Positions 1 to 64,000 of a DNA stretch of 64,000 nucleotides are shown here, in pieces. Source of the stretch: Octopus vulgaris (lineage: Eukaryota); assembly GCA_951406725.2 (NCBI GenBank), contig OX597824.1:58466001-58530000 (forward strand). The letters are read 5' to 3'. Position 1 is the stretch's first letter; each line of letters begins with the position of its first letter. The notes below the pieces were generated by a model. It was not told the origin of the DNA, searched no databases, and saw only the letters and a program-made list of their open reading frames with translations. The position numbers and the translations under genes were made by a program.

Positions 1-410
1 AGATGTTGTGGGACTTCAACATTCGGGCTGACAGAGTATTAAAAGCTAGAAGGCCTGATTTGGTGCTAGTAGTAGTAGTAGTCCCAAATGATGAAAACAT
101 TAATAGGAGAGGTATAGAAAAAATAGCAAAGTACGAGGACCTAGCTATTCAATTACAGAGACTATGGAAATTGCGAGTAAAATGTATCCCAGTAGTTATA
201 GATGCATTGGGAACTATCCTTAAAGATTTGATAGAGGGAATAGACATAAAACCCAGTTTAATACAGCTGCAAAAAACAGTATTAATAGGGACAACTAGGA
301 TACTTAAGAGGGTTCTTGGCATTTAAGATTATTTATTGTAGCCCGATATTAGGATTTTTTTCTTTTCCAATAGTCTAATCTGTTGAATGAGTATGAAAAT
401 AATGATAATA
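1..410 (+). mobile_element. 3' end of an R4/Dong-type (RLE) non-LTR retrotransposon
   Basis: ORF 3..326 WDFNIRADRVLKARRPDLV...EKIAKYEDL...IPVVIDALG matches the restriction-like endonuclease C-terminus; short 3' UTR ending in an AAT-rich tail near 397-410. Confidence 0.85.
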
Positions 411-499
411 TCCGAAGTCAAAAGACTGATGCAGACCAAGCAACAATCCTTCAGTGGCTAAGACGTTCAGGATTGAAAGCAGAGACTGAAGGCTTCATA

Positions 500-1788
500 C
501 GAGGGGCGTTCAATAAGTAATGCCTCTGACCCACTTGCAGTTGTTTGATCTAGCTGAAATTTTGCATGTGCAATTATTTATATCTCTATAGATTAAGTGG
601 CAAATTACAGCTCTGAACTAATTGTGGTTTCCGATTTACAGGTGTTTGAACTGAGTCAAGTGTGAAATGGAGCATGTTGAGTGTCGAACAGTGATCCGGT
701 TTTTGTATTTGAAAGGACGCACACCACGGGAGGCTTTTGATGAAATGAAAGTAACTTATGGTGATGATGCCCCATCATATGACCTTGTAAAACGCTGGCA
801 TCGTGAATTCAAACATGGTCGGAACTCTGTGGAAACAGCTCCCAGATCTGGTCGCCCTCTTCTGCCATTGATGAGGCATCTGTCTGTCAAGTTGAGGCTG
901 CCATTTTGGAAGATCGATGCATAACTATTCGCCAAATAGCCCATGAGGTCAAGATTAGTACCGGGTCTGTGGAAACTATCATTCATGACCATTTGCATAT
1001 GCAAAAGGTGTCTGCCAGATGGATTCCCAGGCTGCTCACACCTTTTCAGAAGCAAGAACGCATCGATTGCTCGAGGATGAATTTGGAGATGTGCCAAGAT
1101 GAGTCAAAATTTTTCAAAAGACTGATTGCATAGGATAAAACCTGGGTCCATCACTATGATCCAGAGACCAAAGCCCAATCAATGCAGTGGAAGCACCGTG
1201 ACTTACCTCCTCCAAAGAAGGCAAGGGTGCAGCCCTCCGCTGGCAAGGTCATGCTTACAGTCTTCTGGGACCAGGAGGGGGTAGTGAAGACAGATTTCCT
1301 GGCAAAGGGTGCCACAATTATAGGAGTCTATTATGCTTCACTTTTGAGGAAATTAAGAGAAGCTATCAAAATCAAGAAGCGGGGCAAGATCAGCAAAGGC
1401 ATCCTCCTCCTGCAGGACAACGCTCCGGTCCACAACTCGCGTGTCGCCAGATCAGAAGCACAGGCGTGCGGCTATGAACTCATCTCCCATCCCCCCTACT
1501 CTCTTGACCTTGCACCCTCTGATTTTCACCTCTCCCCAGCCATGAAGTTGTTTTTGAAAGGAAAGCGTTTCCCAGATGATGCAGCCTTGATTTCTGAAGT
1601 CACGTCGTGGTTGGAGGACCAAGCTGGGGTCTTCTACAAAAACGGTCTTCAGAGCTGCATCAAACGATGGGAGAAATGCGTAACTCTGGGTGGTTCCTAT
1701 GTAGAAAAAGACTAATAACTGTTCCAAGTTTCGTTGCTCTACTGCTATGGGAAGTGGGTCAGGGGCATTACTTATTGAACGCCCCTCG
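500..1788 (+). mobile_element. Full-length mariner (DD34D) DNA transposon, 1289 bp
   Basis: 37-bp TIRs cgaggggcgttcaataagtaatgcc(t/c)ctgacccactt with 1 mismatch; TA duplication at 498-499 and 1789-1790. Confidence 0.96.
667..1715 (+). pseudogene. Mariner transposase pseudogene (frameshift near 860, stop at 1131-1133)
   Basis: Three ORF pieces join: HTH region with SGRP, WIPRLL, *DKTWVHHYDPE, QDNAPVH, PYSLDLAPSDFHL. Confidence 0.93.
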
Positions 1789-2448
1789 TACTGGCGACAC
1801 AAGATCAAAACTTGCTAACCAGAAATTGCTAGGCTAACGTTCTTCAAAACGGTACTGACCCAAAATGCAAATTCTTCGACACATTTGACGAAACAATAGA
1901 TGTCTTGGGATGTCTTTTTATGACAGCAAATGAATACAAAAATCACCATTATAGGGTCGTTCAGTATTTACATCGGTACTCCTGCTTACTGGTATGAACA
2001 TCATCTTGAGCCAGTCATTGAAGCTAAATATGTCACCATCCTCTGGGATTTTCCAGTCAACGTTGACAGAACGATCCAGGCTAATTGACCAGATATGATT
2101 ATTCAAGACGAGGAAGAAAATACTTGTAGACTAATAGATGTAAGTGTTCGCACAGCTAAAGGAATTTGACACAGTTAGTAAATATAAGGACCCGGAATCT
2201 GAAAAATGCGGCATCCTAAGCCAAAAGCTGTTCCTGTTATTGTAGGTGCACTTGGAATGATAATAAAAATTGTCAGAAACATCTAGACAACATCCGAGGA
2301 GAACTATGCCTTATGGAAATCCAAAAGATTGTGCTGACAAGTACTGCTCAGACCCTTAGAATGTTTGTGTTGCATTATACGGGAAGTATTTCTCTACTGC
2401 CCTCGCCATTTCCCCTCACCAATCTTTCAGTAATATTTCAACATCTCC

Positions 2449-2830
2449 CTTTTACTTGTTTCAGTCATGTGACTGTGGCCATGCTGGAGCACTGTCTTTA
2501 GTCGAGCAAATCGACCCCAGGACTTATTCTTTGTAAGCCTAGTACTTATTCTATCGTTCTCTTTTTTGCCGAACCGTTAAGTGACGGGGACGTAAACACA
2601 CCAGCATTGGTTGTCAAGGGATGTTGGGGGGGAGGGCAAACACAGACACACAAACACACACATACATATATACGACGGGCTTCTTTCAGTTTCCGTCTAC
2701 AAAATCCACTCACAAGGCTTTGGTCGGCCCGAGGCTATAGTAGAAGACACTTACCCAAGGTGCCACGCAGTGGGACTAAACCCGGAACCATGTAGTTCGT
2801 AAGCAAGCTACTTACCACACAGCCACTCCT
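2449..2830 (-). mobile_element. tRNA-derived SINE family A (octopus OR/OK-like, CORE-like segment)
   Basis: Minus-strand head with A box tggctgtgtgg, B-box-like ggtttagtcc and ccttgggtaagtg; many copies in the window. Confidence 0.85.
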
Positions 2831-2959
2831 ACAACTTTCACTTGTCCTAGGGCACTGGGTGTGTCCCAGCAAGTGGTTGCATCAAACATGCAGATTCAAA
2901 ATAAATAACAGTTATGATAATAATAACAATCGTTTTTGTAACGAGTTCAGTAACCGCAA

Positions 2960-3075
2960 GACTGAACTGGTACTTATTTTATCGATTCCGAAAATTTGTG
3001 AGATAGAGTCGACCTCGGCGGAATTTGAACTCAGCGTATAAAGACCTAGAAGAAATGCCGCTTAGTATTTTGTCC
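2960..3075 (-). mobile_element. SINE family B fragment
   Basis: Reverse complement of ctgagttcaaattccgccgaggtcgac...ataagtaccag, shared with the 26485 and 61950 copies. Confidence 0.7.
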
Positions 3076-4063
3076 GACGATAATAATAATAATGACGATG
3101 ATGATGATGATAAGCAAACCTATTCTGAATGATATTCCTATAGGGATCACACCTTGGTTTCATTTTCCTTTTAATCCTAATCTAATTGTTGTTTCTTCTT
3201 CTGAGGCAACAGGCTAAGAATGAAAAGAGATTTGGCTGCCATTTGTATTAAAAGAAATAATTCTTTATATATAACTTAGCGGGCAATATTTGACATCTCT
3301 GGTCTAATCATTAGCAATTACATTATCCCCTATATCCTTCACTTTTATAAGATGGGAATGTATGATTTGAAAGGATATTTGGTTGCTATTTCTAACTTGT
3401 AGAGTGACTGCGTGCATGTTTTCATTCCTGCTGCCACACCGCCGCCGTTGTTATTGTGACTTTCTTTGCTGTTGTTGCTATTGCTGATGTTTATGTTGTT
3501 ACTGCTGTTGTTATTGCTATTATTGTTGTAATTGTTTATGCTTCTGTCGTTTATATCGTTGATGATGATGACGCCCTTGTTGTTTGATGCAATTGTTGTT
3601 GTTGTTCATATTGTTGTTTCTGTTATTGTTGCTGTTTCAATAAAAGTACAAACTCATTAGAAAAGCTGTCAGTTTCTGCCTCCTTCACTTCTAACTGTCA
3701 CTCTCTGTTTCTCTCACTTTCTCGCAAAATATCTCACTCTGTCTCTCTATTTCACTGTCACACTCTCTCTATTCCTCTCATTGTATTAGTCTCTCTGTCT
3801 TTCTCTCAACTTCTTGCTCTGTCTCCTCCTCTCTCTCAATGTCTTATTTTCATTTTCCCTCTATCTTCCACTCTCTCTTTTCCAGTGATTATCTGCAATT
3901 GTAGTGGCTGTTGATAGTGTTTGTAGCAACGACTGTAGTAGTGTTGTTGTTGGAGGTGATGGTGATGGTGGTGTTGGTATTGGCGTTAGGGGAGTAAAGT
4001 TGGCCTTTTACGAAGTCTGAGAAATAAAAACGGACATATATATATAAATATATAATGGATATG

Positions 4064-4129
<66 letters not shown>

Positions 4130-4199
4130 ATGTGAGCTAGACAGAGGGGAGAAAAACGAGACAGAGAGTGTGTATGTGAGAGAGAGGGGAAAGAGATAT

Positions 4200-4248
<49 letters not shown>

Positions 4249-4513
4249 GTGAGTGAGTGCGTGTGTTCGTACGTGTATATATGTATACATGTATGTTTGT
4301 ATCTGTGCGTGTATGAGTGACAGGGAGGGAGAGAAGAGGAAGGAGAAAGATCGAAAGAAAGGAAAGAGTAAAAAAGAAAAATGGAAGACAAGAGAAACGA
4401 TAAAAAACTGATCTCGGAAATGAGATAGATAGACAGATACAGAGAGAGAGAGATAGAAGCACAAGAGTAGTGAGTGAACGTCCGGTGGAATACACACACA
4501 CATATATATATAC

Positions 4514-4571
<58 letters not shown>

Positions 4572-4629
4572 GTATATAGTATATGCGTGTGAGATATAAA
4601 TAAAGAGCAGCCGAGTGAACGATCGAAAG

Positions 4630-4672
<43 letters not shown>

Positions 4673-5834
4673 ATGAGAAAGGGGGATAGGGGGAAGGAGA
4701 GAGAAAGAGGAGGGAAGAGAGAAAGAGAGAGAGCGAAGGAGAGAAGCAGGCAGTAAAAGAGAGAAAGGGGGATTGGTTGGTTAATTAAAGGCGTTGTATT
4801 AAGTTTCAGCAATGCCGGATTCATTATGAGAAGCCGTAATACTTAAGTCGGCCAAATATGCTGGAAATGTGACAGTAAAATATGGCCGCTCGACATACGA
4901 TCTACAAGCAACCCATCTGTCTTTCTAGCTTTACACAAAATCCTGCGCACCAACGACCGCTGACATGAAGTACTGTTTTAGTAAATTGAGTTGATAATAA
5001 AATCTCACTCGTCGCTTTGGCTAAGTCTTCTTTTCTAAGTGGTTAACCAGATGGCCTCGTTTTACACACACACACACGTACGGCTATACATAGACAACTA
5101 TATACGTATATACATGCATGTGTGTGTATATACTTTTATACATACATATATGTGTATATATAAATGTATACATGCAAACAAGTATATATATGCGTGCATG
5201 TATGAAGTCCTTTGCCACTGTCTTCTGCCACTTCCTCTTCCTACTACTCCTAATTCTCTGTCTATTTGTGTGTCTGTCTGTCTCTCTCTCTCTCTCACTC
5301 TCTCTTTCTCTCTTTCTATGTCTCTCATGCTCACCCTTTACCTGCCACTCTTTCATGAGAGTCCTCCTTTTCCAGACTTTCTTCTCTCGCAAACACCTCC
5401 TCCTACCACTCCCTGACTTGCTTCTCTACACTTTTCGTCTTACTTTTGCATTCGATCGTTCAGCTGCTTCCTATCATAGCCTCACTCTCTCTCACTCTCT
5501 CTCTTTCTCTCACACAGTCTCCTGTGTTTATACACATGTATATACGTACACATATATGCATCTATATATTTATATAAGTATGTATGTGTATATATACATA
5601 TATGTATATATACAAACACTTATATTTGTGTATATATATATATGTATATATATACGCATATATATACATAGATGTCTCTGTGTGTGAGAGTGCATGTGTG
5701 TGTGTGTGTGTGCGTGCGTGTGTGTGCGTGTGCGTAAATTAATCCAGTATGTACTTTATTCTACTTCTGAATTCTTGCTTGATTGATTCTCCTTCTCACT
5801 CTCTCTCTCACTCTCTGCCTCTCCTATCTTTCTG

Positions 5835-5911
<77 letters not shown>

Positions 5912-7581
5912 ATACCTGTCTGTCCGTCCGTCTGTCTGTCTATATACCTGTGCCAAGCTATTAATCTATTTCTATGGGTTTGATGAACCCTCACTGAGCG
6001 CACCTATGATCAAGGAAATTCCAGGTATGACCATCCCAAATGTTGGTGGTGAGGTTATCAAAAAGCACATTATCTAAAGTTTGATCTTATCATTTCTTCA
6101 ATGATTCGAGGTAAAGATAGCACTTATTTTAAGCAGGTTGTGTATGCAGGTGGGCTACCCTTGTTAGATCATTTTTATAGATTTCCTGCTGTCTAACAAT
6201 CCACCTGTTAATTTCTCTTTCTATCTCTCTCTTTCTCTCTCACTATCTCTCTCTCTTATTACCTTTATTTCTATCTGTTTGCTTCCTTCTCCTTACTCTC
6301 TGTCTCAGTTTCTAACCTTTGTCTTCCCTTGTCTTTATATTTCTCGCAGAGTTCTGCGCTTCTAAAATTGGTCCATGACTTTGTCTTTTTTCGTTTTGTC
6401 TTTAATAGTTAAATTTCTGTTTTTTCCTTACTCTTTCAATGCCTAATAACCCATAATGCCTAATAGCCCATAGCAAAAGTCTAGCACAAACAGATTCCTA
6501 CAAAAACTTCAGTGAATGACAGTCAATCTAAACTAGGTCAAGTTAACGACCAAATATGACGATATCGATATGAAGACAAATGCCCTAAGCGTTATTGACA
6601 AAACTTATCGAGAAAAGAAATGTCTCCTAATAAGTGAAATTATGAAAATATACACAGCTACTGAGGTCTCAGATCAAATCACTGGCAGCATATATATGTT
6701 GACATGCGTAACTTAGAAAGTTTCAGCCAAGTTACAGTCTTATGAATGACGCTATTATGTTTAGCTTCCTAAAAATAACAACGTCACAAGAGTTCACTCT
6801 ATAAAACACTGCTTTCAAATATATCTTGAAATAGAGATAACTAGAATGTAGCGACCTGGAAACAATAAAACTACGGGTAATACTGGGAAGAGTAAGCAGA
6901 GAGACTTTCAGCTTTGTAAAAGACGAAAGTGGTTGAAATTGAAAGTAATGTCAGCAACATATCTCAAGATATCTATGTGTGTGTGTCATTGTGTGATGCG
7001 TACGTTGACGCGAAACTATCGGCCTTTCAGTAACAGTAACTTCTGTCGATGATCAATTAAAACCACATATATATATATCTTAATATTTATATATGTACGT
7101 TTATGCATATGCATATATGTGTGTGTGTATATATATATATATACACACACATGTTCATATATTTCTGTGTGTAGTATTTTGTTTGTAAAATGTAGTTGTA
7201 ATGCACACACATTTTCGCAGGCAGACATATAGCGTGTGAGGGCAGACATTTTACAAACGTCGCAGTCATACATTACACACAATTGTGTATATATGAGTGT
7301 GTATGATTATTTATGTGTGTGTGTGTGTGTGTGGGAGGTTATGTGTGTGTTTGGGAATGTTCACATGTTCGCACGTGTAACACTGAACGTCTCACAGATG
7401 ACGCTACACATCATCGTTGTTGTTGTTGCTGTGTTTGTTGTTGCTCTTGTTGTAGTTGTTGGCATGCTTCAGCTTGTAGCTTACAGACAGACAGAAACAG
7501 GCACAAGAAAAGAATGTCTTTTCATGTTATTTAAATTGTGGCTGATGACATAGATGGCTCCTTTTAGGTTCTTTGCGGTTG

Positions 7582-7670
<89 letters not shown>

Positions 7671-7791
7671 ATATGCAAGCACACATGTATGTGTGAGTGC
7701 TAGTCTATATGTATGTGTGCACATATGTTAGCGTATGTATATATATATACGTATGAATATACATATACGTATGAATATATATACGTATATG

Positions 7792-7869
<78 letters not shown>

Positions 7870-7891
7870 TGTATATATATTGACATCTATT

Positions 7892-7922
<31 letters not shown>

Positions 7923-8191
7923 GTATACACACACAAGCACACACACATATATGCATGTAGATATTTATGTATGCGTGTATGTACGTAGGCATGCATACAT
8001 ATATACAATATTACAGATGCAAAATTATGCTTCTTAGCAGCTGACTTGAGATGAAGTTCTACGTTGAAATAGAAACAATTACACCGTGTAAGAATCATTT
8101 TAGACATTTTTAAACGCCTAAAATGACTCTTCCATGAAATAATTGACGTATAACTGTACATATATATATATACGTATGTATGTACACATGC

Positions 8192-8247
<56 letters not shown>

Positions 8248-8820
8248 GCTTTGGAAATATACATGCGCGTGTGTATATGAGTGTATGTGTGAATGTGTGT
8301 ATGCAGGTGCTCCAATATTTACGTCACACAGTTCATCCTTTCTGTTTATCTCTCAAATTCTTCTGTCTCCACAGTCTCTGTTAGAATGCTGACAATCACT
8401 ATAACCATCCGCCAACACCATCATCAGTATTACTAGCAATATATCCACCCTTCCACCTGCCTCTATCCACAAATAAAAGAAGCATGAAATATATAAATAT
8501 TTGAAGTTTGAAAAACTGGCCAAATATTTCTCTTAGAAGTTCCCGCAAGAATTTAAACAAACAACCACATCCCTTTCTCTTTCGAGAGCGACGTCATCAC
8601 CTTAATTCTTTTCTTCATTATCGCCATCATCTTCTTCATCCTTTATATCACCATTGCTACCATCAATATCATCATCATCATCGACATCATTGTCATCACT
8701 TCCAATATCATCATCACAATCACCACCACGGCACCACCTGCACTAACATTTTGGATATATATATAATTAGATATGCGTCTGCATGAGTGTGCCCATGTAT
8801 GTATGTATGTATGTATGTAC

Positions 8821-8862
<42 letters not shown>

Positions 8863-8866
<4 letters not shown>

Positions 8867-9066
8867 AGAATTCACGAAAAAAAAACAAAATATGAAGACA
8901 GGTAGTGTAGAAAACAAACAGATGTATTAGTATAACGATCGGGAATTGAAAAAAGTCTTTTACGTTTCGAGCCTACGCTCGTCCACAGAAAGGAACACAG
9001 AAAGAAACATGGAGAGAAACAAGGAAAGAAAAAAATGTGTGCAGTGGCTACCGATCTATCATGGCG
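8863..9066 (-). mobile_element. Short Penelope-derived 3'-end repeat inserted in (TA)n
   Basis: Homologous to 29781-29970, which is the 3' end of a GIY-YIG element; carries a hammerhead-like motif. Confidence 0.65.
8957..8992 (-). ncRNA. Minimal type I hammerhead-like motif with variant core
   Basis: cttt-CUGUGGA-c-gagc(gtag)gctc-GAAA-cg-UA-aaag; A6 is replaced by U. Confidence 0.45.
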
Positions 9067-9191
9067 ACACATGTATGTCTATGCATATATATAAATATAT
9101 ATATATGTATTTATATTAAACATCTATATATATAACCATATTTATATATGTGTAAATATATAATTATACATATATGTATAAATATACATAA

Positions 9192-9236
<45 letters not shown>

Positions 9237-9279
9237 TGTGTGTGTGTATATATATATATGAATATGCTTATTTATGCTG

Positions 9280-9400
9280 CCGAGGTCAGCTTTATTTTTC
9301 ACTGTTTAGAGGTCGATTAAAGAAAGCGCCACTTAAGTACTGGGTCGATGTTAACGGTTAGGCCCCACCCCTCAAAATGTCTGGCATTGTAATAATTAGA
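9280..9400 (+). mobile_element. SINE family B 3' fragment
   Basis: ccgaggtcagcttt...gtcgattaa...ctgggtcgatg. Confidence 0.55.
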
Positions 9401-10398
9401 AACCCGTACTGTTAGTCAATGTTGCAGTTGTAAACGCAGAGTTCTATAGTTGCATGCTGTAATGATGTTAAAGCACGATGTTTTGGAAATGACGAAAACA
9501 AATGTAAAATGGTGAGTTAACACAAAAGATTATTTAGCTTTTATAGTGAACAAAACAGAAAATAAAATCTTCATTGACTTTGTGTGGCAATGGCATCTTG
9601 CTCATACAAACTGCAGAAGTTCGATCTCAATGCTTGTAGAGGGCGTTGAGTCGGACACATCTATCAACTTTACTCGCCGTAGCAAATGTGTTCCTGAATT
9701 GTGAAAACTTCGATTCCTAAGGACTACAAGGTTTCATGTATTAGCACATTGTAGATCCACGTTGACCTGATGTGATTTTCAAGACAAACTTTTATCATTC
9801 CACCTGCCATGATCATCCTATTAATCTGTTGGCTTATTATATTCAGGAGTGACTTACCAGGTCTAATCACTCATTTTAAAATAGCTTAAGTGAAGTTTAG
9901 GGTAATTTTATCTTCTGTTTTTAACAGGTCAAACGATTGCACACAAACTTCCTCGTTGGCGAACTGCATATCAGAATACATAGCAAGGTCTTCAACCAGT
10001 CTGATGAAGGTAATGTACAGGATAACTAGACATTCAGTCGCGTTCTTACAAAACACTGGAAATATGGTTGTAAGATATTCTGAGAGACGCACTACTGATC
10101 ACATGATCAAATAGCGATTAAAGTTTCCTCTATCGATGAACTGCTTTGGACATTGACGAGTTGTAGTTGCTCGCAAAGGATCGGGGTAAGAATCGATCGA
10201 AATGGAAATAACTTCAGACGAACAGCAATAGAGCTAAAAAGAAGATATAGTGTGAAGAAATAAACTATTAAATATTCGTTATACTTCAGTTTTAATGATA
10301 AATAACTGCGAAGAACAACTGATTTCTGTTTACTCGAGTACACACACTCTTAGAGTTTATATATATATGTATATATATATACATATGTACATAAAAGA

Positions 10399-10449
<51 letters not shown>

Positions 10450-11170
10450 TCACAGATGTTTATGTGTATGTGTATGTTATTTATATGATATCCTGTTCCG
10501 GATGTACTTCGCTATGATGTCATAATGTCTCTTGGGAGGATATATGTGTGTGTATGTGTGCGTGTGTGTGCGTGTGTGTGTGTGCGCGAGTGCGTGTGTG
10601 TATATACACAAAAATACATATCTGTGGGTGCATGTGTATGTATGTATGTATGCATGCATGCATGCATGTATGTATGTATGTATGTATGTATGTATGTATG
10701 TATGTATGTATGTATGTATGTATTGGAGTGGTTTCCTGTTACGCTCCGTCTCTGTAGTAATGAAACCTAAATTGTAAAGGAAGAGGAAAAGATAAAGTCA
10801 GAAAATGTAATTTGTGATGCTCATGTTTTTCCAAAGTATATTATCGAAACAATTATAGTTACTGTATGCAGTGTTGAACCTTGAAACTTAACTGCTCAAC
10901 GAGTTCAGACTATTGCCTATAATATTGTGTCTATAACATGACCTATAACATGGCCTATAACTGTTGCCTATAACATTGTGTCTATAACACTGCATTTAAT
11001 TAATGCTGAAAGTTGGTTTCTATAACAATTATTGCATATAAAATTGGTGCCTTTGAGCTCAATATACGAAACGTGAAAACTGTTTTTAAATTTGTGTGCA
11101 TATTGTGAAATTGGCAAGCTTGGGAATGGAAAGGTTCACTTTGGAACCACGTTGTTCCAAGTTCAATACC

Positions 11171-11354
11171 TATTTCTTTACTACCCACAAGGGGTTAAAC
11201 ACAGAAGGGACAAACAAGGACAGACAAACGGATTAAGTCGATTACATCGACGAAATAATTATGTACCAGTTACGTACTGGTGTCGATGTAATCGACTTAA
11301 TCCGTTTGTCTGTCCTTGTTTGTCCCTTCTGTGTTTAGCCCCTTGTTTGTAGTA
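11171..11354. repeat. Fold-back of SINE-B 3' ends (~73-bp arms, 30-nt loop) flanked by a 10-bp direct repeat
   Basis: Arms 11179-11251 and 11282-11354 with 3 mismatches; gttcaatacc at 11161-11170 and 11355-11364. Confidence 0.9.
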
Positions 11355-11696
11355 GTTCAATACCAACACTCAGCCTCTTGTTTAAGTCCACTTTTCCCTG
11401 GCGTAAAAGACTACATCTTCAGTGGCTTTATGATTTCACGAAAGTCGTATCGGTAGCCTTTAAGGAGGTTTAAACATGAAATTCATTGGAGATATCGTTG
11501 CGAATAGATGCCTCGATGACCTTTAAGATGCTGGGAAAAAAGGGTGATAGTACCGTAATTACCAGCCAGGGGGTTTCTTTTCTCAGGAATGTTGCACTTT
11601 ACAGTTTATTTCCACAAAAAGTGATATGTCCAGAGAAAGCTAGGTGAGAGAAAAAAAAGGGCCGAGGGAGAGAGAGAGAGAAAAAAAAAGAAAGTG

Positions 11697-11748
<52 letters not shown>

Positions 11749-11889
11749 CGGAAAGATTGAAGAGTTTGGTAAGAATAGAGGCTAGGTCTGGAGTTATATT
11801 GTTTAAGGAAGCTTGTTGCCTTGGTTTGAAGCAACTGAAATTTCTTCTGCAGTAATGTATGTGTGTGCATGATGGCGGTGACCCTGCTT

Positions 11890-13200
11890 ATGAGGAAAAG
11901 GATACTTTTTGAGAATAATTACTGAGTGTGAGTAGCATATAGATAGATACGATGTGAGCTAATTGTGGTGGTTACTTTTTACAGGATCAGGGGTAGGAAG
12001 TGCTGGAGAGAGGATACCATGAATACCGGAGAGGTAAATTTGAAAAGGGAAAGAAATAATCGGGAGGTAGAAGGACCGAGGTGCTGTACGATGGTCTAGG
12101 AGGATTTGTGTTATTGAGTAAGAGCCGTCCAGTTTGTACGGATGGGTGGTTTTCTCCAAGCACTGCACGCTAACTTCATTACCAGAACTGCTACAGTACA
12201 GCCATGAGTGAACCAGTTGCAGAATTTGGAGAATAGAGTTGGGATTGTTTGCGTGGAACATGCCTGAAAGGATGGATATCTGTTAGTCACTAACTTAGCT
12301 GTTTCATATGAGTCAGATGTTACATGTTTAACCTATGATAATCAGCATAAAACTGGCGGATTTCTGATTCATCATCTGATTTAAAATGTGGCAGAGCTTG
12401 ACTTGAAGTGATATAAACCTGACACTGGTGATGATATATTATAAATAGTATTCTCAAGAGTAGTTACGACAAGGCCTTTTTCGGACGACCCAGTAGGTCG
12501 TCAGAGAGAAGGGGGAGAGGGAGAGAGGGAGATGATCTGTAGATCTTGGGTAGATCAAGGATATTTCTGCGTGTGTGCCAGAAATCTGTATAGGCATGTA
12601 TTCTGAATAGGCATGAAATCTGAATAGGCATCAGTATAGGATGAGTGTAAGGGCAAAGAACGTTTGCGAGTGTTGATCTCTCCGGAAACGATAGTTTAAG
12701 AGAGGGTAGAAGTAAGATGAGATGGAGGAAGTGATATGAACGAACAGTTGTTAACAGTCGGAGGTGATCAGTGAACGACAGCAGAAGCAGATGGCGGTTT
12801 AAAGGGAATGAAATTGTGAGCTAGAGTAACTGGAAGTCATTGCTACTGTTATGCATGTGAGAGAGGTGAGTCGTAATGAGAATATACTCTAAATATACAC
12901 ACACACTACCTTTTTGGGTGGAATATGAACAGACAATGTAGCCTGCACATTAGAGATGTTCTATAGACTGGTGTCTCGGAGAGGAAATGGTTATCGAGGA
13001 GGAAGAATTGTCTAGCGGGATCAGTTTTAGGTTATGCTATAATGTATATATTTCAAGGTGCTACGTTAAATCCTTACAGAGCTTGATCCGAATGATACAT
13101 CATAGCGAACTTCACTAAATTTTTAGGGACGAGGAGTTCGTGTTGAGGAGGCCGGTGTGATGTGCCTACACGGCCGAATCCATGAAGTTCTCAATGTTTA
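11890..13200 (-). mobile_element. Highly degenerate Penelope-like remnants
   Basis: Weak RT and C-terminal similarity (FPFQIYL, YRFRRDQ); hammerhead remnant CUGACGA...GAAA-aaggcctt-GUC at 12463-12508. Confidence 0.4.
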
Positions 13201-13614
13201 AATACCGTAATGCGGTGAGCTGACAGAATTTTCCCTGCACAGGAAGCTAATTAGAAGAGACTAGTTTCCTTTCCAGGTAAAATCTCATCACTTATCCGAT
13301 AAAAACTACCAAGTGTTCTGTAAGGGACATATTTAAATTAATTGAATTCAATTATCTTTAATTAGCTATAAGAATTTATAAATCTAATTTGAAAATATGT
13401 AGAGCTATTGAGTATTTGTGAGAGCGTGCACGCGTTTGTGTTTGTGCGTGTGAGTATGCACACACACACACACACATGTACACATTTGTATATATATATG
13501 TATATGTATATATGTGTATGTATTTGTAAACATGCATGCATATATATATATATACACACACACATATATACACATACATATATATGTATGTGTATATATG
13601 TATATATGTGTGTG

Positions 13615-13650
<36 letters not shown>

Positions 13651-14329
13651 TGTATGTATGTATGTATGTATGTGTGTGTGTTTTTCTGTGTATATGTGTG
13701 TAAAGCTGAAAAATATAGTTCAAATATGTACGTAAGCCCCCAGTAGACGTTAGAGCAGGTTTCCATGGAGGAAGAGGAAATTAGACGAAATATTTCTTGT
13801 CTACTGGGTGTGTACATGGCTATGGAAGCAGGAAATTGTTCGTGTATGTCTACGTGCAACGTGAATATAAACACACAGGCGCGCGCAAACACATACGCGC
13901 ACACTCACACACAAGCTCTCACACACATACACACACACATATATATAAATAGACGGGCATATATGTACACACACATATATATGTAGGGTTTCATGCAGTT
14001 CTTTACATGTGAATATGTGCGTGTTTGGTTACGCATATGGATTTTTTGTGTATGTTTGCAACTATATGTCTTTGAATGCATGTCTTTTTGTGGAGAAATA
14101 CATACGTACATACATGCACACATATATCGATGCACGCACTCATACATACATGTATGTAGATAAATTACACACACACACAATTCAAGCTCAATCTGAGTTT
14201 AAATTCTTAACGGTGTTGAAAGAAGTTTGCTTTCTAACTTCATGGTTTCGAGTTCAGTCCCACTGAATAATCTCACGCCAACCAAAACCCCGTGAACGGA
14301 TTTGGTTGACGGAAGCTGAAAGAAACTTG

Positions 14330-14368
<39 letters not shown>

Positions 14369-14731
14369 TTGAATTTTCCTTTCGTTCCTTTGTCGTGCTT
14401 TCGTTTGCTTTTTCAAATTTATTTAATGTAACACTCCATTTAATGTAATACATCTTATATTTCACACCATATAGCAGGAATATTTTGTGCGACGGCTCTT
14501 TCTTTTTATAACCTGTGGGTCAACAAGGCTGCCAATGGTTTCCTGTAAAAAGAGATCTTTACAATTGTTCAGACGTACCACGTGAGAACGTTGGTACTCA
14601 TCTACATTTTGGAGTACCAACGTTGACATCTGTTTCGCTTGGACAATTGTTAACCTGAAAATAATGAATGTTTAACTACCAATATAGTATCAAGTACTCA
14701 TATTCTCACTTTTCCATTTTAACATGTGTGT

Positions 14732-14812
<81 letters not shown>

Positions 14813-15272
14813 TGGTAAAAACGGTAAGATAACAAAAGAAAGAAAGAGACCTGAATATTATGTAAATAGAGGAAATTATTGTATACTTCATTATGCTTTT
14901 TTTCTGTATTGTTACCCTTAACCATGTCTTTTCTTGTGCTTGTGCATATGTAGACGTATGTATGAACTTTTACGGTGCGCGTGTGTATGTATGAGTTTGT
15001 ATATATATGCATATATATTTGGCGAAAAATGCGAGTGAAGATGTGTACGTTTTCATAGTGATGTATACGTACGAACGTGGGTGCACGAACGTGGGTGCAC
15101 GAACGTGGGTGCGCGAGCGCACATGTATGCGTATGAGCAGGCATGCTTACGTGTTTACTATGAACTTTTAACCTATTTTAATTAGCGGTCATTGAATTAG
15201 CGCTTTTGAAGTAGCGGACTATAACACAGTAATTTCCCTTTATCGGTCTTTTTTCATAGCTTTTTTCAGATG

Positions 15273-15341
15273 GCCAGATAACTGAAGAGATGGTGTTGTG
15301 GTTTCCACCGCGGCATCCGAAACTCAGAGTTTTATCTTGGC
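15273..15341 (+). ncRNA. Type I hammerhead ribozyme motif
   Basis: gcca-gataa-CUGAAGA-gatg...catc-c-GAAA-ctcagag-UU-ttatc-ttggc; stem I 5+4 bp, GUU triplet, predicted cut after 15331. Confidence 0.75.
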
Positions 15342-15389
15342 TACCGATTAATCTGTATTATTTTACATATATATATATATATATGTACA

Positions 15390-16556
15390 TGCATGGTGTA
15401 CGTGCAAAACTTATTGGATATAAAAAGCATCCGAATTTACCAGCCTGTCATTCGTTTCCCGAACGCAGCAAGCGTGTCAAGACTGGCACGAAATCAGAAG
15501 GAACAAGCCATCGGACGTCTCAATGGTGGTCAACGTTCTTGAATCGAACTGCAGTATTCGAACAATTGAGCGGCTGAGGGAACGATACAATGCCATAGAT
15601 AGCACGGATGATCGTCCAGGCGGTGGCCGACCGTGGATTACAATGGCACGTCAAGATCGCCACTTACACCGACACCACATGCAGGACCGATTTCAGAGGG
15701 TAACGGAATCAGCTAGGCAGACCATAGGGACTCACCACAGATCCTTTTGTGCAAAGACAGCTCACCACCAGCTGATATCTTTCAATTTATCTTGTCGATG
15801 TCCGGCTAGGGGCTCCATCCTCACAGATGGTCATCAACGGGCATGTCTGCAGTGGGTTCAAAAACATCAGAATTGGTGATATCAGCAGTGGAGGATTATA
15901 GTTTTCTCTTACGAAAGTCGATATTGCATTTCTGTGGCAGACGACAGAGCTAGGGTTTGGAGAAGAAATGGTGAACGTCATGCCGATGGCTGTGTGATGG
16001 AGAGAGAGACTCACGTGGAGGACAGAGCATCATGGTATGGGGTGGGATTGCACTCAACCAGAAACCATCAGACAAGACTGGGAAAATGAGTCCTCACACT
16101 GTGTCATACTTTGCATGTCATCGGAATCACGTGTTCCATCACGACAACGCCCGTGCCTTACTGCTAGATTGACAAGAGACTTCCTTCAACAGTACAACAT
16201 CCAAACGCTGCCATTGCCCGCCCTAAGTCCGAACTTGAACACCATACAGCACTTGTGAGACAAAATCCAAAGATGGCTAAATGACGTCCGTCCAAGACTG
16301 ACAACTGCGTCACAACTCACTGCAAGTTTTAACAGAGTGTGGGCTGCTATCACCACAGCCTTCATTAAACATTTGGTACATTCAATGAACAGAAGATGCC
16401 TGGCGGTAATCAACGCTTCGGTGGTCACACGAGGTATTGAGTTCATTAGGAAAGAATGGTTTCTTAAGTGGCATTCTTCAATCAATGCCATAGCAATCCG
16501 TTAAGAAGCCCGTTTCTATTTAGTATGTATGCGACGTTTCTTTTGTGGTTCAGTTT
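15390..16556 (+). mobile_element. Degenerate Tc1-like transposon
   Basis: DRPGGGRP, RVWRRNGER, SIMVWGGI, HDNAR, PALSPNLNTIQHL in broken frames; right-TIR-like gtttcttttgtggttcagt. Confidence 0.85.
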
Positions 16557-16565
16557 ATATATATA

Positions 16566-16692
16566 CAGGGTGTCCCAAAAAATGTATACACACCTTAAAT
16601 AATTGTAAATTTGTTATTCTTTGTAAGCCTAGTACTTATTCTATCGTTCTCTTTTTCCGAACCACTATGTGTATACATTTTTTTGGGACACC

Positions 16693-16695
<3 letters not shown>
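16566..16695. mobile_element. Tc1/mariner-type MITE, 130 bp
   Basis: ~26-bp TIR cagggtgtcccaaaaaatgtatacac (1-nt indel), TA flanks; interior is a SINE-A fragment. Confidence 0.9.
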
Positions 16696-16757
<62 letters not shown>

Positions 16758-16861
16758 TACATTAAAAGGCTTCCAAATAAAGAAGCGAGTGCTAGATACA
16801 CAAAAAGGGGATAAATTTATGAAATGGAATGAAAATCAAAAACGCTTACCAACTCAGCTAA

Positions 16862-16936
16862 TCTTGTACCGCGGTTTCATCTCTTTTTTAGCAAATGAAT
16901 AGAATTTATCTGCCAAGGCCAGAATCATCAGCAAGA
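16862..16936 (-). ncRNA. Type I hammerhead ribozyme motif (copy 1)
   Basis: tcttg-CUGAUGA-long stem II-GAAA-ccgcgg-UA-caaga; perfect 5-bp stem I, palindromic ACCGCGGU stem III, GUA triplet. Confidence 0.8.
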
Positions 16937-17297
16937 GGCCTTTGTAATCCGAGATGTACATATCATTAGAAGCACGTGCAAATCTAACGATCTGTATGCC
17001 CTAACTTTTCAGACCAGTGCGCAGACGCAAATCATAACCGGCGACAGAGAGGATACCGGTAAAACATATACGAGCAAATTTATCGAGCATTATTTAAACA
17101 TAGTAAATAGGGTAATAAAAATAAATTATTATTACCAGTGACCTAGCACAAAAGACAAATTAGTCATTAGACTATATGTTATTCATATATAAGTACATTA
17201 AAATGCTTCCAAATAAAGAAGCGAGTGCTAGATACACAAAAAGGGGATAAATTTATGAAATGGAATGAAAATCAAAAACGCTTACCAACTCAGCTAA

Positions 17298-17372
17298 TCT
17301 TGTACCGCGGTTTCATCTCTTTTTTAGTAAATGGATAGAATTTATCTGCCAAGGCCAGAATCATCAGCAAGA
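17298..17372 (-). ncRNA. Type I hammerhead ribozyme motif (copy 2)
   Basis: Same core and stems I/III as copy 1; two substitutions in distal stem II. Confidence 0.8.
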
Positions 17373-17629
17373 AGCCTTTGTAATCCGAGATGTACATATC
17401 ATTAGAAGCACGTGCAAATCTAACGATCTGTATACCCTAACATACACAAACTCATTAGAGAAAATAATTATTGCCTGAGTGTATCAAGAATATAAAACAA
17501 CTGCAGTTGAAAGGTGTAAATACACATGCAACAATTCATACATGTGCCTAATTTATTTATATTAATAATTTTGAAAAGGAAGTTTTACAACACCAACTAT
17601 AAAACACGGACTGCCTTTTGTAGCTTTAA

Positions 17630-17910
17630 GCCGTATGAGATTAGGCTGGTTTCAGTAATGGAGAGCGCAATTGAAAGGAAACATCGCGTCGGAAAGGTTG
17701 GTATTTAGTTACCAGTTCTTGTATTTAGTCACGGCCAACTTTATGTGGCCTTAAGTCTTACAAGAAGGAAGGAAAACTTAAAAATTATTTTGAAAGAATA
17801 AAGCAGTGCAGATAGATTTAAAAAAAAAAAAAATGGTAATAAAAGAATTATTAAACTAAAAACTTGGTTTTGTACCTTATTTATATATGACGGCACGGGC
17901 CAGTTAGTTA
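17630..17910 (+). mobile_element. Helitron 3' fragment (PIF1-type helicase C-terminus)
   Basis: KVGI*LPVLVFSHGQLYVALS at about 17693-17757; gcacggg...tagt end near 17894-17910. Confidence 0.7.
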
Positions 17911-18376
17911 TATAATAAGGTTAATTCCTTTACAAGGATTTAATATATTGAATAAATAATTACTTAACTATCCTATCTGAAATTTTCAAGCTAAGTTATC
18001 AAGCGCAGTCATCAATAATTGTATATATTAATGATTAGAATAATTTTTCAAATATTATACAAGGTTAATGTATTTAATGCGTTAAATACATATGTAATAA
18101 TTATTGCAACGTAAAGTATCTAAGTTTCTGTTAAGAATAACATGGAATTGTTATCTGTAGTTTTTATTCTTCAGTTATTCAGCAACGTCATCAACGTCCT
18201 TTTTAGGTTAGTTTTCAGATTATTTTTATATAGATTTCTAATTCTCAAAAAATATAGAATTAGTATAGTATCTTTTATCTTTTATTTGGATTTCATCATC
18301 TGTAACTTTACTCATTATGAAGTCTCCATTAATTGAATGCCATTTCTTAAAAAACGTTTATTTTTTTTATTTTTGG

Positions 18377-18427
<51 letters not shown>

Positions 18428-18618
18428 TTATTTGACTGTGGCCATGCTGGAGCATCGCCCTTACTCGAACAAACCGACCCCATTACTTATTCTTTGTAAG
18501 ATTAGAACTTACTCTATCGGTCTCTTTTGCCGAGCCGCTAAGTTACAGCATCGGTTGTCAAGCGATGGTGGGGGACAAACACAGACACACAAACATACAC
18601 ACACACATACATACACAC

Positions 18619-18668
<50 letters not shown>

Positions 18669-18830
18669 GACGGGCTTCTTTCAGTTTCCGTCTATCAAAT
18701 CTACTCACAAGGCTGTGGTCGGCTCGCTACTATAATAGAAGACACTTGCCCAAGGTGCCACGCAGTGGGACTGAACCCGGAACCATGTGGTTGGTAAGCA
18801 AGCCACTTACCACACAGCCACGCCTGCGCC
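18428..18830 (-). mobile_element. SINE family A
   Basis: Near full-length match to 2449-2830; B box ggttcagtcc. Confidence 0.85.
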
Positions 18831-19117
18831 TGTAGTTATTCAATAACGTCGCTATTGGTTCAATGAATGAATGAAATTGATTTAGCCGTTTCTTTTTGTT
18901 AACATTTATTAACTGTTAAAAAGTTTTTTCAGATGTTCAGCTGGAATTTCCCCAATTTGGATTACCTTGATAATGTAAAAACCTTGATATTTTCGTAGAT
19001 ATTATTACGGGGACGTAAACACACAAACATTGGTTCTCAAGCTTGTGGGGGACAAACACACACAAAAATACATACTAATATATATATTATATTATATTAT
19101 ATTATATTATATTATAT

Positions 19118-19217
<100 letters not shown>

Positions 19218-19280
19218 TGATTGATTCTAGTTTCAGCTCACGAGCTGTGGCCATGCTGGTGCACCACATATATATATATA

Positions 19281-19690
19281 CGGAACAAAAACGCAATAGA
19301 AGGCATTAAAACGTTCGGGCAGATAAATGACACAGAGGCGGACAAGAGAAACAACAATTAGAAGGAAAGGCAAAAAAAGACGGGTCATTCGTGCCCTTCT
19401 TTCTTCAGTCATGTACCAGACGTCAATACCGTTTCGGGCAGTTACACTTGAGTTGGTTTGATCTGGTTGTCCCAAAAAATGTCTAAGCTAAGAACATTAA
19501 GACCCTTTGTAAGAAACCTTGTGAATGTGTACGGCAACAAAGAAAAAAACAAACAAAAAAACGGAGAACATGGTACAGAAACACGAATACAAAGAACAAG
19601 AAATAACAACATGCGTCTTTTGACTGAGAACATTTCAAATTGAGCTAGTGTGTATGGATTGAAAGCCTAAAGGCAGGAACATGGGAGATG
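19281..19690 (-). repeat. Interspersed (TA)n-adjacent repeat, reverse complement of 35170-35540
   Basis: Shared blocks ataacaac..gtcttt.gact and gactga.gaaa...cgaatgac.cgtc. Confidence 0.7.
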
Positions 19691-19749
19691 GACACATACA
19701 TACATATATACATGCATATATACATACATACACACACACATACACACAC

Positions 19750-19795
<46 letters not shown>

Positions 19796-19886
19796 ATATA
19801 TATTTGTGTGTGTGTATATGTTAATGCAATTGAAACAATTGCCGGATTTTTAAGGTGTGATCTAAAATAAAGTTATTATTTGTTGT

Positions 19887-19917
<31 letters not shown>

Positions 19918-20297
19918 TACGCGTGTGCACACACACACACGACAGGCTTCTTTTAGTTTCTGCCAACCAACTCCAATCAAAAGGCTTTGATCTGCTAGTG
20001 AACTATAGTAGAAGTTACTTATGCAAACAACCACAGAGTAGGACTCTACCTAAAACCATGTGGTTGTGGAGCAAACGTCTAACCATAGTGCCACTCCTGT
20101 GCCTATATCTTTGTACTAATGATAGAAAACAATGTATTTTAAGGAGAAAGGATTAATTAATCTTGGTTATTAATTGACATTAAAGAACAACATTACATCC
20201 TTTCTGTTTTAAATTGACAAATATGGGATTTTCTGTGTGTGTTAGGGTGGTTGATGAGTGGGTGCCTGTTTATACACACATACACATACATGTGTAT

Positions 20298-20348
<51 letters not shown>

Positions 20349-20391
20349 TATCTATATGTGATATGTATGCTTATGTATTCCTTTCTTATAT

Positions 20392-20665
20392 TCTTTTACT
20401 TGTTTCGGTCACTTGACTGCGACCATGCTGAACAAATCAACTCCAGGACTTATTTCTTGTAAGCCTAGTACTCATTCTATCGGTCTGTTTTGCCGAATTG
20501 CTAAGTTTGCCTAACCGCTAAGGGACGTAAACACGCCAACATCGGTTGTCAAGTGATGGTGGAGTGACAAACACAGACACACAAATACACACATACATAA
20601 ACGATGGGCTTCTTCTAGTTTCCGTCAACCAAGTCTACTCACAGGGCTTTGGTCGGCCCAGTGGA
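20392..20665 (-). mobile_element. SINE family A, 5'-truncated
   Basis: Matches the 3' two-thirds of family A. Confidence 0.8.
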
Positions 20666-20858
20666 AGACCAGTTTTCGTTTTTGAGTTAAAACAAGATTT
20701 CATTTAGAACAAAGTACTAAAGGAAAGCAAAATCGAGGAGGAGAAATGAAAACAGTTCTTGTGATTTAATCCCCTTTAAACATAGGCTTCATTTGATTTA
20801 ATTCTTCACAAACAAAACACCAATACGCATCTCTGTGCTTTATATATATATATATATA

Positions 20859-21051
20859 CAGGGTTGTCCAAAAGTCACCTAACAGTAAAGCAAACCTATT
20901 TAATAAAAGCACCTAAATATGAAACATCATGAAAATTGTTCAAATTGAAGTCTTTCTTGAGCGCCACATTTTTCCATTCGAGTGAGTACAGAATTACCGA
21001 TAGTATATATGGGATTTTGATTTACTGTCGGGTGAAATTTGGCTCGCCCTG
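20859..21051. mobile_element. Tc1/mariner-type MITE, older
   Basis: Imperfect ~36-bp TIRs caggg...ccaaa..tcacc..acagtaaa.caaa; TA on both sides. Confidence 0.75.
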
Positions 21052-21164
21052 TAAAATACGACACATGCATACAATCTATGACGTTTCCTCTAAATTAATT
21101 TCCATTTAAATGTAATTCTTCTTTTAATCCAATGCATTGTTAATATGGACATGACATAAAACCT

Positions 21165-21200
21165 CTACTGAAGAGATCTGAAACAGAGAAACGTACGTAG
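21165..21200 (+). ncRNA. Hammerhead-like motif with broken stem I
   Basis: CUGAAGA-ga-tctg(aaa)caga-GAAA-cgtacg-UA; palindromic ACGUACGU. Confidence 0.45.
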
Positions 21201-21216
21201 TTACGAAAAACAAAAT

Positions 21217-21265
<49 letters not shown>

Positions 21266-21310
21266 GTGTGTACGTGTGTGCGCGTGTGTATATATATATG
21301 TATGTATATG

Positions 21311-21346
<36 letters not shown>

Positions 21347-22595
21347 CATATATATATGATAATGGACTCTCCTGTTGAAAATGACGTACGAACATTCAGT
21401 TTTTGCCGAATTGTGCGTATGTGCGTGTGTATATATTTACACATACATACATACACGCACACAGATACACACACAGACACACACACAGACACATATACAC
21501 GCATTTGTATTCTGAGCAAATTCTTTCACTCTTTTCTTGCCTCATTATCTGACTCTCACCTAATGAAACTTTCTTTAATTGCTATTACCCACATTTCATC
21601 CTTTGTCTCTTGCTGTTTCTCATTTGATCTGCCTGTCTGTCCTCTCTATATCTCTTTTTGCCCTCCCTCATTTTATTTGCTCTCTCTTTCCCTCACCCCC
21701 TATCTCTCCCACTCTGCATGTTAGTCTATATCGCTGTCTTTTGTTAATTACCATCTTTTGTCAATGCGGTGACTAACTAGGGTTTTTCCATCTCCCCCAT
21801 TAAAACTCACACCTACGCGTGCGCACACGTACATACACACATACACACCCGCACACTTTCTCCTACATGTCGCACGCAATCATCAACACACGTACATCCA
21901 ATTATGCATACACAATCATATAGACAGGCACTCAGTAACATGCGCACATTCATACATTTATCAAATTACGAACATACAACCATGCACATATATATGAAGT
22001 AACATATACAAACATATACATCTAGTTGCATTCATGCACACATACATGCAAACATGCAAACACATACCTGCAAACATGCACACATACATGCAAACATGCG
22101 CACATATATATAATAATATGCGAATACAGAAGCACACAAATATTTGCATACATTCTTACATATTACAAGCATGTATTTACATACATATACAAACTCAGTC
22201 GTACATAGATGAATATAGCTATACACACGTAGCTAACTACACAATCACAGCCACGTACACAGAACTACATACACACAGTTGTGTTTACACAATAGCATAC
22301 ATACAGCCACATGCACGTAGCTACATAGATAGAATTACGCACATTAACAGTACACATCTACATACGCATAATTACACATGCATACAAAAAATTTATGCAA
22401 ACACAAACACACTTTTATATACAGAAACATGCACACAGTTACGAACATACAATTACATACTCATAGCTACAAACACATGACTAAATCAGCTCCTTACGCA
22501 CACAATTAGACACACACACACATACATACACGTATAAACATACATACACATACATGCACATATACACACGCATACACACGCTTATACGCACAGAT

Positions 22596-22627
<32 letters not shown>

Positions 22628-25352
22628 ACACAAGTGATTTTATAATAAATGATTCTCATAATTATGTTTACTTGTGAGGTTTCCATAACATTTTGACATA
22701 ATGCCGAGAGCGATGATAATAAGTAAAATATGTGAAGCATCACCACGTGGGAATTATTAGCACTCTTTTAGAGTGGGGTGGGGCACTTGGATCATAGAAG
22801 AAGACCTTGTCAAAGAATAACTTACTAATACTTGCATTGCTTCTAACTTTTCTTTGAATTTTTGTTTATTTTGTCTTTCATTTTTTGCACACTTTGTTTT
22901 TCGCTTTGTTTTTGTCAGTATATTTTTTAACTATCTTCTCTCTGTCTTGAAATATATCAACCATAGAGTAAAGTTATGTTAAAGCTACATCGCCACAATT
23001 AACTACAATCAGCAGCGATTCCACATTCACCATAACCTCCTTCAGAACCTCCCCCGTCAACAGCATTATCATTATCCTCACCACTACCGCCGCCATCGCC
23101 ACCACCGCCGTCGCCACCACCGCCGTCGCCACCACCGCCGTCACCACCACTAGTCATCATCATCAACACCACTACCTTTACAATCACCATCACTATTATC
23201 GTCAACATCATCATCATCTTCATCATCATAATCATCATAATCATCATCATCATCATCATCATCAGCTACTGTAACATCGCCATCGTCACTTTCAACCATC
23301 CACTACCTCACCATTAGAGTAACTAAAAGTTTTTTTTTAAACAAGAATATTCTTAGAATTAAAACAAACAAACCATGATGAAATAACTATTACTGATTCG
23401 TCTGAAAATTACACAAAAACCAATTATAGATTTATCTAATTTGAGGGCATAGTAATTTGACAATAGATAGTCAAACAACAATAAATTTCACCAGAATTTG
23501 TATTTCCGTTAGTGATTTGGATATCAAAGTAATCTTTCATGTGAGGAAATAATGATTTGCTTTCGATGACTAAAAGTATATTAATTATTTTGATGTAGCA
23601 AAGGCTAAATTAGATTCTACTAGAATTTGTGAGCGTTTGACCTTTATGATGTACATTTGTTGAACACTTTAATAATGATGATGATGCTAACATATCGATA
23701 CGTATAAATGTGGCACCGAAAACACCATTTATTTTTGTCACCTTCTTAAGTCAAAACACCGTATTTAAAGGAGACCAGTGAACAAACCAACTTATTACTT
23801 CAGCAATCAAATATGAAGTCATATAATTCAAAAGTGGGGAATAAAGTAAGAGACAAGGAGAAGAAAGAGGAGGGAGAGAAAGAGAGAGGGGGAGAGTGAG
23901 GGGAGAGATTGAGTGAGAGACTATGTTTACAACAGAAGGAATGTTGATACACACCGCATCTTGTTCAACATAGACATTATCATAAGGACGTTCGTAGAAA
24001 ATGTGGAGCCCGGTCTATTGGTTAAGGTGTCACTCATGATGATATAGCTATGAACTCGATTCTTCGATCATGCAGTGCGTTGTGTTCCTAAATAAGGCAC
24101 TTCAAAGTGTGTTCTAGCCTTGTTATGATGCAATTTTTCTATCTACAGCGGTTACATCCTTGTTGTTTCTTTGAGTCAAGTATTAGGAAGGCTGAGAAAG
24201 AGTGACTGTCTGCTAAAGACTACAAGGGCACCTGAGACAATTGGGGAAAGCATGACATAAGGTATCAAGTGATACTAGCTTGTGGATGATAGTTCTTGAC
24301 AAATAATCAAGACACGTAATCAATTACAATGATGTTTAAACTTTGAATGTATTATAACTTTGATAATTGTCTTTCTTAGTTAATCAGGATAATTTGTAAT
24401 ATTTTCTGGAATATATATATAATACGATGATTACTGGTAAAGCAATTGCCTTTTATATAAAACAAACTGAATATGCAAACATAACACACAAATATATAGA
24501 TGTAAGTGCGTGTATGTGTACGTAAGTGTGTATATCTATGTATGTGTGTGTGTGTGTGTGTGTGTGTAAGGATGGTGGGGTTGATTGTTAAGCCACATAC
24601 TCAGACTAAAGTATATTTATTTATAAAACATGTGGGAACTAAAAGAAACATACACTCTAGCTGCAATAAACAACTACAAATGTGGAACGTACACTAAAAG
24701 TGCAGACATATTTTATATACTTATATATGTTTGTGCGTGCGTGTGTGTGTGTATGCATGTTTTCGTGTATGCCTGTATGTATGACTGTATGTATGTATGT
24801 ATGTATGTATGTATGTATGTATGTATGTATGTATGTATGTATGTATGCATATATGCGTGGACATATGTGCACATAATGCTCTGTATAAATCTATATGTGT
24901 ATATTTCAAATCACTTATATACACACGCCCTCACACTTTTGTAAATTAAGGCTACATATGTTGATATACATACATACATACATACATACATACATACATA
25001 CATACATACATACATACATACATACATACATACATACATACATACATACATACATACATACGTATGTACGTATGTATATATATATATATATATGTACGTG
25101 TGTATGTGTGATGTGTGTGAATATGTGTGCGTATGTAAGGAAGTAAATGTAAAAGACTGGCTGTGTTTATATGAATACCATTTAAACTAACAAATAAGCC
25201 CTAAAGAAACAGAATGGTAAGAGCTTGATGGAAGTCATTCCCTCATGGAGAAGAGAAAAGAGAAGAGAGTGCGGAGACGGAAGCACATATGCACGCGCAC
25301 CCTCTTGACGTTCATACACAACACTCGCAGAAACGCATATACAGGCATGTGT

Positions 25353-25383
<31 letters not shown>

Positions 25384-25500
25384 CATGTACGTATTATGTA
25401 CATATTCATACATATATACATTATTATATATACATATATGCATATATTTGTATATATATATGTATATACATATGTGTATATATATATATATAAGTTTTAA

Positions 25501-25568
<68 letters not shown>

Positions 25569-26244
25569 TGTGAGTAATCCACATTTTCATGGCATTTTCT
25601 TTGACTTCTTCTGCCTGATAACTTCTCAGCTGGTTTCGGAGACTAGTTCCACACGTGTAAACATTCTTGCGTGTTTGGATTTCAAGATTAGAATCCAATC
25701 TTTTATAAGTTATCCAAAGTTCTGTTTCCTAAGTTAACATTGCTGGCCTCCAAGGACCAATCAGAGGAAATGTCTGCCTTGGATTTCTCAGTCAAGCCAT
25801 CTTGAGCTGTTCTGGAGCGAATAAAGAAAGAAAAACAACAAGCATATGAATCGGGAACGAAGTTTATGGGAAATGATGGAATGTTTTTTACTGCGAGGAT
25901 ATGAAGATGTGTGTGTGTATGTGTGTAATTGCGAATAAATGTGTGTGCGTTTTGTAAAAGTTTATTTTTCTGAACAAATTTATGAGGGAAAAGAAATATG
26001 ATGAAAATAACATGTGGGTAAGGGAGGAGGAAAGATGAGAAAGAGAGGTAGAAAATGTATGTGCTTGTGTCCGTGCGTGCGCGCTGTTGTGTGTGGGTTC
26101 GTGTGTTCGTGTGAATGCAGGCATGAAGATTGCAAACATGACGTGAAGCTAGATGGAAATAAAGAAATGTGTGGCGGTGGTTGGAGCAGCAATTGTGCAC
26201 TGTGTGTTCAGGTGTGAAGATTAAAACTGAGTATTTAAATTAAT

Positions 26245-26390
26245 CCTTTCTAATATAGGCTCAAGACCTAAAAGTCTGAAGGAGGGGCTAGTCGATTACA
26301 ATGACCACAGTACTCAACTAGCACTTATTTCATCGACCCCGAAATTATGAAAGCAAGGTCGAGCTCGGTGGAAATTGAAATTAGAACGGA
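26245..26390 (-). mobile_element. SINE family B fragment
   Basis: Reverse complement of ccgagctcgaccttgctttcat..ttcggggtcgatgaaataagt. Confidence 0.65.
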
Positions 26391-26484
26391 GTCTCTAAAT
26401 TAATAAAAGTGAAATTAATAAAGTAACGAAATGAAGAAGGAAAGCAAACAGTCCGATATCAATTATTTCTTATTATACCTTTAA

Positions 26485-26695
26485 GTCGGCGAAGTGGCAG
26501 AATCGTAGCACGTCGGGCAAAATGCTTGGCGGCATTTCGTTCGTCTTTACATCCTTTGTTCAAATTCCGCTGAGGTCAACTTTGCCTTTCATCCTTTCGG
26601 ATTCAAAAAAATAAGTACTAGTCAAACACCGGGTCGATGTAATACATTTACTCTTCCTCCAAAATTGCTGGCGTTGTTGCAATATTTGAAACCAT
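26485..26695 (+). mobile_element. SINE family B (tRNA-like head; central domain possibly Meta-type)
   Basis: tggcagaatcgtagc, gttcaaattcc B box, gtcaactttgcctttcatcctttcgg. Confidence 0.75.
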
Positions 26696-27059
26696 CATAT
26701 CTTGCTTTACATGGATTATTGTAAGACGCACATGCCCAAACTCATACCTACACTTATCATTTTTTGCCGAGTAGGTATAGTTTTTTTAACATTCTAACCT
26801 AATGTACCTCCCTCAACCACAAATGTTTAGAAGCTACGTTTGTTTTGAACTATCATGTCCGTGGTACTCTCATCTCTGTTTATATTCTACCCAGACTTTT
26901 ATAATTCTTCTTCACTGCATTCAATTTCTATTTTGTTTTAAACTAGTTTTCAGTTGAAGTTGAAACTGTTCTTGATTTACAGAAAGATTAAAAAACAACA
27001 GGTTCTTTGTGACTTTAAGCCAAAATTAGTTAGCAAAAATATTGAAATGAGTGGCAGTA

Positions 27060-27545
27060 TCCACATCAAGAGGAGTAGGAAAAGTCTGGGGAAGAATAAA
27101 GACAGCGATGGGAAATCCACAGAAGAAATCTTTCAAAACTATAAACGTAGCATCTGAATATTTGTAATGGGGGAGGAGACATATCCGGTTAGGTGGTAGT
27201 CAAGATCTACAAGAAAAAAAAGACTGGAAGGAATCAGGAAATGATAATATCCCAACCTTCTCGTTGAAATATTTGACAAGGAGGTATAAGGTACTAGCAA
27301 AAATATTCAATTACCTATTGGAAAAGCCGGAAAGAACACCTGACTGGCTCAGTGAAGGGAAAAACCATGTTAATCCCCGAGAGTTGAGGAACAAAAAATA
27401 CACTAAAACGTAGAGCTGCGATCATCCCACCCACTTTCACAGCTTACAAAAGGACTTAAGCGCAATAACATAGGAGAGGATAAATAAATACTTTCAAAAA
27501 CTCATGCCCAGAAGGGATGATGTAAAGGCTCATATGGTTACATAT
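27060..27545 (+). mobile_element. Degenerate R4/Dong-type RT N-terminal fragment
   Basis: DWKESGNDNIPTF..., PDWLSEGK resemble WKAPGPDGIP...PEWLTEGRT. Confidence 0.55.
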
Positions 27546-28282
27546 ATATGTAAGTGTCAATTTATATTTGTCGAACAAGATATTAGTATTTCTTTATCAT
27601 TTCTTTATTCAACGTTGAATTCACATTTTTGTCTAACTTAATATCACATATCGATTCTTGTAGAAAATATGGGTACAATGACTCAAGATCTTTCTTTATC
27701 AACTGCAGCATACAACTAAAGATTGGCTATGTGAAAAAGATGGGTTTTGTTCCCCCATAATGTTTGATTTCCATGGAACACAAAAAGGAAATAGACAGAA
27801 AAACATTAGTTGATAAGACTACCATCGTCTCATGCAAATGATTCCACTAAAAGACTAACTATGGAAGCTTTAGTAATATAAAAACATAAAAACAACAATC
27901 AACAGATTCTTCATCTCAGCTACTTAAACCCAATGACAGACTGACAGTTACTGGCTACTGAGAGTAAGTAGAAATTAACAATTAGGTAGTTTAAGTTAAG
28001 CGAAGAAGAGTTTAACAGTTACATCATCATTTCAATTATCATGAATGTCTACGACGAATCGTAGCGATCAAACTCATTCACTTTATTCTGAACACAAGAT
28101 TGAGAAGGTCTTGAGACGTTAATGGACTTGGGTTTAATGTTCTGAATTCGATATAAAGCAGTAATAAAGAAATATAAAAGATCGTTAATAAAATATGATT
28201 CGCTGCCATTACAATCGTGTCTTCAATAAAACGTGCTAGAAAGAAAATATATTTCCAACACTTTCTTTCTCTCTCTCACCCC

Positions 28283-28329
<47 letters not shown>

Positions 28330-28936
28330 ATGTATAGATATACGTATATATATATATATATACATACGTACACACACAATATACATATATATAAATATAC
28401 ATACACACATATTATATGTGTCTGTGTGTGTGTTTGTGTGTGTATGCATGTATCTACGTATAAATGTGTGTATGTGTGTGTGTGCGCTCATATGTATCCA
28501 TGAATGGTTTTCATATGTATAAATTTTTCAGGATATGGAATGATATGGCATTCATTTCCGTACGAAACACCTAAAGAATTTATTATGCCAATCTGGGATT
28601 CAGGTGGCGAGATGAAGACACATAAACAGTAACTCCATGTTATTCAAATATATTTGGTGCCAACATTCTAACCAATAACACTATTTCAGCTAACTTTTCC
28701 TCAAAGTTTCTGCACTGAGTCTTGTATTTTTGCGTACAGGTGGTAATTCTTCTCACCGAATAAATCACTTAGTTCTACATTCCATTGATCCATCCATCCA
28801 TCCATCCATCCATCCATACATACATCCATACATACATACATACATACATACATACATACATACATACATACATACATACATACGTACGTACATACGTACA
28901 TGTATACATATATACAGAAATGCATATTGATATGTA

Positions 28937-29430
28937 TTTAAACAAAAATATTATTAACAGTGAGTCGAAGTCTCGGCCAGTTAAGCGATCGTCAGACAAA
29001 CTGAAGTTTATCTGGGCGTTATATAGTTTCTGTTGAGTTAAAATCTTCCTTGGGTTTGAATGCAGAAGTATTTATGTTTCAGGTTTAATCGTTATGGAGA
29101 GGTGTTTTGAGAAACTGTTATTGATTAAATTTCTGGTTGGGCTAATTGTTTAGAATTTATTGATGTATATAAAACTTTTTAAGCAAATGCGCATATTTAG
29201 GTGCTCTGAAAATCATCCCAATTTTAATCAACAAATATTTCTCCAAAATACCTTTCCATAACAACCCACTCTAAAACATAATTACCACACCACTCAAACC
29301 CACACACCCTAGGAAGATTTTAACCTGACAGAGAATATATAAAACCAAGATTAATTTCGATGCTTCGTAGTTCGACGATGGCTTAACTGCCCGAAACTTC
29401 GAAGTTATTTTCAATGATATTTTTGTTTAA
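28937..29430. repeat. Diverged inverted pair (~210-bp arms) of a hammerhead-bearing repeat end
   Basis: 28937-29140 reverse complement aligns to 29212-29430 (ggaagattttaac, gcttaactg, atatttttgtttaa). Confidence 0.75.
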
Positions 29431-29730
29431 GAGTAATAAATTTGTACTCCACAAAAGTTTGCACGTACATGTAGATGCGCACTCAAACACATATATACAT
29501 TATATATTCAGGTGCACACATGTATACACACATCTACATATACACGCATACGTATACCTACACACATGCATGTATACATACCCACACATCACAATACATG
29601 CATATATATATGTATATACACACACAGGTATTCACAAGGAAGAAATTAAGTAAAAGTATACACACATACTGATGCATATATCTGCTCATGCATACATATA
29701 TAAACATATATATACATACACACACACACA

Positions 29731-29780
<50 letters not shown>

Positions 29781-29783
<3 letters not shown>

Positions 29784-30686
29784 CAAATTTACAGAAAAAC
29801 AAAAGACGAAGGCAAGTGTATGAACAACAAGCAGGTTTATTTGATGGTCGGGAAAGTGAGAAAGTCTTTTTCGTTTCAAACCTACGCTCTTCAACAGTAA
29901 CGAATAAGAGAAGATAAACGGAGAGAAAACTTTTAAAAACTTGTGGGTTTAGCGGTCAAGCATGGCGACTGGTTGAAAAAAAACAAAGGTTTGACAGGAG
30001 AGGTAGAAAGAAGGGGAGATAATAAAGTATTGGTGATCCCCAAGCTAAGGTGCGAGTGCATGTGTGTGGATAGGGGCTAGTGACTTTGACGTGTGTATGT
30101 GTGTGTCTGTAATGTGTGGGTGTATAGTTGATGATGTGTGGGTGTGCGGATGATGGTGTGTGGTGGGTGCTTGGAAGTGGTCAGTACCAGTGTGTGTGTG
30201 GAGTGGTGTTAGGTGGTGTGGGGTAGGGTGTTATGTAGTGGGTAGTGTGGAGGTGTGCGGGGTTGTGTGTGGATGTGGGAGTAGGGAATGGGGATGTGGA
30301 TATGGGTGTGGATTGAGGGGGATCAATGAAGAGAGGTGGGTAGGAGTGAAGAAAGGAAGTAGTTGTCAGAGGAAGAGAGGGGAGGTGTGGAGGGTAGGAG
30401 TGAAGAGAGGAAGTAGGTGCCAGATGAAGAGAGGAAAGGAGGGGAGTCAGATGAAGAGAAGGGAGTTGAGTCCATTAAGAATAAAGGAGCAAAGAGAGAA
30501 AATTAATTCTTGTTCACGGCGAAGGTGGGAGTCCGGAAGGCCCCTGTGCAAAGACAATCCGAACTCAGACAGGTATTGGTAGTGAATGACCGTTAGAGTG
30601 GAAATGGCGCGAGACCCGGGGTGTCATTGCCGAGTCTGATGTCCCCGCGAACTGATCAGCTAAGTGGCGTCCCGTTTGACCGATGT
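29781..30686 (-). mobile_element. Penelope-like element 3' part (GIY-YIG endonuclease end plus 3' UTR)
   Basis: YIGQTGRHLADQFA, VSRHFHSNGHS, LRREQELIFSLCSFILNGLN; stop at 30447-30449; decayed hammerhead at 29866-29900; microsatellites at both ends. Confidence 0.85.
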
Positions 30687-30710
30687 ACACACACACACAC
30701 ACACACGCAC

Positions 30711-30772
<62 letters not shown>

Positions 30773-31321
30773 GTGTGTGTGCATACAACTAGCATCAAGT
30801 AAATTTGATTGATGGTATGCGTGTGGGTAATTTAAATGTAATTTAAATTCTAAGATCTTCCATAGATAATCCGAAGTGAATGCATTGAAGAAACTTTGTT
30901 ACAGAAAATTTATTGAATATTTAAGTTTAACTAACATCTACAAAACTTGAAAACTTTTCACATCAAGAGACCATAGTTATGCCTCAACTAAAGAACGATA
31001 TGATGAAAATAATCACCAAATCTCTTTCAAATTACAAGCACCTAGTTTAAAGAATGGCATAATAATTAACATAACCATAACGACGAGATGTTCATGGCTG
31101 AAATGTTTTTGAAGAATACGTTTCCTCGACAACAGATTACCTGTTCCTAAGCAACTTTTGATCGAAAATCGGAGATATATATAATTAAATCGTAGAATCC
31201 TGTAATACAATTACTGGAATGAGTCAGGCGTTACTAGGGCAAATATTTCACAAACGGGAATAACTTTTATGAACGATTAATAGCTTAAGGTTTCGTGCAG
31301 AAAATGTTTGTTGTAGTCGTC

Positions 31322-31368
<47 letters not shown>

Positions 31369-33217
31369 GACAGACAGACAGACAGACAGAAAGAGAAGGG
31401 TGAGAAAGGAGAGAGATTGTTTACTGGTGTTGCTAGCTAAATATGTTTGGAATAGTGAAAGTTAGAAAAATTGTTACAATAACGAAAAATGACGGATGCG
31501 AGGGAAGTAAAGATCAAAGCAAAGAAAAATGCAAAAAGAATGTTGGCATGCTTAAAAAGCATTGAGAAGGGGGAAGTAAGAGCAGAAAAATATTTTACAG
31601 ACATGTACATGCGAGGCGGTGCACAAGCATGGCTGCAGTCATATGACTGAAGCAAATAAAGGAAATACCCAAATGCATATATTCATTTTAGGAATTGTGA
31701 AGTTCGAAATATATATACATATTCTTTTATTCTATTATTCTTTTAATTGTTTCAGTCATTTAACTGCGGCCATGCTGGGGCACCGCCTTTAGTCAAACAA
31801 ATCGACACCATGACATATCACCGTCTTTAAAAAAGATCCATTGAAGAATGTAATCTTTGGTACATTATACCCTGAACAAAAGACAGGATAACCATAGCTG
31901 AAGCATCTTTAATCATTGGATTGTTCGGCCAGGTTCGGCTTGGCATTCAACAAGATCATTTCTATACCGATTATATAGTCAGTTATTTTTCAATTAACAA
32001 CTGAAAATTTCCAGGTCAATTCGAATAGTACCTTTCTAATTCATGCAATTAATTTGTTTCGGAGTATCGATTTGAAAAGACAGCTGATTATATACAAATA
32101 TTAATGTAACTTCTGAACGGAGTGAAATAGGATTGTTCATCAGAAATACAATGATGCAGAAGGAGTGCGGGTAAGAGATTAAGAAAGACAGAGAAAGAGA
32201 GGAGCTGGAGAGAAGTGGGGAGCTCGTGTAAGAAGAGTAAGGTTTCATGTGTTAATGCAACGCAAAAAATGAGGAAGAAAGGGCAAAAAATCAGATGGAG
32301 AATGAAACCAGATATTGAGATGTATATAAGAGTGAATGAGTGTCAGAGATAAAGTGGTAAAAAGATAGAGAGAAAGGGAAATAGATGTACGTGTGTGCAT
32401 GGAGGAGAGTGAAAGACAAAAAGAACATTGTATATATTTGAGACATAACAGTGGACCGATAGTTATAGAAAGAGAGCGGAAATGAAAGGGAGAGAGAGAG
32501 AGAGAGAGAGAGAAGGGGGAGAAAGTGTATAAAGAACATGCAAGAAGGAAAGCAAAGAGCTTTGATAGGAATGGAAAGCATAAACGGGGTATGAATAATA
32601 AAGAGAATGATCATAAGTGAATGAGAAAGAAATATAAATGCGAGAGGAGTAATAGGAGTGAGCATATATTAAAGAAAGCAAAGTGTAAATAGTGTAAGGG
32701 AGAGAGAGAAATTTTAATATTTTCAAATGACAAAGAGAGTAGAAGAAATTGCATGAAAAGAACAGGGCGTGAACGGTGGTGTATAGTAAGTATGAAAGAA
32801 AAGTAAAAACTTGATGAAATGAGAAAATAAAAGAAAAAAGAAAATAGAACAGAAACATAAAATGATGGATTAATATAGGGAAATACAAACAAGGAAAACA
32901 GCGAGAGGTTAAATAAAATGAGACGATATGAAATGCAAGACTGGCATTCATGTTTGTAGATATGTAAGAGAGAAACTTTAGGTTAACTCTTATGCATGGC
33001 TGCATTAATTAATGGATAGAAAGAGTGCTGCTGTTTCTACATTTATCTAGATATTTGTATGTGGTTGTATGTATTTTTATTTGTTAAACAATGGTCGGTG
33101 CATATATGTGTATTTCACCAGTGAACCTTTCAATATCTGTACTTATGTAGGCTTGCACGCACCCACAAGCACACATACACACGCATACATATACATATAC
33201 ACACGTATATACACACG

Positions 33218-33282
<65 letters not shown>

Positions 33283-33972
33283 TAATGTTTGTTTTATGAT
33301 CAGTTATAATACAAACAATTTTACATATATATGTGTATGCTTGTGCATATATGTATATTTGTGTGTGGTGCATATATATATATACACATACATATATACA
33401 TATATACACACATATATACACATAAATATTCATATATATGTGTTTGTGTGCGTGTGGGTGTGTTTGTTTCTATGTTCAGATATAATAAAACTAGAGAGAG
33501 GGACATGAACGAAAGAAAGGCTGTTACCATGATAACGATGAGGCTTCAGGGACGAAGAAATATACAAAGACAACATAACTGAAGGCTTCAAGCAAAGTAG
33601 GCTGAAACGTCAACTGGCACCAACAGATTCTTTGAATGAGAACATTTTAGGTATTTTGATATCACTAAACCGACGTGCGATTATATATAATATATGCACA
33701 CACGCGCTTACACACGTACACACATGCGCGCGCACACATACACACGCACACACACGCGCGCGCACATACACATGCACACGCACACACACACACACACACA
33801 GAGTCATAGAATTCTCTTTACGAATTTCACATGATTTCGCCCTAAATTTTAAGGAGAATATTTTCTGAATAAATTATGTAACACTGATTGTGACGATGTA
33901 TCGAGTCCATCATCTGATTCTTAAAAATTTAGAATATCTTTGTACGATTTTGTGTGTATATGTATATATGTA

Positions 33973-34055
<83 letters not shown>

Positions 34056-34088
34056 GTATCAAAAGAAAAACAGGACGCAAAGGTTTTT

Positions 34089-34175
34089 GCGGTACATATG
34101 TTTCGGGCTTTATTGAACAACTTATATCAATGCATAATTGATATAACAGGTAGGTCATAAGCCTTCTTCAGCCGC
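34089..34175 (-). ncRNA. Type I hammerhead ribozyme motif
   Basis: gcgg-CUGAAGA-a-ggctt...(10-bp inner hairpin)...aagcc-c-GAAA-catatg-UA-ccgc; palindromic ACAUAUGU. Confidence 0.8.
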
Positions 34176-34329
34176 GTACAATTACCACACCAAAGACATG
34201 TATCACATTATAGCATGTTTGAGAAAAAGTTTGGGAAAAAGCCGAGTTTCATTGGGAAAGTAAATCCTCATAGGCGTATATGGCATTGCGAGACACCAAA
34301 ACAAAACGTCCATATCGTTTTCTCACTCG

Positions 34330-34443
<114 letters not shown>

Positions 34444-34473
34444 AAATAAGAAACAGGATATCAAGATGTGATG

Positions 34474-34555
34474 CAGTACGACATTTTCAAGCGACTCCAT
34501 TTAATTGAACAACACAATGATTACATCAATTTAAATGCAGGGCTATCCTCAGCTG
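34474..34555 (-). ncRNA. Type I hammerhead motif, diverged paralog of 34089
   Basis: cag-CUGAGGA-tagc...long stem II...gctt-GAAA-atgtcg-UA-ctg; stem III imperfect. Confidence 0.6.
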
Positions 34556-35036
34556 TATAAATAAATAGAATTTTTTAATCAATTGGATACATTAATATAA
34601 TTTTAATCAAATTCTCTAATAGAGCAAGTAGGGGAAAGAGTCCATGTTGCTACTAATGTAGCTAAGAATATTACTACTCTTCTAAGAACTGTATGAAGTT
34701 AGTTGTGGTCATAACTTGTAAAGGATTGTGGTTTATTTTTAATTTATTAGTCTTTTTTTTATCAACGACCATCTGACCCGTCCGTGTTTTTTCTTGTCCC
34801 TCTTTTGTATCATCCGTCTGGATGTTTCGTTGTCCCTTTTTTGTATCATCTAGCTGTCTGGGTGTTTTGCATTCTTGTCCCATTTTCAGTATTCCTTTTT
34901 TTTATACATGTGGCGGCGTACGTACACTTTGGTCTCTTATATGTAAGTACTCTCTTTCATTTTTCTTTCATTTTTCTCTTGCCTCCCCTTAATTCTTCTA
35001 TCCCTCTGCCTTTACCTCTCTCTCTCTTTCTCTCTT

Positions 35037-35083
<47 letters not shown>

Positions 35084-35169
35084 ATCTCTCTCTCTCTCTC
35101 TTCTGGCCAGGCCTGATCTTTCTTCCTTGGTTGGACTACTGTCCGTGCAACATCTATATTCCTTCCTGT

Positions 35170-35540
35170 GCTTGTTAAATTCTATGTCCCTGTCGTAAGA
35201 CTTTACTTCCACACACGCCAGCTTAATTTAATTCGTCCTTAGTCGAAAGACACCTGTTGTTATGTCCTGTTATTTGCATTTGTATTTGTGTACCATTTCT
35301 CTGTTTATTTTTCCGTCCTTGTTTTCGTATAAATTCGGTGCTTCCTTCCAAGCTCTAAGCTTAGTTTTTCCTTGAGACTGGCCAGATTGGAGCAATTTCG
35401 AGTATAAGCAGTTGAAATTGCAAAGAAAATCTGGAACTCGACTGAGGAAATAAAACTTCGAATGACTCGTCCATGTTTTTTCTTTTGTATCATCTGTCTG
35501 GATGTTTTGCGTTCTTGCCCCATTTTTTGCATTCCTTTAT
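35170..35540 (+). repeat. Interspersed (TA)n-adjacent repeat, same family as 19281-19690
   Basis: Alignment by eye; a partial further copy lies near 34770-34910. Confidence 0.7.
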
Positions 35541-35555
35541 ATATATATAAACAAA

Positions 35556-35616
<61 letters not shown>

Positions 35617-35719
35617 TGTTATTATATTATTGATGTGTTTCAGTCCGAGGTTTGTGGCCATGCCGGAGCAGCATCAGTGTAATCACCCTTTAATTTTGCA
35701 ATTCTATGTGATTGGCTTG

Positions 35720-36540
35720 TGGTGAAGGAGAGAGTTCGACATTGCTGCCCTCTTTTGAGTTTCTTCTTTTGATATTGGTTCATCTGAGATCTTGGACAAG
35801 TGGTCAAGTTGTTTCGTGAAAACATCTACTCACCTCCACTATATGGAGATCTCTCAGATGCTTTGGCAAGGCGTTAAATAGCTGTGGTACCTGAAATCCC
35901 AAGTTATTGCAGTACATGGTCCTCACTTTTGATGTGACAGCTGGGACATCAGAAACAGTGCAGTGACGTCAATTTCAAGGTCTGGTAAAACTCTCAATTC
36001 CAAAGATTGGTGCCAGACCCTCTTGTATCTTCCACACATATATCTGTGCATACCTCTCTCGTCCTCGCTCCAGAGAGTAGATTCGTAGCTCTTTCAGCAT
36101 CTTCCAGTAGCTCAGCTTTTCCATTGATGCAATCTTCTTTGTGCAGCATCGCTGAACCTCCCCAAATTCCGATATTAATGCAGAACTCTAAATTGAACAT
36201 AGTTTAGAGCAGTAGTCCAGACGGCTGAGGACAAATGTCGTCCATAGGACTAGCATAGTTTCCTGGCCTCTTGTTTTGAAGATTCTCAGAATCCATCCGG
36301 CCGTTCACCTGCACATTGCTACCATATTGTTGATATGCATGTGTAACGAAGCATCGTTACTCATATCAATCACAAGATTACGCACCGTATGTGATTCTGG
36401 GATTGCCGCTCCTTTTAGTCCAAAGTGTTGTTGTTGCGACTTCTCAGCACTAATTAGCTGGTAGCGGAGGACGTGAAATTTGCTGGCATTAAATTGTATG
36501 CTGTTGTCCTCAGCCTATTTATGTATGGCATCTAGGCCTT
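35720..36540 (-). mobile_element. CR1-clade LINE 3' fragment
   Basis: RERYAQIYVWKILEGLVP and PQLFNALPKHLRDL in broken frames. Confidence 0.75.
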
Positions 36541-36550
36541 TCTGTATATG

Positions 36551-36820
36551 TATGTATATGTTCCAGTTATATACATAGACACTCATATATATACATATTT
36601 ATGTGCGTATATACCAGTGTGCGTATGTGTATAACTGAATATATACTTATATACTCATACATACATACTGATATACATATTTATACATATATTTATATAT
36701 CAGTATGTATGTATGAGTATATAAGTATATATTCAGTTATACACATACGCACACTGGTATATACGCACATAAATATGTATATATATGAGTGTCTATGTAT
36801 ATAACTGGAACATATACATA
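36551..36820. repeat. Perfect inverted repeat, 125-bp arms, 20-nt spacer
   Basis: 36551-36675 is the exact reverse complement of 36696-36820. Confidence 0.95.
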
Positions 36821-36884
36821 AATAGATGGATAGATAGATAGAGAGATACATGGTGGACCAAAAGTCCTGTACCAAAGCATTGGA

Positions 36885-37510
36885 TATTTTATACAGAGGT
36901 CTTTATTGTGCTCCTGGGCCTTCCCTTGAGCTTGTTAACAACTGAATATCATATCCACTGTCTCTCGACCTGACCTAAATCCACACTGACTCTCTAGATA
37001 GACAAAACTGATTAAGTCAGCGTTAATTCCTTTAATATGACTCTAGAGATGATTTTTCCTGCAATTGAGAGTAGCAATATGCCACGATGATAGTCACATG
37101 CACATTTATTGCCTTAATATGGTATAGACATTACAATAGTTGCTTCTTTAAATTGCTGAGGGATAGTTCCTATTTGAAAAAATTAGACTATATGTTTTGT
37201 CTATTTAAACACTTTCCACTGCATTTAATAATTTCTCTAGGAATACCATCCTCTCCTGGAGCTTTTCCATTTGTCAATTGCTTGCATACTCATTTCACTT
37301 CATCAAAAAATGGATCCTACGCAAGCGAAGCAATAACTAGGCTTTGGGGAATGTTACTGATTGAGATAATGTCTATGCTTGTGTCGCTATCGAATGCATC
37401 ATTAAAATGTTCTGCCCAGTGTTTCAATGTGTCATTACTGTCTGTGACAAGATTCTCGTATGTGGCATTTGTTGACCTACAAAAGCGTTTGAATTTGTAT
37501 GTCGGTGGGT
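36885..37510 (-). mobile_element. RTE-clade LINE, inverted 5' segment
   Basis: HWAEHFN, GKAPGEDGIP, RGILLLSIAGKI, ESQCGFR. Confidence 0.85.
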
Positions 37511-38640
37511 TTTGTGGTATTAGCAAAGCACGGGATTCAATGCTATATGCCATAGTGTCCCTACATAAAGGAGTGAAGGCACCTGCTCTCTCAGTAAGTC
37601 TTATCCTTTTGATGTTAAAAATGATGCAAAACAAGGTTGCACTTTTGCACCGGTATTATTTGCACTATTCTTTGCAGTTATGCTGGATTTTGTATTTTCT
37701 GATGTAGTAGAGGGTGTGTTCCTTGAATGTAGGACAACGAGTGGCATTCTCAACCAACATCGTTTTGCCCGATGATTGCATCCTAGTTGCTCATGCATAC
37801 AAGGATATTCAGCACATCATTAATAGAGTCGCAGCAGCAACCAGATCTTTTGACTTAACTGTCAACATAGAAAGCACTAAACTGTTGTATCACCCACTTT
37901 TTGGTAACAATCTAGAAATCATGCCCAGCGTATTTGTTGAAGACAAAGCTCTGAAAACTATTGATACTTTCATATATTTGGGTTCTGCAGTAACAATTCT
38001 AAACTCGATAAGGTGGTCCAAATTCATACTGGAAAGGCCAATACAGCTGTTAAGAAGCTTTATGATCGACTTTGGTTTGCCGATAATGTCTCAGTAAGGA
38101 TAAAATGGATGTGTATGAGTAATTTTCCTAAAAAATCTTTTATATGGATGCTTCATCGTAGGCACATCAGTCAACTGAACATCTTTCATATGAGATGTCT
38201 TAGGCAAATATGCAAGGCTGAGTGGGATATTAGATTGAACAATAGCACAAGCTTGGAAATGAGTTGAATACACGGTGTAGAAGCTTTCTTAATCAGTCTT
38301 ATGCGAGGGCGTGGACGCATCCTTCGCGTGAATAGTGGCTGAATATAAAAAAAAAAATTTTATGGTCAGCTTATAAATTCCCGAGGTAATGTTGGCCGGT
38401 CACTTCTACGGTATAAGGACAAATTCAAAGATAATTTAAAACGCCTGAATATTAGGAAAGAAAACTTTGAGAATATTGCGTGAAACCATCCAGACTAGAG
38501 GAGAGAGTACTTTTTCCCAACTTTTGAAACTAAAAGGGTACTTTATCAATAGCAGTTACGGGAAAACAAGAAAAGAAACCAACAGAACACGTGTTCCCGC
38601 AAACCAGCATTGTACACATTGTGATTTCTCAACTAGATCA
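37500..38640 (+). mobile_element. RTE-clade LINE, 3' segment
   Basis: KQGCTFAPVLF, PDDCILVAH, FIYLGS, FHMRCLRQI, FYGQL, GRSLLRYKD. Confidence 0.85.
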
Positions 38641-39055
38641 TGAGCTAATATCCATATTGCTTTGGTGGCCTGATGACTCAAATGAGGAGTCACCAGGTGA
38701 AGGGAATGAATTGTAAACATTCGTGAACATAGTGATAGTAATTCCTCGAATTCTTGTCTGTCTTCTCGCTGAACACTCAACCATCGTCTTCGACAAGATA
38801 ATCGAAAACGCTCACTCACACTAGAAAGAAACTTCTTCCAAAAAGATTAGTAACATTCTGATAAAGAATTTACAACTTTAAAGAAAATAATAATTTCTTA
38901 AAGAAATCTATTTTGTACTTGGTAAAACTGTATCGAATAAATTTCACAAAGACTTTTAAATACATACATACATACATACATACATACATACATACATACA
39001 TACATAAACACAAACATACACATACATACACACATATATACACATACATACATGC

Positions 39056-39097
<42 letters not shown>

Positions 39098-40157
39098 CAT
39101 ATATATATATTATACACATATATGCATACATACATGCATATATATATATATATACACGTCCATATACAACTTCCTGTTATCTCTTCTATACTCATTATCA
39201 TGTTATGCACTATGGTTCTCGTACATTGTTTCCTGTGTATTCCTTTACTCTTGTGGCTCTCCATCTCCCTCTGTTCCCAGTACCTCTTTCTCACTTCTAC
39301 CTTACTCTTCTATCCCCACCCAAATACCTTATATCTGCCATTAAACAAATCCCATCTTCGACTCCAACTCCCTAATTTACATTCTTGCATTCCTCTTTTC
39401 TCAAATTATATTGCAGTTTATCTTTGCCTTTTGCAGCAAATATCTCCCAATCTCTCTTTCTTTCTTTCTCTCTCTCTCTCTCTCATTCACTCAATCACTT
39501 TCTCACGCTTTTTCTTAATTCCTTTCAATAAATATTTCTCTTTCACTATTTTCGTAAATGTTTTCTTATGAAACACACATACATATACATTCGCTCACAC
39601 ACGCACTGTCTGTCTGTTTCACTCTTTCTCTGGCTCTCACTCTCTCTTTCTTTCTCTCTTTCTTTCTTCTCTCTCTTACTTTCTTTCTTCCTTTCCTTCC
39701 TTCCTTCCTTCCCACCTTTCCAGTTCTCTCTTTGTATATATGCACGTGTGTGTGTGAGCGTGCGTTCGTATGTGTATGTGTGTGTGTGTATGCGTGTGCG
39801 TGCGTTCGTGTATGTATGTGTGTGTACGTGTCTGTGTATCTGTTTAGTAAATGTATGTTTTACTCCCCCTCTCTCTTTCTCTCTCCCCCTCACCCTCTCT
39901 CCCTCTCTCTCTCTCTCTCTGTCAGTTCAACTAACTGTATTTAGCAGGCTTATACGCCACATGGCTGTCCAAAATCTTTCAGAATCGCTTGTTTCAACAT
40001 TCTCAATATTTTTCCTTCCTCCTCAACATCCATCTGGTTTATATTCTCTCAAGTAATTCCAGTCAAAATTCAGTTCCCAAAAGACGAATTTTTTTGAAAA
40101 CATGCGATTTACAGAAGTTTCTGGAATGTAGCATTTCTGCCTGTGCAACGTTGACTA

Positions 40158-40242
<85 letters not shown>

Positions 40243-40757
40243 GTTATTATTATTAATTTGTTCCGCTTCTTCTTTTCTGTTCCAATCTTCTCTACTTTCA
40301 TCCTCTGCTTTTTGCCCTTCTAACTAGTTTTCTTGTTTTCGTCAACTCTTTTCTTGGTTACTTATACTTAAACACCTCCCCCCCACACACACACAACCAT
40401 AACTATGAAAATATTTACGTGACAAGCAGTTTAATCTCAAGTGGGGAAATCTTCGGACAATCGATAAATTATTATATTATATGATAGTCAAGCATCGTAA
40501 GGTGGTTAAGAAGTCACTTCAAAATCATGTTCAGTCCCACTGCATAATATCTAGGAGAACATTTCTTTTACTATGGTCCCAGGCTTGACTGGCAAATGTC
40601 ATGTGAGTGAATTTGCTAGACTTTGCGGAAGCTGGCGTTTATATATATATACGCATGTATGTATATATGTATACATATATATGTGTGTATATATATAAGT
40701 ATATGATGTGTGTGTATGTGAGTGAGTGTATATATGTATATATATGTATATATACAT

Positions 40758-41138
40758 ATGGAAGCACTCCGTCGGTTACGACGACGAGGGTTCCGGTTGA
40801 TCCGATCAACGGAACAGCCTGCTCGTGAAATTAACGTGTAAGTGGCTGAGCACTCCACAGACACGTGTACCCTAAACGTAGTTCTCGGGGATATTCAGCG
40901 TGACACAGAGAGTGACAAGGCCGGCCCTTTGAAATACAGGTACAACAGAAACAGAAAGTAAGAGTGAGAGAAAGTTGTGGTGAAAGAGTACAGCAGGGGT
41001 CACCACCATCCCTGCCGGAGTCTCGTGGAGCATAGGTGTTTTCGCTCAATAAACACTCACAACGCCCGGTCTGGGAATCGAAACCGCGATCCTACGACCG
41101 CGAGTCCGCTGCCCTAACCACTGGGCTATTGCGCCTCC
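40758..41138 (-). mobile_element. tRNA-derived SINE family C, full length
   Basis: Head ggaggcgcaatagcccagtggttagggcagcggactcgcgg...gtttcgattccc with A and B boxes and a tRNA-Arg-like TCG loop. Confidence 0.85.
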
Positions 41139-41166
41139 ACATATATACATATATATATATATATAT

Positions 41167-41200
<34 letters not shown>

Positions 41201-41205
<5 letters not shown>

Positions 41206-41395
41206 TAATCCAAACAAGAAAACAAAAACAAAAAAACAACAACGCAAGGACGTGGAACAAATAAAGTATTATTGGACACTCAGGAAAGAAGGGAAGAAGG
41301 AGGATTTGACGTTTCGAGCGGAGCTCTTCGTCGGAAACATAGGAGAAGGGAAGACAGGGGATAAAAATCGCTAGTGATACAGACGAGGTCACATA
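41201..41395 (-). mobile_element. Short (TA)n-inserted repeat with minimal hammerhead (family shared with 60114-60320)
   Basis: Hammerhead at 41304-41338: gttt-CCGACGA-a-gagc(tcc)gctc-GAAA-cg-UC-aaat. Confidence 0.7.
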
Positions 41396-41920
41396 CTAAA
41401 TCGATTAAGGAAACGAAAGGTGGATTAAGTATTAATCTTTATTTTGTACGATGATCATTTCAATCGTCGTAACGGAATGAAGACTAATTCCAAATCCATC
41501 TTCTGTCCCCTTAATCGATTATTATTTCAGCTAACACTGTAGAATTCCTGAAGTAAATCCAACGGGAAAATACCCCCAACTGCGGATGACACCAGGTAGC
41601 CCAAACCATGAAAATGCTTTACTCAATTTATATACAACAATTAGTCCAAAATTTACACACACACACAAATACAATCACACACACAAACATATATACATAT
41701 GTATGTATACACATATATATGATATGTATTAATTGTACTACGCTACCTCAGATATACTTGTTGCTTATTTTGATTATAATCACCTCATTTGACTTATATG
41801 GATAATACCATACAACATTCTGGTGCCTTTGACTTAAGTACCATATTCATCTGAATCTAAATTTTGTTGATATTATATATATTATATATGTATGGATGGA
41901 TGTATCTATCAATCTATCTA

Positions 41921-41969
<49 letters not shown>

Positions 41970-42062
41970 CTAGATAGGTAGATAGATAGATGCAGATATG
42001 TGCGCGCTGTGCTTAAATCTTTTGTGAGGATACCCAAGATATCCAGACTCACAGAGAATGAG

Positions 42063-42434
42063 ATAAGTTAAGTTAATTTTTTGGCTCAAAAAGCAAAAAG
42101 CAAGGCCATGTTGGGGGACATGGAGTTATGTACAGAGAGGGTGTTCATGCAAAGATTTCAGTCCATTTCTGGTCAAGAGAGACTTTGAACCGAGCGGTCG
42201 TCGGCATCTTCACTATCTCGCCCGGCAGCTTATTCCACGGATCCGCAACCCGGACGGAGAAAGCCCCTCTCCTTCGATTGAGATGAAATCGTCGCAGATA
42301 GAGCTTTTCGGAGTGACCCCGCAGCCGACGCTCTGGAACAGAAGTGAAGAACAGCTCTTTCAGGAGGTTACACTTTCCGCTTATGATGTTGTGAGCGAGA
42401 ATGAGATGACCACGGCGTCGTCGTTTTTCTAGAG
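42063..42434 (-). mobile_element. CR1-clade LINE 3' end, relatively young
   Basis: Open frame LEKRRRRGHLI...RGHSEKL...FSVRVADPWNKLP...; stop 42145-42147; (TTAAC)n tail. Confidence 0.88.
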
Positions 42435-42559
42435 GTTACAGAATGCCATCTACTATAACGTTGTAGTTGATAAGGCTAGATATGCGAAGACGTTTGTATA
42501 TATCCCTAATAGTTGCAATAACGACAGCAACGTCAATGTAGGTAATAGCTGTTACGGTA

Positions 42560-43240
42560 GTAATAAGGTCACTAAAAAAGAAATAAAAACGGTATTTTCG
42601 GCGTAAGTAACCACAAAGGCGGCAGAAACATGCTTAACCACGATGGGGCTAAATGCAGACACAACTTACACGAAACCCGTGATTCTGCAGATGATATAAT
42701 CCACCGAAGTAGAGGCTGTGGTTGTAAGCGCAACTTATTAGATAAGCGCAAAATACTGTGGTATAACCCACCTTTCCGACTACATATATCCTCGGAATTT
42801 TATTCCATATTCTTCCAAGATTTGAACAATCACTTTAGTAAATAATATAAAAAGGTTTTTAATACACGCACTGTTAAGGTATCCTGCTTAAAAACTCTGC
42901 ATTTGGTATATTACATAGCTGTATATAACAGTAGAAAACTCAATACTTACAATAAAAGCCAGAACAATAAGCCTAGTATTAGCAACCCGAAAATGAGAAT
43001 ATAATTATTCCCATAGTACAGAGGTCCGGGATAACATTGTAAATACTACAATGATTAATTTTCTGCAATAGCAGTACGAAAAAATATCAGGATAGTATTA
43101 ACTCATAGCCCACACATTATAACCGCTTATGTAACTATTGGAATAGAGGTAAGTTGTAACTTGAACAACGGTTGTCTCTTGAAAATATAGAATACAAATT
43201 CTTAGTCTGAGAACAGGATAATGTGTATCACTGTCAGTGT
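42560..43240 (+). mobile_element. Degenerate Penelope-like fragment
   Basis: RKILWYNPPF, KVFNTRTVKVS, CNLNNGCLL. Confidence 0.7.
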
Positions 43241-43324
43241 GATTTCTTCCAATATCTTAAGGAAGGGAGGAAATAACACTGCATTTCTTTAGTTGCTCTA
43301 TTACAGTAAAGGAATTTTTAAATT

Positions 43325-43722
43325 CTTTTATTCTTTTACTTGTTTCAATCATTTGAATGAGGCCATGCTGGACCACCAGCTTTAGTCGGACAAATGGACC
43401 CCAAGACTTATTCTCTGTAAGCTTAGTACTTGTTCTATCGTCTGTTATGCCGAACCGCCAAGTTACGAGGACGTTAACACAGCAACATCGGTTGTCAAGC
43501 GATTGTGGAGGGGATAAATACAGAAACACAAACATAATACATATATATTATATACATATACGGCGGGCTTCTTTCAGTTTCCTTCTACTAAATCCACTCA
43601 CAAAGAAGACACCGGCCCAAGGTGCTACGCAGTGAGACTGAACCCGGAGCCATGTGGTTGGGAAGCAAGCTTCTTGCCATACATTGACGCCTGCGCCTAG
43701 TTTCTTACCACACAGCCACACC
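43325..43722 (-). mobile_element. SINE family A
   Basis: Matches family A with an internal deletion. Confidence 0.8.
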
Positions 43723-44120
43723 TGATCGGTTATCTAAATTGCCTTTCAGCCTGTGGGTTGAAGAAGAGCATGCAAGTTATGATCTAGACGGAGGCTCCCC
43801 TTATTCTGGATTGCAGGTCAAGTTTAATAAACAAACGTAATGATCTATGTGATGCAATCGTAAATTTAGCAAAATTTTCCTTAAATATGGTTCTGCAATT
43901 CAGCAGTCTGGATAACAGGATATACCCGACTATAACTACTGCTGCCTCGGAATATCAAACTACTGCATTTCTAATATTATCTGGTTGTCCCATTTACCTT
44001 TCTCTCCTATTTATATGTAGGAATATCATATTTCTTTTCTCCCCTTTTGCCTTTTTCTTATATACATACATACATACATACATACATACATGGATAGATA
44101 CATACACATACATATATACA

Positions 44121-44172
<52 letters not shown>

Positions 44173-44477
44173 TAATTCTCTCTGTTTCATACATATATAT
44201 GTCTATCTGCATATCTGTATATGTACTTGTGTGTGATGGTACACAATTATAGCGTACGTTTATCTCCGCATACATTTGCATGGGCATATATGCACGCATG
44301 TCAGTGAGTATTTGAGTATGTGGATATTTTACACATCCTTGGGTGCATATATGCTCTGTTATGCGTGTATCTCTTGGCATATACGCTTAACTCAGTGGGA
44401 CCCGGTTCATAGGCATCCTTTGGTTTGTAATTTGCACATAATTATATATATATATATATGTGCGTGTGTGTGTGGAT

Positions 44478-45811
44478 ATATCAGATGCTGAGTTATACCT
44501 ACCAAGGTATGTTGCGTTTCGAACTGACAAGAAAGAATGACCCATGGTGGAGTGGCAATGTATATCCGGGAAGATGTCACACCTGTGGCCCTGCTGTCGC
44601 ACTCAAATTTAGTCTGTGATACTCTGGTGGTACACATTAAACAGATGGAACTAATAACATAACCATGTATCGCCCACCAGATGTTCCAAATCATGGAATT
44701 CATTTGAAGAGAGTCTCCAAGAAATGAAAGAAGTATTAACCAGCCTGGATAACAGTCTACACATACTTTTTTTTTAGGTGATTTCAACCTCCTTTACGTC
44801 AAATAGCCTGAAGGCCAAATTCTCTCAGGTACGTTACTGCATGACCTGAGGCATGCAGAATCTTTGTTTGACCTCACTAACATGCTCTTTATGGAACAAA
44901 TAGTGCTCCACCCAACAATGGGAAAAATACCCTGGACCTCTGTTTCACAAACAACACGGCGCTCATTCGTAATGTTGGGGTGACATCGAGGATTTTCTCG
45001 GATCATAACGTAATAGAACTAACAATGTATGGTCCGCAGAAGACTACAGACAAGCAAGCTACTAGAAGTACCCAACTCCTATGCAGCCTGAACGTTCAGA
45101 AATCTGATTGGAAGGGTATCGAGAAAGAGGTCTCGACAGAAGACATTGACCTAACGCTACAACACTTCATTATAATCATTGCAGTAAGTTTGCTCTAGAG
45201 AGAATGCCAAGCCAGCAGAAAAATATAACACCCAGAGATAGGAGGATTCTAATGAGACGACGACCAAAAATCTCAAATCGCCAAAATGGGAAACTAAAGG
45301 ATAACAAACAATCCTACCTCAAACGAACATTGCTCAAGAGCGAAAATGGAAAGGAGAGGGCAGAAAAGGAGGCCAGGGATGTTATAAATATTAAGATAAA
45401 GCCTAATGCCTCCTATGGATATGCAAACACAGCTGCTTCAGTACGGTACAAAATAGATCCACTACTTGAAGAAATGGCTCACCGACTGCAGACTCTAAGA
45501 GGATCAGCGAAATACGGAATGTGCAATACAAGAGTGTTTTCATAACTCTACTGGGATACTTGCAAGTAGCTATGTCTGATGAATTCTTTTGCTCCACAGA
45601 TTTACACAACAAAATGGCAATTATTGGCAGCATCAATATAAAGGTATCAGCCACTGATGAGACCAGCTAAAACTTAGCAACAGGCCCTGACGGATTCCCA
45701 GCAATCCTCCTAAAGAAATGCCAAGGGGCTCTAACTAGACCACTTCAGATTCTCTTTCAGAGCTTCCTCACAAAAGGAAGACTTTCCAAAGAGTTAAAGG
45801 AAGGCATTATA
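44478..45811 (+). mobile_element. CR1-clade LINE ORF2 fragment (APE endonuclease to RT start)
   Basis: HGGVAMYI, YRPPD, GDFN, LDLCFTN, SDHN, GPDGFPAILLK. Confidence 0.85.
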
Positions 45812-46110
45812 TGTGCTGCTTCATTTAGTTTTCGTATTTTCCAGTGGTGTTCTCTGCCTATTATTTTAACTTCATCCCACAGGGGATGATCATGTGTAGA
45901 AAAATGGAGACCACCTCCCCCTGTGGGAGGAAGTTAAAATAATAGACAGAGAACACCACTGGAAAATACGAAAACTAAAGTAGGCAGCACAAATGCTAGG
46001 ATACAACAACCTTCTAAGCAGACCGAGTGCAGATATGAATAGCATATGGGAACCGGTATTAAGGAAGAATAGGAAGATATTAGATTTATAAGCCCTAAAA
46101 TTCACCCCTT
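45812..46110 (+). mobile_element. Penelope-like GIY-YIG C-terminal fragment with inverted 5' copy
   Basis: HLPLWEEVKIIDREHHWKIRKLK*AA; arms 45812-45885 and 45918-45991 are inverted. Confidence 0.75.
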
Positions 46111-46197
46111 AAATGCCCACAGGCATATAGCGTAGTAGTTAAGCTCGAGGGCTACTAACCCCAAGGGCTACTAATTCCGCGTTCGATTCCAAGCAGT

Positions 46198-46380
46198 GAC
46201 TAAGAGGATGCCAAGAGGTAGGTGCCCAAATCATCACAGACCCATTTCTATACTTAACGTCACGGGCCTAACAGTCGGGATGATAGGCTTCTTTGGGCTT
46301 CTTCCATATGTAAAGCTGTGCTGGCTGACAGGTGCCACAGTATGAACCAGGTGCCACAGTATGAACCGTGTGCCACAGTA
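46198..46380 (-). repeat. Duplicate of Tc1 internal segment 47351-47514
   Basis: Near-identical direct repeat, with an extra gtgccacagtatgaacc unit. Confidence 0.9.
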
Positions 46381-46405
46381 TTAATCAGGCCCCACAGTAT
46401 ACATA

Positions 46406-47625
46406 CAGGATTTGGAAAAAATGATGGAAACACCATGCTAAATAATAGATTTATTATTGAATACGGAGTTGGGCCTGCTTTGGCTGCAATAACCGCTGCG
46501 ATAGCTTGAGAAATAGACTCATACAGCTTTTGAACATTTGCTAGAGTAAATTTGAGCCATTCAGCAATCAAAATCTATTCCAGCTCCGAGAGTGGCATTG
46601 GAGGAAGGTAGCAATTTCTTATTTATAGCTCCTAAGTGCACCATAAATATTCAATAATATTGATCAGATGATTGTGTGGGACACGAACTCGTTTGCATAC
46701 CGCCAGAGCTAAACTATCAAACTAATTTATGAGCGCATAACAAGTGATAAGGTCACTTGGGTGAGGAATGACCATGCTTCTCTTCTCTTTTAATAATGCT
46801 TCTTGATCTTCTTCTTGTTTCAACCATGGCTGCCTCTGCGTAATCATTTGTGTTGTTTAGTTTGTAAAACAGTAAGGGGAGAGGGTTGCAAGCATATCAC
46901 CATTTTACCCACATTTTTCTCATCCACATCTCTTTACCATATCCGATAATAGGTATAGATGCAAATCTATCTAATTACTTGTTTCCATCTAAAATCAGCC
47001 ATAACTTGGCTATCGGTCGACTAACAACACTGTTCTTCGTCTTGAGTTTACTTGGTGGAGTATGCTTGTTAACTTGACAACAAGGTCGAGGTGGGCTCTG
47101 ATTGGCTGTATGCAAAGGAGTTCATTACTGAGGTTCGCAACTTTTGTGGGAAAAATATTTCGCGTGAGGGACAATGTATGTGTTCCACTTCATTTTTATA
47201 AACTTGAAACTAATTTTGAACCACTTTAGTAATATGGATTGGTGCATTATCGTCTATAAGAAAATAATGCCTGCACCATAGGATGAACATGGTCACCCAA
47301 GATTTGTAAATACACCTGTGAATTCACCTCGTCATGAAATACAATTTTAGGACTAAGAGAATGCCAAGAGGTAGGTGCCCAAATCATTACAGACCCATTT
47401 CTATACTTAACGTCACGGGCCTAACAGTCGGGATGATAGGCTTCTTTGGGCTTCTTCCATATGTAAAGCTGTGCTGGCTGACAGGTGCCACAGTATGAAC
47501 CGTGTGCCACAGTATAAACTATTTTGACATGCCTTGTCAAATCCTTCGAATGAAAGGCACGCTTTTCCTCGGGTTGCACATGTTCTGTTGTGAACAATAG
47601 CCATATCACAGTTTACTGTGATATG
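46406..47625 (-). mobile_element. Degenerate Tc1-like transposon with an unidentified ~470-bp insert (about 46690-47160)
   Basis: IWKKPKEAYHPDC, GSVMIW, DDNAPIH, IAAVIAAKAGPTPY; TIR-like end after TA at 46404-46405. Confidence 0.8.
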
Positions 47626-47626
47626 G

Positions 47627-47730
<104 letters not shown>

Positions 47731-48207
47731 GTGTGTGTATGTGTGTGTGTGTATCTTTGTGCCTATGTTTGTCCCCCTGTGTCGGTCTGCTTACGTCTCC
47801 GTAACCTAGTTGTTAGGTAAAAGAAGCGATAGAGTAAGTACCAGGCTTAACGAAAAAGGTAAGTACTGGGATCAATTCATTCAAGTAACAAGTTTCTTCA
47901 ATGTAGTGCTCCAGCATGGCCGTAGTTTAATAACTCAAGCAAGTAGAAGATAAATAAGTGATCCCTCCATACCTTGACTGGAGGTGCAACTTTCAATTAG
48001 GAAATGAGACGCTGAAATAATCTCATGTTGTCGGCTCTTGTTCACACGTCGAAGAATTACTAATAGTAATGAATCGAATATATTAATTCTTCCACAGCGA
48101 GTTTAGTAAGAATTTTTTTGTTTAGATACTGGAACAGAGAAATTGGAATCGTATCGGAATCCTATTTTTGGAAATCTACCAGCAGCTTTATTTATTTATT
48201 TTACATT

Positions 48208-48293
<86 letters not shown>

Positions 48294-49465
48294 CTTTTCA
48301 AGTGAAACCTTGGACATAAATGAAGATATCAACAATTTTGATGAGTTTGACTCCGATGCAGTGTAAAATAAATAAATAGATAAATAAATAAATAAGTAAA
48401 CAAAAATAAATTAAGTTACAGGATGTGAAATTAGAATAAATAAATGAATGAAACTATAAATAAAACATTAAAGCAGTGGTATGGATGAAACATTAGGTCC
48501 TGTGATATTGCAGTTCTGAGTACATAGGAATTCGTGCTGTGAACTGTTGGTAAGGTAGATCATATAAGTTTATAAAATAGCCATAGTCACAGCATAGGGC
48601 CATGTAGAACCGCGTGAAGAGAGTGAGAGGAGGAGAAACATACATACAGTGAGGAGTGTATCGATATGGTTTGTACAAGGGTAAATATAAAAAAAATGTG
48701 AAAGATATACCAACGAAAATGTTTTAAAATTTGCCTTGGATTACTTTCAAGTCTTTTGGAAAATGCTACTCATATGGAATCTATTCCATGCTTGGCTGGA
48801 TTGATTCCAATCTTGCAGAAAGTTTGAAGCCAGTCAACTTGAAAGAATCTTTTTTATCTCCTGCTAAATAGGAAGTGAGGGTCCACCGAAAAATAAATGA
48901 TGAGATGGTCAGTGATGGAATGCTTTTGATCTTAAAGTTGCTCAGTCACTGCCAACCGGGGGTTAAACAACAAAAATAACTCGATAAATAACTAGATGAA
49001 AAATAATGAATATAAGATTACCGGGAAAATTAGCTGAAACAGGTTTAAATACGAATGATGTGGAATATTCTTGGTGCTAAGAAATTCTTCAGGTGAAATT
49101 AAAAGTTTAGTAATCAACGGAGGGGAAAATTGGCATTACATATGTATATTTTGCAATTTTTTGTAGTAAAACGTTCCAACATTTCTAAGTTATCAGTTTT
49201 CTCATGGAAGTTGAGGATTAACATAATAAAATTGGGGTATTAGTTTTTTTCTAATTTTGGCACAAGGCCAGCAGTTTTGAGGGTAAGTCGGTTACATCAA
49301 CTCCAGTGTTCAACTGGTACGTATTTTATTGACTCTGAAAGGTAAAGTCGAGCTCAGCGGCATTTGAATTCACAACGTAGAGAGGGATATGTAAGGCTGC
49401 TAAGCTTTTCATTCTGCGTGCTCATTATTTTTTACCAGCTAGCTATCTCAAATAATAATGATGAC

Positions 49466-49815
<350 letters not shown>

Positions 49816-49941
49816 TTAGAAAGTACTAATAGTGACTTGACAAACAGTACAAACCCCCGGCAGGCACAGTATCTTCAATCAACAATCTCACGATATTGTA
49901 TACTGTGCGACGTCTATAATAATAATAATAATAATAATAAT

Positions 49942-50498
49942 AAATGCCCTGATGCAGTACCAGGCAGTGGCTCCCATGGCTTCTGATCTTAACTGATTGG
50001 AAGTGTTATCATGTACATTGTTTTGTCTTGGTTTAAAAGATGGGCTACAGCAAATATTCTGCTCAATACCACAGATTTGCTTGTCAGTTGTTTGACTTTA
50101 ACCAGTTGAGCATGTCCCTTAGTGGCTGACGATATGTGCATCTCTGATCACGAGCAGAAGTAGTGGGGGAGCATCATAGCCATGTGTTGAGAGGGATTCT
50201 TTGGGGTTTAAATAATTCACCTCTGGAAACATGGGTGGTTCTTTCAACATCCTTAAACAACCCTTATTCGGGGACCTTTTGAGCGGGATGGGCTACTCAA
50301 ACTGAAGAAATTCTAACTGGGCCCCACATGCAAGGTCATGTGCTGTTTATCTTGATATGAGATCACCATGTCGCGCACATATGGTTGTGATGCATGTGCC
50401 TGGTGTACCCTTATCAGACGGGTAGTCATGATGGGTATATTGGGCTTCGTATATTTTACCCCAGTGTCACTTTGATGGCATGAACTGCTCTCTCACTC
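49942..50498 (+). mobile_element. ~560-bp non-coding (AAT)n-embedded element, copy 1
   Basis: aaatgccctgatgcagtaccagg...ctgctctctcactc, with (AAT)n on both sides. Confidence 0.85.
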
Positions 50499-50746
50499 AA
50501 TAATAATAATAATAATAATAATAATGATGATGATGATATTAATAATTTCTACTAAAGGCCTGAAATTTGTAGGAAGGAGATTATCCGATTGCATCAACCT
50601 CGGTGCTTCACTAGCACTTAAAGGATAAAAATCAAAGTTGATCTAGGTGGAAGTTGAACCCAGAACGTAAAGACAGACAATATACTGCTAAACATTTCGC
50701 CTGGCATGCTAACGATTCTGTCAGCCCAATCACCTTAAAATTAATA

Positions 50747-51304
50747 GCCCTGATGTTGTAAAAGGCAGTGGCTCTCGTAGCTTCTCATCTTAACTGATTG
50801 GAAGTATTATCATGTACATTGTTTTGATTTGGTATAAAAGATGGGCTACAGCAAATATTCTTCTCAATACCACCGATTTGCCTGTCAGTTGTATGACCTT
50901 AACCATTTGAGCATGTCTCTTAGTGGCTGATTATATATGCATCTCTGATCACGAGCAAAAGTATTGGAGGATCATCACACCCATGTGTTGAGAGGAATTC
51001 TTTGGGGTTTAGATAATTCTCATCTGGAAACATGGGGGTTTCATTCAACATCTTTAAACAACCCTTATGCAGGGACCATTTGAGCGAGATGGGCTACTCG
51101 ACTTGAAGAAAATTCTAACTGGGCCCCACCTGCAAGGTTATGCGCTGTTTATCTTGATATAAGATCTCCATGTCGCGCACATGTGGTTGTGATGCATATG
51201 CATGGTGTATCCTTATCAAACGTCTAGTCATGATGGATATACTGGGCTTCGTATATTTCACTCCAGTGTCACTTTCATGGCATGCACTACTCTCTCTTTC
51301 ACTC
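50747..51304 (+). mobile_element. (AAT)n-embedded element, copy 2 (more diverged)
   Basis: Colinear with copy 1; followed by ~280 bp of (AAT)n. Confidence 0.85.
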
Positions 51305-51305
51305 A

Positions 51306-51428
<123 letters not shown>

Positions 51429-51503
51429 GTAATAGTAATAATAATAATAATAATAGTAATAGTAATAATAATGATAATAATAATAATAATGATAATAATA
51501 ATA

Positions 51504-51579
<76 letters not shown>

Positions 51580-51583
<4 letters not shown>

Positions 51584-52196
51584 GCCCTGATGCAGTACCA
51601 GGCCCTGATGCAGTATAAATGCCCTGATGCAGTACCATAAATGCCCTGATGCAGTACCAGGCAATGGCTCTCATGGCTTCTGATCTTAACTGATTGGAAG
51701 TGTTATCATGTACATTGTTTTGTCTTGGTATAAAAGATGGGCTACAGCAAATATTCTGCTCAATACCACAGATTTGCTTGTCAGTTGTTTGACCTTAACC
51801 AGTTGAGCATGTCCCTTAGTGGCTGACGATATGTGCATCTCTGATCACGAGCAGAAGTAGTGGGGGAGCATCATAGCCATGTGTTGAGAGGGATTCTTTG
51901 GGGTTTGAATAATTCACCTCTGGAAATATGGGTGGTTCTTTCAACATCCTTAAACAACCCTTATTCAGGGACCGTTTGAGCGGGATGGGCTACTCAACCT
52001 GAAGAAAATTCTAACTGGGCCCCACCTGCAAGGTCATGTGCTGTTTATCTTGATATGAGATCACCATGTCGCGCACATATGGTTGTGATGCATGTGCCTG
52101 GTGTGCCTTTATCAGACGGGTAGTCATGATGGGTATATTGGGCTTCGTATATTTTACCCCAGTGTCACTTTGATGGCATGAACTGCTCTCTCACTC
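51580..52196 (+). mobile_element. (AAT)n-embedded element, copy 3 with reiterated 5' end
   Basis: Four tandem gccctgatgcagta units, then a body nearly identical to copy 1. Confidence 0.85.
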
Positions 52197-52298
<102 letters not shown>

Positions 52299-52448
52299 AA
52301 TTTCTTTTATTATTGCCTGCAGGGTACTTTCATAAATACAGTGAATATAGATATGGTTACAAGATGTGTAGCGATTGCAGGAAAGATCATCACGATACAG
52401 ATTCAATATAGTTTCTAAATTCTTATGACGTAAAGTATATATACATAC

Positions 52449-52489
<41 letters not shown>

Positions 52490-52622
52490 AGCATTTATGT
52501 ATATATGTGTGTGTGTGCGCGTGTATATATACATACACACATATATGGGGATGATGGATGGGAATACGTACTCTGTTATATCTGTGTATATGTTCTTAGG
52601 GGGATTAATCTTGGTCACTTAT

Positions 52623-52873
52623 TGTTGTGGTTAAATCCTAACATCGCTGTGGGATAACAAGTCAACTGTTCTAAACCGTATAAAGGCACATGCGCACTGT
52701 TAGTGGGACAGTCTGGTTTGTGCAGGCGCTTTGTGAAGACAGTCATAGAAGTCGTTGAGACGAGATATTGCTTTTTACCTATTGTTTCTGATTTATATTT
52801 GTATAGTTTTAGCCTTGTTATAAGTCTGCGTCATAATGTGGCATATACAGTGAGTTCAAAGAAGGACATAACA
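52623..52873 (+). repeat. Putative 5' LTR (TG...CA) followed by PBS-like gtgtcgacgag
   Basis: tgttgtgg start, ataaca end, directly upstream of gag; no partner LTR to confirm. Confidence 0.55.
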
Positions 52874-55770
52874 GTGTCGACGAGACACAACAGTGTCGGC
52901 GAAACATTCAAAGTTCGCGGTGGACGTCATTAGCATGGAAGACCTATTAGCTTCCGTGGTTCAGTTGCAACAACTACAACAAGAGCAGCAGTAGAAGCAA
53001 CTGTTGCAATGACAACTACAGCAGCAACAGCAAGAACATGTACAACAGCAACAACAACAACAAAATCAACAGTCACTGGAATTATTTTTGCAGTCAGAAA
53101 ACACTTCAGTTTTGTTTTCGGCAGACGCGGTTGCTAATTCAGTTGAAGAATTCGCGTATAATCCGGAAGAAGGGATTAGTTTTCTGCGTACTTCAGAAGG
53201 TATGAAGGAATCTTCAAGGAAGAATGTAAAAGCTGGACGGACGAAAAGAATGAACGTCTTCTTTTAAGGAAATTATCACCAGCAGAACATGAAAAGTTTT
53301 CTAATTACAACTTGCCGAGAAAACCATCCGAAATTTGTTTCGAGGAAACAATTAAGCTATTATTTAAAATATTCAGTAAAAGAAGTTCACTATTTAATAT
53401 TCACTGGGAGTGTTCGAATTCGTAAAAAAGAAGAAACGGAAAATTTCGTCACATATACCAAAATCGTAAACAGAGAATGTGAAAAATTTAAACTCAACGG
53501 ATTAAGCCCGGACATGTTTAAATGCTTAATCTTCGTACAAGGATTAACAGCAAGTAAAGATGCAGAGATAAAGGCTCGAATATTGACGAAGCTTGAACTA
53601 GATTCAAAACTAACTCTACGAACAGTCGCTGAAGAATGCCAAAGAATTATAAATCTACGACAGGACGCAGAAAAATTGAAAAAGATTATTCAAATATACA
53701 TACGTGCCGACTGGTAACAGATACGAAAAAGGAAAAACAACCTTCAAGACCCAAACCATGTTATGGATGTGGAGAAATACAATTCAAAAAGAAAATGTCT
53801 TTTTAATAATCTAAAATGTTTTGGATATGGGAAAATAGTACAGAAGAATTCATATTATTGGGTGAAACAAAAAAGGTCGAACGAAAAAAATTCGAGAAAA
53901 AATGCGAGGCACAAAAAGAAAATTTGTTTCTATAAAAATAAATGATGTGAATACGAGACTACAGCTGGACACAGGTAGTGCCATCACAATAATTCATGAG
54001 GATACATGGAAAAAATAGGAAGGCCTACATTGAAAATATCTGCGAAAATGGCGAGAAAACAATTACGATTTTTGGGCGAAATCAGTGAGGTAACATTTCG
54101 TGGGAAAACTTTGAAGGCTCAAGATTTTGTATCAAAAAATACAATGAACCTTTTTGACAGAATTGTTGAATTTATAGAACATCCCCATAAATATTTTTTG
54201 CAATAATGTAAACGGTTATAACGCGTCGGATAAGGATTCGGAAGATTTAAAAAAGAAATTGAGAATGATTTTTCCTGGTGTTTTTTTGGAAGAAGCACCA
54301 AGACAAAAGTAAAATTTCAAGAAAAAGAAAACGCCGTACCGCTGTTTAAACCGAAGCTGTACCTTTCGCGGCATTGAATCAGGTCAGTGAGGAATTAGAT
54401 AGGCTAGAAAAGCTGGGAGTTATAGAAAAATCTGATTATTCAGAATGGGTAACACCAACTGTTTATGTAAAAAAAAACAATAACAAAATACCAGTGCGCG
54501 GACTTTTTAACAGGTTTGAACGAATGTTTAAGGACATACAATTATCCACTACTTTTGCTAAGCTTAATGGGGGGAAATTTTTCTCAAAATTAGACTTGTC
54601 GGAGGTGTATTTATAATTACAAGTCGAGGAAGAATGTTTGAAATTATTAACGATAAACACTCACAAAGGTTTATATAAATTAAATCGACTTCCTTTCGGG
54701 ATGAAGGTGGCACTTAATATTTTCCAACAGTTGATAGATACGATGCTTGTGGATACGGATTTCGCTATAGCATATTTGGATGACATACTCGTAAAAAGTG
54801 AGTCTAGAGGCCAGCATGAGGAACATGTTAAAAGGAAAAGATAAAGGAGTATGGATTCAAATTTAACGAGTAAAAATGCGAATTTTTCATGCCAGAAATA
54901 AAGTATCTTGGGTAAGCTATCGATAAAAATGGTCGCAGGCCAGATCCTTCAAGACAGACGGCAATACAAATATACCTACCCCAAAAAATATTACAACATT
55001 TTAAGCGTTCTTAGGGCTCACAAACTAATACTAAATATACATACCAAACATGCATGAGCTAAGAGCAGCCCTAAACAACCAATTGAAAAAAAGGCATAAT
55101 ATGGTATTGGTCACACAGGTGTCAAAAAGCGTTCGAAGAAATTTAAAAAGTTTTATCGTCGGAATTGTCATTATCGCACTTTGATCCAAAATTGAAAATA
55201 GTTGTAGCAGTTCATGTCAAAGGAATTTAAGAGCTTTTGCAAAGTGCTTGCAGTGGGGCATATTACTACTCCGCCATACCATCCGAGATCAAATAGACTA
55301 GCAGAACGTTTCGTAGACACGTTTAAGAGGGTGCTGAAAAAATCTAGAAATGAACTACTAGCTGATACTGCACAAACGCAATTCTTAAGTGTCTATCGAA
55401 TAACACCTAACCCCAACACTACATCAGGTAAGCTGCCGACTGAACTAATGTTCGCCAGAAAAGTCAGTTCAGTGTTTGACAACTTGCTATAGGGAAGTAA
55501 AGAAAAATGGAGAGAAACACCGAAATAAGATGAAATACTTCAAACTTGGTGACAAGTTTTTTTTAAATATACAGTAACGAAAAGGAAAGTTGGGAAGAAG
55601 GTATAATAAGTAAACGTCTATGTATAATGTATTTGGTAAAAAGTCATGCGTAAGAACACAAGATATACCTAAATCAACTGAAAAAATGGTTTACGGAAGA
55701 AAGAATAAGATATGAAGAGCCAATAGAATTTCTTTATGACATTTTTGACATTCCGATTCTTGAAGAAATG
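52623..55770 (+). mobile_element. Decayed Gypsy LTR retrotransposon (K02A2.6/Mag-like)
   Basis: gag from ATG 52935 (FRRYEGIF, FKCLIFVQGL); protease LDTGS; RT SKLDLS, RLPFG, YLDD; integrase PYHPRSN.LAERFV; RNase H mostly deleted; no 3' LTR seen. Confidence 0.92.
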
Positions 55771-56250
55771 GAGCTAGTGATTCATTTTGCAAACCATTTA
55801 TAATAAAGATAATAATAATGAAAAAGGATAAAAACACGAAGAAATGCGTAAACAGCAATAGCTCTCAAGATTCTTTTAAAATTGTTATTAACAAGAGAAA
55901 TAAGTTTTCTGAAGCGACAGAAGTGAATCTTCTTCAAAAAGTCCTAGACGTACCTCTTGAGAAGATAAGTAAATAACTGAACTGAATAAGAGATGATTTT
56001 AAGCTAGAAGTTTCCACGTATTCTAACTACTTCTGTATTCAAACTATTTCTGTAATACCGTCATAGTTACAGGAAAGCAACGGCTGGGCAGAGGACTAAA
56101 TGTTTAACCGTAACTTGGTACAGTTTATTTATTGTCAGTTACTACGTTCAATCGATTTCGATAAAATAAATATACTGAGGTCTATTCATTTATAGTTACT
56201 TTCTTTCTCAGAATTACCTACATATCTAAAGAAAATCTCTGAGTATAATA

Positions 56251-56403
56251 GGAGCAGGTATGGCTGTGTCGTAAGAAGCTTACTTCCCAATCACATGATT
56301 CCGGGTTCAGTCCTACTGCATGGCACCTTGGGCAAGTGTCTTCTGCTTTAGCCTCGAGAATTGTGAGTGGATTTGGTAGACGGAAACTGAAAGAAGCCCA
56401 ACG

Positions 56404-56474
<71 letters not shown>

Positions 56475-56699
56475 GTGCGTGTGTGTATCTGTGCAGTCTC
56501 TGTGTTTTGTTCCCCGTACCACTTGAAACCAGTGTTGGGGTGTTTACATCCCCGTAACTTAGAGGTTTGGTTTAAAGAGAGCGATAGAATATGTACCAGG
56601 CTTTTAAAAATGTCTTGAGGTCGATTCATTCGAATAAAACCCTTTAAGGCGGTGCCCCAGCATAGTTACAGTCAAACTACTAAGGCAAGTAAAAAATAA
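56251..56699 (+). mobile_element. SINE family A
   Basis: tggctgtgtcg, ggttcagtcc, ccttgggcaagtg, internal (TA)(TG) tract. Confidence 0.85.
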
Positions 56700-57217
56700 C
56701 TATTATGAAGTAAATACTAAGATTCTATTGTAATAGATAGTTGTTACGATCAGTCACCAATTAGAGACACCAACGTAACAATAGCCATGTGTCTATCGCT
56801 GCATGAGTAACAACGTTAGTGATTCCATTACACAGTTCCTGCTATTACGTCTGATCAAATTAAACTTTATAATTTGTTTCTGCTATTTTAAGTTGTTTAT
56901 TTTTTTATATCCCCAAGATGATTTGTAATTCACTTCACGCTGCCAAGATTGGTTATTAATATTCTACAAATATTACTGGCTGTAATGATTTCAAATTACA
57001 CCCACTTCACCCTATACCCTCCACTCACAGTAGGGGTTAAAATTGTGTTCAAAATACCAAGAGGTAGGGTTAAATCGATTTCAAATTACCTCTGGGTGGT
57101 ACCTGGAAGGTAATTTCATTTCACCGCATATACTTTCAGAATATTTATTTATTTATTTATCACTATCAATCCTTGCAGCAGTACCAGAGCATCAGCAACA
57201 GTAGTTGTTGTTGTAGC

Positions 57218-57353
<136 letters not shown>

Positions 57354-57394
57354 CCATTAATAGTAATAGTAATAGTAGTACCGGCGGCAGCAGC

Positions 57395-57435
<41 letters not shown>

Positions 57436-58952
57436 AGCATATGGAACAAGATTTGGTCTAACGCAAGGGCTTAATATGAAACTGAATTCAGGTTGCCAGC
57501 ATGTAACGTGAAATGGTGAGCGTAGTAGTCAGCAGTCTTTACACCGGTAAACGAGAATAAAAACCATAAGTACTCGTTTGAATATGTGTTGATATTTCTT
57601 CCGTGGTGAAATTTGCCGTCCATTCCTTCAGATCCGATAAATCAAACAGCAATCCTCGGTGCTATTGCACTCTGGTGCTTGTAAAGACCGAAGCGAATGC
57701 AATACGGTGCTAATGCAGTCCGTTGTAAGTACAGGTTGGTGTTAGTGTCGCTCGGTGCTAACACAGTCTTCTCTCACTCCCGCTGTCACATCCACCTCGA
57801 TATTTTACTGGATCTAGGGTGGAGAAAGCTGAAAGATTGTGTTTTTGGAGATAACTAAAGCATGACGGCTCAAAAATCGATGGTTTGTTTTATTTCTTGG
57901 GATTTTGGCTATCTCCGAATTTAGTAAATATAGATGAGTCAAGGAGTTGCTTATTATTTTTTAGCTGATCTTTTGAGACTGGTTGGCAGGAATGACACAA
58001 AAATGAACATCTAGACTCAATTCTTGCAAAACAATGGTATTTTTAACACTGTGAAGGATTAGGCCTACCATCAAGGCACAAATACATGACACCCAACGGG
58101 CTCTCACAGTCCTTTCTTTTTTGACTCAGTATTACGCCCCAGGTTTCGGTCTGCTTTAGCAGAATAAACTTGCCTAATTTGCCAGTCATCACTAAGTTGA
58201 GCCGAACCCAAAGCGTCGCTATTGCAGAGATTACTGTTTAACCATGCGACTCTGGAGTGAAAGAGTTTGAAAACAGCTATGGGTTTCTTCATGGCAATCT
58301 AAATCGTTTGAAATAAAAAGAAGAAAAAAAGAAAATGAAGAATTCATCTCTTCCAGGATTGGGTTTCAATAAAAACAATTGGAACAAAGCCGATACACCA
58401 TTAAATCAATTGCACCTCTCTATTCTATCGTAAGAAATGCTAATGCGTTTGTATTTTAGTATGGTTAGGGTGATGCATAACAATTGGATGGCGTGAAATC
58501 TGTTCATCATTGCAATTACAGCTGGTCTAGACACTGTTTGTGTATACAGTGATAAAACGATATTGTCACATGATAAACAGTATATTATTTATGCCATATC
58601 ACCTTTTCTTAAAACACATTATAATAACCTATAACGTCTATTTGGTTCAGCTGGAATATTCATAAGAATGCAGCTGGTCTTAGGAAGAATTCTCTTGTCT
58701 GCGACAGAGAAAGAAAGGAAGAAAGAAAGAGAAAAGAAAAGAGAGGAGAAGGAAGAAGGAAGGTGGATGAATGAAGAGATGGATGGGGAGTGGGAAAGTA
58801 AAACCAACAACAAAGTTGGGGGAAAAAGAAAAAAATATAAAAATTTTAAATCGCTCAAGCAAACCAATGTCTCCTAAACAGATTGTAACATACATGTGTA
58901 TGTGTATGTGTATTTATATACATATATAGATAGATACACATATAAATATATG

Positions 58953-58995
<43 letters not shown>

Positions 58996-59939
58996 GTATA
59001 TGTATTACGCATGTACATAAATACACATAGACATATATACATAGAAATGTGTGCATCTGTGCATGTATGCATATATATGCGTGTGTGCGTGAGTTTACAC
59101 ACACACATATATATATATGCAGACATGCATGCACACATATCTATGTGTATATGAATATATGTAGTGGTGGTGGTGGTGGTGGTGGAGGTGGTGGTTGTGG
59201 TGGTAGCGGCGGCGGCTAAATCTAGAAAGACATTTCAAAACAAACAACAACGAAGATAGAATCCAGTGAGGACAGACAGAATGTTGTAAATGTAACATCT
59301 GTTCAATGTAACTGTTGTATGTTCCACTGCGACTGTTTGTTTGTTCAGCTTATTGCTGTAACTGTAATAGAATATCGGAGAAAGGTACCCGGGCTCGGGT
59401 GGCCAACGAGATGATACAACACACCTTCAAATCCCATCACAACAACAATAACAGCAATACACTGAAGACTGCTTTGGAAATTAAAAGTGTTTTTGTATCC
59501 CAAAACAAATTAATTAAACTGTAATTTGAGCATGCTCATCATGTGTCTCCTTATCTGCCTTAGCTACACATCTATATATATATGCTTATTTATGTATATA
59601 TGTGTTTTTACATATATTACATATATATGTATGTATGTGTGTGAAGAATTATATCGATGATGAACAGTCATTATGGCTTTTACTAATATTATGAATGACA
59701 GTTGATAGAAATCTGATATAGCGACTGGTGTCACTTATAACAAAGCGATTAAAGAAGTTCAGATTTGCGGGACGTGTTGCACTTTGAAAGAGAAAAGTAC
59801 TTTCGTTCTATATACGCATGCATGCATGCATGCATCCATCCATCCATACATACATACATATATACATACATACATCGTTACATACATACATATATATATA
59901 TATATATACACATATATATATATACATATATATGTATAT

Positions 59940-59970
<31 letters not shown>

Positions 59971-59989
59971 CACATATATGTATATATAC

Positions 59990-60036
<47 letters not shown>

Positions 60037-60037
60037 G

Positions 60038-60098
<61 letters not shown>

Positions 60099-60113
60099 TA
60101 TGTATATGTATAT

Positions 60114-60320
60114 AAAGTTAATCTAAACATGAAAACACAAAGAGAAAATACAACAACGCGAGGACTTGGAACAAATATAGTATTATTGGACGCTCAGGAA
60201 GGAAGGGAAGAAGGAGGGTTTTACGTTTGGAGTGGAGCTCTTCGTCAGAAACATAGGAAAAAGAAAGATCCAGAGAAGGGAAGACGGAGGAAAAAAAATC
60301 GCCAACGGTACACACGCGAT
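60114..60320 (-). mobile_element. Short (TA)n-inserted repeat with minimal hammerhead (GAAA mutated to CAAA)
   Basis: 60218-60252: gttt-CUGACGA-a-gagc(tcc)actc-CAAA-cg-UA-aaac; homologous to 41201-41395. Confidence 0.7.
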
Positions 60321-60429
60321 ATGAAAGTATATATTCTTTTACTTGTTTCAGTCATTTCCCTGCGGCCATGATGGATCACCGTATATGTATGTGTATGTAT
60401 GCGTGTGTATAGATGTGTGAGTGTATGTA

Positions 60430-61228
60430 TGTACGTATGTATGTTATTATTCAGTTTATTTCAACTGTCTATAGAGAAAGAACCGGTTTCTAAGCTAGAT
60501 CCAAGGTTCTTTCATTGGAATTTCAACATCAACAGTGTATTTTTGCATGTATATATGTATGTATGTTTGTATGTATGTATGTATGTATGTATGTATGTAT
60601 GTATGTATGTATGTATGTATTATGTATGTTTGTATGTATGTATATATGTATGCGCAGATTTCTATGCTTTATGTATGTATTCTCATGCATATAATTGCAT
60701 ACCTATACATGCTCATATATATTTAAATGATAAACTTCTGGAAAGTTTTACAGATTTGTGCAGTTCATGTGATGAATTGGATCTGTAGTCTTCGAATTAG
60801 CTTTTTCCTTAATGGTTTTGAGAAGCCTAATTTTTCAAGATTAGTATTTAAGCAGTGTGTTACATATCCCAGGGCCCAATAGTTATAGGTATAAACGTGA
60901 ACTTATAATCTGGATAAAGTAACTGTACATTTCTCAATAGTTCAGCATAGGTGTTCTCGTTTACACCGATCTTCAGCTTTATGTTAACATCTGCTGGGCA
61001 ATAATTGTTTTCGTTTTAGGTAGAGGTGGTCTACGTCACTGTTTAAGTGGAAATTATGCGTGCTTGTTCGTCTTTTTCGGGTTTTCATATCAATGACTCG
61101 GATATCATCAAGCGTCCAGTCAAGCAACCGGAATGTTGGTATGAGTATTGACACTGCAAACACACTGTGGGCCACTGTTTTATTGATTGCAGAGAGTTCT
61201 GACATCCAAATTATCTTTATTCGGTTCT
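60430..61228 (-). mobile_element. Internally deleted R4/Dong-type element flanked by (CATA)n
   Basis: LDWTLDDIRVIDMKTRK...DVDHLYL fused to ENTYAELLRNVQLLYPDYKFTFIPI...LIRRLQIQ. Confidence 0.8.
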
Positions 61229-61310
61229 ATGTATGTTTGTATGTATGTATGTATGTATGTATGTATGTATGTATGTATGTATGTATGTATGTATGTATGT
61301 ATGTATGTGT

Positions 61311-61757
61311 GTGTGTATAGATGTGTGAGTGTATGTATGTACGTATGTATGTTATTATTCAGTTTATTTCAACTGTCTATAGAGAAAGAACCGGTTTCTA
61401 AGCTAGATCCAAGGTTCTTTCATTGGAATTTCAACATCAACAGTGTATTTTTGCATGTATATATGTATGTATGTTTGTATGTATGTATGTATGTATGTAT
61501 GTATGTATGTATGTATGTATGTATGTATTGTATGTTTGTATGTATGTATATATGTATGCGCAGATTTCTATGCTTTATGTATGTATTCTCATGCATATAA
61601 TTGCATACCTATACATGCTCATATATATTTAAATGATAAACTTCTGGAAAGTTTTACAGATTTGTGCAGTTCATGTGATGAATTGGATCTGTAGTCTTCG
61701 AATTAGCTTTTTCCTTAATGGTTTTGAGAAGCCTAATTTTTCAAGATTAGTATTTAA
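61311..61757. repeat. Near-identical duplicate of 60403-60851
   Basis: Includes the same flanking microsatellite variant and the same in-frame stop. Confidence 0.9.
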
Positions 61758-61949
61758 TCGCTACGCTCTGAGTTCAAATTCCGCCGATGTTGACTTTGCT
61801 TTTCATCCTTTTGGGATCGATAAATTAAGTACCAATGAAACGCTGGAGCTTGAGGAAATCGATTAGTCCACTCCCCAACAATTTCAGGCCTTGTGCCTAT
61901 AGTGGAGTTTTCTGGTTAATATATACATTATTTCGTTATTGCTCACAGG

Positions 61950-62145
61950 GAGCTAAACATAAATTATATTGACCCCAGTGCGTAACTGGTACTTATTTAA
62001 TCGACCCTGAAAGGATGAAAGGCAAAGTCGACGACGGCGGAATTTGAACTCAGAATGCAGCGGCGGACGAAATACCACAAAGCATTTCGCCCGGCGTGCT
62101 AACGTTTCTGCCAGCACATCGCCGTTCTGCCAGTTCACCGCCTTC
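61950..62145 (-). mobile_element. SINE family B (partial plus-strand copy at about 61760-61900)
   Basis: Head ggcggtgaactggcagaa, B box gagttcaaattcc. Confidence 0.8.
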
Positions 62146-62394
62146 TGGTTACATATATATATTGTTCCTGTCTAACGGCTGGTCAGCATACATTATGTAG
62201 ATATTTTATGAAAGGTGCTCCACTTGTGACGAACACATCATTTATCTGATTGGTTTTTTTCTTTAAGAGAATGGGATGGGATTTGACAGGGATGTGGCTG
62301 ATATCCTTAGCAGTGTTGACAACTGAACAGGCTCTTGCGGTTCGAAGTAGTAGTAATAGTATCAGCAGCAGCAATAGCAATAGTGTCAATAGTT

Positions 62395-62444
<50 letters not shown>

Positions 62445-63102
62445 TGTAGTAGTAGGAAGAGAAGTAATATTGGTAGGTTTTTCATGTGTTGTTGGGTTTT
62501 GATTTCATTTTGTTTACGCAATATATGAAGGCATAAAAGAATACGCAAAACAAAACCACAACAACGAAGTAAAACGCGAAATCAAGAGGATAACATTACA
62601 AAGTAGTAGTAGTAGTAGTAGTAGTAGTAGCAGTAGTAGTAGTAATCTAAATACAATAAAATATAAAAAAAAGATTTATACAGATTTCTTAAGCGGAAAC
62701 GGAAATTAAATTGCTTGTTTGAGTCATATGATGTGGAAAAAGAGAAATATGGGGGCGAGCGGAGATTGAGGAAGAAACAAACACACACACACATGTACAA
62801 ACATATATATACATAAAGAGAGGGACAGAGAGAGACAGAGAGACAGAGAGAAAGATACAGAGAAAGAGATGGAGAGAGAGAGAGAGAACAAAAAATAGTA
62901 AAATACACAGAGAACAGTAACATACATACATATATACGAAAGAGACCAATAGAATAAATATCAGGTTTTAAAATTTCTACCGGTCGATACACCAACATGG
63001 CTGCAATCTAATGACTGAAACAAGTAAAAAGTAAAAGAGATACATGCATTCATACATACATACTTACATACATATACATAGATATTTGAGTGTGTGCGTA
63101 TT

Positions 63103-63170
<68 letters not shown>

Positions 63171-63413
63171 CATACAAACATACATACATGCACACATACA
63201 AACATGCATGCTTGCATACATACATACATACATACATACATGCATACATACATACATGCATACATACATACATAAAACATATGTACGAAATGAAAGAGAA
63301 ACAGAAACAAGAAAGAGATAATCGTTCGTTTACTATTTCTTTTCCTTTATTTCGTCTTTTATTCATTTTTCTCTTTCCATCACCACCATTACTACTACTA
63401 CTACTACTACTAC

Positions 63414-63472
<59 letters not shown>

Positions 63473-63854
63473 TCTTTACCACCATCACCACCACATCACC
63501 AGTTATATTACTAGTAGTAGTTATATTTATATCTATTCGAAATTCCCTATTCCCTCTCTCATTCATTATTTCTGCCTCTCTACCTCTCACTTGCCTCTCG
63601 CTCTCTGAATAATTTTACCATTCAATACGCAGCTCGTTACAATTATATTGAAGCACCAATGAAAATTATTTTTCTCCTGAGTTTTGAGGAAGTCACACAG
63701 TTTTGTGTACATTTACGTATAAAGATTACAGGTATATATATATACATGGGGAGAGAAAGAGAGAAAGATTGATAGATAGATAAGTAGACATATAGATACA
63801 TGGAGACGTACACATATATATATATATATATATATATTTATATGTGTGTATATA

Positions 63855-63934
<80 letters not shown>

Positions 63935-64000
63935 GTGAAATAGAAAGATGAATAATCTTGTAGTAGATTAATCAAAAGTTTAACCGATACCTTAGTAGCA

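Follow-up and report, generated by a model that had tools for sequence, protein, structure and literature searches.

A dispersed octopus hammerhead family joins retrozyme-like units to a Penelope-type integration signature

The window (the whole 64,000-nt stretch of Octopus vulgaris DNA analysed) contains a short non-coding insertion that ends in a (TA)n microsatellite and carries two type I hammerhead motifs on its minus strand. T1 and T2 denote the two 3′ termini at which copies of this family end, and the parts of the insertion are as follows:

16755..17441, minus strand: whole insertion, 1.58 units of a 436-nt non-coding retrozyme; 5′-truncated at 17441, 3′ end at T1 into (TA)n
17298..17372, minus strand: hammerhead 1, type I; stem I UCUUG/CAAGA, core CUGAUGA at 17367, long stem II with a U-U base, GAAA
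17304-17311, minus strand: stem III palindrome ACCGCGGU of hammerhead 1; predicted cut 17303^17302
16862..16936, minus strand: hammerhead 2, with the anatomy of hammerhead 1; core 16931, palindrome 16868-16875, predicted cut 16867^16866
16867..17302, minus strand: predicted cut-to-cut monomer, 436 nt; 35% GC, fold z = -2.67
16769..16786, minus strand: short hairpin GCUUC/GAAGC ~15 nt before T1; internal copy at 17205-17222; arms covary among subfamilies
17097..17136, minus strand: covarying hairpin (17111-17136) and second family terminus T2 (~17097), the latter read through in the window copy
16696..16755, no strand: (TA)30 target microsatellite at the 3′ end of the insertion
17018..17029, minus strand: conserved GC-rich motif UGCGUCUGCGCA (by eye), ~90 nt before hammerhead 2; absent before hammerhead 1
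16792-16849, also 17228-17285, minus strand: intron-like stretch (GUAAG, pyrimidine tract, UCUAG) just 3′ of the hammerhead; conserved across subfamilies

The direct repeat within this insertion extends over 16749-17005 and 17185-17441 (257 bp with a TA overlap, 251 bp from 16755) at a period of 436, and its copies, as originally predicted, are ~98% identical; the five mismatches lie at 16768, 16892, 16898, 16937, and 16998. Both copies carry the predicted minus-strand string UCUUG-CUGAUGA-[46 nt]-GAAA-CCGCGG-UA-CAAGA, and the two cut sites delimit the same 436-nt interval that the prediction had named. Two of the differences lie in distal stem II, the only part of the motif in which the copies had been said to differ, but 16937/17373 also differs, two bases 5′ of the 5-bp stem I. 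The unit is indeed without an ORF, its longest ATG frame having 35 codons even when read round the circle, and it does abut (TA)n. What had been called a tandem unit is a real more-than-unit direct repeat, but the locus is a 1.6-unit dispersed insertion with a Penelope-type signature and no tandem array. Each of the five inter-unit differences is a rare variant confined to one unit and thus probably reflects mutation after insertion; both units carry one variant present in 0/97 other copies.

Element segments (n = 208) have a median length of 248 nt and a 95th percentile of 584, and the window copy belongs to the minority with two complete hammerheads. It begins only ~70 nt upstream of hammerhead 1, where it lacks the GC-rich motif (which may be a promoter element or a hairpin that stalls RT), so the locus would likely depend on an outside promoter or read-through transcription to release the 436-nt RNA. 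Its right flank starts ATACAC, which fits an insertion placed where a TA run ends. The copy is an ordinary, somewhat aged family member, probably without host function. As an intron, the stretch that follows the hammerhead is a lead only, and a genomic search for spliced copies gave 0 matches to the exon-junction pattern. At unit position 238 (17204 versus 16768), a C-to-A change beside a U run is seen again at 8 further loci belonging to different subfamilies, often confined to one of the units, and possibly marks a hot spot of RT slippage. Directly left of the (TA)n target lies a MITE-like inverted repeat of ~138 bp (16562-16699), preceded by decayed transposase-like reading frames (15260-16560, by eye) that are presumably Tc1-like; a Pfam search of 15424-15876 gave no match. 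Elsewhere in the window, 807-1715 holds a mariner-type transposase remnant (Pfam Transposase_1, E 6e-23), and 18430-18830 a common SINE-like interspersed repeat that is also found in the flanks of many family loci.

The search for other genomic copies, proposed as a check in the original prediction, disclosed a dispersed family: a first look gave 1807 candidates for the unit, and the 40 scored were 80–96% identical and spread over many contigs of the 2.8 Gb genome (227 contigs, very rich in microsatellites). Exact degenerate motifs gave 182, 126, 101, 475, and 826 genomic matches versus 0 for the reversed controls, the 182 belonging to a 21-mer that spans the 3′ half of the core and whose stem III is palindromic in 98 among the 100 matches listed. 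Direct repeats longer than one unit, with periods of ~400–455, sit at many unlinked loci, and the assembly artefact named as a possible refutation is thereby excluded. Subfamily periods are ~398, 427–448, and 445–455 nt, the last belonging to a young subfamily that is 68% identical to the window unit; a more distant sister family has only the T2 hairpin region in common. A ten-fold depth over the tail, considered as a possible autonomous element, was traced to this young subfamily instead. Contig-only runs (three guessed to be RNA, one of unknown kind), which cannot reveal ends, strand, or circles, contained pieces of several subfamilies including unit-boundary joints, and genomic copies give the same joints. 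Among rare variants, A>G (38) and T>C (55) occurred at equal rates (P = 0.67) and gave no trace of A-to-I editing, and an A>T excess (P = 0.003) was not reproduced when a second reference was used. Several other short hammerhead elements also lie beside (TA)n (L034:430-1030, L081:800-1370, L096:2950-3200, L038:30-170, L052, L039:100-570, and L042/L062), mostly with a palindromic stem III (ACUCGAGU, ACAAUUGU, ACACAUGU-like, ACGAUCGU), and the genome seems to host many independent retrozyme-like families.

The family motif has the CUGANGA, GAAA, and NUH core elements and the three helices of a type I hammerhead, with core position 7 and the cut-site base varying within what the chemistry allows. 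Among 132 pattern-matched motifs, a few of them spurious, position 7 is A in 52, U in 50, and C in 29; stem I takes several fully complementary versions, and stem III is self-complementary or hairpin-forming throughout. Stem I types comprise UCCCA/UGGGA, UCCUG/CAGGA, CUUA/UAAG, CUUG/CAAG, CCUA/UAGG, and ACUCG/CGAGU. The dimer-type stem III palindrome noted in the window is kept across subfamilies, as ACCGCGGU, ACUGCAGU, or ACUGAUCAGU, with a ten-base version at further loci. Covariation was scored in 16 representatives (two rows being offset by one column in stem II): 92% of cells were paired, against 28–43% in slid controls, and six pairs had changed on both sides; across subfamilies, stems I, II, and III all covary. 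None of 500 shuffles reached the score, a count that is not a P value because the copies are related and related sequences can beat shuffles. The hammerhead is under structural selection across subfamilies.

Where the canonical motif has a G10.1–C11.1 pair and a 4-bp helix II, the window copy has U-U; in other subfamilies the base of stem II is G-C, G-U, A-C, or A-U with an extra A or bulge. The long stem II and the U-U had both been called atypical, and the latter does depart from the canonical pair, but it has precedents in the axolotl HHR_Amex2, where U-U at the base of helix II is described (PMC7229834), and, by eye, in a PLE (Penelope-like element) hammerhead, and the long stem II is family-wide. 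An Rfam hammerhead search, the other sequence check put forward with the prediction, failed to recognise the motif, with 0 matches at the gathering score and 17 unrelated matches at E<=10. The family provides a long covarying series of hammerheads that tolerates a weak stem II base and is missed by Rfam. Predicted energies for stem III (+0.9 kcal/mol, unstable, in the monomer; -14.1 kcal/mol for the palindrome duplex) fit the dimer model of PMC4209133 and PMC7229834. The active form is not the fold that prediction prefers: stem I pairs with a probability of 0.04–0.4 when the motif is folded alone and of 0 within the circle. Cleavage may therefore proceed slowly or with the help of a protein, as reported for PAc (PMC11167929).

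Read on the hammerhead strand, family copies are 5′-truncated at scattered points and have a 3′ end at T1 or T2 (~94 nt apart), followed by (TA)n. In a sample of 79 copies picked by a motif just after the cut, and hence independently of the termini, 63 of the 3′ ends were classed automatically as T1 (34) or T2 (29) with a microsatellite, and inspection by eye added 4; of the others, 4 read through and 8 had another end point or no microsatellite. An inverted 5′ arm is present at 18 of the 30 best loci, and the arm itself usually ends at T1 or T2 in (TA)n. Each terminus is preceded by a hairpin whose arms vary together, the T2 hairpin occurring as GUAAUAA/UUAUUAC (129), GUAGUAA/UUACUAC (32), and GCGAUAA/UUAUCGC (13). 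The insertions therefore have the anatomy of a non-autonomous PLE (5′ truncation, inverted 5′ copy, two 3′ termini, microsatellite target), endonuclease-bearing PLEs being described with partial tandems, an inverted 5′ copy, a tail, and a microsatellite bias (PMC8557442, PMC3846280), and their tail being explained as two RT start sites (PMC11167929). The unit, which has no ORF, lacks the reading frame with RT and GIY-YIG domains that marks an autonomous PLE.

GIY-YIG and protein searches located at least two intact PLE families in the same genome, with frames of 781 aa and 775 aa; both have a C-x4-C-x2-C-type or similar linker and, by eye, variant hammerheads. The 781-aa family (L061-L068) has an intact RT-EN, ends in the same way as the retrozyme copies, and carries near-identical pLTRs, an upstream ORF that reaches 479 aa and matches no Pfam family, and a hammerhead with a U3-A8 core variant (by eye). 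In the 775-aa family (L305-L334, e.g., G000:C14:47995581-47997302), the GIY-YIG match exceeds the cut-off and the RVT_1 matches are weak; all 76 scored copies are 100% identical over 573 aa. Its copies stop at one or the other of two sites, separated by 30 nt, and run into (TA)n (13 and 15 among the 30 ends listed, with 2 read through). The family has an upstream ORF and both tandem and inverted copies, and by eye bears a hammerhead with a variant CCGAAGA core, a U-U stem II base, and an AGUACU palindrome. Comparisons of the unit (blastn, nhmmer) with PLE loci making up a small part of the 6136 GIY-YIG candidates, both intact families included, gave no DNA homology. The 775-aa family has a short TTGGAA likeness ahead of T1 that is probably fortuitous, because in the retrozyme it is a varying hairpin arm, and PLE remnants near family copies (L157-L160, L308), considered as partners, look like nesting at a shared target.

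Our preferred reading, at a probability of roughly two in three, is that the window holds a 1.6-unit insertion of a dispersed non-coding hammerhead family whose RNA is likely cut to unit length by paired hammerheads, likely circularised, and likely copied into (TA)n by the RT and GIY-YIG endonuclease of a PLE. This reading starts from the dispersed family itself, the selection on its hammerhead, two fixed (TA)n termini placed after covarying hairpins, 5′ truncation, inverted arms, and multi-unit insertions of a single haplotype, and from the intact (TA)n-ending PLEs with the same two-terminus pattern. We class the family as a non-LTR retrozyme variant and infer its cleavage, circle, and partner. 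In the proposed mechanism, a transcript spanning two hammerheads would fold as a dimer via the 8-bp palindrome and be cut at both sites, and a host ligase would close the monomer into a circle; RtcB closes other retrozymes in vitro (PMC7229834). A PLE protein would then nick (TA)n and start cDNA at T1 or T2, often on both target strands to give an inverted arm, and the RT would run round the circle, falling off at ~0.4% per base. Only a minority of new copies, the window copy included, would acquire two hammerheads and could seed the next round. Two published observations count against this reading: Poseidon PLE used uncut RNA in vitro, with the hammerhead dispensable (PMC11167929), and 8/9 Xenopus retrozyme dimers did not cleave (bioRxiv 10.64898/2026.07.22.740005).

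The clearest evidence on the template comes from the young subfamily, whose arms reach 4.07 units and one of whose insertions totals 4.9 units. Two loci (L391, G000:C1:133322800-133326200; L392, C2:67789000-67792300) are single insertions of 4.9 and 4.1 near-identical units, and L392 has a GUU cut triplet in 4/4 units. Tandem units of this subfamily differ at 26/5552 compared positions (0.47%) and inverted arms at 19/3415 (0.56%), while different insertions differ by a mean of 3.2% over 210 pairs, 2.4% of which are within 0.5% (29 loci without duplicates, 27 of them in the distance calculation; terminus columns left out). Since the difference within insertions is far below that between them, each insertion is a concatemer of a single variant out of a diverse pool, and copying of a single monomer variant is what rolling-circle reverse transcription predicts. 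In older subfamilies, units of one insertion were no more alike than the best match between loci (8/37 direct pairs) in a test confounded by duplicate copies and TA ends, and rare variants common to both units were few (3 in 17 tandem loci).

These data bear on a linear template, the alternative in which the same element integrates in the same Penelope-type manner and the RT copies uncut read-through RNA, or jumps end to end on a cut monomer, with no circle. We consider this unlikely. Most passes cross the cut site intact, as it would have them do (in the young subfamily, 36 passes were intact and none stopped there), a 5′-end cluster 138–153 nt before the cut, including the end of the window copy at -139, could be a transcription start, and PAc RT prefers unprocessed RNA in vitro (PMC11167929). 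An uncut multi-unit master, however, would carry inter-unit differences and pass them on, yet units within an insertion resemble each other ~6–7 times more closely than insertions resemble one another; a single-monomer bottleneck removes such differences, which argues for a monomer template. No long array was seen among the loci examined, the longest arm being the one of 4.07 units. The simplest monomer of this kind is a circle; the alternative to it, a single cut RNA on which the RT jumps from end to end, would leave the same pattern in these data. Locus L256, where a 252-nt repeat without the core is joined twice exactly at the cut site, also speaks against a linear template; its junctions are those expected of a shortened circle, and one jump plus an unequal crossover over 31 bp could give them as well. 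Among 154 passes, 11 copy 5′ ends lay within 2 nt of the cut versus 3.0 expected by automatic classification (10 by eye, with 2 removed and 1 added), and a second set gave 0/~46 (pooled P ~0.008). Because 5′ ends also cluster at the edges of hairpins, such an excess can arise from RT stalling, and it is only suggestive as a trace of cleavage. Judged from genomic sequence, the family gives indirect support for a monomer intermediate, probably circular.

A very improbable alternative is that the unit belongs, as its pLTR, to an autonomous PLE that has been lost or has escaped notice, the short copies being 5′-truncated remains and no independent replicon. The anatomy would suit such an origin (a hammerhead ~113 nt before T1, a tail, and the intron-like stretch), and at L157 a PLE RT-EN remnant is joined directly to a family copy; the other flank of L157 resembles the 3′ region of the same PLE, which makes a nested insertion likelier. 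Against it, copies read through T2 into a next unit rather than an ORF, and subfamilies up to ~30% apart keep the 400–455-nt period. A pLTR origin is compatible with our preferred reading, the two differing only on independence. Local tandem duplication, a minisatellite, or an assembly artefact with a chance hammerhead-like string has next to no probability, for although Rfam finds no match and unequal crossover could explain single cases such as L256, it is refuted by the dispersal of copies in their hundreds, by their fixed termini, by the agreement in period between unlinked loci, and by compensatory changes.

Within the preferred reading of a likely cut and circularised RNA copied by a PLE, we further propose, tentatively and with a confidence just short of an even chance, that the family's genomic copies record rolling-circle target-primed reverse transcription, in which a PLE enzyme, probably a dimer, primes twice on one ribozyme-made circle and writes up to five identical units at (TA)n. 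If true, this would settle how animal retrozymes move and would suggest that the more-than-unit pLTRs of Penelope elements come from circular templates. The link between retrozymes and PLEs has been proposed before (PMC7229834; bioRxiv 10.64898/2026.07.22.740005), and the mobilisation of animal retrozymes and the importance of the hammerhead to PLEs are stated to be open (PMC7229834, PMC8557442, PMC11167929, bioRxiv 10.64898/2026.07.22.740005). A literature search found no prior report of an octopus hammerhead, a cephalopod Penelope, or rolling-circle target-primed reverse transcription of a retrozyme; the supplementary invertebrate list of PMC7229834 may include the lineage. Three things appear to be new: a retrozyme bearing the PLE integration signature, haplotype evidence, insertion by insertion, for a monomer template, and the long-stem-II hammerhead series.

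Among known systems, the metazoan non-LTR retrozymes of coral, mussel, and axolotl (Cervera and de la Pena 2020; PMC7229834) are alike in their non-coding 150–450-bp unit of GC <50%, a type I hammerhead with a short palindromic stem III in every unit, and co-occurrence with PLEs. The octopus unit is likewise a non-coding, low-GC unit in that size range with one type I hammerhead per unit and no ORF; insertions hold two complete hammerheads in 1.58 units at the window and 2–4 units in the sister subfamily. The described retrozymes form arrays of up to 62-mers (PMC7229834), whereas the octopus family consists of dispersed fractional insertions (0.1–4 units) with fixed (TA)n termini and inverted arms, and its stem II of ~46 nt with an internal loop is unlike those that PMC7229834 describes. 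Circular RNA is demonstrated for the metazoan retrozymes (PMC7229834); the octopus family is known from the genome. Plant LTR retrozymes differ in having a type III hammerhead in LTRs, a PBS, a PPT, and a 4-bp target duplication, the octopus hammerhead being type I and a target duplication being unreadable in (TA)n.

Li, Clavereau, and Pollet (bioRxiv 10.64898/2026.07.22.740005) also treat retrozymes as non-autonomous PLE derivatives related to pLTRs. Their evidence comes from vertebrates, without mollusc samples, and consists of co-occurrence and pLTR homology; the amplification that they propose is local and tandem. For the octopus family, the case is made by the integration signature and by the homogeneity of haplotype within each insertion, and no pLTR homologue was found among the PLE loci compared. 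Endonuclease-bearing PLEs (Penelope/Poseidon, Neptune; PMC8557442, PMC3846280, PMC11167929) share partial tandems, 5′ truncation, an adjacent inverted 5′ copy, an optional tail attributed to two RT start sites, microsatellite bias, and a terminal-repeat hammerhead; the octopus unit differs in having no ORF, a tail of ~94 nt versus 30–40 in PLEs, and a hairpin before both start sites. Chlamys elements such as MRC1 (PMC8557442) are likewise non-autonomous and pLTR-forming with multicopy head-to-tail insertions, but they are algal, generally have their 3′ end in common with an autonomous family, and for the most part are without canonical hammerheads as far as that source describes them. The retrozyme and PLE link made in the original prediction is thus supported by anatomy, a non-coding hammerhead unit being combined here with the full PLE insertion signature, and the multi-unit single-haplotype insertions point to a monomer bottleneck. 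The family also supplies natural substrates (a young subfamily, two covarying start-site hairpins, and a defined target) together with candidate enzymes, and the young autonomous 775-aa family, with its identical copies in the same genome, makes the rolling-circle reading testable in vitro.
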